A stretch of DNA of 48,127 nt from Candidatus Bathyarchaeota archaeon. Its GTDB lineage: Archaea; Thermoproteota; Bathyarchaeia; TCS64. Positions 1-48,127 of this stretch are shown here, one piece after another. The position numbers were made by a program, and so were the translations under genes. The stretch spans positions 1 to 48,127 of the forward strand of contig JBDRQD010000059.1 of assembly GCA_043826455.1 (NCBI GenBank), in the 5' to 3' direction. The stretch's first letter is position 1; the number at the start of each line of letters is the position of its first letter. Below the pieces are notes generated by a model that saw only the letters and a list, made by a program, of their open reading frames with translations, searched no databases and was not told the origin of the DNA.

Positions 1-275
1 GGGAAGATGTCTTTGTAGTGTTGGTGGTATTTTTCTGCGACTTGGGTGGGGGTTTGGCCGAGTTCTTCGGCTTTGATGGTTATGGGTGTGCCGTGGGTGT
101 CGCTTCCGCATACGAAGAGGGTGTCTTGTCCGAGTTTGCGCTGGTATCTGACGTATATGTCGCCTGGGACGTAGGTTCTTAGGTGTGCTATGTGCATGGG
201 TCCGTTTGCGTAGGGTAGGCCGCATGTTACGAGAAGTTTGGAGCCTTTTTTGTTGGCTCTTTGTTGTTTGAGTCT
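1..275 (-). CDS. metG: Methionyl-tRNA synthetase, N-terminal part (runs off window start; start codon unclear)
   Basis: Manual translation: [52 protein letters not shown], the MetRS HIGH-like region and GxDxHG motif. Not in the ORF track. Confidence 0.9.
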
Positions 276-637
276 TTACACCTCGGGTTGTTGTCTGTTT
301 TGGGGTTACTTAAGGTTGATGGGTTTGTGCCTGTTTGTGTGTGTGCGGGTGGGGGGGGAGGGGGGGTCCCATCACCGCCACCGCGATTCCCCGTTTTCAG
401 GCTTTTTTTGTGGTTTGGAGGCTTTTTCCGGGTTGTTTGGCGGTGGTGGTGGTCGGCGGTGTCCGCTGTGGGGCATTGCTTGTTCGGGGGTGGCGTTACG
501 GTTGCGTGGGAGAACGTGGTTTTTCGGTGTTGCATTTAGTTGTGTGTGAGTGCGTTTGAATGTGGGTTTTTTCGTTTATGCGGTCACGTGTAAATATTAA
601 TGTGAGCTTGAAATGCGATCATTGGAGAAAAAGGGTG

Positions 638-1135
638 TTATGGAGATTTTTTACCGTATTTTTCCCAGCTGACGATGGCGTCCAGGCTCTTTCTTTCCTT
701 AGGCGCCGGCGTCTCGTCGGGTACTCCTACGGGTACTACTGCGATGACCTTGAAGTTATCAGGGATGTCTAGAAGTTTCTTTATCATTTCCTCTCTGCCT
801 GTCTGACCCATCCAGCATGTTCCTAGACCCAGGTTTGTCGCTGCCAATACGATGTGTTCGAGGGCTATTCCGAGATCGTTGATGCACCAGTTTGGAGACG
901 CCGCCTGGTCCGCTAGTCCAACGATCATGAGTGGAGCCTCCGCCCACGGCTGTTTAGCCAGTTTTTTGATGGTCTCCTTGTTCTCGACTACTATGAAGTG
1001 CCATGGCTGTCTGTGGCTGGCCGAGGGCGCTATTCGGGCGGCCTCCAGTATCTTGTATATTTTTTCCTTTGGTATGGGGGTGTCTTTGTATTTGCGGATG
1101 CTTCTTCTCTTCTCTAATACTTCTTCGAACTTCAA
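638..1135 (-). CDS. Nitroreductase family protein
   Basis: RRSIRKY, APSASHRQPWHFIVV and GLGTCW motifs; start trimmed to TTG at 1135. Confidence 0.9.
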   Translation of the reverse strand: MKFEEVLEKRRSIRKYKDTPIPKEKIYKILEAARIAPSASHRQPWHFIVVENKETIKKLAKQPWAEAPLMIVGLADQAASPNWCINDLGIALEHIVLAATNLGLGTCWMGQTGREEMIKKLLDIPDNFKVIAVVPVGVPDETPAPKERKSLDAIVSWEKYGKKSP

Positions 1136-1249
1136 TTCGTTCTCCCAGATGAGACGTTGATTGGGATGATATAAAGAGAGTCTTTTACAGCAAGTTAGAC
1201 ACAAGTGTGTGCAATAAGATTAGGCCCATGTAGGTGGGATGCCCACATG

Positions 1250-1265
1250 TTTTTACATGTAAAAA
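1250..1265. promoter_or_regulatory. Perfect 16-bp palindrome TTTTTACATGTAAAAA, possible operator
   Basis: Seen directly, upstream of the nitroreductase. Confidence 0.35.
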
Positions 1266-1373
1266 TAGACGCTCGTGTGTAAGTGTGAGGTGAGAATAAG
1301 CTATAGATGAAGACTCCGTTTTGCCCGCGTAATAGTGTAAATAGGGAGTAGATAATTCTACCACATAATACTT

Positions 1374-2858
1374 TTACTTTAGCCTCATGTCCGAAACAGC
1401 CTTTTGTCCCAGCTCCTTTACTAGGTGATAAACATAGTCTAAATCTGATCGCTTACTCCGATGATTAGTAATGGCTGCACGCAGAGTAAATCGGCCTTTA
1501 ATAACTGTGTCACTTATCATCCAGAACCTGATCCTGTAAATCTCACTAATGATTTTCTTGTTCAGAACACTTAACTCATCCTCAGACAAACCGCCTGGAT
1601 TAAACCGGAAGCAGACAACATTGCTAGCTACAGGGGCAGTTAACTCCATCTCTTGATCCTTTTCAACCAAGTTAGCTAGATAATTAGCCTGATCAAGGTT
1701 CTGCTGAATTAGATGGCTATACTTATTCCGACCGTAGGCTCTTAAAAGCATGTAAGCCTTTAAACTACGCCATTCACGACTGAGGGGCAAAGCCAACGTA
1801 TCTGGACGGATTAACTTTTCATTGAAATCTTTAACAAGGTCTCTACTAGCTTTGATATATTGAGCTTCGTGACCATAAACGAACGTTGAATAATGAGCTA
1901 ACCTGTCACGAACTAAAGCACATCCTATTCCATACGGCATATACATCCATTTGTGAAGGTCAACAGCGACGGAGTCTGCACGCTCTAAACCGTTAGCTAG
2001 ATGTCTATATGTCTTACTTATCTTCACCCAGCTACCGAAAGCCCCATCGATGTGAAACCAAAGATTCTCCATCGCCGCTATATCAGCTAATGCGTTAAGG
2101 TCATCAAACGCCCCTGTGTCAACAGTCCCAGCATTTCCAATTACACAGAAGGGATAATAGCCTGCTTCCCTGTCACTTTTTATTGCCTGCCTCAATGAAT
2201 CTAGATTTATTCTGAAGTCATCCCCAGTTTCGATCCATCGCAGATTCTCACCACCAATCCCAAGTAACTCGACGCTCCTTTCAAGGCAGTGATGTCCTCC
2301 ATCGCTTACATATACTATCATTCTACGAGGGACGCCCTGCATTCCTTTAGCCTTCATATCTACCTCTGCTCGAGCGTTTCGGGCAACGGCGAGTGCTGTA
2401 TAGTTTGCCTCACTTCCTCCACTAACTAGAACTCCACCCCCATCCTTCGGATAACCAAGTAGGTCTATTATCCACTCAATCACTTGTTTATGAGTGTACC
2501 CAGCTACAGTGGGTGTTTCCTCAACTGCATAATTCAATCCAGCAGCCAACATAGAGGCAAGCATGCCATAAGGTGATCCTGTCCCTCCTACTGCTCCCCA
2601 GAAGCGGGGATGAGCGCTACCTGAAATATGAGGTTGGATGTTATTTTGGAAAACCTCATATACGGATTGCTCTCCTTCTCCGTTTTCTGGTAAAGGAGTG
2701 CAGATTTTCTTTATGGTATTTTCTGTTGGAAAAACTTGTGTCTTTTTAGCGATATCCCTTTGGTGATTTATAATATCATCAAGCATACGATGACCAAGTG
2801 ATCTTAATTCATTCCAATCAGATGGATCGAGTGTCTCTTCCTTCCAGTCACTAACCAT
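1374..2858 (-). CDS. PLP-dependent group II decarboxylase (aromatic amino acid/glutamate decarboxylase family)
   Basis: HPRFW, SGGSEAN, HIDGAFG and DLHKW (PLP lysine) motifs; AT-richer than neighbours. Confidence 0.9.
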   Translation of the reverse strand: MVSDWKEETLDPSDWNELRSLGHRMLDDIINHQRDIAKKTQVFPTENTIKKICTPLPENGEGEQSVYEVFQNNIQPHISGSAHPRFWGAVGGTGSPYGMLASMLAAGLNYAVEETPTVAGYTHKQVIEWIIDLLGYPKDGGGVLVSGGSEANYTALAVARNARAEVDMKAKGMQGVPRRMIVYVSDGGHHCLERSVELLGIGGENLRWIETGDDFRINLDSLRQAIKSDREAGYYPFCVIGNAGTVDTGAFDDLNALADIAAMENLWFHIDGAFGSWVKISKTYRHLANGLERADSVAVDLHKWMYMPYGIGCALVRDRLAHYSTFVYGHEAQYIKASRDLVKDFNEKLIRPDTLALPLSREWRSLKAYMLLRAYGRNKYSHLIQQNLDQANYLANLVEKDQEMELTAPVASNVVCFRFNPGGLSEDELSVLNKKIISEIYRIRFWMISDTVIKGRFTLRAAITNHRSKRSDLDYVYHLVKELGQKAVSDMRLK

Positions 2859-2917
2859 TAAGTTACACCTACTCTATCTGTGAGTGTGATTTGAGGATAA
2901 GGTTATGGTGAGCCTGG

Positions 2918-4231
2918 TTAGGGGAGTTTCCTCCCGGCCTTCTTGAAGTACTCCTCGATCTCCTTCTTCTGCTTCTCAGGTATCGTCCTCTCGAAGGGCC
3001 AGGCAGCGGCCTCAGCCACATAACGTCGTAGGAACTCCTCGGCGAAGGCTCCGTGTGTCCTCAACGCCTCGGGGCCAAGCCACTTCTCCTCATCCTCCCT
3101 GCTGTGCATCAACAGGTTCGTGGGCGTGTCCCTGCTAAGTGAAACGCTGGGAACCCCGACGGCGGAGAGAGGTGTCCCGTCCGAGGAGTAGACAGCCTCG
3201 GAGACGTTGAAGACGACCCCCTTCTCCTTGGACAACAGCTTCACGGCTGCGGTAAGCTCGGGTGGGCCGAGAACCTTGGCGCTGTTCGTGCCGATTAGGC
3301 CGCCGTGGACGTCCAGGTTGAGGCAGAGAACCGTGTTATCGAGCTCCGTGGCGGCGTCCTCGTCCGCTTTCTTGTCTGCCTCGCTCGCCTCCCTGAGCTT
3401 CTTCGCGTACTCTCTGCTCCCGAGCAGACCGAGCTCCTCGCAGCCCCAGGCCACGAAGCGCATCGTCCTCTTCGATCCTCGCTCCTTGAAGACACGTGCA
3501 AGCTCCAACGTGATGGCGGTGCCGCCTGCGTTGTCCCCGGCGCCAGAGACCTCTAGGACGGTGTCGTAGTGGCCGCCAACTACTATGATCTCCTCGGGGC
3601 GCAGAGTCCCCCTGATCTCCGCGACCACGTTCTGGGTCCTGATGGTCTTCTCCTCGGTCACCGCTATGAGACGTATGCTCTTGGCCCCGGACTTGACGAG
3701 GTTCACCCCATCCTCGAAGGTGACCCTGACCATGGGTATGTCGACGTACTTCTTCCTGAATGTTGGGCTCCCCCAGAGATTCTTAGCCATCGCCCTGGGC
3801 GTGGACTCGATTATTATCATCCCCGCGGGCTTGTATTTCTTCAGCTGAGCGAAGGCGCGGTCCCTGTTGGCGGGCGACCCGGAGGTGATGATGATCTTCC
3901 CCTCCACATCCGCTGTGATGTACTCCTCGTCATATGAGTCAAGGTGGAGGATGCTTCCCGTCACACCATTTGGGCCTGTGCTGCCCGAGAGCGGCATCAC
4001 CTCACACGGTACTTCCGCCCTGTAAGGCTTTAGCACCTCAAGCTTTTTCGCTTTGACGCTCCCCGTGAATGCGTCGAACTCCTCGATTCTGGCGTCGAGC
4101 CCCAGCCTCTTAAACTCGGATAGTATCCACTCTGCGGATCTCCTCTCCGCGTCTGTTCCGCTGGGCCTCGACCCGATGTCGACAGCAAGCTTCTTCATGT
4201 ACTCGAATGCTTTCTCTCCGCTGATACTCAA
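2918..4231 (-). CDS. M28 family aminopeptidase with PA domain
   Basis: GGHYD, GAGDNAGG, EELGLLGS and NLD zinc-binding motifs. Confidence 0.88.
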   Translation of the reverse strand: MSISGEKAFEYMKKLAVDIGSRPSGTDAERRSAEWILSEFKRLGLDARIEEFDAFTGSVKAKKLEVLKPYRAEVPCEVMPLSGSTGPNGVTGSILHLDSYDEEYITADVEGKIIITSGSPANRDRAFAQLKKYKPAGMIIIESTPRAMAKNLWGSPTFRKKYVDIPMVRVTFEDGVNLVKSGAKSIRLIAVTEEKTIRTQNVVAEIRGTLRPEEIIVVGGHYDTVLEVSGAGDNAGGTAITLELARVFKERGSKRTMRFVAWGCEELGLLGSREYAKKLREASEADKKADEDAATELDNTVLCLNLDVHGGLIGTNSAKVLGPPELTAAVKLLSKEKGVVFNVSEAVYSSDGTPLSAVGVPSVSLSRDTPTNLLMHSREDEEKWLGPEALRTHGAFAEEFLRRYVAEAAAWPFERTIPEKQKKEIEEYFKKAGRKLP

Positions 4232-4315
4232 AATAGGTTCCTCAACCTAGGATGGAGCAATAATTAAATAAAATATGCCTCGCGTGCGCGTGCGATGTTT
4301 AAAGAAAATGGTTTT

Positions 4316-5035
4316 TTAAGAGTTTCTTAAGACGACCCCGTATATTGCATTGACAGGGTCATCAGCTTCTATCATTCTCTCAAGACTCCAACCGGTACCA
4401 GAGATGAAACCTTCAACCTCCTCTGGCTGAGGCATGTATAGATCGAACCAATCACCCTTCAAGTTCTCAAAGTTAACCCTAATTCGAACCAACCCAATCG
4501 GTTTACCACGTTCCCTATTTCTTTGATGATAAGCAAAGTGAATAGGGTTACTGGTTTTCTTTGGGTCTCTACTGGAAGCGAGAAGCAAACCATTATGTCT
4601 AACGACCTTGCTGAGGCTTTGAAGCATTTTCAGGCTACCCTCCAAACCACATAAACCAAGACCATTTCCAAACAGAGTAGCAGTATCAAATGAGTTCTCA
4701 GGGAACTCCAGATTCAATGCATCCATCACCATACAGTTCTTGACACCGAATCGTTTTGATGCCTGTACAGCTAACTCTGAGACATCTATACCAACTGCTT
4801 CTACACTGTTCTCCTGAAAATACTTCATGCATCTTCCACTGCCACACCCTACATCCAAGACCTTACCTTCAACCAGTTTGGCTAATTTCTGCTCTATTAG
4901 GTTCCATTCGTCGTATTCTCTGTAGTATCCTTTGGTCTCGATAGAGTTCAGGTATCCGTCATCACGCTCAAGTATATGCATGCTAGTTGGATCATCGAAG
5001 TAAGTCATCAGGGCTAACCCAAAAGTATCCGCCAT
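4316..5035 (-). CDS. Class I SAM-dependent methyltransferase
   Basis: VLDVGCGSG motif I. Confidence 0.85.
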   Translation of the reverse strand: MADTFGLALMTYFDDPTSMHILERDDGYLNSIETKGYYREYDEWNLIEQKLAKLVEGKVLDVGCGSGRCMKYFQENSVEAVGIDVSELAVQASKRFGVKNCMVMDALNLEFPENSFDTATLFGNGLGLCGLEGSLKMLQSLSKVVRHNGLLLASSRDPKKTSNPIHFAYHQRNRERGKPIGLVRIRVNFENLKGDWFDLYMPQPEEVEGFISGTGWSLERMIEADDPVNAIYGVVLRNS

Positions 5036-5355
5036 TCTATGCCCCCGATACCTTAATGATTTCTATTAAATAAATGGCAAGGAAGACCTTGGGATAACGT
5101 TTGAGATATTTGTTGTTAGAACATAAGATTATGCCCAATTATGCGGATCAAACACCGATTTACATGTGATATGTAATGTAGCGGGTTGAAGGCATTAATG
5201 ACAGCTACGTGGAAGAAGGCGATAATTTTAGGCCGCATTTAGTTGGAACCTGATATTTCAAGCTGAAGTTCTCGCGGCTTCTCGGTTGGTGGTTTTCGGG
5301 GACTCACGGCAAGGTTCAATACAGGCGCGTCCCCTCACACCTTGAGGCACCCCCT

Positions 5356-6051
5356 TTGAGGATATGCATTCTAGGTGGGACCGGCAACATGGGCACGGGC
5401 CTCACCGTCAGGTGGACCCTCAGCCACGACATCTTCATAGGCTCCAGGAGCCGGGAGAGGGCCGGGGAGATGGCTGAGAGGCTCCGGAGGCTGGCTGTGG
5501 GCTTCTACCAGGACCAGATGAGGGGCAGCATCACGGGGCTGGAGAACGCGGACGCCGTGAAGATGGCGGAGGTGGTGGTCGTGTGCTTCCCCCCTGAGGC
5601 CACCATTGAGGCTGTCACCGATCTCTGCGGCCACCTTAGGGAAGGCCAGATTGTGGTGTCCACCGTGGTGCCCATGCGGCGAAGGGACAAGCTATTCTAC
5701 TTCAAGTCGCTGGGGGCTGAGAAGGGTGAGAGGTCCGCCGCTGAAGCCATCCAAGACATAGTTACACCCATCCCCGTGGTCTCGGCCTTCCAGACGGTGC
5801 CCGCCGCCTACCTGAACAACATCGACGCCGTGCTGAACCTGGACGTGCTGCTCGCGGGCAACGACGAGGTGGCCCTCTCCATAGTATCTAGGCTGGTGAG
5901 AGACATAGCAAACCTGAGGCCCCTCAAGGTTGGTCCCCTGGTGAACTCCAAGTTCATCGAGGCCATCACGCCGCTGCTGCTGAACGCCGCGATACTGAAC
6001 GGGCTGCACGACCCTTCGATAAGGATAATCCCCTGGATGCCCACACCCTAA
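5356..6051 (+). CDS. npdG: F420-dependent NADP oxidoreductase family protein
   Basis: GGTGNMG Rossmann motif, IGSRS, SAAE, VVSAFQTVPA, IEAITPLL. Confidence 0.8.
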   Translation: MRICILGGTGNMGTGLTVRWTLSHDIFIGSRSRERAGEMAERLRRLAVGFYQDQMRGSITGLENADAVKMAEVVVVCFPPEATIEAVTDLCGHLREGQIVVSTVVPMRRRDKLFYFKSLGAEKGERSAAEAIQDIVTPIPVVSAFQTVPAAYLNNIDAVLNLDVLLAGNDEVALSIVSRLVRDIANLRPLKVGPLVNSKFIEAITPLLLNAAILNGLHDPSIRIIPWMPTP

Positions 6052-7241
6052 CCTATCAGAGTGAGCGCCAGGAACAGCACCAGGGTCGTCAGCCCGTCGG
6101 AGAGGGACGTCTCTATAGGTATGATGAAGTTGTCCGGGTCCAGCCCATGGTTACGGGTCTCGATGGCCACCGCGAATGTGATGACGGAGATGATGGGCAT
6201 CATCACCAGGTTCATGGATACAGTCCGAGCCAGTATTACTACGAGGTCGCCGCCGAAGGAGGCGTAGGCGATCAACCCATACATTATGAACAGAATCAGT
6301 GAGGCAATCCACGCTGAGACTATCTCGGTCAAGTGGTCCTTGATGCCTGACAGCTCTGCTTTGATGTAGCCTAGGGCCATCTTGGTGGTGGCCGTTGACC
6401 CCACGATGGAGCCCAGGTCCCCCACTGTGTCGATGATGGCTGGGTAGACTAGGTAGACCCCGGGGTGGTCACCTATCTTGTTGGAGATGGAGCCCATGAC
6501 CCTGCCGGTGACGGCCATAATCAGTGACACCACGGCCAGGGTCATGAGGAACTCCCTTATAGTCTCCATGAACTCCTCGTCGTGGAGGCTCTCCACGTAC
6601 TTCGTGTAGGCGTAGTAGCAGAAAACGGCGGAGACAGCCAGGTGAGCCACCAAGCTGAATACAGGGAAACGAATCACACTCCAGAGCACGATCACGTAGC
6701 AACCTGTGATGACGATGTCTGAGAAAGTCGAGACCACAGGGTAGACGAGCTTATCAGGATCTAGACCGCGGTTAAAGGAGAATACGCTGAACCTGTAAGT
6801 GAATGGGGAGATGAGGATTATCGAGAGACCCATAGTGGTGACCATCGTAACGAAAATCCTTGGGACACTGCCTAGCCCTATGTAGCCTGAAAGCAGACAC
6901 GTCACGGAGCCGAGGACGCTCATCACCAGACTGCTCACCAGTGTCAACACAATGATGGAGTTCAGCAGGTTGTAAGCTGATTTGGTGTTGTCCTTGAGGG
7001 TGGGCCTGATGGTGCCCAGGTGGAGGGCTGTACTGATCCTACCGCTGAAGAGCCCGCCCAGGGCGCCCCTCATGCTGAGAATGCCGGGGTAGAGGACGAT
7101 GGCCCAGGAGAACTCAGAGAACAGCCCGTGGGATGAGGCTAGAAGAGCCCCGGCTATCAGTCCCGTGAGGTTGAAGGACAGGGACACCAGTGACTCGTAG
7201 ACCTGCCGCAGCTTCATGGAGCCCATTACTTGGCGGATCAA
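6048..7241 (-). CDS. MgtE/SLC41-type divalent cation transporter (duplicated membrane domain)
   Basis: Two GLDPD motifs, STALHLG, many hydrophobic segments. Confidence 0.85.
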   Translation of the reverse strand: MIRQVMGSMKLRQVYESLVSLSFNLTGLIAGALLASSHGLFSEFSWAIVLYPGILSMRGALGGLFSGRISTALHLGTIRPTLKDNTKSAYNLLNSIIVLTLVSSLVMSVLGSVTCLLSGYIGLGSVPRIFVTMVTTMGLSIILISPFTYRFSVFSFNRGLDPDKLVYPVVSTFSDIVITGCYVIVLWSVIRFPVFSLVAHLAVSAVFCYYAYTKYVESLHDEEFMETIREFLMTLAVVSLIMAVTGRVMGSISNKIGDHPGVYLVYPAIIDTVGDLGSIVGSTATTKMALGYIKAELSGIKDHLTEIVSAWIASLILFIMYGLIAYASFGGDLVVILARTVSMNLVMMPIISVITFAVAIETRNHGLDPDNFIIPIETSLSDGLTTLVLFLALTLIG

Positions 7242-7414
7242 CTTTCACCACCTCGCCACCTCTCATAGCCATTGGATGCCTCGCTCATGCGGGTATAAAT
7301 GTATCGTAAACCCTTGGGTATGAACATCGCTCGTAGCGATTTCCGTATAAGTAGTAATAGGGCAAGTTCATATGGTAGAATCCCTTGGTTTGAGTAGAGA
7401 GGCGGGGGAGAAAA

Positions 7415-7879
7415 GTGACTAGGGTCCAGATATTCAAGGTCAAGAACGTCGACCTGGGCAGCCTCTACAAGAGGCTTAAGAGAAGCATAGAGGACGACAA
7501 CTTCAAGGTCACCAGCGACGTGGTCACGGAGAATGTCTACCACCTGAGGGCGGAGAAGACGGGCCTCAAAAACATCATCATAGGGTCCGTCAGGGACATC
7601 GAGCTAGTCATCGCGGGGGACCCGTCATCCTTCGCTGTGGTGTTCAACGTGGGGGCCTGGGGCCAGAACCTCTCCATAACCGGGTCAGCCGGCTACGTCG
7701 TGGCCACCCTGGTGGAGGGACCCGCACTTGCCTGGGGCGGGATAGCCGCCGCCGGCAGCTACGTCAAGGCTGTGGCCTATGAGCGAGACTTCTGGCAGAC
7801 CATTCTGAACGAGGTGGACTTCCAAGTCAAGTCCGACAAGAAGAAGGATGCGAAGGCTGAGGGCGAAGGGGTGAGGTAA
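7415..7879 (+). CDS. Hypothetical protein, paralog of 7880..8326
   Basis: Colinear similarity (KNVDL, RDIELVIAG, VGAWG, AAAGS); host-like codon usage. Confidence 0.8.
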   Translation: MTRVQIFKVKNVDLGSLYKRLKRSIEDDNFKVTSDVVTENVYHLRAEKTGLKNIIIGSVRDIELVIAGDPSSFAVVFNVGAWGQNLSITGSAGYVVATLVEGPALAWGGIAAAGSYVKAVAYERDFWQTILNEVDFQVKSDKKKDAKAEGEGVR

Positions 7880-8326
7880 ATGACCAAAGTGATGCAGATC
7901 AGGAAGAAGAACGTGGATCTGGCACAGCTATACCAGGATGTTAAGGAGGCCCTCAAGAAGGATAACTACAAGATAACCAAGGACGACGTCACCGGGTTCA
8001 CCTTCCACATGAGAGCCATCAAGACCAACGTCACCCGGATCATCGTGGGGGCAGCCAGGGACATAGAACTCGTCATAGCCGGTGAGCCCAACAACTTCGC
8101 CGTGGCCATCATGGTGGGCGCCTGGGGCAAGAACATAGCCATCTCCTCCGTCACAGGCTTCGTCATAGCCTCCACGGTGGCGGCCCCAGCGCTAGCGGTG
8201 GGCACCCTGGCGGCGGCGGGGAGCTTCCTTACCGCCCGGGCCTTCGAGGACAAGTTCCACAAGGACATCGAGAAACTGGTTGAAGCTCGCTCTATGACTG
8301 AGACAGAGCCTCCAAATCCCTCGTGA
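7880..8326 (+). CDS. Hypothetical protein, paralog of 7415..7879
   Basis: ATG directly abuts the upstream TAA; GGTGAGG SD; shared motifs. Confidence 0.8.
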   Translation: MTKVMQIRKKNVDLAQLYQDVKEALKKDNYKITKDDVTGFTFHMRAIKTNVTRIIVGAARDIELVIAGEPNNFAVAIMVGAWGKNIAISSVTGFVIASTVAAPALAVGTLAAAGSFLTARAFEDKFHKDIEKLVEARSMTETEPPNPS

Positions 8327-9311
8327 AGCTCTTTCTGAGTCTCTCCTTCTCCTCCGCCTGGAGGAAGCTGGTCTCTATGGAGTCCATGCTAACCCTGAAG
8401 AGCTCCTTCAGGGTGAACCCCATGTTTCTGTGAAGCTGAAGATACTCGTTGTTCATGTCGGTGCCGAACATGGGGGGGTCGTCGCTGTTGACGCTAACCC
8501 TGATGCCGTTCTCGATGAACCTGCGTATGGGGTGCCGGCCCCAGGAGGGGACGGCGGCGGTCCTGAGGTTGCTCACGGGGCAGCACTCGATGGCGATGCT
8601 CCTCTCTGCAATGGCCTTCATCAGCCTCGGGTCCCCGCCGGCCGCGACGCCGTGGCCTATTCTTTCAGGTCTAAGCGCTTCTATACACTCCCACATGTAA
8701 TCTGCTCCCGCTCCCTCCCCCTGGTGAGCCACCGTGTGGAGGCCCATCTCCCTGGCCCTCCGGTAGCACTCCCTGTAGGGGGCCGGGGGGTACCCGTGCT
8801 CGCTTCCCCCGGTGTCGATGGCTAGGATGTTGTCGCCCTTAGCTTCTATAAGGTCGAGGGCCTTCATCCCTATCTCCGGACCGTAGTTCCTCACCAGATC
8901 GATCCTTATGGTGCAGGACACGCCCCACTTCCTCTTCGCTTTCCTTATCCCTCTATTGATGGCGTCCACCATCAAGCCGTAGTCCAGGCCCCTGCGGGTG
9001 TGGTCCCAGGCCGAGAAGATGGCCTCCACGTGGCGCACGTTGCAGGCTGCCTGGCTCTCCAGCATCTCGTAGGTGATCCTCTCGAAGTGGCTCTCCTTGG
9101 TGATGGTGTCGTTCACCTTGCCGTAAATCTCTATGAAGTGGGGGAAGTCCCTGTACGTGTAGAACTCCTGCAGGTCCTCCAGGGTCTCGTAGGGGAGCTC
9201 GGAGCCGCTGTCCTCTATGAGCCACAGGAAGGTCTCCGGCTTTATAGAGCCCACAATGTGAACATGCTGCTCCAGCTTGGGCAGGGCCTTTATGGCTTCC
9301 TCGGCCGACAT
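8292..9311 (-). CDS. add: Adenosine deaminase family protein
   Basis: LPKLEQHVH, HQGE, RIGHG, CPVSN and NSDDP motifs. Confidence 0.9.
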   Translation of the reverse strand: MSAEEAIKALPKLEQHVHIVGSIKPETFLWLIEDSGSELPYETLEDLQEFYTYRDFPHFIEIYGKVNDTITKESHFERITYEMLESQAACNVRHVEAIFSAWDHTRRGLDYGLMVDAINRGIRKAKRKWGVSCTIRIDLVRNYGPEIGMKALDLIEAKGDNILAIDTGGSEHGYPPAPYRECYRRAREMGLHTVAHQGEGAGADYMWECIEALRPERIGHGVAAGGDPRLMKAIAERSIAIECCPVSNLRTAAVPSWGRHPIRRFIENGIRVSVNSDDPPMFGTDMNNEYLQLHRNMGFTLKELFRVSMDSIETSFLQAEEKERLRKSFTRDLEALSQS

Positions 9312-9341
9312 AGGAGGGATAACGGTCCAGCGGTTAAAAGC

Positions 9342-10553
9342 TCATTCTTTGAGGCCGCCGTAGCACTCCCTGAGGAAGACCGCGAAGATGAGGGTCATGG
9401 CAACGGCCCCCGCCATGAGAACCATACTGGACGCCCCGTACCCGCCCGTTGCGTCCACCAGGCCCCCGTACAGAGGCGCCACCACACTGAACCCTATGGT
9501 GCCCAGGCCGTTCACCAGCCCCAGCCCGACGCCCGCCCTCTCAGGGGGCAGGGTCTCAGGCACCATGCTGAAGAAGAGAACCCAGAAGCTCACCATGAAG
9601 GTCAGGCCGAAGCTCAGGGCCAGGTACACGGTGAGGGGCAGGCTGCCCGGAAGGTACAGGAACACTGCCAGGAGCACAGCGTAGACGCCTGAGAAGACCA
9701 CTATAGGCAGCTTACGCCTCCGCAGCCTGTCTGAGACCGCGGCGATGACTATGCAGCCGGGGATGCCCGCGATGCTGCCCACGCTGGCCACCTTCCCGGC
9801 GTCAACGTATGTGAACCCCTTCACGTCTATCAAGTACTGGGGCATCCAGCTTAGGAACACCCAACTGAAGCTAGCTAGGACGTACCCGGCTATGAAGGGT
9901 AGCAGCCTCTTATCGGTGACCGTGGCGATAAGTGTCCTCATTATAGGCTGCTTCCGCGTATGAGGCCCATCCACCATGGGGGACCCGTTCTCCTTCAGCA
10001 CGAACCAGTTCATGGCCCAGTTGGCCACCAGCAGCACGCTCATCACCAGGTACAAGGGCCTCCAGTCTCCGAACCTCTCCACAGCCAAGGGGAACCCCAT
10101 GTAGGCCACGAAGTTGCCCAAGCCGCTGGCCGCGCTGAGGACGCCGATGGCCGTGGCCTTCCGCTCCGCCGGGAACCAGGTAGAAATGAGCTTCACGGCG
10201 TTGATGTAGAAGACGCTGCACCCGACACCCACCATGAGCTGGGCCGCGGCCAGGAGCCCGTAGCTCCTGCTGAGCCAGAACAGGAAGACGCCGGCCACGG
10301 TGAGGGCCGTGAACAACAGAATAGTCTTCCTGGCCCCCAGGGCGTCGCTGAGGATGCCGCTGGGTATCTGCATGACCCCGTAGACGAAGAAGAAGGCCGA
10401 GATGAGAAGCCCCATGCTGCCGTGGCTGATGCCCAGCTCCACGATGAGTATGGGCGTCAGGGCCCCGGCCGCGCTCCTGAGAAAATTCTCCACGAAGTAG
10501 GTGACGCATATGGTGGCCAGCAGGACGACGGCGTAGCTCATGCGCTTGGCCAA
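9342..10553 (-). CDS. MFS transporter
   Basis: About 12 hydrophobic segments; GILSDALGARK motif A; WFPAERKATA. Confidence 0.9.
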   Translation of the reverse strand: MAKRMSYAVVLLATICVTYFVENFLRSAAGALTPILIVELGISHGSMGLLISAFFFVYGVMQIPSGILSDALGARKTILLFTALTVAGVFLFWLSRSYGLLAAAQLMVGVGCSVFYINAVKLISTWFPAERKATAIGVLSAASGLGNFVAYMGFPLAVERFGDWRPLYLVMSVLLVANWAMNWFVLKENGSPMVDGPHTRKQPIMRTLIATVTDKRLLPFIAGYVLASFSWVFLSWMPQYLIDVKGFTYVDAGKVASVGSIAGIPGCIVIAAVSDRLRRRKLPIVVFSGVYAVLLAVFLYLPGSLPLTVYLALSFGLTFMVSFWVLFFSMVPETLPPERAGVGLGLVNGLGTIGFSVVAPLYGGLVDATGGYGASSMVLMAGAVAMTLIFAVFLRECYGGLKE

Positions 10554-10646
10554 CTGGTATCGCCGGGTTGGATGAACCCTCGGGACTTAAGGCTTCCGAC
10601 AAACGTGGGCGCAGAGCATTTATGGTATGTACGCCATGGCTTACAT

Positions 10647-11438
10647 ATGGAACCTAGAGCAGACATCGCCATCATAGGCGGCACAGGCGTCTACGACCCC
10701 CAGCTCCTCGAAGAGGCAGAGGAGGTCAAGGTGTACACCCCCTACGGGTCCCCCTCAGACCTGGTCACCCTGGGCACCTACAAGGGCAGACGCATCGCCT
10801 TCATCCCCCGCCACGGCAGAGGCCACACCATCCCACCCCACAGGCTACCCGTCAGAGCCAACATCTGGGCCCTCAAGAGCCTGGGCGTCAAACGTATCGT
10901 GGCCAGCAGCGCCGTAGGCAGCCTACGCGAGGACTACAAGCCGGGGGACTTCGTCATCACGGACCAGTACATAGACAGGACCAAGGACAGGCCCGACACC
11001 TTCTACGAGGGCGGCCAGCTCTGCCACATATCGTCCGCTGACCCCATATGCCCCCAGCTCCACGAGTTCTTCGGTAAACACGTCAAGAAGCTCGGCTACC
11101 CCGTCCACCCCAAGGGCACCTACGTGTGCGTCCAGGGCCCCCGGTTCAGCACCCGGGCCGAGTCCAGGCTCTTCAGGCAGTGGGGCTGCGACATCGTAGG
11201 CATGACCCTCCACCCGGAGGCCATCCTGGCCCGGGAGGCCGAGCTATGCTACGTCTCCATAGCCATGGTCACCGACTACGACGTGTGGGCCGATAAGCCG
11301 GTCACCAGCGACGAGGTCATGGAGACCATGCGGGGCAACAGCCAAAAGTTCCGTGAGCTGATCATGAGTGCGCTGCCCCTCATCCCAGAGGAGAGGACCT
11401 GCAGCTGCGGTGAGAGCCTCCGCTACTCCCTCCTCTAG
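10647..11438 (+). CDS. mtnP: S-methyl-5'-thioadenosine phosphorylase
   Basis: IIGGTG, PRHG..H, GPRFSTRAE, VGMT and VTDYD motifs; start trimmed to ATG 10647. Confidence 0.92.
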   Translation: MEPRADIAIIGGTGVYDPQLLEEAEEVKVYTPYGSPSDLVTLGTYKGRRIAFIPRHGRGHTIPPHRLPVRANIWALKSLGVKRIVASSAVGSLREDYKPGDFVITDQYIDRTKDRPDTFYEGGQLCHISSADPICPQLHEFFGKHVKKLGYPVHPKGTYVCVQGPRFSTRAESRLFRQWGCDIVGMTLHPEAILAREAELCYVSIAMVTDYDVWADKPVTSDEVMETMRGNSQKFRELIMSALPLIPEERTCSCGESLRYSLL

Positions 11439-11473
11439 ATACCTTCATATTTTAACGGGCGCCAGTACCCGGC

Positions 11474-12190
11474 ATGAGCAAGCATTTCGCGTTCCTCGTC
11501 CTGGAGGAGCACCCCTACGGCAGGGAGATGCTCATGCAGCTCATGGAGGCCGGACACGTCCCCTCAGCAGTCATCGAGGAGACGGGCCCCATAGCTGAGG
11601 AGGAGCGGGAAAAGTTCCTCACACGCATCAGGGGCCACAGGGTCGCCCCCACCTTCACCCAGCTCCTGGAGGGCAGGAACATCCCACGGCACAAGGTGCC
11701 CCACCACAACAGAAGCGAGTGCAGGGAGATACTGGAGGAGCTGGAGCCGGACCTGGGGGTCCTGGGCGGCACCAGGATCATAAGCAAGAGAGTCCTGGCG
11801 ATTCCCCCAGACGGAATGCTCAACAGCCACCCCGGGCTCCTACCAGAGGTCAGGGGCTCCGCCAGCGTCGCCTGGAGCATCTACTACGACGTACCCATCG
11901 GCTGCACCTGCCACTTCATAGACCCCAACATAGACACCGGAGACATCGTAGTCAAGCGGACCATACCCGTCCACAGGGGCGACACCTACGAGCTCCTGTG
12001 CTGGAAGACCCTTGTCACCGCGGGCACCCTCATGACCGAGGCCGTGGGCATGTGGAAGAAGGGCCAGGTCCCCAGGACGCCCCAGGGCGAGAGCCAGCTA
12101 CCCACCTTCCGGGTGCCACCCCCCGAGGTCATGGAGGTCGTCACCCAGAAGCTGGCAGAGGGCACCTACCTGCACATCGCCGACCAGTAA
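11474..12190 (+). CDS. Formyltransferase family protein (Formyl_trans_N)
   Basis: LNSHPGLLP..RG and IDTGDI motifs. Confidence 0.82.
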   Translation: MSKHFAFLVLEEHPYGREMLMQLMEAGHVPSAVIEETGPIAEEEREKFLTRIRGHRVAPTFTQLLEGRNIPRHKVPHHNRSECREILEELEPDLGVLGGTRIISKRVLAIPPDGMLNSHPGLLPEVRGSASVAWSIYYDVPIGCTCHFIDPNIDTGDIVVKRTIPVHRGDTYELLCWKTLVTAGTLMTEAVGMWKKGQVPRTPQGESQLPTFRVPPPEVMEVVTQKLAEGTYLHIADQ

Positions 12191-12246
12191 CCAAGAAATG
12201 GGCCTGATCTTGAAAAAACCCTATAGCCTCCCATCCGATTAGGTAG

Positions 12247-13473
12247 GTGATAAAATTGAGCGAGGAATGGTTCTACGGCTCCAAGGCCAAGAGAAGCGAA
12301 GACAACCGCCTCTGGGCCATAATCGTCATATTCATGATCCTCAACATGGGGGTCCTAGCCTACGTCACATACTTCGACGGCCTAGGCGGAGGCGACCTGG
12401 GCAAGATCAACACCGAGCTGGACAGCCTACGTTTCCAGTTGAACAGCGCCCAGCTGGAGATCCAGGGCCTCCGGGACCTGCTGAAGGCCAAGGCCGCCAA
12501 CTACTCGGATACCCTGATCCTCACCCAGCTCTACAACCGCACCAAGAACAGCGTGGTCCTCATCTCGGTGAGGACAGCCACAGGCGGAGGCACAGGCAGC
12601 GGCTTCGTCTACGACAAGGAGGGCAGGATCATTACCAACAACCACGTGGTCAAGGACGCCACCAGGATAGAGGTGTACTTCCTGAACGGCAGGGTGACCG
12701 AGGCCACCCTAGTTGGCACTGACCCCTACAGCGACATGGCTGTCATAGACGTGAACATACCGGCCGAGGACCTCATACCGGTCAGGCTGGGTAAAAGCTC
12801 GGATCTCCTGGTAGGCGAGTACGTGGTGGCCATAGGCAACCCCTTCGGCCTGGCCAACACCATGACCATGGGCATCGTCAGCGCCCTGGGCAGACAGTCC
12901 TCGGCACCCGGAAACTACGTGATAGTGGACGTCATCCAGACGGACGCGGCCATCAACCCCGGGAACAGCGGAGGCCCCCTCCTGAACCTCCGGGGCGAGG
13001 TGATGGGCATGAACACGTGGATACTCAGCGACACGGGCCAGTTCAGCGGCATAGGCTTCGCCGTACCCAGCGACACAATCCTCAGAGAGATTGGCAGCAT
13101 CATAGACACGGGTACCTACCAACACCCCTTGATAGGTGTCACGGGTAGGCAGGTTACCCCGGCCCTAGCCGAGGCCATGAACATGGACAGGGACACCAGA
13201 GGCACCCTAGTGGTCCAGGTGACGGCTGACGGCCCGGCTGCGGCAGCCGGCCTCATTGGAGGAAGTAGGCAGGTCACAGTGGACGGCGTGCCGATCTCCG
13301 TGGGCGGCGACATCATCATAGGGGCCGACGCCAGGGCCATGAACAGCTTCTACGACCTCATCTACTATGTGGAGAGCAACAAGAGGCCGGGGGACGTGGT
13401 GAGGCTCACCATAATCAGGGGCGGGGAGCTCATAGAAGTGGACCTGACCCTGGGGGTCCGTCCACCCAGCTAG
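12247..13473 (+). CDS. HtrA/DegP-like membrane-anchored serine protease with PDZ domain
   Basis: N-terminal TM segment, ITNNHVV, DMAV, GNSGGPL, C-terminal PDZ-like region. Confidence 0.93.
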   Translation: MIKLSEEWFYGSKAKRSEDNRLWAIIVIFMILNMGVLAYVTYFDGLGGGDLGKINTELDSLRFQLNSAQLEIQGLRDLLKAKAANYSDTLILTQLYNRTKNSVVLISVRTATGGGTGSGFVYDKEGRIITNNHVVKDATRIEVYFLNGRVTEATLVGTDPYSDMAVIDVNIPAEDLIPVRLGKSSDLLVGEYVVAIGNPFGLANTMTMGIVSALGRQSSAPGNYVIVDVIQTDAAINPGNSGGPLLNLRGEVMGMNTWILSDTGQFSGIGFAVPSDTILREIGSIIDTGTYQHPLIGVTGRQVTPALAEAMNMDRDTRGTLVVQVTADGPAAAAGLIGGSRQVTVDGVPISVGGDIIIGADARAMNSFYDLIYYVESNKRPGDVVRLTIIRGGELIEVDLTLGVRPPS

Positions 13474-13913
13474 CCGTGCCTGGATAGCAGCTCCCTGATC
13501 TTCTCGTCGCTGTAGCTGAGGAGTCGGCCGAGCCTCCAGGCAATCTCCTCCTCGACCTCATTCGGGTTCCCCTGGGCGTCGCTCCGCTTTTTCGCCTCCT
13601 TGAGGTCTTCGTACTCGGCGAGCACCGCCTCGTCGTAGGCTATGAGGAACACGATCTTCCCGGCCGCTATGTCCCGGGGGAACAGCCGGGTCACCAGCAG
13701 ATTCTCCTCCTCCAGAAGCTTCACGCCGTACTCCTCTGCTGACGCCCGGGTGGGCCCCCTCATGAGGACGGCCGTGGCCCGGTCGTAGGGGGAGCTCAGG
13801 GCCAGCCTCTTGCAGCCGGCGGCCACCACCTCGGCGAAGGCGGTGTTGATGCCGGCGTAGTAGGAGAGCGTGTGGAAGCCTTTGACGGATTCAACCAGTT
13901 CCTTGGAGGGCAT
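13470..13913 (-). CDS. Hypothetical protein
   Basis: 147-aa ORF filling the gap, host-like codon usage. Confidence 0.65.
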   Translation of the reverse strand: MPSKELVESVKGFHTLSYYAGINTAFAEVVAAGCKRLALSSPYDRATAVLMRGPTRASAEEYGVKLLEEENLLVTRLFPRDIAAGKIVFLIAYDEAVLAEYEDLKEAKKRSDAQGNPNEVEEEIAWRLGRLLSYSDEKIRELLSRHG

Positions 13914-13948
13914 ACGCAGAGATTAGACTAGGGGATACTTAACGGCAT

Positions 13949-14785
13949 CTAGCCTAGGAGGCGGCTCAGGCTCATGGGCGAGTTCACACGGCCCTTGAAA
14001 GTGGATACGTGCTTGAAGCCCACTTCGCTCAACAGCCCCGCGGCCTCCGGGATCAGGTACCCAAGGACCTCGGGGGCGTGGGTGTCGCTGCCCAAGGTCA
14101 CCTTCCGGACCCCCGCCCCGTGGGCGGCCTCCAGGAACCCCCTCACAGGGTAGAAGCCGCCCAGGTTGTGCCTTGTGGCCGAGGTGTTCACCTCCAACCC
14201 AACGTCGCTGCTCACCAAGCTGTCGATGGCCTCCGCCACCACTTCCCCGTACTCGCCCCAGGTGGCGGGCTCGGCCCGTGCCGTGTGCAGGAACTTTCTC
14301 CAGTAGTCCGGGTGGGCCATGGAGTCGAAGAGCCCCGACTCCACCGCCGCCTTCCAGACAGTGAAGTACTCGTCCGCGGCCTCCCCCAGGGGACGGCCCG
14401 TGAAGAAAACTTTTGCCTCAACCCTGGAGCCCACGTCTACCCCGTTTATATAGTGGGTGCTGCCGAGGACATAGTCCAGGGGATGCTCATCTATGATGGC
14501 CTCTATCTGCCGCTCCTGGGACGGGAAGTAGTCCACCTCCAGGCCGGCCCTCAGCCTTACAGCCGTGTCCCTCTGGGCCTCCTCCACCAGCCTGAAATAG
14601 CCGTCCAGCTCGTCCATCTGCACGCCCAGGTACATGTCTGGGCCCTCGAGTATGAGGTGAGACGTGAAGGCAATCTCCTCTACGCTCTTGGCCTCGGCGG
14701 CCTCTATAAGGCTCTGAACGGTCGCAGTCGGGGCGTCCCTAGAGTGGTTCTCGTGGACGTGGTAGTCGATCCTCGGAGGAGTCAT
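13949..14785 (-). CDS. PHP-family histidinol-phosphatase (HisJ-like)
   Basis: DYHVH, GLEVDY, GSTH, AHPD, LEVNTS and GSDTH motifs. Confidence 0.85.
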   Translation of the reverse strand: MTPPRIDYHVHENHSRDAPTATVQSLIEAAEAKSVEEIAFTSHLILEGPDMYLGVQMDELDGYFRLVEEAQRDTAVRLRAGLEVDYFPSQERQIEAIIDEHPLDYVLGSTHYINGVDVGSRVEAKVFFTGRPLGEAADEYFTVWKAAVESGLFDSMAHPDYWRKFLHTARAEPATWGEYGEVVAEAIDSLVSSDVGLEVNTSATRHNLGGFYPVRGFLEAAHGAGVRKVTLGSDTHAPEVLGYLIPEAAGLLSEVGFKHVSTFKGRVNSPMSLSRLLG

Positions 14786-14827
14786 GGCGCCTTCACTCTA
14801 TTTCAACCACGCGTATAAGAGTAATTC

Positions 14828-15679
14828 CTAGCTACGCAGCGGAGCCCTAGCCACCACGATAATATGCTGACCCATGTCGATTAACCCCGGCCTCGCGGAG
14901 AACTGCTTCTCCAGCTGTATCAGCGTCTCTGTCGCCTCGGGCGAGACGGGTATCTTCTCGTACGTGTGGACGCCGCTGGTTATCGTGTTGGCCGCCGCCA
15001 TCTCCACTACCTCGCACCCGTGGTCAGCCAGGAGCCCTCGCAGGTAGGTGGAGGTGTAGAGGGTCATGGGGGTGTGCCATTCCGGGCTCCCCGGTCTGCT
15101 GTTCAGCACGTCGGGGAAAGGCTCACCGGGGCTCCACTCCATGTGCTCCGAGATATTCTCTAGGAACCCCGCGGCGTCGGTGGTCCCTATCAGGTGGAAG
15201 GTGCCCAGCAGGCTCATCACGCTGATGATGATGGGTGCACCCGGCTTGGCTACCCTGATGAGCTCATCCAGCGCGTCGTGCCTCCTGTCTCTGACGTATG
15301 ACAGAGCCCCTCCCAGGCATAGGACGAGGTCAAAGGAGTGGCCTTTGATCCCCTTCATGTCGCAGATGTCCATCCTCTCAATTCCTATGATTCCTGCATC
15401 GGCATCCGCCTCACGTATCTTCTCCCGGGCGAGCTCCAGCTGGCGGTCAGAGATGTCCACCAGGAACACCCGTGCTCCGCGCTCCATGAGCCATATAGCG
15501 TATCTTCCCGGCCCCGAGCCTGCGTCCAGGACGTGGTCTCCCTCCTTCAGGTACCTGCTGACGATGTTTGTGGTGACCTCGAACTGGACCCTCCCGTGGA
15601 TATCCTTCTCAAGCCGCGCCCACTCTCTCTCACCGTACTCGTTGTAGTGCCGCCTGATGTCCTCGGGGATGTAGCCCAT
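14828..15679 (-). CDS. Class I SAM-dependent methyltransferase
   Basis: VLDAGSGPGR; FDLVLCLGG. Confidence 0.85.
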   Translation of the reverse strand: MGYIPEDIRRHYNEYGEREWARLEKDIHGRVQFEVTTNIVSRYLKEGDHVLDAGSGPGRYAIWLMERGARVFLVDISDRQLELAREKIREADADAGIIGIERMDICDMKGIKGHSFDLVLCLGGALSYVRDRRHDALDELIRVAKPGAPIIISVMSLLGTFHLIGTTDAAGFLENISEHMEWSPGEPFPDVLNSRPGSPEWHTPMTLYTSTYLRGLLADHGCEVVEMAAANTITSGVHTYEKIPVSPEATETLIQLEKQFSARPGLIDMGQHIIVVARAPLRS

Positions 15680-15763
15680 GGTGAACCTGTGGCGCTCTAC
15701 CCTTATGGGTGTTTGCGCAATAAGGGGACTGCCATGATAAGGTACAGGGCTCTAGATTCCTGC

Positions 15764-15782
15764 TAGCTAACCGGGTTAGCTA
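15764..15782. promoter_or_regulatory. Inverted repeat TAGCTAACC-G-GGTTAGCTA between divergent genes
   Basis: Perfect 9-bp arms seen directly. Confidence 0.4.
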
Positions 15783-15861
15783 AAAATATGCTATTTCAAT
15801 GGTACGTGATACGTTTCCTTAATAGTTTTTAACCATTGAACGGAGTCCAAGGCGGTCAACC

Positions 15862-16155
15862 TTGGAGGCAGTAGCACGGGGAGTCGTGGAGCAGGCCATA
15901 GACGACGAGCTCATTGACAGGCGCCTGGAGCTCAACCACAACACCTTCAAGCGCTTCGAGGAGATGGGCATCGTGGAGAGCGCCGAGAGCGCCATGTTCG
16001 GTAAGATATACGCGGAGGCCTTCAGCTACTTCATCAACTACAAGATGCACAGCAGGGAGCCCATAAGCCTCCAGGAGATGGCCGAGTTCGAGAAGGTCAT
16101 CGACCGCCGCGTCTTCGAGATCAAGAGCAAGATAAGGCACCTCTCCGGCAGATAG
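15862..16155 (+). CDS. Hypothetical protein
   Basis: 97-aa ORF, strong GC3 codon pattern, TTTTTAA upstream. Confidence 0.7.
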   Translation: MEAVARGVVEQAIDDELIDRRLELNHNTFKRFEEMGIVESAESAMFGKIYAEAFSYFINYKMHSREPISLQEMAEFEKVIDRRVFEIKSKIRHLSGR

Positions 16156-16161
16156 TTGTTG

Positions 16162-16222
16162 AAAATGGCTGGAGGGTGCGACTGGGGAAAGGTGAGGAAC
16201 CCATACCCTCCAGACCGACTCG
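16162..16222 (-). ncRNA. Candidate small hairpin RNA
   Basis: 9-bp stem 16169-16177/16205-16213, minus-strand TTTAATA box at 16250-16244, T-run after the stem. Confidence 0.3.
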
Positions 16223-16304
16223 CGTCTACACCCAACCCAAGGCTATTAAATAGAGTCTTGTAGCTACACCGTACAGACAAAGGTTACAGTGACCTCGGAA
16301 ACCG

Positions 16305-16397
16305 TTATAAGCTGCTTCACGGTTGCCCTTGTTGGCGGGTGAGTGGGGCCTCCGACCCGTTCCGCCATATAAATCCCGGAGCAAGGAGGTAAAACGT
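16305..16397 (+). promoter_or_regulatory. TATA box plus structured, riboswitch-like 5' leader of queT-queC
   Basis: TTATAA at 16305; stem TGGCGG/CCGCCA; loop CCTCCG complementary to both CGGAG and the SD GGAGG. Confidence 0.55.
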
Positions 16398-16874
16398 GTG
16401 AAGACAAGAGACTTAACGTTAGTTACGGTTTACGCCGCCCTGTACGCGGCCATGGTTGTGGTGTTTGCGCCCCTCTCCTTCTACGCCCTGCAGTTCAGGG
16501 TAGCCGGCGTCTTGAGGCCGGGTATAGCCAAGAAATGGGAGCTGGCCGTGGGGTACGCGGTGGGGGTGGCTGTGGCCAACCTGTTCAGCCCCTTCGCGGG
16601 CATCTACGAGATACTTTTCATGCCCATCATGAGCCTGCTGGCGGGCGCAGCCGGGTACTATGCGGCTAAGAGGTTCAACGGCAGCTACTACGTCTGCGGC
16701 GCGGTCATCGCTATTATAATTCCTCTGAGCGTGGCGTGGATGCTGATGCAGCTCTTCAGCCTACCCATGCTGGTGACCCTCCCTGGGCTGCTGGTCAGCG
16801 AGCAGGCCGTCAACCTGCTGGGAGCAACCACATTCAAGGCCGTGGAGTCGAGGATCAGGTGGTGGGAGACGTGA
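16398..16874 (+). CDS. queT: QueT family (preQ0/preQ1 precursor) transporter
   Basis: YAALYAA..APLSFYALQFRVA and ANLFSPF; GTG 16398 after GGAGGT; coupled to queC. Confidence 0.85.
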   Translation: MKTRDLTLVTVYAALYAAMVVVFAPLSFYALQFRVAGVLRPGIAKKWELAVGYAVGVAVANLFSPFAGIYEILFMPIMSLLAGAAGYYAAKRFNGSYYVCGAVIAIIIPLSVAWMLMQLFSLPMLVTLPGLLVSEQAVNLLGATTFKAVESRIRWWET

Positions 16875-17515
16875 AGTGCGTAGTCATACTCAGCGGCGGG
16901 CCTGACAGCGTCACCGCGGCCTACTGGGCCAAGGCCCAGGGCTTCGATGTCCACGCGGTGACCTTCAACTATGGCCAGAAGGCCCAGGTGGAGATAGAGA
17001 GGGCTAGGATGATAGCCGAGGAGTTGGGCGCCGAGCACAGGGTCATCGACCTCTCCGGCCTCAGAGGCATCTACGAGGGCGTCACCAGCCTGGTGGACGA
17101 GGACTTGGAGGTTACAGGCGAGTTCACGGAGCCCATCATAGTTCCCTTCAGGAACGGCGTCTTCATGGCCGTCACCGTGGCCTACGCCGACACTGTGGGT
17201 GCCCACCACATCTTCTACGGGGCCCACGCCGGCGACGAGCCCTTCTACCCTGACTGTAGAAAAGAGTTCTACGAGGCTTTCCAGGAGGCCGCCAGGAGAG
17301 GCACCGAGAAACCCATCGTCATCGCATCCCCCTTCAGCGACACCCCCAAGTCAGGCATCATCAGGGAGGCCGTGAGGCTGGGGGTCCCCCTGGAGAAGAC
17401 CTGGAGCTGCTATCTGCAGGGACCCATCCAATGTGGTCGCTGCGAGTCCTGCGTTAATAGGAGAAACGCCTTCAGGGATGCAGGGGTCCCAGACCCCACA
17501 GAGTACAGGGAATAA
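16871..17515 (+). CDS. queC: 7-cyano-7-deazaguanine synthase
   Basis: SGGPDS, FNYGQK, VPFRN, YPDCR and TWSCY..CGRCESC; GTGA overlap with queT. Confidence 0.95.
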   Translation: MKCVVILSGGPDSVTAAYWAKAQGFDVHAVTFNYGQKAQVEIERARMIAEELGAEHRVIDLSGLRGIYEGVTSLVDEDLEVTGEFTEPIIVPFRNGVFMAVTVAYADTVGAHHIFYGAHAGDEPFYPDCRKEFYEAFQEAARRGTEKPIVIASPFSDTPKSGIIREAVRLGVPLEKTWSCYLQGPIQCGRCESCVNRRNAFRDAGVPDPTEYRE

Positions 17516-17546
17516 AGATATAGTGTTCAGAAGGTATGTCTCAGGG

Positions 17547-18131
17547 ATGAACGTCAAGATCGTCAGGCTCATGGGGTTCTTCGGCGTGGCCGCGCCCGTC
17601 GTGGGGGCCATAATGATTTCCCTCAGCGTCCTGTCCACCCCGGGGTGGAGCCCCGCCGAGGACACCCTCAGCGCCCTCGGGGCCTCGGGGTTCGGGGCCG
17701 TCGTCTTCAACGGCGGTCTTCCCATGACGGGGGCCGTGATGATGCTCTTCAGCACAGGCCTCTTCGAGCTGAGCAAGAAGGCCCCCGTGGGCCAGGCCGG
17801 GAGCGCCATGTACCTGGCAGCCTCGGTGATCACCGCGGCCCTGGGGTTGGCCACCATAAACCATCAGCCCTACCACGACTACCTGGCTACACTGCTCTTT
17901 GCGCTGATCCCACTGAGCATGATCGTCTTCAGCGTTCACCTCTGGGGCATGGGCCTCAGGGTCCACGCGGCTCTGGGATTCATCGGCGGAGCAATAAGCG
18001 TGGTCTCCATCTTGATGGGAGGCCCTGTGAACGGGTACAGGGAGATAGCCATCACCCTAGCGTTGAGCGTGTGGCAGATGGCCCTCGGCCTCTGGATGTA
18101 CAGGCTGAGGGAGCCGGGGGAAACAGCCTAG
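17547..18131 (+). CDS. DUF998-like membrane protein
   Basis: PGWS....LSALG and FNGGL motifs, multiple TM segments. Confidence 0.7.
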   Translation: MNVKIVRLMGFFGVAAPVVGAIMISLSVLSTPGWSPAEDTLSALGASGFGAVVFNGGLPMTGAVMMLFSTGLFELSKKAPVGQAGSAMYLAASVITAALGLATINHQPYHDYLATLLFALIPLSMIVFSVHLWGMGLRVHAALGFIGGAISVVSILMGGPVNGYREIAITLALSVWQMALGLWMYRLREPGETA

Positions 18132-18133
18132 TC

Positions 18134-18517
18134 CTACTTGTCCCCCAGGAAACGGGATACAAGCCTCTTGTACTGGGACTTGGTGTCGGTGATCTCCATC
18201 TCCGTGGAGCAGCTGCAGTCTGCGCTCGTACAGGCGTCGCACCCCGTCTTGAGGAGGCTGACGTTGAGCTTGGCCACGGGCTCAGGGGTCATGGTGCTGA
18301 GGGGGGCGCACCGCCTGCAGTGAACTATGAGGCCCCTGACCCGGTTCTCCTTAAGCCATCTTAGGGCTTCGCCGGGGCTGGTGAAGCTGAGCCAGCCTCC
18401 CCCCTCCCCTAGCTTCCCCACGACCTTGTCTGGGCTGTTGTCGGGGACGACGTGGACACACTCCTCCCTGTGGAGGGTGTTGCTACCCGACTTATAGTCA
18501 ACGTCCATCACGTACAT
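18134..18517 (-). CDS. Hypothetical Cys/His-rich protein
   Basis: 3' part of ORF 18134..19120 from ATG 18517; HREEC, CRRC, CDAC..CSC. Confidence 0.6.
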   Translation of the reverse strand: MYVMDVDYKSGSNTLHREECVHVVPDNSPDKVVGKLGEGGGWLSFTSPGEALRWLKENRVRGLIVHCRRCAPLSTMTPEPVAKLNVSLLKTGCDACTSADCSCSTEMEITDTKSQYKRLVSRFLGDK

Positions 18518-18555
18518 TTGGGTGTCTGGCGTAACGGCCGTTAAAAAGGTTTGAG

Positions 18556-19866
18556 CTAGGGGTAGACCCGGCGCATGTCCCTGGGGAAGGGTATGGTGTC
18601 CCGTATGTGCTCCAGGTTCAGCATCCACATGAGGACCCGCTCGACGCCCAGGCCGAAACCGCTGTGGGGCACTGTCCCCCACCTGCGGAGGTCCATGTAC
18701 CAGGCGTAGTTGGCGGGGTCCAGGCCGTCGTCGATGGTGCGCTGGTACAGCTGCTGGTAGTCGTGGACGCGCTGGCCGCCGCCTATGATCTCGCCGTAGC
18801 CTGAGGGGGCCAGGAGGTCCGAGCTGAGGGTCACCTCGGAGCGCTGGGGGTCGGGCATGTGGTAGAAGGGCTTGATGCCGCTGGGGAAGCCCACGACCCA
18901 GAAGGGTGTCTGGAACTGCTCGGTGAGGGGGCCCTCCTGCTGCCACCCGAAGTCGTCTCCCCAGTACATCTCCACGCCCTGCTTCTGGACTATCTCCACC
19001 GCCTCGTCGTACTTGATCTTGGGGAACGGCGGCTCCAGTGATGCCAAGTACTCTGGGTCTCCGCCCACCTTCCTCACCTTGTCCGGCACATCCTCGGCCA
19101 GAGTGTTGGCTGTGTGGCATACGAGCTTGTCGCCAGTGGCCTGGATGCCGTTGAGGTCTGTCCAGGGCTCCTCCACCTCCAGGTGCCAGAACTCGCTGAG
19201 GTGGCGCCTGGTCCTGTGGGGCTCGGCCCTGAAGCTGGGGGCTATGGTGTATATCTTGCCCAGGCTGGCTATCATGGCCTCCGCGTAGAGCTGCCAGCTC
19301 TGGCTGAGGTAGACGCCTTTACGGTCAAAGTACTCCACGTTGAAGAGGGTGCTGCCGCCCTCCACGCTGGCTGTCATGAATGTTGGGCTGTGACACTCGG
19401 TGTACCCGTTCTGCTCGAAGTAGTCGCGGGCGGCGTGGAGGAACCTGGCCCGGAGCTGGAATATGGTCTGGAGCCTGGGCTCCCGGACCCACAGGTGCCG
19501 GTTGTCCATGAGGAACTCGATGCCCTGCTCCTTCTTGACGATGGGGTAGTCCTGCTGGGCCTCGTAGACGGTGCCGACGCTGTTGACGCGGAGCTCCCAG
19601 CCGCCCGGGGCGCGGTCGTCCTGTTTCACCTTGCCCTTGAGCTCGATGGTGGTCTCCAGGGGCAGCTTTTCCACCCGGGTGAAGGTCTCCTCGGGGACGT
19701 TGCGCTTATTGAGGGTGCACTGGATGACTCCTGTACCGTCTCTCAGCTCCAGGAACTGGATGCCGCCGCTTGATCTGCTGGTGTATATCCAGCCGCGGAC
19801 CTTGACCTCGGCTCCGTCCTCGTGTCGTCCTGATAGTATGTCGGCTGCGTCTACGAATACGGACAT
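18556..19866 (-). CDS. asnS: Asparagine--tRNA ligase
   Basis: OB-fold ELRDGTG, FRAE..RRHLSEFW, WYMDLRRWGTVPHSGFGLGVER typical of AsnRS; start trimmed to ATG 19866. Confidence 0.9.
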   Translation of the reverse strand: MSVFVDAADILSGRHEDGAEVKVRGWIYTSRSSGGIQFLELRDGTGVIQCTLNKRNVPEETFTRVEKLPLETTIELKGKVKQDDRAPGGWELRVNSVGTVYEAQQDYPIVKKEQGIEFLMDNRHLWVREPRLQTIFQLRARFLHAARDYFEQNGYTECHSPTFMTASVEGGSTLFNVEYFDRKGVYLSQSWQLYAEAMIASLGKIYTIAPSFRAEPHRTRRHLSEFWHLEVEEPWTDLNGIQATGDKLVCHTANTLAEDVPDKVRKVGGDPEYLASLEPPFPKIKYDEAVEIVQKQGVEMYWGDDFGWQQEGPLTEQFQTPFWVVGFPSGIKPFYHMPDPQRSEVTLSSDLLAPSGYGEIIGGGQRVHDYQQLYQRTIDDGLDPANYAWYMDLRRWGTVPHSGFGLGVERVLMWMLNLEHIRDTIPFPRDMRRVYP

Positions 19867-19994
19867 TTTAGACAGGGGATTGGTTGCGGCGCGGGTTAAA
19901 GACTCTTTTGCTGGGGTTTTTTCTCTGGAGATTGGAGGAAGGCCCATCCGAACAGTTAAACGGCTGTGTACCCCTTTCAAGTACGGTCCCGTTT

Positions 19995-20279
19995 ATGGTC
20001 AAGTGTCCCAAGTGCGGCGGAGAGATGGTGGAGGGGGAGGCGTATGTTAACGTCCCGGTCATGCCGGGCGGCTCCATGATGGGGGGAATGATGCCCATAC
20101 CGGCTGTGAGCATGGGCGGCATCGCTCCCTCAGAGGATACAGGGCTCAGGTGGCGCGAGAAGACCGGCGAGAAGAAGGGGTTCCTGTTCAAGAGCGAGGA
20201 GGTGCGCACCATGACCGTCAAGGGGCGGAGGTGCACTGGGTGCGGCCTCATCGAGCTGTACGCTGGGGATGAGGTCTAG
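19995..20279 (+). CDS. Small zinc-ribbon protein
   Basis: KCPKCGGEM at the N-terminus and RCTGCGLIELY at the C-terminus. Confidence 0.75.
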   Translation: MVKCPKCGGEMVEGEAYVNVPVMPGGSMMGGMMPIPAVSMGGIAPSEDTGLRWREKTGEKKGFLFKSEEVRTMTVKGRRCTGCGLIELYAGDEV

Positions 20280-20377
20280 GCCTCGGGTACATAGATCAGT
20301 TATCTATCTTTTGTGTAGTGGAAGGCTACAGACTTAGCTTCTTTAAAAGTTAAAAGAGAAGACCTTGTGAGGAGACT

Positions 20378-20599
20378 ATGGACCCCAGGATAAGGCTGCT
20401 CCAGCGCCTCAGGCTCCAGCTCAGCGGCTACGTCTACGTGGGGGACCGGCGGAGGGACGGGTGGAAGGGCGCCCTACCCCACTACGTGTTCCAGTGCCCA
20501 ACACACGGCCTGGTGGAGAGCTACCCCCACGGCTACGAGCAGAGGCTGGAGTGCCCCATGTGCATGGAGGAGAAGACGGCTCCCGAGATAGAGGCCTAG
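20378..20599 (+). CDS. Small putative zinc-binding protein
   Basis: CPTH...CPMC; GAGGAG SD. Confidence 0.7.
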   Translation: MDPRIRLLQRLRLQLSGYVYVGDRRRDGWKGALPHYVFQCPTHGLVESYPHGYEQRLECPMCMEEKTAPEIEA

Positions 20600-20696
20600 C
20601 TGCCTAGGTTTTGATCGGGCCGCGGAGAGGGAGTGGATTAATAGAGGGCACGGCCTCTGCAGGTTTGTCTTATGAAGATATAGAGGTGGGTAGCGG

Positions 20697-22301
20697 CTAC
20701 CAGCCCACTGCGCAGCCATCGGCCCTTGCGTCCGATCCAGCTGTGAGGACCCCTGTACTGGGATTTCTGTGGATTATCTGGCCTCGGCCGAAGACGCCGC
20801 GGGCCCAGCCGCTGCAGGGCACCACCTCGTGGCCCATGGATGCTAGCTGGCTCATGACCTGGACGTCTATCTCGTCCTCTAGACTGACCTTGCCTCCGGC
20901 GGTGCCGTCTAGGATGCAGAACCTGGGGGCGTCCAGGGCCTCCTGGGGGTTCATGCCGTAGTCCACCAGGTTGACGATGACCTGGACGTGGCCCTGGGGC
21001 TGCATGAAGCCCCCCATGACGCCGAAGGGGGCGTACAGGTCGCCGTCCAGGGTGGCCAGGCCCGGAATTATTGTGTGGTAGGGCCGCTTTCCTGGCTCCA
21101 GCCTGTTGGGGTGATCTGGGTCGAGGCTGAAGCCGCTGCCCCGGTTCTGGAGGGTGAACCCGCAGCCGCGGGGGATTATGCCGGTGCCGAACCCGGTGTA
21201 GTTGCTGTTGATGAAGCTGCAGGCGTTGCCTTCGCCGTCTACGATGCAGAAGTAGACGGTGTCGCTGCCCACAACGGGGGAGCCTCTCTGGACGTCCAAG
21301 GTCGCCCTCTCTGGGTTAAGGAGCCTCCGCCGCTCTGCTGCGTACTCCTTGCTCAACAGCTCCTTTACGGGGACGTAGACTACGTCTGGGTCTGCCACGT
21401 ACCACCGGGTGTCCGCGAAGGCGATCCTCAAGGCTTCTATCAGGGTGTGGAGGTGTTTGGCGGATGCGTGGGGGACGCCTGTTAGGCTGAACTCCTCCAG
21501 TATGTTGAGGGCTATGAGGGCGGTTATGCCCTGGCCGTTGGGGGGCATCTCCCAGACGTCCAAGCCCTTGTAGTTGGTGGACACTGGGTCGGGGTAGGTG
21601 GTCCTGTGTTTCTTGAGGTCGTCGGGGGTCATGGTGCCGCCCATGTCGCCCATAACTCTGACTATTTCTTTCGCTATCCTGCCCTCATAGAACCCTGCCT
21701 TTCCGCGCTCGGCCAGCTCCCGGAATGTGCGGGCCAGGTTGGGGTTCCTCATGATCTCGCCGGCCCTGGGGGCCCTGCCGCCTATGAGGAGCTCGTCGCC
21801 GTGGGGCCCGTTCCTGAGCTGGGGTATGCCCCGGTCCCAGGCGCGGGCGGTGATGGGGCTCACGGGGAACCCTTTCTCCGCCAGCTCTGTGGCGGGGGCC
21901 AGCACCTGTTGCAGGGGCATGGTTCCGAACCTGTCTATGGTGTCCGCCCAGCCGGCGGCGGCCCCCGGCACTGTTACGGTGTGGACGCTGAAACGGGGCA
22001 GCGAGGTGATCCCCTTGTCTGCTAGGTACTCTATGTTGAGGCCGGCTGGGGCGCGGCCGCTTCCGTTGAGGCCTTTGACGGCTCGGCTCTTGGCGTCGTA
22101 GAAGATGCAGAAGCAGTCGCCGCCTATGCCTGTGCTGGTGGGCTCGGTGACGTTGAGGGCGGCTGCTACTGCGACGGCGGCGTCGGCGGCGTTCCCGCCC
22201 TGCTGGAGTATCCGTAGGCCGGCCATGGAGGCCAGGGGCTGGCTGCTGGCCACCATGCCGTGTGTGCCGTAGACGGGTGACCTGCGGGAGTTGAACTTCA
22301 T
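20697..22301 (-). CDS. ggt: Gamma-glutamyltransferase family protein
   Basis: GGNAADAA, DTVY autocatalytic Thr, KRPYHTIIP, GGFMQPQG. Confidence 0.93.
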   Translation of the reverse strand: MKFNSRRSPVYGTHGMVASSQPLASMAGLRILQQGGNAADAAVAVAAALNVTEPTSTGIGGDCFCIFYDAKSRAVKGLNGSGRAPAGLNIEYLADKGITSLPRFSVHTVTVPGAAAGWADTIDRFGTMPLQQVLAPATELAEKGFPVSPITARAWDRGIPQLRNGPHGDELLIGGRAPRAGEIMRNPNLARTFRELAERGKAGFYEGRIAKEIVRVMGDMGGTMTPDDLKKHRTTYPDPVSTNYKGLDVWEMPPNGQGITALIALNILEEFSLTGVPHASAKHLHTLIEALRIAFADTRWYVADPDVVYVPVKELLSKEYAAERRRLLNPERATLDVQRGSPVVGSDTVYFCIVDGEGNACSFINSNYTGFGTGIIPRGCGFTLQNRGSGFSLDPDHPNRLEPGKRPYHTIIPGLATLDGDLYAPFGVMGGFMQPQGHVQVIVNLVDYGMNPQEALDAPRFCILDGTAGGKVSLEDEIDVQVMSQLASMGHEVVPCSGWARGVFGRGQIIHRNPSTGVLTAGSDARADGCAVGW

Positions 22302-22385
22302 GGGTAGTGGAGTAACACGCCCCCAGATATAGTGTTTCCACACGGGCTCATCCTAGGCCATATATAACGCGGCCGGCATGATACC

Positions 22386-23372
22386 ATGATATATTTGAAG
22401 GTCCTAGTTGTCAGCCCCAGCCTGGCTGAGAGGATTCGGAAGCTCTTACCCGGAGACGTTGAGGTGGTGAAGCCCGAGACAGGCACCGACGAGGAGCTCG
22501 CCAGGTTGGCGGGGGACGTGGAGGTCATCGTCTCCACTAGACTCTCAGCATCCGTGGCCGAGGCCGCCACCCGGCTGAGGCTGCTCCAGAAGACGGGGGC
22601 CGGAGTGGACGACATGCCCTTCGACGCCCTAGGCCCCGACGTGTGGGTGGCCAACACCTCTGGCTCTAACCCGGTGCCCCTGGCGGAGGGCGCCGTGGCC
22701 CTGGTCCTGGCTTTGGCGAAGCGGGTGGTGCCGCGGGCTAACACGTTCCTGGATGGCCCAGACCACATTCCGGGGGTTCTGCTCAGCGGCAAGAAGGCTG
22801 GGATCATCGGCCTCGGCAGCATAGGGGTGGAGGTGGCTAGGCGGCTTGCCGCCTTCGACGTGAAGATTCTCGGGGTGAAGAGGCACCCGGACCCCGCGCT
22901 GAAGGAGTCCCTGGGCCTGGAGTTCCTGGGCACGCCGGGGGACCTTCAACATGTTCTAGCCGAGTCGGATTTCGTGGTGGTCACTGTGCCTCTTACCCCA
23001 GAGACGCGGGGCATGATCGGGGAGGCAGAGCTGGCCGCCATGAAGCCCACGGCGTACATCGTGAACGTGGCCCGGGCAGCCATCATCCAGGAGGAGCCAC
23101 TGTACCGTGCGTTGAGGGAGGGCAGGCTGGCGGGGGCCGCCCTGGACGTGTGGTGGAGGCCCCACTGGTGGGACCCCATCTGGAACACGGGGGGCGAGCC
23201 TGCGTCTCGTTACCCATTCTGGGAGCTGCCCAACGTGATCTGCACGCCCCACAACATCGTCTCCACTGACTCCAGGTCCAACGCGGGGCTCAGGGTCATG
23301 GTAGAGAACATTCTAAAAGTGAGGGACGGGGAGCCGCCGGTTAACCCGGTGGATAGGCGGCTGAGGTACTAG
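22386..23372 (+). CDS. D-isomer-specific 2-hydroxyacid dehydrogenase
   Basis: GLGSIG, VNVAR, AALDVW, TPH. Confidence 0.9.
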   Translation: MIYLKVLVVSPSLAERIRKLLPGDVEVVKPETGTDEELARLAGDVEVIVSTRLSASVAEAATRLRLLQKTGAGVDDMPFDALGPDVWVANTSGSNPVPLAEGAVALVLALAKRVVPRANTFLDGPDHIPGVLLSGKKAGIIGLGSIGVEVARRLAAFDVKILGVKRHPDPALKESLGLEFLGTPGDLQHVLAESDFVVVTVPLTPETRGMIGEAELAAMKPTAYIVNVARAAIIQEEPLYRALREGRLAGAALDVWWRPHWWDPIWNTGGEPASRYPFWELPNVICTPHNIVSTDSRSNAGLRVMVENILKVRDGEPPVNPVDRRLRY

Positions 23373-23425
23373 CTTACACGGTTTTTATCCCGCCCTTGTC
23401 CTACCAACTTGGCTGAGGGTGCAAG

Positions 23426-23722
23426 TTGAACTTCACAAAGGTGGATGGCGGGAACAAGGAGCACAGTGTACGCATCATTGCCTTAAGCACATGTGGTTGG
23501 TGCAGACAGCTGAAGAAGTTCCTGCAGGAGCAGGGCATCGCCTACGAGTACGTGGACGTTGACCTCTGCTCTCGGGACGAGAAGAGGGAGATCACAATGT
23601 TCCTGAAGGAGCATAACCTGCCTCTGACGTTCCCTTTGACCATTGTAGACGAGTCCACGTTCATCAGCGGTTACAGGCCCGAGGAGTTCTCCAAGGCTTT
23701 GGAACTAGATTTTGATAAATGA
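23426..23722 (+). CDS. Glutaredoxin family protein
   Basis: CGWC active site, TFP cis-Pro, ISGY. Confidence 0.87.
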   Translation: MNFTKVDGGNKEHSVRIIALSTCGWCRQLKKFLQEQGIAYEYVDVDLCSRDEKREITMFLKEHNLPLTFPLTIVDESTFISGYRPEEFSKALELDFDK

Positions 23723-23825
23723 AGTGGGCTGGAAGCCCCGGGCACACATTGTACGAATATTTTTCATTAAATGTTTAAAATTCATAAAACTTTAAAAAAT
23801 GACCATAATATTCTATATGTATAAA

Positions 23826-25376
23826 ATGCCGAACTTTTGTCCTCGATGTGGGTCAGCACTAAAACATGATAACGCTAATTTCTGCATGGAATGCGGTTTT
23901 AATCTTCAAACATCTGACGTTGAAAAAGTCTCGGAAGAAAGCCCGATTCCTAAATCCACCAATATTTATGATCTCGGAGAAAAGATGGAAGAAAAAGTTG
24001 AATTTATTTTTATGGCCAAAGGATATGAAACAAAGCGACGACAAAGAATCAAAGGATCATCCGATACAATAAGTGAAATAGATATTTTAGCATATAAAAA
24101 CCGTAGGACAATAGCTATTGAATGTAAAAATTATTCAATACCAATAGGGACAAGCCAAATACGTGATTTTTTAGAAAAATTACGGGATTTAAAAATTCCA
24201 AATGGTTATTTTATAACAAATTCTGATTTTACTAAAGGTGCTACTAAATTCGCTCAGTATAATAACATTGTTCTATGGTCAGGAGAACAGATCCGAGACG
24301 AATTTTGGCAAGCAAATATAGGTCGAACTGATGAAGGAAAAGAACGTTCTCTTAAAAATTCTTTACCTATTCAAATTGGTTATGAGAAAGCGGTAAATCT
24401 GGATTTAGTAAATAAGGATAAAATTCAGATCGCTGCATCATATCTTCACTATAAACCATACTATGTTATTGAGTATCTGTTCAAAGACAAATACGTTGAT
24501 CCGTCGAAAGAGTCGCATAACTTCATTGATGAAGGACTGGTATTGATTGATGGGCGAGATGGAAAAATATTAAATAAAGTTGATTTCACGGGAAAAATCC
24601 GTAATATAATTTCAAGTTCAGACGAAGAAGTTGATTTAAAAATAAAAGACGAGCTTCAACATTATGATAAAACCGAGAACTATCGAATACTCCCCGATCA
24701 ATTCATTGTTAGTGTTATGGAACCTCAAGTACAAAACAGATATGTGCATAAATTAGCTATTGATTACATTACTGAAAAAAATACACATAAAATAAGTTAC
24801 TTACCTAAATCTGCTGAAACGGTATTTGACACCAAAGCAGTCACATATACGCCAAAGAGGAATAAAATCATGATTAAAAAAGTGAATTTCCTTTATGTTC
24901 CCAAATGGAAAATAAAGTATCAATCATCCGACTATGAATACTCCAAGGAACTATACGCCTACTCGGGAACTAAACTAGAAGACACAACTGAATACTGCCC
25001 AAACCATTTTCAAATCGGCGGATTAAGATTTGTCACTAAAAAAACCCATGCAGTGTGTGAAGTATGCGGAAAGGCTCTGTGCAACGAACACATTTACAAA
25101 TGTCCAACGTGCGGAAAATGGCTATGCATTGAATGTGGGGCTACATGTTCAAGTTGTAATAGAGTAATTTGTCAGGAGCATATTCATAATCAATGTTCTG
25201 TGAGTCAACAGAATATATGCGACGATTGCACAGTCACGTGCCCGATTTGTGGTAATATCTATGGAAGAAGACATGAAGTTACGTGCTCGCAATGTGGCAC
25301 TATTGTATGCAAAAATTGCTCGCAATCTAAGGGCTTGATAATGAAAAAGCAATATTGTATTAACTGTCTTTCCTGA
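23826..25376 (+). CDS. Mrr-like PD-(D/E)xK restriction endonuclease with N-terminal zinc ribbon and C-terminal multi-zinc-finger array
   Basis: CPRC..CMEC; EIDILA..IECKNY..TNSDFT; repeated CxxC/CxxH tail; very AT-rich; alternative ATG at 23799. Confidence 0.85.
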   Translation: MPNFCPRCGSALKHDNANFCMECGFNLQTSDVEKVSEESPIPKSTNIYDLGEKMEEKVEFIFMAKGYETKRRQRIKGSSDTISEIDILAYKNRRTIAIECKNYSIPIGTSQIRDFLEKLRDLKIPNGYFITNSDFTKGATKFAQYNNIVLWSGEQIRDEFWQANIGRTDEGKERSLKNSLPIQIGYEKAVNLDLVNKDKIQIAASYLHYKPYYVIEYLFKDKYVDPSKESHNFIDEGLVLIDGRDGKILNKVDFTGKIRNIISSSDEEVDLKIKDELQHYDKTENYRILPDQFIVSVMEPQVQNRYVHKLAIDYITEKNTHKISYLPKSAETVFDTKAVTYTPKRNKIMIKKVNFLYVPKWKIKYQSSDYEYSKELYAYSGTKLEDTTEYCPNHFQIGGLRFVTKKTHAVCEVCGKALCNEHIYKCPTCGKWLCIECGATCSSCNRVICQEHIHNQCSVSQQNICDDCTVTCPICGNIYGRRHEVTCSQCGTIVCKNCSQSKGLIMKKQYCINCLS

Positions 25377-25403
25377 TTCAAACTATCATCTGAGGGAATT
25401 TTA

Positions 25404-25452
25404 TTGGCGCCCCGGGGAAGACTCGAACTTCCGGCCACCTGATTAACAGTCA
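25404..25452 (-). repeat. att-like 49-bp duplicate of the 3' part of tRNA-Asn
   Basis: Identical to 27302..27350. Confidence 0.95.
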
Positions 25453-25688
25453 TGACGCCGCCAGTATTCAATAAGACATTTTAACTATTTATTCGCTGCC
25501 CGGGTAAAATTAGTTAATTTATGTAGTGTAGAAGAATTGTTTAAAAATTTTAAAAATCCAAACATCTAAAACTTGCGTTGTGTGACTCGTTGCACTCACT
25601 CTGAGACTAAGGTTGTTAGAATTTGGTAAGTGTTTAATATATCTGTAAAACAACCTAAATTAGCAAGAAGGAATGAAAAATATCTGAG

Positions 25689-26036
25689 CTGAGTGAATTA
25701 CTTGAAGTCAGCCGGGATATACTGAAATGGATCAAGTTCGCTAACTACGACAAAGTGAAAGGTGTTCTTGAGAAAATACTTTCTGACGACGACAGGAAAC
25801 TGGTCTATCATCTAAGTGATGGAGTCAACACGTCCCGAACAATAGCAGCTAAGACACCTGTATCTCATAATACCGTATCCGTCTGGTGGAAAGCATGGTT
25901 TAACATGGCTATCATTGATAATATTCCAGTTCAAGGTGGGGGGACAAGAGGCAAGAAAGTGTTCAACCTTGAAGACTTCGATATACCCATACCCAAATTG
26001 CCCGAAAAGAATGCTGAGGAGAAACAGGCAGAATGA
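25689..26036 (+). CDS. Winged-HTH-like protein A (probable CTG start at 25689; GTG 25755 in the track)
   Basis: VYHLSDG..TSRTIA....VSHNTVS HTH-like segment; frame open upstream to 25677. Confidence 0.7.
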   Translation: MSELLEVSRDILKWIKFANYDKVKGVLEKILSDDDRKLVYHLSDGVNTSRTIAAKTPVSHNTVSVWWKAWFNMAIIDNIPVQGGGTRGKKVFNLEDFDIPIPKLPEKNAEEKQAE

Positions 26037-26419
26037 GTGAACCAGACCGCCTACTAGAGGAACTCCAGGCTATCAAGTTCCTGCTAACTCTCAGTAATTC
26101 CGAGGTGGTTGACACTTACATGAATAAAGTAATATCAACCACCACAAGACGTAAGATGTGGACACTTATTGATGGTAGACGATTTGGAAATGACATAGCT
26201 AAAGAAGTAGGTACATCTCCAGCTGCTGTATCATATTTCTTAACTTCAGTTCAGACGGCTGGCCTAGTGAAGTATGATAGTAAAAGTCCCCCAAGAAGAG
26301 TCATTGATTACACACCATCTGAATGGTTTAAGGAGATAGAGGAAGCTGAAGCGAAGAAGAAGCCCACAGAGGGTGCAAACCAAGAGGTTAAACCCAAGGA
26401 AACTGAATCTCAATACTGA
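26033..26419 (+). CDS. Winged-HTH-like protein B (ArsR-like)
   Basis: MWTLIDG...NDIAKEVGTSPAAVSYFL...AGLV; ATGA overlap with protein A. Confidence 0.75.
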   Translation: MSEPDRLLEELQAIKFLLTLSNSEVVDTYMNKVISTTTRRKMWTLIDGRRFGNDIAKEVGTSPAAVSYFLTSVQTAGLVKYDSKSPPRRVIDYTPSEWFKEIEEAEAKKKPTEGANQEVKPKETESQY

Positions 26420-26427
26420 AATAAGCT

Positions 26428-27246
26428 ATGATTTCCAGTGATTTACGTGATCAAATTCTTTCTAGACTGGGAAAAAGTATTCCTTGGTTCTATGCTGAAT
26501 TAAGACAGATAAGTGAGAATCTGGGTTTCTCATTTTCAAATAGAATAATTGCATATGTGTTTGCATATGAAAACGGAGTTGATCCCTCTCCCTTCATCAA
26601 AGATGAAGAGTTAGCAGAGTACCGTCAGGCTATTCAGATGAGACGAACCATGGGGCTGGTTCCATCACCGCAAACCCCAGTATCAATACCTGAAGATAAG
26701 ACTGTTAGGAAGAGTACCCCACGACTCCCGAAGCCCGTATTTGTACAGATACCTGAAATGGAACGGTTAAATGTGCCCAACTTAGCGAAGGAAATAGTAA
26801 ATGACGCATCTGAAATGGCTAAGATATACCCTCTGATCTACCTGTACGAGAATAGTGTCCGTGAGTTCATCAAGGAAGTGCTGGACAAGCGAAGCCCAGA
26901 TTGGTGGGATAAAGTCAACAAAGGAATAAAGGATAGGGTGGAGGATAGGCAGAGGACTGAAAAACAGAACGCCTACCATGGTAAATTACGGGTTCACCCC
27001 ATACAGTACGTTGATCTTGATGATCTCCGCAACATCATCCAGTCTAATGCAATAATCTTCAATGATTACATGCCCGACAAGAATGTGGAGTATCTACAGC
27101 AAAAACTCAGAGAATTGAAAGACAGTCGAAACATCCTGATGCACTGCAACCCGTTAACCCAAGACGACATGCAGCGGGTCCGCCTTTACTTTGCTGATTG
27201 GGTGCGGCAACTCAAAGGTATGCTGGATTTTCTACATAAAAAATAG
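26428..27246 (+). CDS. Swt1-like HEPN domain protein (putative RNase)
   Basis: YLYENSVREFI, WW, YVDLDDLRNII and the Rx4H motif RNILMH. Confidence 0.82.
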   Translation: MISSDLRDQILSRLGKSIPWFYAELRQISENLGFSFSNRIIAYVFAYENGVDPSPFIKDEELAEYRQAIQMRRTMGLVPSPQTPVSIPEDKTVRKSTPRLPKPVFVQIPEMERLNVPNLAKEIVNDASEMAKIYPLIYLYENSVREFIKEVLDKRSPDWWDKVNKGIKDRVEDRQRTEKQNAYHGKLRVHPIQYVDLDDLRNIIQSNAIIFNDYMPDKNVEYLQQKLRELKDSRNILMHCNPLTQDDMQRVRLYFADWVRQLKGMLDFLHKK

Positions 27247-27302
27247 AAACAAGGAACAAAGAGTAATCTCTTCAAACCCTCTAACCTCTGGGGGTTGTTT
27301 GT

Positions 27303-27378
27303 TGGCGCCCCGGGGAAGACTCGAACTTCCGGCCACCTGATTAACAGTCAGGCGCTCTACCTACTGAGCTACCGAGGC
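27303..27378 (-). tRNA. tRNA-Asn (GTT)
   Basis: 76-nt cloverleaf GCCTCGGTAGCTCAG...CTGTTAA...GTTCGAG...CCGGGGCGCCA with encoded CCA. Confidence 0.97.
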
Positions 27379-28787
27379 AATTTCCCAAACTTACACAACT
27401 CCTCCAATAAGAGGCTTCTCACCTGCTCCGGCCGCGCACGGGCCTCCACCCTCCGAAGCACCTGACCCAGCAGATACTCCACCGCCTTCACCCGCCCCCC
27501 GGCGTAGTCCTCCACGGCCCGGGGGTTCTCCCGGACCACGGCCTCCACCACGGGCCCAAGCTCCCCGGGACCCATGAGACCTAGGCCCCTCTCATCCACC
27601 AGCAGCCGCGGCGACTTCCCTGTCTCCGCGTACTCCTTGATGAGCTCCTTGGCGAGGCGCTCCGAAATCACGCCTTCGTCAATCAGCTCCAAGAGCTCCA
27701 CGAAGGACCGGGGCTCGACTCTGCTTTCCCTGAGGCTCAGCCCCATGTAGTTGAGGCTCTTCATCAGGTACGTCACCAGCCACGACGCTACCCTCACAGG
27801 GTCACCGTATAGGGCACAGCACTCCTCGTAGAACCGGCTCATGGCGAGCCCCGCGTTCACGATGACGCCTGACTGGAACCCGCTGACCCCGTACTGCTCC
27901 ACCAGCCGCTGGATTCTCATGTCGGGGAGCTCAGGCATCCCGGAGGCTATCCGGTCAACCCACTCGGGCGTCAGGTTGATCCTCACCAGGTCGGGCTCCA
28001 CCATGTACCCGTAGTCGTCCTCCATCTCCTTCTTCCGGAGACTCACCGTAGCCCCCGACTCCGCGTCATAGTGACGGGTCTCCCGGCTCACGTCCAAGCC
28101 CATGGCCGAGGCGCTCCTCTGCCGCACCACCTCGTAGATCAGAGCCCTCTCCACGTTCCTGAACCCGGTGATGTTCTTCACCTCCACCCGCTGACCTCCC
28201 TCCACGCTCACGTTGGCGTCCACCCTAAGGGCGCCCTCCGAGGAGGAATCATAGACGCCCAGGTGCTCCAGGATGAGGCCCAGCTTCTCCAGGAACGCCC
28301 GGGCCTCCCCCGTGTCCCTGAGGTCCGGCTCAGTCACTATCTCCACCAGGGGCATCCCAGCCCTGTTGTAGTCGATCAAGGTGTATTTGGCGCCGGTGAT
28401 GTCTCCGCCCACGTGCACCAGCTTAGCAGGGTCCTCCTCCAGGTGAACCCGCCTTACCCTGATCCGCCTGCCCCCCAGCTTCAGGCACCCGCCCGTCGCC
28501 AGGGGCTCCTCGTACTGGGTTATCTGGTAGTTCTTGGGCATGTCCGGGTAGAAGTAGCTCTTACGGCTGAACCTGACGTGGGGGGCCAACACGCAGTTGA
28601 GGGCCAACGCCACCAGGACCCCCTGCTCTATAGCCCTCCGGTTCACCATGGGCTTGCTACCCGGGTAACCAAGACATATGGGGCACGTGTTCACGTTAGG
28701 CTCCTCCGGCCCCGTGCCACACCCGCAGAACAGCTTGGACTCCGTCACCAAGTGAACGTGAACCTCCAGCCCTATGGTGGCCTCCAA
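27369..28787 (-). CDS. gatB: Asp/Glu-tRNA amidotransferase subunit B
   Basis: IGLEVHV, RKSYFYPDMPKNYQITQY, HLEED, DYNRAG, VEVKN. Confidence 0.96.
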   Translation of the reverse strand: MEATIGLEVHVHLVTESKLFCGCGTGPEEPNVNTCPICLGYPGSKPMVNRRAIEQGVLVALALNCVLAPHVRFSRKSYFYPDMPKNYQITQYEEPLATGGCLKLGGRRIRVRRVHLEEDPAKLVHVGGDITGAKYTLIDYNRAGMPLVEIVTEPDLRDTGEARAFLEKLGLILEHLGVYDSSSEGALRVDANVSVEGGQRVEVKNITGFRNVERALIYEVVRQRSASAMGLDVSRETRHYDAESGATVSLRKKEMEDDYGYMVEPDLVRINLTPEWVDRIASGMPELPDMRIQRLVEQYGVSGFQSGVIVNAGLAMSRFYEECCALYGDPVRVASWLVTYLMKSLNYMGLSLRESRVEPRSFVELLELIDEGVISERLAKELIKEYAETGKSPRLLVDERGLGLMGPGELGPVVEAVVRENPRAVEDYAGGRVKAVEYLLGQVLRRVEARARPEQVRSLLLEELCKFGKLPR

Positions 28788-30101
28788 CTAGCTCACCTCC
28801 AGGGCGCCCGCCGCCCGAAAAACAAGGTCCTCCCGCAAGTGATCCGCCATCAGATGCAGGCCCACCGGCAGCCCGTCATGCGTCCCGCAGGGGACGCTGA
28901 TCATGGGGACGCCCGCCAGGTTGGGGGCCACCGTAAGCACATCCATCATGTAGTGCTGGACCGGCTCCAGCTCCGCGATCTCGTCGAACCTGGGCGCCAC
29001 CACCGGCATCGTGGGCGCAGCCAGCACGTCCACCTCCTCGAAGGCCCGCTTGAAGTCACCTATGACCAGGGTCCTGACCCTCAACGCCTTCAGGTAGTAA
29101 GCATCCCTGTACCCCGCCATCCGTGTATAGGTGCCTAGGATTATCCTGCGCTTAGCTTCCTCCCCGAAACCCGCGGACCTCACCGAGGCGAAGTACTCGT
29201 CGAAGCTACCCTCCAGGGGCCCGTGGAGCCCGTACCTCAGCCCACTGTACCTGGCCAGGTTGGTGCTGGCCTCAGCCATGGCTATCACGTAGTAGCTGCT
29301 GAGGCTGACACCCGTGTGGGGCAGGCTCACCTCCGAGACCACCGCTCCAAGGCTCTCCAGCCGCTTGACGGCGCCCCACACCCTGTCAGCCACCCCGGGG
29401 TCCACACCCTCCCCATAGTACTCGCGGGGCACACCCACCCTGAGGCCATCCACGCCCACGTCCACGTATGCAGTGTAGTCCGGGGCCTGCTCCTGGATGA
29501 CCGTGGAGTCATACACGTCCGGGCCGCACATGACCGACAGGATCAGGGCCGCCTCCCTAACCGTCTTAGCCATGCAGCCCACCTTGTCCAGGCTGTTGGC
29601 GAAGTCGATGAGGCCCCACCTGCTCACCCTGCCGTAGGTGGGGGTGACGCCCACGACGCCGCAGAAGGCCGCGGGGCAGCTGATGCTGCCACCCGTGGAC
29701 TCGGCCAGGGCCAGGTGGGGGAAATCAACGGAGGCGGTGACTGCGGCGGCCCCACCCGAGCTTCCGCCGGTGCTCCGCGCCGCGTCGTGGGGGTTCAGGG
29801 GCACCTTGTAGGCTGTGTTGACGTTGAAGGTGCCGAACCCGAACTCGTCCATGGTGGTCTTGCCCAGGACGGAGGCCCCCTCCCTCCTGCACTTCTCCAC
29901 GGCGGTGGCGTCGAAGGGCGGAACATACCCCTCAAGTATCTTAGAGCCGGCGGTGGCTGGCATGCCCCGGACGCACAGGTTGTCCTTCACCGACACGTAG
30001 TAGCCGGCCAGGCGGCCCTCGCCGGGCTCCGCGGCCTCCCCCAGGTGGTTGAATGTGTGGAGCCTACCGTCGATAAGCCTAGCCGAGTCAGTGACGCTCA
30101 T
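28788..30101 (-). CDS. gatA: Asp/Glu-tRNA amidotransferase subunit A
   Basis: Amidase signature VKDN, GGSSGG, STGGS; RRIILGT; start trimmed to ATG 30101. Confidence 0.93.
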   Translation of the reverse strand: MSVTDSARLIDGRLHTFNHLGEAAEPGEGRLAGYYVSVKDNLCVRGMPATAGSKILEGYVPPFDATAVEKCRREGASVLGKTTMDEFGFGTFNVNTAYKVPLNPHDAARSTGGSSGGAAAVTASVDFPHLALAESTGGSISCPAAFCGVVGVTPTYGRVSRWGLIDFANSLDKVGCMAKTVREAALILSVMCGPDVYDSTVIQEQAPDYTAYVDVGVDGLRVGVPREYYGEGVDPGVADRVWGAVKRLESLGAVVSEVSLPHTGVSLSSYYVIAMAEASTNLARYSGLRYGLHGPLEGSFDEYFASVRSAGFGEEAKRRIILGTYTRMAGYRDAYYLKALRVRTLVIGDFKRAFEEVDVLAAPTMPVVAPRFDEIAELEPVQHYMMDVLTVAPNLAGVPMISVPCGTHDGLPVGLHLMADHLREDLVFRAAGALEVS

Positions 30102-30397
30102 GTGATCCTGGGCCCCCTGAAGAACCTGCCCTCCCTGTGCCCCGAGTTGGCGAAGGGGTCCCACTCCCATCTGGTGGCCTCATCCTCCCTCACCGCGTCC
30201 TCCACCGTCAGGGGGTGGAAGCTGGGCTCCACACCCTCCGTGTCCACCGCGTCCAGCTCAGAGAAAGCCTCCAGAATTACCCTCAGCTGCCCCGCGTACA
30301 CGTCCAGCTCCGAGTCCGTGAGGCGGAGCCTGGCGTGCTCAGCCACCCTGCGAACCTGATCCCTGTCCAGGCTAGACAGGTGAGGCCACCTCCACAA
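30098..30397 (-). CDS. gatC: Asp/Glu-tRNA amidotransferase subunit C (probable CTG start at 30379)
   Basis: VAEHARL, VDTEGVEP, REDE, FRGPRI; position in the operon. Confidence 0.9.
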   Translation of the reverse strand: MWRWPHLSSLDRDQVRRVAEHARLRLTDSELDVYAGQLRVILEAFSELDAVDTEGVEPSFHPLTVEDAVREDEATRWEWDPFANSGHREGRFFRGPRIT

Positions 30398-30559
30398 GAG
30401 TCACGGAAAACCGGCTAAGCCGCAGAGGTGAAAGCTGCGCCCCGATTAAAACATTCACCCGGCAACATTTTCACCTCGACGCCACCCAATGCCCACCCAG
30501 GTTATATAAGATTTACTGTGCAGCCACCCGTTAAATACCCCAGGGCGTGTGATCAGTGC

Positions 30560-30817
30560 ATGGAGACCGGTGAGCTCAGGGACAGGATCAGGGAGTCCGT
30601 GGCCCTCCTGGAAGGCTACAGGGGCTTCAGCCCCCTGGTAGACGAGGCCATCTCGTCCCTGAGATTGATCGATGACTGCGTGGCCGAGCCGACGCCCAGG
30701 AAGATGGAGGAGTCCCGGCTGCGCCTCGCCAGACTGGTGCAGGAGATAGGCCCCTACAGGGGCTACGTGCCCGAGCTGGCGGCTACACTGGACGAGCTGT
30801 CCAAGTGGTTTGAGTAG
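30560..30817 (+). CDS. Hypothetical helical protein
   Basis: ATG 30560 with TTAAATA box upstream, host-like codon usage. Confidence 0.6.
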   Translation: METGELRDRIRESVALLEGYRGFSPLVDEAISSLRLIDDCVAEPTPRKMEESRLRLARLVQEIGPYRGYVPELAATLDELSKWFE

Positions 30818-30818
30818 G

Positions 30819-32201
30819 CTAAGCCTGCTCCTTGAAGGGGCTTCTGCCGCTCACACAGTAGATGCATATGTGGTCCCTGGGCAGCCCCACCGCGCTGAGG
30901 ACGCTCTCCTCCGAGTTGTACCGGACCTTGTGGATGCTGGGCAGCCCCCGGGCCACCAGGTCCCCCACCTCCTCCAGGCCCTTACCCTTGTAGGGCTTGG
31001 CCGCCAGGGGCTTGTCCGGGGGGTCGCTGAAGCACGGGTGGAATATGGGGGCGTAGCTCACCAAAAAGTCCACCTCCCTGGCCCCAGCCTTCAGCAGGTT
31101 CTGGGCTATGCTCTCGCTGACGGTGCCCCGCACGATGCTGTCATCAGTGATGACAACATGCTTGCCCTCCACCGTCTCCCGGATTATGTTGTGCTTCAGG
31201 TCCGAGGCTATCTTCCGGTACCCGGCGTCGTCGATGATGTACGTACGCCCCATATAGGCGTTCTTGATTACCCCCTCGTCGGCGGTCACACCCAGCGCCT
31301 CCGCGACGCCCGTGCACACGGAGCGCCCCGAGTCAGGCACAGGTATCACGGCCAGGTCCTCGGGTTTGCCCTCCTCGGTGCCGTACAGCCTCCTAAGCCC
31401 ATGGGTCTCCACCAGGGCGTGGCCCAGCCGCTTCCGCACCATGTGGACGGTCTGGCCCTCTATAACGCTGTCGGGCCGGCCGAAGTACACCCACTCGAAG
31501 ACGCAGTGGGCCCTCCGAGGCTCCAGGACCTGGGTCTCGTGGACGCCCCCGTCATCCACCACCAGCATGGAGCCGGGGACCACGTCCCGCCTCTCCATGA
31601 AGGTCTCACCCATGTTCTCCATGACGTCTATCGGCGCGGACTCGCTGGCCACGTAGACACCTGATTCGTTCACAGCCACGTAGAGGGGCCTGACGCCCCT
31701 CTCGTCCCGGGCAGCCACCAAGATGCTTCGCCGCTCCCGCCTGTCCCAGACGGCGGCCACCAGGCTATAGTAGCCGTCCCTGTGCCGGCGCATGGTCTCG
31801 GCCAGGGCCTCTGGAAAGCTGAGGCCTTCGCCGAGTGCCTTCAGAAGGGTGTCCCTGATCATTTTCTCTCTGCAGCCATTTCCACCGGGGATGTGCCCGT
31901 CCAGGGCCAGGCTGAAAGCGTACCTACCGTCAGACTTGCACTCCAGGGGCGGGTACCCGTTGTCGGCGTTCTCACCGCTAGCGCACCCGATGACGACATA
32001 GTCGTTGGGGTGGATATAGGCCCTGTACTGCTCGTCGAAGACGTTGCTGACGAGGCCGCGGCCCTTCCAGGTCCTAAGGCTGTGTTCGCTGGCCGCCGTC
32101 ACACCGCTGCTCTCCTGGCCCCTGTGCTGTACGCCGCAGAGGATGTAGAGGCTCTTGGTGGCCGCGTCGTTCCTTGAGTATACGCCTATGACGCCCTGCA
32201 T
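30819..32201 (-). CDS. purF: Amidophosphoribosyltransferase-like protein with degenerate glutaminase domain
   Basis: QHRGQES, CVFEWVYF.RPDS, PVPDSG, DDSIVRGT; N-terminus is MQGVIG rather than MCG. Confidence 0.85.
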   Translation of the reverse strand: MQGVIGVYSRNDAATKSLYILCGVQHRGQESSGVTAASEHSLRTWKGRGLVSNVFDEQYRAYIHPNDYVVIGCASGENADNGYPPLECKSDGRYAFSLALDGHIPGGNGCREKMIRDTLLKALGEGLSFPEALAETMRRHRDGYYSLVAAVWDRRERRSILVAARDERGVRPLYVAVNESGVYVASESAPIDVMENMGETFMERRDVVPGSMLVVDDGGVHETQVLEPRRAHCVFEWVYFGRPDSVIEGQTVHMVRKRLGHALVETHGLRRLYGTEEGKPEDLAVIPVPDSGRSVCTGVAEALGVTADEGVIKNAYMGRTYIIDDAGYRKIASDLKHNIIRETVEGKHVVITDDSIVRGTVSESIAQNLLKAGAREVDFLVSYAPIFHPCFSDPPDKPLAAKPYKGKGLEEVGDLVARGLPSIHKVRYNSEESVLSAVGLPRDHICIYCVSGRSPFKEQA

Positions 32202-32300
32202 GGCGAACATTAAAGGTGTTAATAGATAAAAGGTGAACGGGTGTGTTATTGCACCTTTATGCAATATTGCATGGGGGGTAAACCAGCAGGCGCCAGGAGG

Positions 32301-33701
32301 CTACCTGAGCCTCATGGCCCTCCAAGGGCTCAGCAGGTACGGCGGCAGGTAACCTGCCAGGTTGCTGAAGGGCAGCACCTCCGGCTTCAGCCTTATCCCC
32401 AGAGACTCAGCCATGAAGTCCCTCCGGGCCTGTATCCGGTCCCACGCCTCAGGATACAGGGACGCGAACTCTGCCCTCAGCTTGGCGTCGGCCAGGGCGA
32501 CGCCGTCCTCCATGTTGGTGGTGAAGTAGGGGGTGCCCGTGGCGGGGATGACGTCCACCTGGAGGGCCATCCCTGAGCGGAGCCTGAGCCTGCTATCCCG
32601 GTACACTGGGCTGTGGAGCCACTCCTCCTGTCCTATGAAGTGCCCCGGGTTCAGGTGGACCCCATAGAAGGGGTCCCCGATCCTGTCGTGGACAACCTTG
32701 TACAGGGCGCCGCCCTCCACACCTATTCCCACAGCGCCGTACCACGCCGCCACGGCCTCAAAGTAGGGGGCCACAAGCCTCTCCACGTAGTCCCGGACGC
32801 CTTCAGGTAGCTGGGCCTCGTCCTCCACGACCCAGCCGGCCCTGCAGTTGAGGCTGCCCCAGACGCCGTAGGCCGTGGTGAAGGGGTCACCCACCTCTAT
32901 TGTTCTGCTGCTGGGGCTGGGGAGGCCCATGAAGGCCCGGGGGCCGCTGCTGAGCATGAGGTGGCAGCTCAACGGTATGCCCTTGACCCGCATGAGCTCC
33001 ACGGCCTGGTACTCGGTCATGCCGAGTCTGAGGCCGAACACCACGTTGCGGACGGCCTGGCTCGTGTGACAGGACGCGAACTCGTACCAGGCTAGCTGGT
33101 CCACATCGTTCACCGCCCTGAGCCCCTCCGTGGGGTGCATGGTGAGGCTGTTAGCGTTCACCACGTTGCCGTAGCCCGCTATGCCTCGGAGGACGTCAGC
33201 GATGAAGCTGGGTACCTCTAGCCAGTGAGCCGAGCCTTCAGCCTCCTCCTCAGTGAAGTACTTCCAGCCGACAACACCCACCCTGTCCCCCTCCGAGACG
33301 CCCGCCTCAAGGAGTATCTCCCGGAGGGGCCGAGTTGTGCTCCGGTCCTGACCCATGAGGCTGAAGCTGGGGTAGAGCACCGGCCTCAGCTGCTCCTTGA
33401 CTGGGGAGACGGGGAAGTAGCCCAGGCCCTCGTGGCCCATCACCAGGGACAGGGTCTTGGCTGGAACATCTATCACCAGCATGGACTCCTCGAACCGTGG
33501 GTCGAAGCCCGTCAGGTAGGCCAGGTTGGCGCCGTGCTCCCTGTCCCCGTAGACCACCAGGGCGTTGAGGCCCTCCTCCTCGGCCCTCTCGAAGAGCCTG
33601 ATCATTCTCTCCGCGTAGGTCTCCCGGGGTACCCGGGGCTCCACTGTGGGCTCCTTGAACTCGGGTAGTTCAATCTCATCAAGGGTCGCGCGCATATGCA
33701 T
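32301..33701 (-). CDS. Creatinase/Xaa-Pro aminopeptidase (M24)-like protein
   Basis: VYGDREH..NLAYLTGFDPRFEE, LNPGH, EEW, QVDVIP, EDG. Confidence 0.7.
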   Translation of the reverse strand: MHMRATLDEIELPEFKEPTVEPRVPRETYAERMIRLFERAEEEGLNALVVYGDREHGANLAYLTGFDPRFEESMLVIDVPAKTLSLVMGHEGLGYFPVSPVKEQLRPVLYPSFSLMGQDRSTTRPLREILLEAGVSEGDRVGVVGWKYFTEEEAEGSAHWLEVPSFIADVLRGIAGYGNVVNANSLTMHPTEGLRAVNDVDQLAWYEFASCHTSQAVRNVVFGLRLGMTEYQAVELMRVKGIPLSCHLMLSSGPRAFMGLPSPSSRTIEVGDPFTTAYGVWGSLNCRAGWVVEDEAQLPEGVRDYVERLVAPYFEAVAAWYGAVGIGVEGGALYKVVHDRIGDPFYGVHLNPGHFIGQEEWLHSPVYRDSRLRLRSGMALQVDVIPATGTPYFTTNMEDGVALADAKLRAEFASLYPEAWDRIQARRDFMAESLGIRLKPEVLPFSNLAGYLPPYLLSPWRAMRLR

Positions 33702-33783
33702 CGGTTTGACTAATCCTCGAAGTTATTTAGGTTCGACGCCGCTTGGAAGTGTTTTATCTGCCTCAGCCCAGTAATCATCAGCG

Positions 33784-35286
33784 ATGGACCTCTACATAGG
33801 CGTGGACAGCGGGACCCAGAGCACCAGGGCGCTGGTGATGGACTCCACGGGGGCCGTGATCACCAAGGCGACGAGGCCCCACACCCTGCTCGGAGGCCTG
33901 CCCCTGGGCCACATGGAGCAGCGCCCGGAGGACTGGTGGCTGGCCACCGTGGAATCCATAAAGGAGTGCCTCGCGGACCCCAAGGTGGACGCGTCCAGGG
34001 TGAGGGCCATCGGGGTCTCGGGGCAGCAGCACGGCCTGGTGCCGCTGGACGGGGATGGCGGGGTGATCAGGCCCGCGAAGCTGTGGAACGACACCAGCAC
34101 CGCGGCCGAGGCTCAGGCTCTGGTGGAGAAGCTGGGCGGACTTGAGGCGGTCATCGACCTCATAGGCAACGGGATACCCCCGGGGTTCACGGCTTCCAAG
34201 GTCCTCTGGCTGAGGCTCAACGAGCCCGAGAACTACGCGAAGATGAGCACGGTCCTGCTGCCTCACGACTACCTGAACTACAGGCTTACGGGGGCCAGGT
34301 CCACGGAGTACGGGGACGCCTCCGGCACCGCCCTCATGGACGTGAGGAGCCGCAGGTGGAGGTGTGAGGTGGTGGACGCCATCGACCCGGGCCTCATGGG
34401 TAAGCTGCCAAGGCTGAGGCCCTCCAATGAGCCCGTGGGGCGCCTCTCAGCCGGGGCCTCAGAGGAGCTTGGACTAAGCCGAGACGTGCTGGTCTCGGCG
34501 GGGGGCGGCGACAACATGATGGGGGCCATAGGCACAGGCAACACAAGGCCCGGGGTCGTAACCGTCAGCCTGGGCACCTCAGGCACCATATACGCTTTCT
34601 CGAAGAAGCCCGTCGTTGACCCCCGGGGTGAGGTGGCCGCCTTCTGCGACTCCACCAACCACTGGCTGCCCCTAGTGTGCACCATGAACGTCACCGTGGC
34701 CACGGACCTGGCCCGCAAGGCCTTCAGCCTAAGCTACGAGGAGCTAGAGGAGACCGTGGAGGGCGCACCAGTTGGCTCGGACGGCCTCCTGTTCCTGCCC
34801 TACCTGACGGGGGAGAGGACCCCCAACATACCCAGCGGGAAAGGCGTCCTATACGGGATGACACCCCAGAACTATGACCCCAGGCACATAACCAGAGCGA
34901 CGGTGGAGGGCGTCACCCTCGGCCTAAACTACGGCCTAAACAGGCTCAAGGAGCTGGGGGTGGACCCCACGGAGATAAGGCTCACAGGCGGCGGAGCCAG
35001 GAACAAGGCTTGGAGAAGGGTAGCCGCGGACATCTTCGATACAGACGTCGTCACGCTCCACGAGGAGGAGGGCGCCGCCTACGGCGCAGCCATCCAGGCC
35101 TTGTGGTGCCACAAGAGGATGCAAGGCGAGAAAAGCGCTGTCAGCGAGATCACGGACGAGCTCATTAAACTAGATGAGGAAGGTAGGGTTCACCCCGACG
35201 CAGGGAACGCGGCCAAATACAGGGACATACAAGGGCGACACAACTCGCTGATGAAGGCCATAAGAGGCCTCTTCGACGCTGTGTGA
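33784..35286 (+). CDS. xylB: Xylulokinase (FGGY family)
   Basis: GVDSGTQS, SGQQHG, LWND, GDASGT, GERTP. Confidence 0.9.
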   Translation: MDLYIGVDSGTQSTRALVMDSTGAVITKATRPHTLLGGLPLGHMEQRPEDWWLATVESIKECLADPKVDASRVRAIGVSGQQHGLVPLDGDGGVIRPAKLWNDTSTAAEAQALVEKLGGLEAVIDLIGNGIPPGFTASKVLWLRLNEPENYAKMSTVLLPHDYLNYRLTGARSTEYGDASGTALMDVRSRRWRCEVVDAIDPGLMGKLPRLRPSNEPVGRLSAGASEELGLSRDVLVSAGGGDNMMGAIGTGNTRPGVVTVSLGTSGTIYAFSKKPVVDPRGEVAAFCDSTNHWLPLVCTMNVTVATDLARKAFSLSYEELEETVEGAPVGSDGLLFLPYLTGERTPNIPSGKGVLYGMTPQNYDPRHITRATVEGVTLGLNYGLNRLKELGVDPTEIRLTGGGARNKAWRRVAADIFDTDVVTLHEEEGAAYGAAIQALWCHKRMQGEKSAVSEITDELIKLDEEGRVHPDAGNAAKYRDIQGRHNSLMKAIRGLFDAV

Positions 35287-35288
35287 GG

Positions 35289-35423
35289 TTAAGGAAGCAG
35301 GGGATAGTTGCCCATCTTCCTACGCAGCCAGTCTATGAAGAGGCCGATGAACAACATTCCGGCTATGAAGATGATTAGGGTAGCAATATCCTCGACAGGT
35401 GCATTCAGGTACGAGTCCGACAT
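35289..35423 (-). CDS. Candidate 44-aa single-pass membrane protein
   Basis: Manual translation MSDSYLNAPVEDIATLIIFIAGMLFIGLFIDWLRRKMGNYPLLP. Confidence 0.45.
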   Translation of the reverse strand: MSDSYLNAPVEDIATLIIFIAGMLFIGLFIDWLRRKMGNYPLLP

Positions 35424-35673
35424 GCCTCAACTTTGACTCGCACCTACCACTAATAAACAGTTCTGCACGATTCACGCCAAGACCACACTGAGGCTCCGCA
35501 CAGAATAACATTCGTTAATACCACAGTGAACATCCCAGTGAAGCAATATCAGCCGAGGCTGGTCCCCAAGGCGTCAGATGTAACGTTCATCGAGGCTTGT
35601 ACGATCTGAAGCTTTGGCTATTCCCTAAAAGATTAATTACTTCGCGAATTACTATCACGATAAGGTAGATCAG

Positions 35674-35883
35674 TTGACGGATGTGGTTACGATTCCTCGT
35701 CCTCTATTGAAGGAGCTTTACGAGCACTTTGACAAAATAGAGGAAATTATCGCCACCTTAGAGGAGCTCTCGAACGAGGAAGGATTGGATCGAATCGAAA
35801 AAAGCCTTGAGGATTACAAGAAAAAAGAGTATATCACGGTGAAGACTCCTGAAATGATCAGAGAAGCTCTGATGAAGGACTGA
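35674..35883 (+). CDS. Putative antitoxin
   Basis: Small acidic ORF directly upstream of RelE; IATLEELS..IEKSLEDYK pattern. Confidence 0.75.
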   Translation: MTDVVTIPRPLLKELYEHFDKIEEIIATLEELSNEEGLDRIEKSLEDYKKKEYITVKTPEMIREALMKD

Positions 35884-35886
35884 GAT

Positions 35887-36141
35887 TTGATATACAAGTC
35901 AGTCTTCACACGCAGCTTCACAAAGGAATTCGATAAACTCCCACAAAACTTCAAAGAACCGATTTTAGATGCGTTGGAAAAGATCGTAGATACTCCTTAT
36001 GCAGGAACCAAGTTGCAGGGCAAGCTTGAAGGACTGTGGAGATGGCGAGTAGGCAAATATCGTGTAGTTTACTTGATAGAAGAAAAAGAAAAGACAATAG
36101 TCTTTTTAGATGTAGGCTTAAGAAAATCAATCTACGACTAA
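35887..36141 (+). CDS. relE: RelE/ParE family toxin
   Basis: KLQGKLEGLWRWRVGKYRVVY...VGLRKSIY. Confidence 0.9.
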   Translation: MIYKSVFTRSFTKEFDKLPQNFKEPILDALEKIVDTPYAGTKLQGKLEGLWRWRVGKYRVVYLIEEKEKTIVFLDVGLRKSIYD

Positions 36142-36351
36142 GATTCAAGTCCCGCGTAGCAAGAATGGAAGGTGTTGGTATAGCTACCAGCTGTAATCTA
36201 TCTTTAATTCCCAACTATTTGGATTTGCGTACACTTTGACCGCACCTCGAAAAATAGTTAGCTAAATGCAATCTGAAAAAAACACATTCTACCCAGCTAC
36301 CGTCATCTCAGCCAGGGTTAACAATTTAACCCCAGACACTGACACCCAACC

Positions 36352-37494
36352 ATGAGAGATCTACGCCCCCAGAAACAGCACAGAACCCCTGAGGAGACAC
36401 TCACCCACCTCAAGTCCACCACCCTCAAGCCCCGGTACAGCGCCGGGGTCTGGTACTTCTACCCCGGCGGAGGCAGGTTCCACGAGGCCTACATCGACAA
36501 GGGCACCATAGAGGACACCCTCAGAAAGGTGGCGTGGCTCCACGACGAGGGCTACGTGGACTCGGGGTTCGCCGTGGAGGCCCACTTCCCCAACGAGGTC
36601 AACCGCGACAACCTCCACCTGTACAAGAGCCTGGAGAAGGAGACCGGCATCAAGCTCATCACGGCCATCCCCTTCCTCTTCTACGACCGCCGCTACGAGT
36701 GGGGCAGCCTCAGCAACCCCGACGAGAAGATCAGAAGGCACGCCATAAGCCGCACCGTGGAGGCCCTTGAGCTCAACAGGGAGCTGGGCACCGAGTTCGC
36801 CGTGGTCTGGCCCGGTATCGACGGCTACGAAAACCCCTTCGGCCACGACTACTACGGCATGTGGACCCGGTTCGAGTCAGGCCTAGCGGAGGCCATGGAC
36901 GCGGTCCCAGGCGTCCGGGTGGCCCTGGAGCCCAAGCCCTACGAGCCCCGCGGCAACAACATCTACAGGAACACGGCCAACGGCTTGCTGATGGCCCGGG
37001 ACGTGGAGGCCAGGCTCAAGGCACCGGAGAACAAGCGGCTGCTGAAGCAGGGCCACGCCTTGGTGGGCCTCAACCCGGAGGTGGGCCACGTCCTCATGGG
37101 TCACGAGGAGCTGGCCTACAGCTTCGCCTCGGCGCTAAGAGAAGGCCGCCTCATGCACAGCCACTGGAACAGTCAGCCCCTGGGCAACTACGACCAGGAC
37201 CTCAACGTGGGCGTCCTCGACGTGAACCAGATGCTGGCCACGCTCCTCGTCTTCAAGCTCTACGGCTACGACGGCTACTACGGAGTAGACATCAACCCGG
37301 AGCGGATGCCCGTGGAGAGGGCCCTGGTTCTCAGCATGAACGCCCTGGACGCTGGGGCTGACACCGTCAACTACCTCGACTACGACCGTCTGGTGGAGGC
37401 CATGCATGACCCAGCGGCCCATAGGGGCGTCCTGGAGGACGTCCTCATCAGGGCCCTGGCCCCGGATAAATCAAAGCTCAGGCCTCTACCATAA
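36352..37494 (+). CDS. Xylose isomerase-like TIM-barrel protein
   Basis: VWPGIDG, LEPKPYEPR, NPEVGH, DQD metal ligands; near xylB. Confidence 0.85.
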   Translation: MRDLRPQKQHRTPEETLTHLKSTTLKPRYSAGVWYFYPGGGRFHEAYIDKGTIEDTLRKVAWLHDEGYVDSGFAVEAHFPNEVNRDNLHLYKSLEKETGIKLITAIPFLFYDRRYEWGSLSNPDEKIRRHAISRTVEALELNRELGTEFAVVWPGIDGYENPFGHDYYGMWTRFESGLAEAMDAVPGVRVALEPKPYEPRGNNIYRNTANGLLMARDVEARLKAPENKRLLKQGHALVGLNPEVGHVLMGHEELAYSFASALREGRLMHSHWNSQPLGNYDQDLNVGVLDVNQMLATLLVFKLYGYDGYYGVDINPERMPVERALVLSMNALDAGADTVNYLDYDRLVEAMHDPAAHRGVLEDVLIRALAPDKSKLRPLP

Positions 37495-37592
37495 ACTCTG
37501 GGGACGGCTCCTCCACCCTATCTCCCTAGGTAATTGTATTTGCCTAGAAATGCCTACATGGTTTATATCGGGGGCGGCTTAACTGCAGGGAA

Positions 37593-38969
37593 ATGGACGG
37601 AAAACTGGCGGTAGAGGCGATATTCGCGGTCTCATGCGCAGCCATGATCTACCTTGTGCTCAGGAAGCCCAGCGTCCACCTTAGCCTCGGCCCGAGAAGG
37701 ATCAAGCTAGACACCTACTACATAGGCGCTCTCCTCGGGCCGACGCTGCTCATCGCCTCCGGACTGGTGAATCAGTCTCAGATAGTGAGGGGTCTCCAGG
37801 GTGAGGGCGGACTAAACCCCTTCGGCGTCCTGGTCCTTTTCCTCTCCATGGTGTTCATAAGCATCTACCTGGACATCACGGGGTTCTTCGAGTTCTGCGC
37901 CCGCCTCGCCTTAAAGTTCGCGGGCGGAGACGGCAGACGCCTCTTCTTCAGTCTCTACATTATCGTCTCCATCCTCACGGTGTTTACGTCCAACGACATA
38001 GTGATTCTCACCTTCACACCCTTCGTCTACTACTTCAGTAAGAACGCGGACATAGACCCCAAGCCCTACCTGATAGCCGAGTTCTTCGCGGCTAACACGT
38101 GGAGCATGATGCTCTACATAGGGAACCCCACGAACATACTCCTAGCGTCGGCCTTCGGACTCCGCTTCGACCAGTACCTCAGGTGGATGTTCTGGCCCGC
38201 CCTCGCCGCCGGCTTCGTCAACATGCTTCTTCTATATCTCATATTCAAGGACAGAGTAACCAAGCCTATAACCCAACTAGAAGAGCTGAGGCCCTTGGAT
38301 GCCTTGAGGGACGTAAGGGGCGCCGTCCTGGGGCTGGGGACTCTCGGAGGGTGCATATGTGCCTTGGCCGTTGCGCCATACCTGGGCATAGAGATGTGGA
38401 CTGTGTCGCTGGGGTTCGCGGTCGCCCTTTTGGTGGTCCTGCTGGTAAGGGACGCAGCATTGGGAAGAACGTTGAGCCCTAAACCTGTGCGTCGCCAGCT
38501 CGCACCCACCCTGAAGAGGATGCCTCTGGGCATTGTTCCCTTCGTCCTGGCCCTCTTCATAACTGTTGAGGCCCTAAGGGTCTATGGGGTCACAGAGGAC
38601 GCTGGCCTGCTCATCAGCAGCGTCTGCGGCGGGTCCACCACCCTGCACGCCCTCGTCTTCGGGTTGTCCTCAGCCCTCTCCGCCAACTTCCTGAACAACA
38701 TACCCATGACCGTCGCCTTCGTCCCCATCGCCGGCTCCGTGGCCCAGCCCCACCTGCTGGCCTCGGTCCTCGCCACCACCATCGGGTCGAACCTGGGGGC
38801 CAACATCACCCCCATAGGGGCGCTGGCCGGGATAATGTGGATGAGCATACTGCGTGAGAAAGAGGTACAGATAACTTTCACGGAGTTCGTGAGACACGGC
38901 CTGACGGTCACCCCGGTGACCCTCCTAGTGTGCCTCGGTGTGCTCGCCCTCGAGTTCATGCTGTTCTGA
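37593..38969 (+). CDS. ArsB/NhaD (IT superfamily) permease
   Basis: FTSND, IGNPTN, NNIPMT, GSNLGANITPIGALAG. Confidence 0.85.
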   Translation: MDGKLAVEAIFAVSCAAMIYLVLRKPSVHLSLGPRRIKLDTYYIGALLGPTLLIASGLVNQSQIVRGLQGEGGLNPFGVLVLFLSMVFISIYLDITGFFEFCARLALKFAGGDGRRLFFSLYIIVSILTVFTSNDIVILTFTPFVYYFSKNADIDPKPYLIAEFFAANTWSMMLYIGNPTNILLASAFGLRFDQYLRWMFWPALAAGFVNMLLLYLIFKDRVTKPITQLEELRPLDALRDVRGAVLGLGTLGGCICALAVAPYLGIEMWTVSLGFAVALLVVLLVRDAALGRTLSPKPVRRQLAPTLKRMPLGIVPFVLALFITVEALRVYGVTEDAGLLISSVCGGSTTLHALVFGLSSALSANFLNNIPMTVAFVPIAGSVAQPHLLASVLATTIGSNLGANITPIGALAGIMWMSILREKEVQITFTEFVRHGLTVTPVTLLVCLGVLALEFMLF

Positions 38970-38993
38970 GGTCAACGCCGCCTCACCTGGCCA

Positions 38994-39722
38994 TTAACGA
39001 AGAACTCCCTCTGACTCACCTGGGCCCTCAACCATGACGAACTCGGGGACCACGCCCCCCACCCCGTGAAGGCCCTCGTAGAGAACCAGAACCCCCTGAA
39101 CTCCACTGATACCGAGGCCCTGCCGTATCGCGGACCTAACCACCTCACCGCCGCCGCCTGAGACCATGTTGCACACCGCTGTGGCGGCGGCGTCAGCCAG
39201 ACCCGCCGAATCGGCGAACACCGTTACGGAGTCAGCCTCACCGAAGCTGAAGGCGTGGCTATACCAGGCAGAGCTGGTGGCCACGCCGATAGGAGCCTTT
39301 GTTATCTGGAAGCCCAGGCGACCAGAAGGCCACCGGTCCCCTGCCCGGAACCCAACGTAGACTGCCCCGGAGCCATGGACGGAAGCCTCGCCGCCGTTCT
39401 CTACCACGGCGTGAGAGGCCCCTGCGTCCACCATGGCCTCCCTGGCCAGGTCCGCAAGCACCCCCGCCACGGCTGCCATGGGGCCCACACCGCAAGCCTC
39501 AGCGGCCTCAGCCATGCGGGCCGCCACCTCCGGGCCGCCCCTGCACGGAACCGGCTCAAGGCTGTGCCTGAACCAGGGGTCCCGCTCGATGTACTTGATG
39601 AGAGCCCGCCGGTTTCTGTTCAGCGAGTCCAATCCAACCTCGATGAACTCAGGGTGATCTGAGGACAGGACGCCCCTAGTGTCACCGAAAGCGTAAGTGG
39701 ACCTGTGCCTAGCCGACATCAC
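38994..39722 (-). CDS. UPF0280 (COG2122, ApbE-like) protein
   Basis: VGPMAAVAG, VENGG, ATSS..HAFSFG.AD, ADAAATA. Confidence 0.88.
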   Translation of the reverse strand: MMSARHRSTYAFGDTRGVLSSDHPEFIEVGLDSLNRNRRALIKYIERDPWFRHSLEPVPCRGGPEVAARMAEAAEACGVGPMAAVAGVLADLAREAMVDAGASHAVVENGGEASVHGSGAVYVGFRAGDRWPSGRLGFQITKAPIGVATSSAWYSHAFSFGEADSVTVFADSAGLADAAATAVCNMVSGGGGEVVRSAIRQGLGISGVQGVLVLYEGLHGVGGVVPEFVMVEGPGESEGVLR

Positions 39723-39729
39723 GGAGCCT

Positions 39730-41094
39730 CTACGCGGGGAGGGTGATGGCCCTCAGGGGGCAGGCGTCCACGCACTCTCCGCAGTTCACGCACTTGGCTC
39801 GGTCCAGGCTCACCTTATTTTGGCTGTCCAGACTGATGGCCTCCTCGGGGCAGAGGGCCACGCATGCACCGCAGCTGATGCACCTGCGCCCGTCTATGCC
39901 CGGCTGCCGCTGCGTGGGCTGCCTGACTGCCTGGCGGTCGTCCTGCCTCATGGGGCTGAACACCGTATCCCGGGGCAGCCGCTCCACAGGCGCTGACAGC
40001 AGGAACTCTCCGCCCTCGATCCAGTTCTTAAGCTCCAAGGTGATCTCCTGTGCCTTGCTGAGGCTGGTCAGGGGGCTCACCCTCACATCCTGCCCGGCCA
40101 CCGTGATCCTGCCTGACTTGAGCTGCCGGTAGCTGACGGAGCCCAGCACTGGTTTGCTTCTCCGGGGGGTGCCGTAGTCCTCCACGTTGGTGAGCACCTG
40201 GCTGTCCCGCACGGCCACCTTCTGGGCCACCCCCTCGTTGAGGATGGGTATGGGTACCCCCAAGCCCACATACAGGGTTGTGCCGTACCTGGTGTAGCTT
40301 GCCGCCCTCACGTAGTCAGGGGTCATCTGCTTGGCGTCCCCCTTCACCATGAGGGTGCCCAACGCCTTGGCTGGGTTGTGCTGGGTGCCCTCCCCTATGA
40401 CGTAGCCTACGCCACCGCCCAGGAATATCCTGGTGCCGACGCCGATGGTCTCGTAGTCCGGGTCGTTCACCAGGGGGTTCAGCTCCCCGGCCCCCGAGTA
40501 GGTGGCGTTGCCGTACCTGGGCAGCAGCTTCCCCATGTAGGTGTATATGGTCTCGTCCCTGCTGTTGGTGGCGCAGCTGTACCTCTGGTAGCAGTTCCTG
40601 AAGTTAAGGAGCTGGAACTGGTTCAGGTCGTCCTTGGTGACGACCGTGCTCAGCCTTGTCCGGGGGTAGCAGTCCGTGCCCGGCGAATTTGCCTTCAGCT
40701 CCACCTCCTCGCCCCTTATCAGGGCCTCTATGACGTGGGCGCCCCCGTACTCGTAGAGGTCGTCCCCGGCAGTCTGGGTGGCCCCAATGTACAGGTCAAC
40801 GGCTGCCCCCGGGTGGCTCACGGGCACCCCATTGAGCCACGCGTCCCTGATCTTTATGGGCGGGTCCGCGTGGCCCAGGTTGACCACGGCGCCGCTGCTG
40901 CACATGGCCCCCATGGTGCCCGTGGTGACCACGTCCACCTCATTGAAGGCAGCCTTGACTCCGCTGCTCTCCACAAGCGCCTTCATCTCGGAGACCGTCA
41001 GAACCTGGACGTCTCCGCTACTGATCTTCTCGTTGATCTCTTCAACTGTTCGGGTCTTATCGCCTTGTTTGAGTGGCTTTTCCCTCCGACCCAT
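39730..41094 (-). CDS. DUF39 homocysteine biosynthesis protein fused to a 2x[4Fe-4S] ferredoxin
   Basis: VDVVTTGT.GAMCSSG, RNCYQ.Y, YTYMG; C-terminal CISCGACVALCP and CVNCGECVDACP. Confidence 0.88.
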   Translation of the reverse strand: MGRREKPLKQGDKTRTVEEINEKISSGDVQVLTVSEMKALVESSGVKAAFNEVDVVTTGTMGAMCSSGAVVNLGHADPPIKIRDAWLNGVPVSHPGAAVDLYIGATQTAGDDLYEYGGAHVIEALIRGEEVELKANSPGTDCYPRTRLSTVVTKDDLNQFQLLNFRNCYQRYSCATNSRDETIYTYMGKLLPRYGNATYSGAGELNPLVNDPDYETIGVGTRIFLGGGVGYVIGEGTQHNPAKALGTLMVKGDAKQMTPDYVRAASYTRYGTTLYVGLGVPIPILNEGVAQKVAVRDSQVLTNVEDYGTPRRSKPVLGSVSYRQLKSGRITVAGQDVRVSPLTSLSKAQEITLELKNWIEGGEFLLSAPVERLPRDTVFSPMRQDDRQAVRQPTQRQPGIDGRRCISCGACVALCPEEAISLDSQNKVSLDRAKCVNCGECVDACPLRAITLPA

Positions 41095-41205
41095 CCACAG
41101 CCACCATTCCGGAATAAATATTTTTTTGCACCTCATATTCCGGGGGGAATCACCAGTCTTGGTATCTGCTTAAATAATACGCCCTAATCTTTCATTGCGA
41201 TACCA

Positions 41206-42984
41206 TTGAGGGTGGCCGTAGTCGACAAGGAGCGGTGCAGGCCAGACAAGTGTGACCTGGTGTGCATTAGGTTCTGCCCCATGGTGCGCACCCGCAAGGA
41301 GGCCATCAGGCTGGGAGACGACGACAAGGCCTACGTGAGCGAGCTCATCTGCAGCGGCTGCGGCATCTGCGTCAAGAAGTGCCCCTTCGACGCTCTGCGT
41401 ATCGTCAACCTACCTGACGAGCTGGAGACCGACCGCATCCACAGGTTCGGGCCCAACGCCTTCACCCTCTACAGGCTGCCAACCCCCAGAAGGGGCCATG
41501 TGACGGGGCTCCTGGGCAGGAACGGCACTGGCAAGTCCACCATCCTCAGGATACTGGCTGGGGAAATGGTGCCCAACCTGGGCGTACACGCGGAGCCGGC
41601 CGAGAAGGAGAACGTCGTCGAGAACTTCAGGGGCAAGCCCCTGGAGGAGTACTTCAGGGGCGTCTACGGCGGCGGCGTCAAGGCCGTCCACAAGCCCCAG
41701 TACGTGGACAAGATACCCAAGGTGGTTCAGGGTAAGACCGGCGACCTCCTAAGGAGACTGGACGAGAGGGGCGCCCTGGAGTCCATTCTGGACGACCTGG
41801 AGATCAGGCACCTCATGGACAGGGACCTGGATGTGCTGAGCGGCGGCGAGCTCCAGCGGGTGGCCATAGCTACAGCCATCATCCGCCAGGCCCAGGTGTA
41901 CCTGTTCGACGAGCCCAGCAGCTTCCTGGACATCTACCAGCGGACTAGGGCCGCCAGGATCATCAGGCGGCTGGCAGAGGACGACAGGGTAGTGGTGGTA
42001 GCGGAGCACGACCTGGCGGTGCTGGACTATCTGAGCGACGACGTTTTCCTCCTGTACGGTGAGCCCGACGTCTACGGCATCGTCAGCAACGTCCACACGG
42101 TCCGGGAGGGCATCAACATCTACATCAACGGCTACATCCCAGACGAGAACGTCAGGTTCAGGCCCAGCCCCATAGTGTTCCACGAGAAGCCGCCGGTGGA
42201 GCAGACGGGCAAGACCTACACGCTGCTCTCCTGGAGCAGGCTGGTGAAGGACTACGGAGGTTTCAGGCTGGAGGTTGAGGCAGGGAAGATCGGCATGGGG
42301 GAGGTGGTAGGCATCCTGGGGATGAACGGCATAGGCAAGACCACCTTCATCAGGATGCTGGCAGGCGTGGAGGAACCAACCGAGGGCTCAGTGAGCAACC
42401 CGGAGATCAAGGTGAGCTACAAGCCTCAGTACATCAGCGCTTCCGTGGAGGGTACCGTGGAGCAGGTTCTCAGGAAGGCGGCTGGCACCAAGTTCAGTGA
42501 GAGCTGGTACAACACAGAGATCATAGAGCCCCTCCACGTGAAGCGCTTCCTGGACAGGGACGTGACCGTCCTCAGCGGCGGCGAGCTGCAGCGGGTGGCC
42601 ATCGCGGAGTGCCTCAGCAGGGACGCCGACATCTATCTGCTGGACGAGCCGAGCGCGTACCTTGACGTGGAGGAGCGCCTCGCCGTAGCCCGCTCCATAA
42701 GGCGCATCACCAAGATGAGGGGCGTCACGGCCTTCGTCGTGGAGCACGATATAGTCACCCAGGACTTCATAGCCGACAAGCTCATGGTGTTCACCGGCGA
42801 GACCGGGGTCAGGGGACACGCCGGCGACCCAGTGAGCCTGGAGGACGGCATGAACGGGTTCCTGGAGATCATGGAGGTCACCTTCAGAAGGGACCCCGAC
42901 ACCAAGAGGCCCCGCGTCAATAAGCCTGACAGCAGGCTGGACCGGGAGCAGAAGCAGTCAGGCCGCTACTATTATAGCCAGTAG
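41206..42984 (+). CDS. rli: Ribosome recycling ATPase ABCE1/RLI
   Basis: N-terminal Fe-S cysteines, two ABC domains (LSGGELQR), C-terminal TFRRD..RPRVNK. Confidence 0.96.
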   Translation: MRVAVVDKERCRPDKCDLVCIRFCPMVRTRKEAIRLGDDDKAYVSELICSGCGICVKKCPFDALRIVNLPDELETDRIHRFGPNAFTLYRLPTPRRGHVTGLLGRNGTGKSTILRILAGEMVPNLGVHAEPAEKENVVENFRGKPLEEYFRGVYGGGVKAVHKPQYVDKIPKVVQGKTGDLLRRLDERGALESILDDLEIRHLMDRDLDVLSGGELQRVAIATAIIRQAQVYLFDEPSSFLDIYQRTRAARIIRRLAEDDRVVVVAEHDLAVLDYLSDDVFLLYGEPDVYGIVSNVHTVREGINIYINGYIPDENVRFRPSPIVFHEKPPVEQTGKTYTLLSWSRLVKDYGGFRLEVEAGKIGMGEVVGILGMNGIGKTTFIRMLAGVEEPTEGSVSNPEIKVSYKPQYISASVEGTVEQVLRKAAGTKFSESWYNTEIIEPLHVKRFLDRDVTVLSGGELQRVAIAECLSRDADIYLLDEPSAYLDVEERLAVARSIRRITKMRGVTAFVVEHDIVTQDFIADKLMVFTGETGVRGHAGDPVSLEDGMNGFLEIMEVTFRRDPDTKRPRVNKPDSRLDREQKQSGRYYYSQ

Positions 42985-42998
42985 CCCAACAAACAGGC

Positions 42999-43532
42999 AT
43001 GGCCCGGCTCCGCTTCCACAGGTTCCCCACCGTTTTCGGAGAGCTCACCCTGGTCTGGGGCGAGCCTCACACCGTCAACAGAATCTATCTTCCCGGTAGA
43101 GACACCACCATGACCAAGGATTACCCGGAGGCGAAACAAGGGGCAGACCCGAACATCAGGCAACTGGCTGAGAGCATATCACGGTTCCTAGCGGGCAAGG
43201 ACGTGCACTTCAGCATGGACGCAGTCGCCTTGGAGACCTGCTCCGAGTTCCAGAGGCGGGTGCTCCTCGCCGAGTACGGCATACCTAGGGGCCACGTGTC
43301 CACGTACCAGAGGATCGCGGAGCACATAGGGTGCCCGGGGGGAGCACGGGCCGTGGGTGGAGCCCTCTCAGGCAACCCTTTCCCCATAATCATTGCGTGC
43401 CACAGGGCAGTGAGGTCGGATGGAGGGTTAGGTGGCTACCAGGGCGGCTTGGAGATGAAGAGGCGGCTACTGGAGATGGAGGGAGTAGGCTTCACCGGCG
43501 AAAAGGTGGATCTAATCCGCGTCTACTACTAG
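42999..43532 (+). CDS. ogt: Methylated-DNA--protein-cysteine methyltransferase
   Basis: FQRRV, ARAVG, NPFPIIIACHRAV, GGY. Confidence 0.9.
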   Translation: MARLRFHRFPTVFGELTLVWGEPHTVNRIYLPGRDTTMTKDYPEAKQGADPNIRQLAESISRFLAGKDVHFSMDAVALETCSEFQRRVLLAEYGIPRGHVSTYQRIAEHIGCPGGARAVGGALSGNPFPIIIACHRAVRSDGGLGGYQGGLEMKRRLLEMEGVGFTGEKVDLIRVYY

Positions 43533-44173
43533 TGGATGTTTAGCGCCAGGGCTATGAGGGCCACCGCGATGCCGGCCACCACCATCTTGATGCCATAAAC
43601 CAGTATGTTCTGGCCGCTGATCCGCCCAAGGTAGACGCCCAGAGTGAACAGGGTCGCCAGGCTGGCGGCCACGCTCATCAGGTAGGCTGTCTCCACAGCT
43701 ATCACGCCGGGGACCAGCAGGAAGGGGATCATGCTGGGTATGGCGGCTAGGAAGGGGGCCGAGCCGTCTACCAGGGCCGCGAAGACGCTGACGAACCTGC
43801 TGGCCCTCCCGTAGAGGGTGTCGTCCAGGTTGATGAGCATGGCGTCCTCCAGCTCGTTGAGGCTGTGGTTCCTCTCGGCGCTCTCCGTCATGTAGGTGCC
43901 GCTGAAGCCGCTCACCATCATGGCTATGCCGCTGGTGAGGATGACGCCGATGACGCTGCTGGGCACGTGGATGTGGCTCAGGTAGGCGCCTATCACCACG
44001 CCCAGGCTGGTCATGGCTCCGTCGAAGGCGTTCATGGCGAAGTAGCGGCGCAGAATCTTTGTGGCGCCCGTGACCTCGATGTAGGTGCCTATCTCCTCCA
44101 GGGTGTCAGTGATGCTGCTATGGACCCGATCTAACCCGCTCTGTTGGTCGTCCTCGGAGGGTGACTCCTCCAC
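43529..44173 (-). CDS. VIT1/CCC1 family membrane protein
   Basis: RRYFAMNAFDG, SGTYMTESAER, LGVYLGRIS. Confidence 0.82.
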   Translation of the reverse strand: MEESPSEDDQQSGLDRVHSSITDTLEEIGTYIEVTGATKILRRYFAMNAFDGAMTSLGVVIGAYLSHIHVPSSVIGVILTSGIAMMVSGFSGTYMTESAERNHSLNELEDAMLINLDDTLYGRASRFVSVFAALVDGSAPFLAAIPSMIPFLLVPGVIAVETAYLMSVAASLATLFTLGVYLGRISGQNILVYGIKMVVAGIAVALIALALNIH

Positions 44174-44423
44174 CTAACATGCACTCCTCGCCGTAGAACA
44201 AACGCTACAAGAAAACTGGTTCAGAGTATTACCCATGCGCTTCCGAACGCTCACATCGGGTAACCGGTACAAGTTAATAAAACTTACCCCATAGAAGGCA
44301 TATATATTCAGGGTGACCGAGCACAGGTTTTGCGCATATTATCAAGAAAATTATCCCAGATGGGCAGTGTGACATGCCCACTCCGCTTTTATTCCTCAAA
44401 CACGCAGTCATCCAAGGATCAGA

Positions 44424-45401
44424 ATGATAATTGATTGGCACAACCACTTCTACCCTGACACCTACCTTAAGGGCCTCAAGGAGGAGAGCGGCTACGCCAG
44501 GGTCGAGAGGGACGCCCAGGGCAGGCTCCTCATCCACTACGAGGGAGACTACAACGTCGTGGTGGGCCCCCACATAGACCTGGCTGACCGCATCAAAGGC
44601 ATGGACAGGGGAAGCATAGACATGCAGGTCCTCACCCTCACAACCCCCAGCGTGGAACGGGAGAAACCCGAGACAGGTGTGCGCCTGGCCAGGATGGCCA
44701 ACGACGGGTACAGCAGGATAGTGGAGGACAACCCTGACAGGTTCACGGCCCTGGCCGCCCTGCCCCTCCAAGACCCACAGGCATCGGCCGAGGAGCTGGA
44801 GCGGGCAGTCAAGGACCTGGGCCTGCGGGGCGGAACCCTCATGTCCAACGTCGCCGGCAGACCCCTGGACGCCAAGGAGCTAGCACCCGTCTACGAGAAG
44901 GCCGTGAAGCTGGACGTGCCCCTCTACATCCACCCCACGTCACCCATCAACAGCAAGGCCATGGAGGACTACAGGCTGGTGCCCATCCTAGGCTTCGGCG
45001 TAGACACCAGCCTGGCTGTGCTGCGCCTCCTCTTCTCTGGCACCCTGGAGAGGTTCCCCAAGCTGAAGCTGGTGGCGTCCCACCTGGGCGGCGTCTACCC
45101 GTACCTCAGGGGCAGAATAGAGACAGGGTATAACGCTTACCCGGAGTGCAAGGTCAACATCAGCAAGCCCCCGGGCCACTACCTGAAGAAGGTGTGGGTG
45201 GACTCAATCATCTACGACAACGACGTACTCATGTCCACCCTCGCCTACCTTGGCCCCGAGAAAATACTGCTGGGGAGCGACGACCCCCACCAGATCGGGG
45301 ACATCGACAAGGCCGTGGGCAGGATCAAAGCCCTGAAGATACCTGAGAAGGAGAAGCAGATGATCCTGGGAGAGAACTCAAGGAAGCTCCTCAAGCTATA
45401 G
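44424..45401 (+). CDS. Amidohydrolase family protein (ACMSD-like decarboxylase)
   Basis: DWHNH, YIHP, SHLGG, GSDDP. Confidence 0.87.
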   Translation: MIIDWHNHFYPDTYLKGLKEESGYARVERDAQGRLLIHYEGDYNVVVGPHIDLADRIKGMDRGSIDMQVLTLTTPSVEREKPETGVRLARMANDGYSRIVEDNPDRFTALAALPLQDPQASAEELERAVKDLGLRGGTLMSNVAGRPLDAKELAPVYEKAVKLDVPLYIHPTSPINSKAMEDYRLVPILGFGVDTSLAVLRLLFSGTLERFPKLKLVASHLGGVYPYLRGRIETGYNAYPECKVNISKPPGHYLKKVWVDSIIYDNDVLMSTLAYLGPEKILLGSDDPHQIGDIDKAVGRIKALKIPEKEKQMILGENSRKLLKL

Positions 45402-45452
45402 TCCCCGCTGAACCGGCGAATCATCTTTTATCCCTAGCCCCCACCTCTATCC

Positions 45453-46043
45453 ATGGATTCTCATGGCGACCTGAGGCGCTGCTTCGGCGACGGCGACCCT
45501 GTGATGGAGAGGTACCACGACCAGGAGTGGGGGGTACCCACCCACAGCGACGTGGAGCACTACGAGCTCCTGGTGCTTGAGGGCGCCCAGGCGGGGCTGA
45601 GCTGGAGAACCGTGCTTCATAGACGCGACGCCTACAGGGAGGCCTTCAGCGGCTTCGACCCGGCCAAGGTGGCAGGCTACACGACTGAGACCGTAGACGA
45701 CCTGATAGCCGACACAGGGATCATCAGGAACCGGAGGAAGGTGGAGTCCGCCATCAACAACGCCCGGGCCTTCCTCAGGGTCCAGGACGAGTACGGCAGC
45801 TTCGACGAGTACATCTGGGGCTTCGTGGGCCACAGGCCGGCTATGAACGCCTTCAACGACTGGAAGCTGGTGCCTCCGGAGACGGACACCAGCAGGGCCA
45901 TGTGCCGCGACCTCAAGAGGAGGGGCTTCAGCTTCGTGGGGCCAACCATATGCTACGCCTACATGCAGAGCACTGGAATGGTGAACGATCATCTTACAAG
46001 CTGCTTCAGGTGGAGCCAGATCAAGGGGATGCATGGCGGATGA
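45453..46043 (+). CDS. tag: DNA-3-methyladenine glycosylase I
   Basis: YHDQEWG, LEGAQAGLSW, FVGPTICYAYMQ..GMVNDH..C. Confidence 0.95.
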   Translation: MDSHGDLRRCFGDGDPVMERYHDQEWGVPTHSDVEHYELLVLEGAQAGLSWRTVLHRRDAYREAFSGFDPAKVAGYTTETVDDLIADTGIIRNRRKVESAINNARAFLRVQDEYGSFDEYIWGFVGHRPAMNAFNDWKLVPPETDTSRAMCRDLKRRGFSFVGPTICYAYMQSTGMVNDHLTSCFRWSQIKGMHGG

Positions 46044-46076
46044 GAGCATGTCAAAGCGGTCCGAGCCTACACGGGG

Positions 46077-46862
46077 GTGCATCACATGGTGACTGAGAAG
46101 ATAAGGATACAGACCATCGACCTGGGGACAACCAGGAAAAGAAGCGAAGCACTGGACGAGGTAGCCCTCGACGAGCCTGTCTGCATCTTCGTCAACGGCG
46201 AGTACCACGTGACCCTCATCGCCACCCCCGAGTTGAAGAAGGAGCTGACCGTGGGGTACCTCCTCAGCGGAGGCATCCTGGGCTCCGTGGACGACATAGC
46301 GTCCATCGAGACCCGGGACAACGACACACTGGTGGAGACGCGGGGACGGGTGGACCTCCGCGGCGCCATGGTTGACATGATGAACCTCATAGTGACGGCC
46401 TGCAGCGCGAGCCCCAGAGCAGATGGTAAAAAGTCTCGCCTCCCCAGGGTAGAGTCAGACATGAGGGTAGAAGCTAACACGCTAAAGACGATGATAGCGG
46501 AGCTCAACAGGAGGAGCAGCGTCCACATGAGGACCAGGGGGACCCACGCCGCCATGCTGTGCAGCGTGGATGGTGATGTCCTTGCCTTCGCTGAGGACGT
46601 GGGAAGACACAACGCCCTGGACAAGGTGGTGGGGGCACACTCACTCCTAGGAGGCGACCCGGGGGAATGCGTACTGCTGAGCACCGGGAGGCAGTCGGGG
46701 GAGATGGTTCAGAAGGCGGCCAGGGCTGGGGTTCCCGTGGTGTGCTCCATGACGGTCCCCCTCGTATCCGGGATCAGGCTAGCCGAGGCAACGGGCATCA
46801 CCCTGACCTCCCTGGGCGCCGGAAAACTGAAGGTGTACACCTGCCCTGAGAGAATATTGTAG
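46077..46862 (+). CDS. fdhD: Formate dehydrogenase accessory sulfurtransferase
   Basis: EDVGRHNALDKVVG, TGR...EMVQK. Confidence 0.9.
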   Translation: MHHMVTEKIRIQTIDLGTTRKRSEALDEVALDEPVCIFVNGEYHVTLIATPELKKELTVGYLLSGGILGSVDDIASIETRDNDTLVETRGRVDLRGAMVDMMNLIVTACSASPRADGKKSRLPRVESDMRVEANTLKTMIAELNRRSSVHMRTRGTHAAMLCSVDGDVLAFAEDVGRHNALDKVVGAHSLLGGDPGECVLLSTGRQSGEMVQKAARAGVPVVCSMTVPLVSGIRLAEATGITLTSLGAGKLKVYTCPERIL

Positions 46863-47412
46863 AGGCTTTCAAGAGACTGTTACGTGAGCACAGGTTTCCA
46901 AGTCATCTCATACACGCCTTCAAGTGTCGCATGGCTCAATGATAATGTGTTGAAGCATCTCACTGAAGGAAAAATATGAACCAAAAGATGGAATATTTTT
47001 TCCGCTTTTTACCCTCTAGGACGGTATAAGCCACCTGGCGGAACGATACGTGCACCGCACCAGCACCGGACACCCAGTGAGGGGGGAGGGGGGGGTAGAG
47101 CAAGTGAACCGGAAACAGCCGCCCCCGGACAAAAGGAGCCACAGAACCGGTCCGACGCGACCCCATTCTACGCAAAAACGCTATTCATACCATACAAAAA
47201 TATGGCACATTCGTCACATCAGAACCGCTCCGAGGAGAGTCTGATGTCTAAAAAACGTAGGGGGCATCACCTAATGACGATTTTTTCTCTAATAATAATA
47301 GGGTGTACCCAGCCTTGACGAGGCTGACGAAGGCCAGGCGCGCCTAGGACAACGGCACCGAGTCAAAGTAGGAGACGAACCAAACCATCCATAATAAAAA
47401 AGAGGGATAATT

Positions 47413-47910
47413 CTACCTCAGGGACTCCATCAGCGCGAAGAGCTCCGAGAGCTTGGCTGACCGCGCCCGCTTCAGGCTCACGTCCAGCTTATCCTTAGAC
47501 ACGTAGCTCAGGGCCTCAGGGTAGCAGTACTTGACGCACTCGGGGTCGCCGCCGCACAGGTCACACTTGAAGGCCACGCTGGTCACCGGGTCTATGCTCA
47601 CCCCGCCAACGGGGCACACCATGTTGCACACCCTGCAGCCGATACACGCCTTCTCGTCCACCAGGAGGGCCCCCGTATCAGGGCTCCGGGAGATGGCGTT
47701 GGTGGGGCACGCCTCCATGCAGAGAGGCGTGGTGCACTGCTGGCACACCATGGGGATGTAGTTGTGATACTCCCCCCGCTTCTCGTACCGGATGACCTTT
47801 ATCCTGGACCTGGCGGGTTGGGCTCGGCCCGTGTTCCTTAGGCTGCACACCGCCTCGCAGGTCCTGCACCCGGTGCACTTTTCCATGTCCACCTGTAGTA
47901 CCTTCTCCAC
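47413..47910 (-). CDS. 4Fe-4S dicluster electron-transfer protein (AOR-associated)
   Basis: CTGCRTCEAVC, CQQC..C..CP, CIGCRVC..CP, CDLC. Confidence 0.92.
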   Translation of the reverse strand: MEKVLQVDMEKCTGCRTCEAVCSLRNTGRAQPARSRIKVIRYEKRGEYHNYIPMVCQQCTTPLCMEACPTNAISRSPDTGALLVDEKACIGCRVCNMVCPVGGVSIDPVTSVAFKCDLCGGDPECVKYCYPEALSYVSKDKLDVSLKRARSAKLSELFALMESLR

Positions 47911-47912
47911 GC

Positions 47913-48127
47913 CTATCCCTCCTTGGCGGCCTTCTCCTGGGCAAGCTTCTTCATCTTCTTCAACTCCTTGGCCACGTCTGCCATCCCCAGCTTATTGAGG
48001 GTGGGCTCTCTCTGGGTGCCGGTCTCCGGGTCCCAGCCTCTGATGGTGTAGTACTCGTCCTTCATCTTCTCAAATCTACCCCTGTCCAGCTTCTTGCCCG
48101 CCTGGGGCCCGTCCAAGATGGGTGCCT
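47913..48127 (-). CDS. aor: Aldehyde:ferredoxin oxidoreductase, C-terminal fragment (runs off window end)
   Basis: FEKMKDEYYTIRGWDPETG..TLNKLG, typical AOR C-terminus. Confidence 0.8.
   Translation of the reverse strand, partial: APILDGPQAGKKLDRGRFEKMKDEYYTIRGWDPETGTQREPTLNKLGMADVAKELKKMKKLAQEKAAKEG

Follow-up and report, generated by a model that had tools for sequence, protein, structure and literature searches.

The window analyzed here is a stretch of 48,127 nt from a Candidatus Bathyarchaeota archaeon (contig JBDRQD010000059.1 of assembly GCA_043826455.1). On its forward strand it carries a queT gene (16398..16874, +) with a GTG start at 16398, coding for a transporter of 158 aa that matches the QueT family (Pfam PF06177, E 2.1e-15), and a queC gene (16871..17515, +; GTG start at 16871; Pfam PF06508 QueC, E 2.5e-59), the start of which overlaps the queT stop by 4 nt (GTGA), an arrangement that suggests translational coupling from queT to queC. 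A gene for a DUF998 membrane protein (17433..18131, +; Pfam PF06197, E 1.9e-14) is the likely third member of the queT-queC operon, and its true start probably lies later within the ORF. The host genome is archaeal, its rRNA operon matching the archaeal SSU and LSU models, and it contains a single clear match to queC. Upstream of queT, the purine-rich GAAACCG and the following TTATAA (16305-16310) make up a promoter-like BRE/TATA region (16298..16310, +), and about 25 nt after the TATA-like box begins a conserved unit of 56 nt (16334-16389), the 3′ end of which is the SD sequence of queT, the gene presumed to be regulated. It is in this leader that the first-pass annotation had seen a preQ0/preQ1-type translational switch, and every string that it had named, TTATAA included, is present where it had been placed.

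The conserved unit opens with GGCGG (16334..16338, +), the 5′ strand of helix P1, which pairs and covaries with the 3′ strand CCGCC (16362..16366, +). The purine-rich loop L1, GUGAGUGGGG (16339..16348, +), is partly invariant across members: G6 is conserved in 100% and U7 in 99%, positions 8-9 are purines (GA, AG, AA or GG), and the GGG part is absent from some members (L154, L161, L169 and L172); L1 may contribute to a ligand pocket. Next in the loop comes an anti-SD, CCUCC plus G16354 (16349..16354, +), which is a copy of the 3′ end of the host 16S rRNA (...GGAUCACCUCCU) and forms the 5′ strand of a pseudoknot, pairing and covarying with the SD at 16385-16389; G16348 can wobble with U16390, and the sixth pseudoknot pair is a G/A mismatch in the window (16354/16384). 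Conservation and pairing counts define CCG, a candidate 3-bp extension of the pseudoknot, together with the UU that precedes the 3′ strand of P1 (16357..16361, +), G16359 and U16361 being 100% conserved in an alignment of 100 sequences. Downstream of P1 the sequence is A-rich (ATATAAAT at 16367-74), and base conservation in the same 100 sequences distinguishes a linker L3, AUAUAAA (16367..16373, +), in which A16369 is found in 99% and A16371-16373 in 100%, the remaining positions are variable, and variation in length is confined to the part upstream of AAA. It is followed by the YCCCGG box (UCCCGG; 16374..16379, +), with CCC at 100% and the two G residues at 99% and 85%, and by the 3′ strand of the pseudoknot, the SD GGAGG plus U16390 (16385..16390, +), which covaries with the loop anti-SD and is positioned 8 nt before the GTG at 16398. 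Overall, the unpaired positions conserved in 99-100% of the 100 sequences are G6, U7, G26, U28, A36, A38-40 and C42-44, which exceeds what the helices require.

Taken as a single sequence, the leader does not stand out: its minimum free energy of -23.2 kcal/mol compares with -24.2 ± 3.2 kcal/mol for shuffled versions (z 0.32), and 129 of 200 shuffles fold as well or better. A fold at chance level means that the window alone proves nothing, and that it is comparison which makes the element real. We therefore aligned 100 diverse members to a covariance model (alignment A6) and counted pairs in two helices, P1, which is part of the model structure, and the pseudoknot, which is not, so that the alignment was not fitted to it. 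At P1 pair 1 the counts were GC 71, AU 16, GU 7, UA 3 and other 3 (n=100), and at pair 5 they were GC 83 and CG 17 with none unpaired (n=100); in the pseudoknot, column pair 23-93 yielded CG 85, UG 8 and UA 4, and column pair 26-90 yielded CG 65, UA 5, UG 3, AU 2 and other 12. Over the two helices, 96.8% of the cells were paired versus 91.1% in shuffles, 49 cells were changed on both sides versus 9.6, and the covariation score was 0.188 versus 0.090, each value being reached by none of 500 shuffles, tests which overstate significance because the genomes are related; with the partners slid along each other, the score did not exceed 0.106. Within the genus, RNAalifold found no covariation, since everything is invariant there.

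The pseudoknot is also exchanged as a whole. Helix variants include CCUUCC:GGAAGG, UCUCCC:GGGAGA, CCCUCU:AGAGGG, CACCUCC:GGAGGUG, CCACC:GGUGG, UUCCGAC:GUCGGAA and CCACCUCC:GGAGGUGG, and a total of 77 variants were counted among 202 distinct members. The longest contiguous helix between the loop and the downstream region measures at least 6 bp in 91% of these 202 members, with a mean of 6.69 bp, as compared with 6.13 bp when the downstream regions of other members are substituted and 4.92 bp when they are shuffled. Similarly, in 189 distinct members the duplex energy was -13.5 kcal/mol with the member's own partner, -12.1 with those of other members and -8.9 with shuffled ones, the gain of own over other being modest because most members have the same anti-SD. 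The CCG at 16357-59 can pair with the CGG at 16377-79 in 99.0% of 287 cells, and since both sides are nearly invariant, these counts are compatible with the pairing without proving it; if formed, this candidate pairing would turn the pseudoknot into a longer but interrupted helix, CCUCCC-AC-CCG with CGG-NNNN-GGGAGG. Two members without the CGG (L171 and L323) have unusually long pseudoknots of 7-8 bp.

Other pairings fared less well. The inner hairpin GUGGG:CCCAC scored 0.077 versus 0.083 for shuffles, the level of the inner hairpin GGG:CCC was reached by 59 of 500 shuffles, and pairing of the GGG in L1 with the CCC of the YCCCGG box displayed no covariation and left 20 cells unpaired; no comparative support for an alternative ligand-free structure was thus found among the inner hairpins tested. 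The two pairings that the first-pass annotation had placed opposite each other as TGGCGG (16333-38) with CCGCCA (16362-67) and CCTCC (16349-53) with the SD GGAGG (16385-89) are both retained across members, the former in its GGCGG/CCGCC core, and both covary; covariation in homologous leaders is what that annotation had made its reading depend on. It had also proposed that CTCCG (16350-54) pairs with CGGAG (16377-81) in a mutually exclusive switch. Both strings exist, but the pairing is not conserved across members: G at 16354 is rare, occurring besides the window only in L066 among the sequences inspected, and the column is C in 72 of the 100 aligned sequences. In the window, the duplex energies are -11.1 kcal/mol for anti-SD:SD, -8.3 for CUCCG:CGGAG and -14.4 for the whole interrupted helix. 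The alternative stem GGCGGGT/ACCCGTT was rejected as well, 17 of 100 sequences having a break in it that nothing compensates. As far as computation reaches, the interpretation as a preQ0/preQ1-type translational switch is supported, by the structured leader, its link to queT, its position behind a promoter-like signal and the lack of a match to any known class; the switch pairings proposed for it are not conserved. That the leader is genuine, conserved and structured, with a pseudoknot that masks the SD, we regard as nearly certain.

In 188 distinct leaders, A+T content rises to 0.73-0.90 at -35 to -25 from the start of the element, with a peak of 0.90 at -29, against a background of about 0.5-0.6 in the same leaders, and the peak is preceded by a purine-rich stretch. 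An archaeal BRE/TATA would be expected at this distance if the transcript began within a few bases of P1, and in the window TTATAA at 16305-10 would put the transcript start near 16330-16334. A 374-nt Logan contig assembled from a metatranscriptome, derived from a relative about 94% alike, spans the equivalent of 16288-16661 and begins upstream of the TATA box; assembled contigs cannot show start or strand, and DNA may be present in metatranscriptome libraries, so that this contig neither supports nor refutes the predicted start. Its one difference from the window within the element is at 16370, where the linker is variable, as compared with more than 15 differences within the covered part of queT. 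The run that this contig comes from was the only one to contain a small share of the stretch, and three other runs yielded nothing.

To follow the leader across genomes, QueT homologs were sought in 40 related genomes, which yielded 14 orthologous loci. In these congeneric leaders the core is nearly invariant while the QueT proteins are 66-78% identical, and its shared order is GGCGGGUGAGUGGGNCCUCCNACCCGUUCCGCC, the A-rich linker, YCCCG, a few bases and the SD; free variation is seen in the 25 nt that separate the core from the TATA-like box and in the spacer preceding the start codon. A second type of QueT, about 35% identical, has the same leader upstream. A covariance model, R1, built from 19 leaders (alignment A2), finds one copy in the host genome and matches in 60 of 70 other genomes of the family, but in none of 8 genomes from the three other families of the order. 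Matches were obtained in 90 of 151 sampled genomes of the class, representing 52 of 79 genera, and in 15 of 131 sampled genomes from the other classes of the phylum, where they are concentrated in four families (9/15, 3/3 and 2/2 genomes, plus one match in the fourth); R1 was absent from other-class families sampled 19, 13 and 13 times. Weak R1 matches at about 20-24 bits (L093-L099 and L173-L175) have no QueT ORF behind them and were dropped as chance, together with a degenerate copy, L092.

A degenerate pattern, scanned against one genome per prokaryote species, matched at least 120 stretches, and the whole element was present in 76 of the 80 loci fetched. Among the matches listed, the contigs belong mostly to Candidatus Bathyarchaeia or Bathyarchaeota, with three labeled as Methanomethylicota, several as ‘Nitrososphaerota’ and one as ‘Promethearchaeati’. 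In the other four, L189, L191, L195 and L200, the pattern matches fall in GC-rich bacterial contigs and the motif is incomplete, and these were set aside. Three loci among the matches listed lie on MAG contigs under bacterial labels. A scan of viral contigs for the motif yielded no matches.

The association of the leader with queT is nearly exclusive. In 118 of the 141 pooled model matches an ORF of at least 50 codons starts within 25 nt, and the next gene is QueT by Pfam in 112 of these 118 ORFs, 111 of them above the curated cut-off. The other six comprise L087, in which the wrong start was picked, L175, a weak RNA match, and four membrane proteins of 229-234 aa, which match no Pfam family and are QueT-like only over their first 29 residues. 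QueT was further identified in all 13 additional loci re-read with other start codons or more downstream starts. Among 120 loci with at least 1100 nt of downstream sequence, queC follows queT in 41, and a DUF998 homolog is present in 31, directly after queT in 24 and further downstream in 7, in which it comes after queC where the order could be told.

PreQ0 is the substrate of archaeosine tRNA-guanine transglycosylase (ArcTGT), which is encoded in the host genome (97.7% complete) along with the QueC mentioned above; no match to PTPS/QueD was found in this genome, and the QueE model gave only weak radical-SAM matches of 22.5 and 19.6 bits against a cut-off of 206. In the class as a whole, PTPS/QueD is matched in only 13 of 151 sampled genomes, a rarity which implies that import of a precursor would matter; the motif (E up to 0.05) occurs in 5 of these 13 genomes and in 85 of the 138 others. 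The motif-bearing archaea thus seem to depend on import of a 7-deazaguanine, and, since queC is in the operon, the imported compound could be 7-carboxy-7-deazaguanine as well as preQ0.

We sought to determine whether the leader belongs to any described RNA family. Region 16150-16450 gave no match in Rfam 15 with cmscan at E up to 10, and at gathering scores a tRNA was the sole match in the whole window; in agreement with the first-pass annotation, which could assign the leader to no known class by eye, none of the 4227 Rfam models matched it, preQ1-I, preQ1-II and preQ1-III included. Likewise, 15 diverse members at E up to 1 matched no preQ1 family. The sole Rfam match in these 15 members was to isrK (22 bits against a cut-off of 50), located beside the element on the opposite strand. 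In the full-text literature searched, largely that outside subscription journals, there was no archaeal preQ0/preQ1 riboswitch and no ‘class IV’, and in the one paper containing both Bathyarchaeia and ‘riboswitch’ the latter word was confined to the reference list. A 2024 review treats preQ1 riboswitches as bacterial, and the word ‘archaea’ occurs nowhere in it (PMC11625349).

According to that review, queT in bacteria is controlled by preQ1-II and preQ1-III riboswitches via SD pairing (PMC11625349). The preQ1-II riboswitch (RF01054, the queT/COG4708 motif) resembles our element in its location upstream of queT and in pairing the complete SD within the aptamer pseudoknot; its control is purely translational, and the class is limited to Bacillota (PMC11625349). 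It differs in being an HLout pseudoknot of four helices, one of them the inserted hairpin P4, and in its U-A-U triples (PMC11625349, PMC11602147), whereas the element is G/C-rich, has support for P1 and a single pseudoknot helix only, and is not matched by RF01054. An inner hairpin like P4 has no covariation support in the element, and no stem was seen in its P1-SD linker of 15-25 nt. The preQ1-III riboswitch (RF02680) is likewise located upstream of queT, with a loop anti-SD that docks with the SD in the 3′ tail, but the review gives it about 100 nt, five helices and a pocket far from the SD helix (PMC11625349), as opposed to 56 nt and two supported helices in the element, which RF02680 does not match.

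The closest likeness is to preQ1-I (RF00522, types I-III), which the review depicts as an H-type pseudoknot with the strand order P1-L1-P2-L2-P1′-L3-P2′, a 5-bp P1 with an A-rich linker directly after it, and a P2 formed by loop bases and the SD-bearing tail, all of which recur in our element; it regulates genes of 7-deazaguanine metabolism and, in some members, acts as a translational OFF switch (PMC11625349). In preQ1-I, as characterized there, a specificity cytosine lies directly 5′ of the P1 3′ strand, within UC in type I and AC in types II and III (PMC11625349); the element instead has UU (U 95/C 5, then U 100; n=100). Its loop is 23 nt versus about 11 in preQ1-I and its pseudoknot helix of 6-9 bp covers the whole SD, both unlike the compact fold of roughly 34 nt, and its invariant boxes GUGAG, CCCGUU and (Y)CCCGG fall outside the class I features that the review describes (PMC11625349). 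It also differs in being archaeal, in having preQ0 rather than preQ1 as its likely ligand, and in giving no match to the covariance model RF00522. By the tests run, the element belongs to none of the preQ1 riboswitches, although it would work like them.

How might such a leader operate? The element would fold as an H-type pseudoknot in which the 5-bp P1 closes a 23-nt loop, with the strands following each other in the order P1 5′, L1 (GUGAGUGGGN), anti-SD, AC, CCG, UU, P1 3′, the A-rich L3 with YCC, CGG, about 4 nt and the SD. The loop CCUCC(N), a copy of the 16S anti-SD, would pair with the SD GGAGG 30 nt downstream in a helix probably extended by CCG:CGG across a small internal loop, and the A-rich linker that follows P1 probably runs alongside it. 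The invariant unpaired G6 U7, G26, U28, AAA and CCC probably form a pocket at the junction of P1 and the pseudoknot, where a 7-deazaguanine present in sufficient amount would bind and stabilize the pseudoknot; preQ0 or a close relative is the most likely ligand. The stabilized pseudoknot would hide the SD and so halt translation of queT together with that of queC, which overlaps it. Comparison establishes the two helices, the invariant boxes, the link to queT, the position of the promoter signal and the lack of a match to any known family, whereas we infer the transcript start, the extension by CCG:CGG, the pocket, the binding and identity of the ligand, the OFF direction of the switch and the coupling to queC.

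In a few members the scheme would have to be modified. L172, L320-L322 and L324 have a pseudoknot 3′ strand that does not resemble an SD, and their QueT domain starts 35-61 codons into the frame; L165 likewise has no SD-like strand, but there the UUG start assigned by script is 9 nt beyond the model match. Masking of the SD therefore does not tell the whole story in these members, which retain the fold for its own sake and may use another expression platform.

Our interpretation is that 16334-16389, at the 5′ end of the queT-queC(-DUF998) mRNA, serves both as aptamer and as expression platform and represents a new class of RNA switches that act in cis and sense a 7-deazaguanine; we consider this probable, with room for serious doubt. 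What riboswitches generally possess, a conserved and covarying structured leader, is found here, its position within a leader being deduced from the promoter signal. Several other explanations need to be weighed against this one. A trans-acting protein, or some other macromolecule such as a tRNA, could bind the leader and control queT translation, the RNA itself binding no small molecule. Invariant unpaired bases would suit a protein site too, no ligand-free alternative fold is supported, and the pseudoknots without an SD indicate that the fold is retained for its own sake; on the other hand, no candidate regulator gene lies alongside the motif, the neighbors being queT, queC and DUF998, the combination of 56 nt, a pseudoknot, an A-rich linker and SD pairing is the layout of small riboswitches of the same pathway, and tandem G-A on both strands, as in a k-turn, is missing as judged by eye. 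We consider a site of this kind unlikely, although it deserves attention.

Somewhat less likely still is that the element belongs, as a far-diverged member, to the preQ1-I family of bacteria (RF00522) rather than to a new class. The shared strand order, the 5-bp P1, the A-rich stretch and the SD in P2 are what would be expected of such a relative, but RF00522 failed to match both the window (E up to 10) and the 15 members (E up to 1), and UU instead of the specificity C, the 23-nt loop, the 6-9-bp P2 and the extra boxes all separate the two.

We attach slightly less weight again to a constitutive structured leader, in which the pseudoknot would damp or time the translation of a membrane protein, or act as a thermometer, with no metabolite involved. 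SD-masking helices can function without ligands, and the fold of the window is not unusually stable, as would suit an element that melts; such a leader, however, leaves unexplained why unpaired bases should be 99-100% conserved over at least 52 genera, and why, of all genes for membrane proteins, queT should be linked to it nearly exclusively, with one copy in the host genome and QueT in 112 of 118 ORFs. Finally, archaeal repressors bind just downstream of the TATA box, which is where the element lies, and P1 is an inverted repeat in the DNA, but a DNA operator, GGCGG...CCGCC, for a transcription factor sitting on the transcript start has hardly any probability left, as wobble is tolerated in both helices (GU 7 at P1 pair 1, UG 8 at column pair 23-93), the second helix forms within a single strand, between the loop and an SD 30 nt away, and 23 bp of asymmetric, invariant spacer would separate the half-sites.

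Returning to the cis-acting switch that senses a 7-deazaguanine, we would go one step further, at odds only a little better than even for the whole of the following statement: that these leaders are the founding set of a class of preQ0 riboswitches that is native to Archaea, differs in its pocket from all three preQ1 classes of bacteria, and governs 7-deazaguanine salvage in Bathyarchaeia, Methanomethylicota and some further lineages of their phylum, mostly without de novo synthesis. To our knowledge, few riboswitch classes are known in Archaea, and Bathyarchaeia are abundant, hardly cultivated archaea of sediments. If the statement is true, RNA sensing of 7-deazaguanine either arose again or diverged past recognition in another domain of life, a fourth architecture would become available for comparing how RNA recognizes this ligand family, and there would be a compact switch, based on SD masking, that functions with archaeal ribosomes. 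QueT, QueC and DUF998 would moreover be recognizable as a regulon for salvage in Bathyarchaeia, most of which, as sampled here, have no QueD match.

The operon that follows the 56-nt leader motif, a putative riboswitch placed before the transporter gene queT, has a recurrent third partner in the gene for a DUF998 membrane protein (17433-18131, plus strand). Homologues of this gene lie downstream in 31 of the 120 motif loci (for example L066, L022 and L074, where L-numbers denote loci with candidate motif copies collected from other genomes and contigs), 24 of them right behind queT and the other 7 farther downstream, and the DUF998 protein may have a role in 7-deazaguanine uptake or salvage. 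Four motif copies sit upstream of membrane proteins of 229-234 aa for which a Pfam search matched no family (L117:1563-2258; L119:608-1294, minus strand; L124:266-967; L129:266-967). Their likeness to QueT is confined to the first 29 residues, and they may represent a different kind of transporter governed by the same putative switch.

QueT itself comes in two types in genus g1, of about 157 aa and about 165-176 aa, which are some 35% identical (compare, for example, L018, L021, L022, L023 and L027 with L003-L015); both are preceded by the same leader, and they co-occur in some genomes. Not every locus offers an ATG, GTG or TTG for QueT at the normal spacing from the Shine-Dalgarno sequence (SD): several lack one there, and their QueT frames continue instead from CTG (L011 and L305), ACG (L063 and L145), ATA (L101) or ATC (L107), codons which could be either non-canonical starts or assembly errors.

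In six members the pseudoknot is preserved by compensatory change, yet its 3′ strand is not SD-like: the pairing in L165, L172, L320 and L321 is of the CCGAC:GUCGG type, and that in L322 and L324 of the CCACC:GGUGG type. The QueT domain begins 35-61 codons inside the frame in L172, L320-L322 and L324, while L165 has a start codon nearby. Genome G082, another of those sampled, holds a second, degenerate copy of the motif (L092:301-354), in which the P1 helix is retained via compensatory change (GGCUGG...CCACC), the conserved CCCGG box and the SD are both lost, and no QueT ORF follows; this copy is probably a decaying duplicate. Among the matches listed, the complete archaeal motif is also present on three MAG contigs with bacterial labels (L244, L251 and L252, labelled Methylomirabilota, Acidiferrales and Patescibacteria), for which mislabelling, mis-binning or transfer could be responsible.

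The sole Rfam match at gathering scores within the whole window is a tRNA gene at 27306-27378 on the minus strand (74 bits).

As to the synthesis and salvage of 7-deazaguanines, the genome from which the window derives (97.7% complete) encodes both ArcTGT and QueC, and a search of it for QueD (PTPS) gave no match, while the QueE model found weak radical-SAM matches only. PTPS matches occur in just 13 of the 151 sampled genomes of the class Bathyarchaeia, which seems to depend largely on salvage.

Follow-up and report, generated by a model that had tools for sequence, protein, structure and literature searches.

HEPN RNases recur in several small defence and toxin–antitoxin (TA) operons. In HEPN–MNT TA systems, an RNase with an HEPN Rx4-6H motif is encoded by the last gene of the operon, and in PDC-M34, a PADLOC candidate system, a DUF5343 protein is paired with a short Swt1-like HEPN protein; PDCs are presented as candidate systems without testing in a preprint (10.1101/2024.01.29.577857) whose available main text does not mention M34. 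In the type IX retron-Kva2, a winged-helix (WH) protein and nucleic acid are reported to restrain an HEPN RNase until infection (bioRxiv 10.64898/2026.07.14.738597), the system being composed of a reverse transcriptase (RT), msDNA, HEPN and WH, with a 245-aa three-domain WH protein and an HEPN that lacks Rx4-6H. A three-gene layout of regulator, second small gene and toxin on mobile DNA is described for the TA system PaaR2–PaaA2–ParE2 (PMC8630535), and nearly a third of archaeal genomes are reported to show no defence system beyond CRISPR and restriction–modification (PMC12988326).

The stretch of DNA analysed here (the window; 48,127 nt of a Candidatus Bathyarchaeota archaeon contig) carries two winged helix-turn-helix (wHTH) genes, A and B, followed by an HEPN gene, C, which the original prediction took for a candidate new defence or tripartite TA system. 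The module is real, conserved, apparently unnamed and of an effector-based defence or TA type, but it belongs to a family of arrays with swappable effectors and is not a fixed triplet. Judged from sequence, it is probably an undescribed antiviral system, and when all readings considered below are combined, some antiviral or anti-plasmid role is likely. Its new elements are an RPA-related, AROD-like domain on toxins and expandable wHTH arrays.

No named system was matched in the libraries and literature searched. The literature search, which excludes most subscription journals and DefenseFinder, returned, among the entries listed, no description of these arrays, and the available portions of PMC12988326 and PMC6563490 contain nothing on them. 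The module is not HEPN–MNT because A, B and C, the only genes of the islet, yield no nucleotidyltransferase match, in agreement with the earlier remark that the usual MNT antitoxin is absent; it differs further in its Swt1/Abi2-like HEPN family and its two wHTH paralogs. Nor is it PDC-M34, because the DUF5343 partner is missing from the islet: residues 112–262 of C match PDC-M34B (E = 2.4e-43), with the AROD-like domain of C lying outside that match, but neither A nor B matches PDC-M34A (DUF5343), which the control L019 matches at E = 5.4e-54. A genome-wide search for PDC-M34A gave no match, and the control was likewise silent in that search. L019 (1495–2671, minus strand) is itself a clean archaeal PDC-M34 pair of DUF5343 and short Swt1-HEPN genes. 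The likeness to retron-Kva2 is a functional analogy only, with no RT gene among the islet ORFs; it is a precedent for restraint of an HEPN protein by a WH protein. PaaR2–PaaA2–ParE2 is an analogy of layout, from which the present loci differ in that the small genes are paralogous wHTHs, one to eight in number, and the toxin family is exchangeable. Archaeal defence is under-catalogued, and PADLOC does not recognise the present module as a system.

The islet and its operon

Genes A, B and C lie between two att-like repeats, a distal one (25404–25452) whose 49 bp duplicate the 3' part of tRNA-Asn exactly and a proximal one (27302–27350) inside the tRNA gene, and the core of the repeat occurs only these two times genome-wide. 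The integration site is tRNA-Asn(GTT) (27303–27378, minus strand), a defence-islet hotspot of the genus. The interior is 1.85 kb long with a GC content of 0.413 against 0.578 for the genome, and the three genes are its sole cargo, as had been stated. The islet has no integrase gene; six integrases are encoded on other contigs of the genome. Among read-derived contigs we found neither an excision joint nor an indel at the A-run preceding gene A; in the one covering read run, which may be the source of the assembly, word depth, which does not equal copy number, was 10–11 for islet contigs and ~15 for the flanks.

Other genomes of the genus show what else occupies this position. The closest genus match at the flank, genome G144 (86–87% DNA identity), carries a 1.9-kb islet bounded by the same 49-bp repeat and encoding AbiEi (E = 1.3e-82) and AbiEii (E = 1.9e-55), and this use of the same att site by AbiE upholds the defence-type context that had been proposed. 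In genome G024 the site is empty, with 41 bp from the upstream host gene to the tRNA. Genes A, B and C are absent from all 13 genus regions compared at tRNA-Asn, and presence is patchy more generally, with an HEPN-profile match in the window and in 5 of 31 same-genus genomes. Just outside the att pair, a 525-aa gene with a GC content of 0.34 (23799–25376, plus strand) encodes a protein whose N-terminal Zn ribbon and Cys-rich C-terminus accompany an Mrr_cat nuclease domain (E = 8.6e-17); it is likely to be another defence gene, probably acquired earlier at this hotspot. Tandem islets are seen at tRNA-Asn in L165 (G144:C97, 1813–8917), where AbiE is followed by a second complete tRNA-Asn copy and, beyond it, a low-GC gene, ≥470 aa long, that matches nothing in Pfam or PADLOC; tRNA-Asn is likewise present in two copies in L169.

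The operon is as tightly packed as first described. Gene A (25680–26036, plus strand; ~118 aa) encodes a long N-terminal helix and an ArsR/TFE-alpha-like wHTH, and its stop shares the sequence ATGA (26033–26036) with the start of gene B (26033–26419, plus strand; 128 aa), which encodes a helix and a wHTH; an 8-nt gap (26420–26427) separates B from gene C (26428–27246, plus strand; 272 aa), which encodes an AROD-like domain, a linker and a Swt1-like HEPN domain. The reading frame of A is indeed open upstream of the called GTG, but the proposed extension to CTG 25689 probably does not reach the true start, which is probably a non-canonical ATA at 25680. This assignment rests on the aligned codons of the three closest homologs (ACG, ACG and TTG), on an AAGGA that ends 7 nt upstream of the ATA and on a TTTAATAT box ahead of gene A that is common to the window, L004 and L006. 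Judged by Shine–Dalgarno spacing and by the codons of the homologs, ATA is the better candidate, and two other starts, CTG 25689 and a frameshifted ATG at 25673, were rejected. The TATA-like box (25633–25640) lies in a putative archaeal promoter (25628–25649, plus strand) with similar counterparts in L004 and L006. No operator palindrome was evident across five aligned leaders, and a sigma70 promoter scan, using a model unsuited to archaea, stayed at chance level. An out-of-frame ATG ORF of four codons (25673–25687) overlaps the proposed ATA start and recurs in L006; it could tune translation.

This arrangement would suit a module that serves tripartite TA or addiction and plays no part against viruses, in which A and B are regulator and antitoxin and the whole stabilises integrase-less islets: the small genes come first and the RNase last, translation is coupled, the first gene has a weak start codon, nothing else is carried between the att repeats, the AbiE found at this site in G144 belongs to the type IV TA systems, and PaaR2–PaaA2–ParE2 provides a three-gene precedent. 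We nonetheless consider pure addiction unlikely because arrays can reach eight paralogs and L074, L093 and L101 each hold two effectors, more than neutralisation needs, and because TIR, AlbA_2 and membrane effectors, which also occur in these arrays, are typical components of antiviral systems.

Protein C and its AROD-like domain

Residues 138–261 of C match Pfam HEPN_Swt1 (E = 1.5e-9; 38.5 bits against a cut-off of 27.5), and the fold compares with the HEPN domains of AbiF, AF0298 and Swt1 at Z = 6.7–7.5. The RNILMH motif that had been reported as intact (R234–H239; 27127–27144, plus strand) has both its R and its H conserved across 138 of 138 homologs, these being the full-length sequences of 235–285 aa among 159. 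C is thus predicted from its sequence to be a Swt1-like RNase of the HEPN superfamily. A profile search with C returned 868 representatives at E ≤ 1e-10, and most among the 150 matches listed align over the whole length. Foldseek with the model of C gave no match at E ≤ 0.001, a single-protein scan of a collection of genome contigs found no relative, none of 68 pattern matches in viral contigs was confirmed, and the one matching plasmid record matches in the HEPN part only and has an annotation without an evident array. The Pro-rich linker noted earlier corresponds to a low-confidence stretch at about residues 77–118 of the model. In L021, L025 and L042, a Swt1-like HEPN domain follows an N-terminal region that by eye resembles a tyrosine-recombinase fragment; Swt1 fusions of other kinds are listed in the available part of PMC3710099.

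The N-terminal domain of C, originally described as unknown, can be assigned. Residues 1–58 (26428–26601, plus strand) are modelled as an AROD/DUF2240-like three-helix bundle, followed by an extra helix (59–76), and profiles and model together identify the domain as a homolog of the AROD of Pyrococcus abyssi Rpa1. The top match of a 20-sequence N-domain profile is 8AAJ/8AA9 (E = 1.9e-7; next match 0.0024), which also ranks first with a full-length C profile (E = 4.5e-4), and residues 1–58 of the C model (pLDDT 91.9) align with 8aa9_B at Z = 7.3 (2.0 Å over 55 residues, 22% identity). Compared with 12 RPA N-termini, the N-domain profile reached an hhalign probability of 97.9% (E = 3.2e-13). An Atlas structure search with the domain returned a bacterial Ymh fusion (TM 0.74) and DUF2240 and RPA clusters, and ESM Atlas features gave no usable match. 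Pfam DUF2240 is sub-threshold in relatives (E = 0.0026–0.0042) and does not match C. No homology of the N-domain profile was found to A, to the small family D or to effector families X and Y described below (P < 5%), and the comparison with B reached P = 45.6% over 24 columns only.

AROD (= DUF2240) was originally described as an archaea-specific RPA domain. According to PMC10122647, the only work on DUF2240 in the literature searched, it contacts OB-1 at a site adjoining the ssDNA cleft, using K17 (numbered K16 in the chain) together with E23 and E27, which form salt bridges. The three-helix bundle is common to AROD and C; unlike Rpa1 AROD, the C-type domain is found on toxins and not OB folds, is mostly basic, has the extra fourth helix and occurs in bacteria. 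Among 127 homologs, the K16 site is K/R in 72%, the E23 site D/E in 1% and the E27 site D/E in 4%, and the family median net charge is +4, positive in 93% of 125; across effector N-domains the median is +5 (n = 22) versus −1 in RPA ARODs (n = 13). Since the family is basic and the E23 and E27 sites are rarely acidic, the acidic ssDNA-mimic surface has mostly not been kept, whereas the fold and pattern have. The domain of the window is itself an exception, with a net charge of −1 and E at the E27 site.

These data bear on an alternative in which the AROD-like domain is an integrated decoy or guard that binds OB folds of host RPA or invader SSB, or is the target of an anti-RPA factor of an invader, such that contact clusters and activates the effector and the wHTHs mainly set expression. 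The clear homology to Rpa1 AROD, the reported binding site beside the ssDNA cleft, the K16 equivalent, fusion of the domain to at least four effector types and the AROD-bearing Rpa1 of the host all fit such a role; the loss of the acidic contact sites in nearly all homologs (the window keeps the second), the opposite charge of RPA ARODs and the presence of the system in bacteria (L001, L002 (Anaerolineales) and L112, from the phylum of L002) do not, and on balance a decoy seems improbable.

The host (L110, 1174–2685, minus strand) and further genomes of its phylum (L134–L144) encode RPA-like proteins whose AROD-like N-terminus is near-neutral in charge, not acidic. Three related giant proteins of 974–1740 aa (G000:C8:1-2922, C11:996-6215 and C13:883-5928) contain a weak AROD-like stretch (E = 0.0016–0.04 in one search and 0.007–0.49 in another), with no Pfam match in the two scanned; contig C11 also carries an integrase, and these could conceivably be mobile-element proteins that mimic RPA.

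Coil-wHTH paralogs and exchangeable effectors

A and B are paralogs, as their parallel motifs had suggested. Profiles of 16 and 11 sequences align at P = 98.3% (hhalign, E = 1.9e-14) over 80 ungapped columns that span the N-terminal helix and the HTH, and deeper profiles align at P = 97.3%; BLASTP of A against B found nothing, so profiles were needed. The model of A (pLDDT 89.7) consists of a 20-residue N-terminal helix and a winged helix that matches TFE-alpha (Z = 8.9, rmsd 4.5 Å, 76 aligned) and ArsR-family CzrA (Z = 8.9, rmsd 3.4 Å, 83 aligned), which, as modelled, is the level of a generic wHTH. B gives weak family matches. Unlike ArsR/SmtB and TFE-alpha, A and B fall below all curated cut-offs, have an invariant Trp-rich signature of their own and occur in tandem paralog arrays. 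Homologs number 132 for A and 93 for B, and B has no match in phage records; the Atlas clusters closest to A come most often from Bathyarchaeia. Two small families of related loci, D and E, reach P = 82% and 96.5% when compared with A. Complex prediction of A(1–108), B(1–104) and C, with C as partner, scored 0.00, which counts neither for nor against an interaction. Elsewhere in the host, the region G000:C48:258560-259930 (L094:6561-7939), a patch with a GC content of 26–38%, has a second A-family gene (218 aa, extended at the C-terminus), together with a 243-aa gene without an assigned family and a divergent ParA-like gene.

The association between these genes is conserved. Linkage was counted over the 69 non-redundant loci that searches with C or with its N-domain had yielded, after dropping the window's own locus, the duplicates L005, L014, L041, L113, L131 and L132, and L115. 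A same-strand coil-HTH gene lies within 700 bp of 17 of 17 genes with both AROD and HEPN domains, a count that includes related, hence not independent, loci and for which the D and E profiles had been made from the very loci scored; L112, L116, L133 and L139, outside profile building, all show small-gene arrays. HEPN-only genes have such a neighbour in 3 of 37 cases (20 had <700 bp upstream, the 3 being among the other 17) and AROD-only genes in 5 of 17, the other 12 of which look like RPA (OB folds Pfam-confirmed for L039). A frameshifted AROD-HEPN gene without an HTH neighbour, L009, was counted as HEPN-only. The order A-B-C recurs in L003, L004 (= L005), L006 and L018; the predicted triplet holds as a conserved association but not as a fixed set, relatives carrying 1–8 coil-HTH paralogs. 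Broken copies (L009, L018/L097 and L026) might hint that mobile DNA has brought together orphan HTH genes and an inactive HEPN by chance, but this is extremely unlikely: the complete linkage largely refutes it, the catalytic residues are invariant, the gene order is shared, and codon differences from L003 that are synonymous only are as frequent as replacements in both A (36 versus 34 of 105) and B (39 versus 26 of 105).

Of 401 genomes surveyed from the host's class, 31 contain A-family genes, and the set seeded with A comprises 27 regions from 26 of these 31, with five weak-match genomes left out. By our own tally, 23 of the 27 regions are arrays of 2–8 coil-HTH genes. Inspection of these, L098 aside, showed a candidate effector embedded or adjacent in 21 of the 23 and none in L084. 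Effectors include AROD-Swt1-HEPN (3), AROD-Ymh (2), wHTH-Ymh, wHTH-AlbA_2, a membrane protein family (3), CHAT and, in L083, a 318-aa protein with no family match, together with family X (7), which joins a helical domain to a PD-(D/E)xK-like motif or in one case to HNH, and family Y (4), a wHTH with a PD-(D/E)xK-like motif. Families X and Y are putative PD-(D/E)xK nucleases by motif reading alone, with no nuclease match in Pfam, PADLOC, NCBIfam or PDB. Domains confirmed by library are CAP12 TIR (E = 3.7e-30), Ymh (E = 1.2e-22), AlbA_2 (E = 3.5e-21) and HNH (E = 7.5e-12), the TIR being that of an AROD-TIR protein in L101, an N-domain-seeded locus with a second AROD fusion. Arrays with effectors are found in both archaea and bacteria. 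An AROD effector is present in only 5 of the 23 A-seeded arrays; therefore AROD is one adaptor among several and not a universal docking site.

Such diversity could be served by a purely transcriptional arrangement, with the wHTH array as a stress or infection switch that induces a constitutively active effector without protein contact. A and B have ArsR/MarR-like folds in their models, one switch can serve unrelated effectors, and the effector gene of L095 is on the opposite strand; against this, most effectors share the regulators' operon, often in mid-array (L074, L077, L080, L087 and L088), and neither a ligand-binding domain nor an operator was seen, leaving this account distinctly unlikely.

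Proposed control and killing parts of the cassette

The original prediction of a heterodimeric HTH pair acting on the HEPN protein was right about paralogous wHTHs but too narrow in tying one fixed heterodimer to an HEPN, since relatives vary so widely in paralog number and carry many effectors. We lean, at somewhat less than even confidence, towards an unnamed abortive-infection-type cassette with a constant wHTH control part and a variable killing part. Joined by their N-terminal helices, A and B would form a hetero-oligomer on DNA that keeps C silent in two ways: the shared promoter would be repressed, and the effector would be docked, by its basic AROD-like domain, on this complex or on nucleic acid. 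Infection would disturb the A/B complex or the DNA state that it reads, whereupon freed C would dimerise at its HEPN site and cut host RNA, arresting the cell. A and B may repress or neutralise C, as first proposed; neutralisation of RNase, DNase, NADase and membrane effectors by one wHTH set through direct binding is hard to picture.

An abortive-infection cassette is favoured by the invariance of R234 and H239, the complete linkage of AROD-HEPN genes to coil-HTH genes, arrays in loci unused for profile building, candidate effectors in nearly all arrays, classic defence domains among them, AbiE at the same att site, patchy presence and the retron-Kva2 precedent. We hold it with caution because L009 lacks an HTH neighbour and no effector was seen in L084, because the AROD-like domain of the window departs in charge from its basic family and no operator palindrome was evident, and because the nuclease call for X and Y is a motif reading and profiles D and E were counted on their source loci. 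A more ambitious and rather doubtful proposal is a new immune class in which variable coil-wHTH arrays form a multi-specificity sensor and effectors plug in via N-terminal adaptors, one of them shared with RPA and reporting ssDNA, RPA or invader SSBs; if true, this adaptor would be an archaeal integrated-decoy domain. Reuse of AROD on RNase and TIR effectors would tie the replication machinery to immunity.

By association, the wHTH arrays also point to several candidate effector families that lack annotation. Family X is tied to arrays in L075, L081, L086, L088 and L093, family Y in L077, L087, L095 and L099, and the membrane family in L078, L082 and L089. In L091, L086 and L092, A-family genes have other defence genes as neighbours, encoding a PDC-M50/ThsB-like TIR, an OLD nuclease and a SIR2-like TPR protein.
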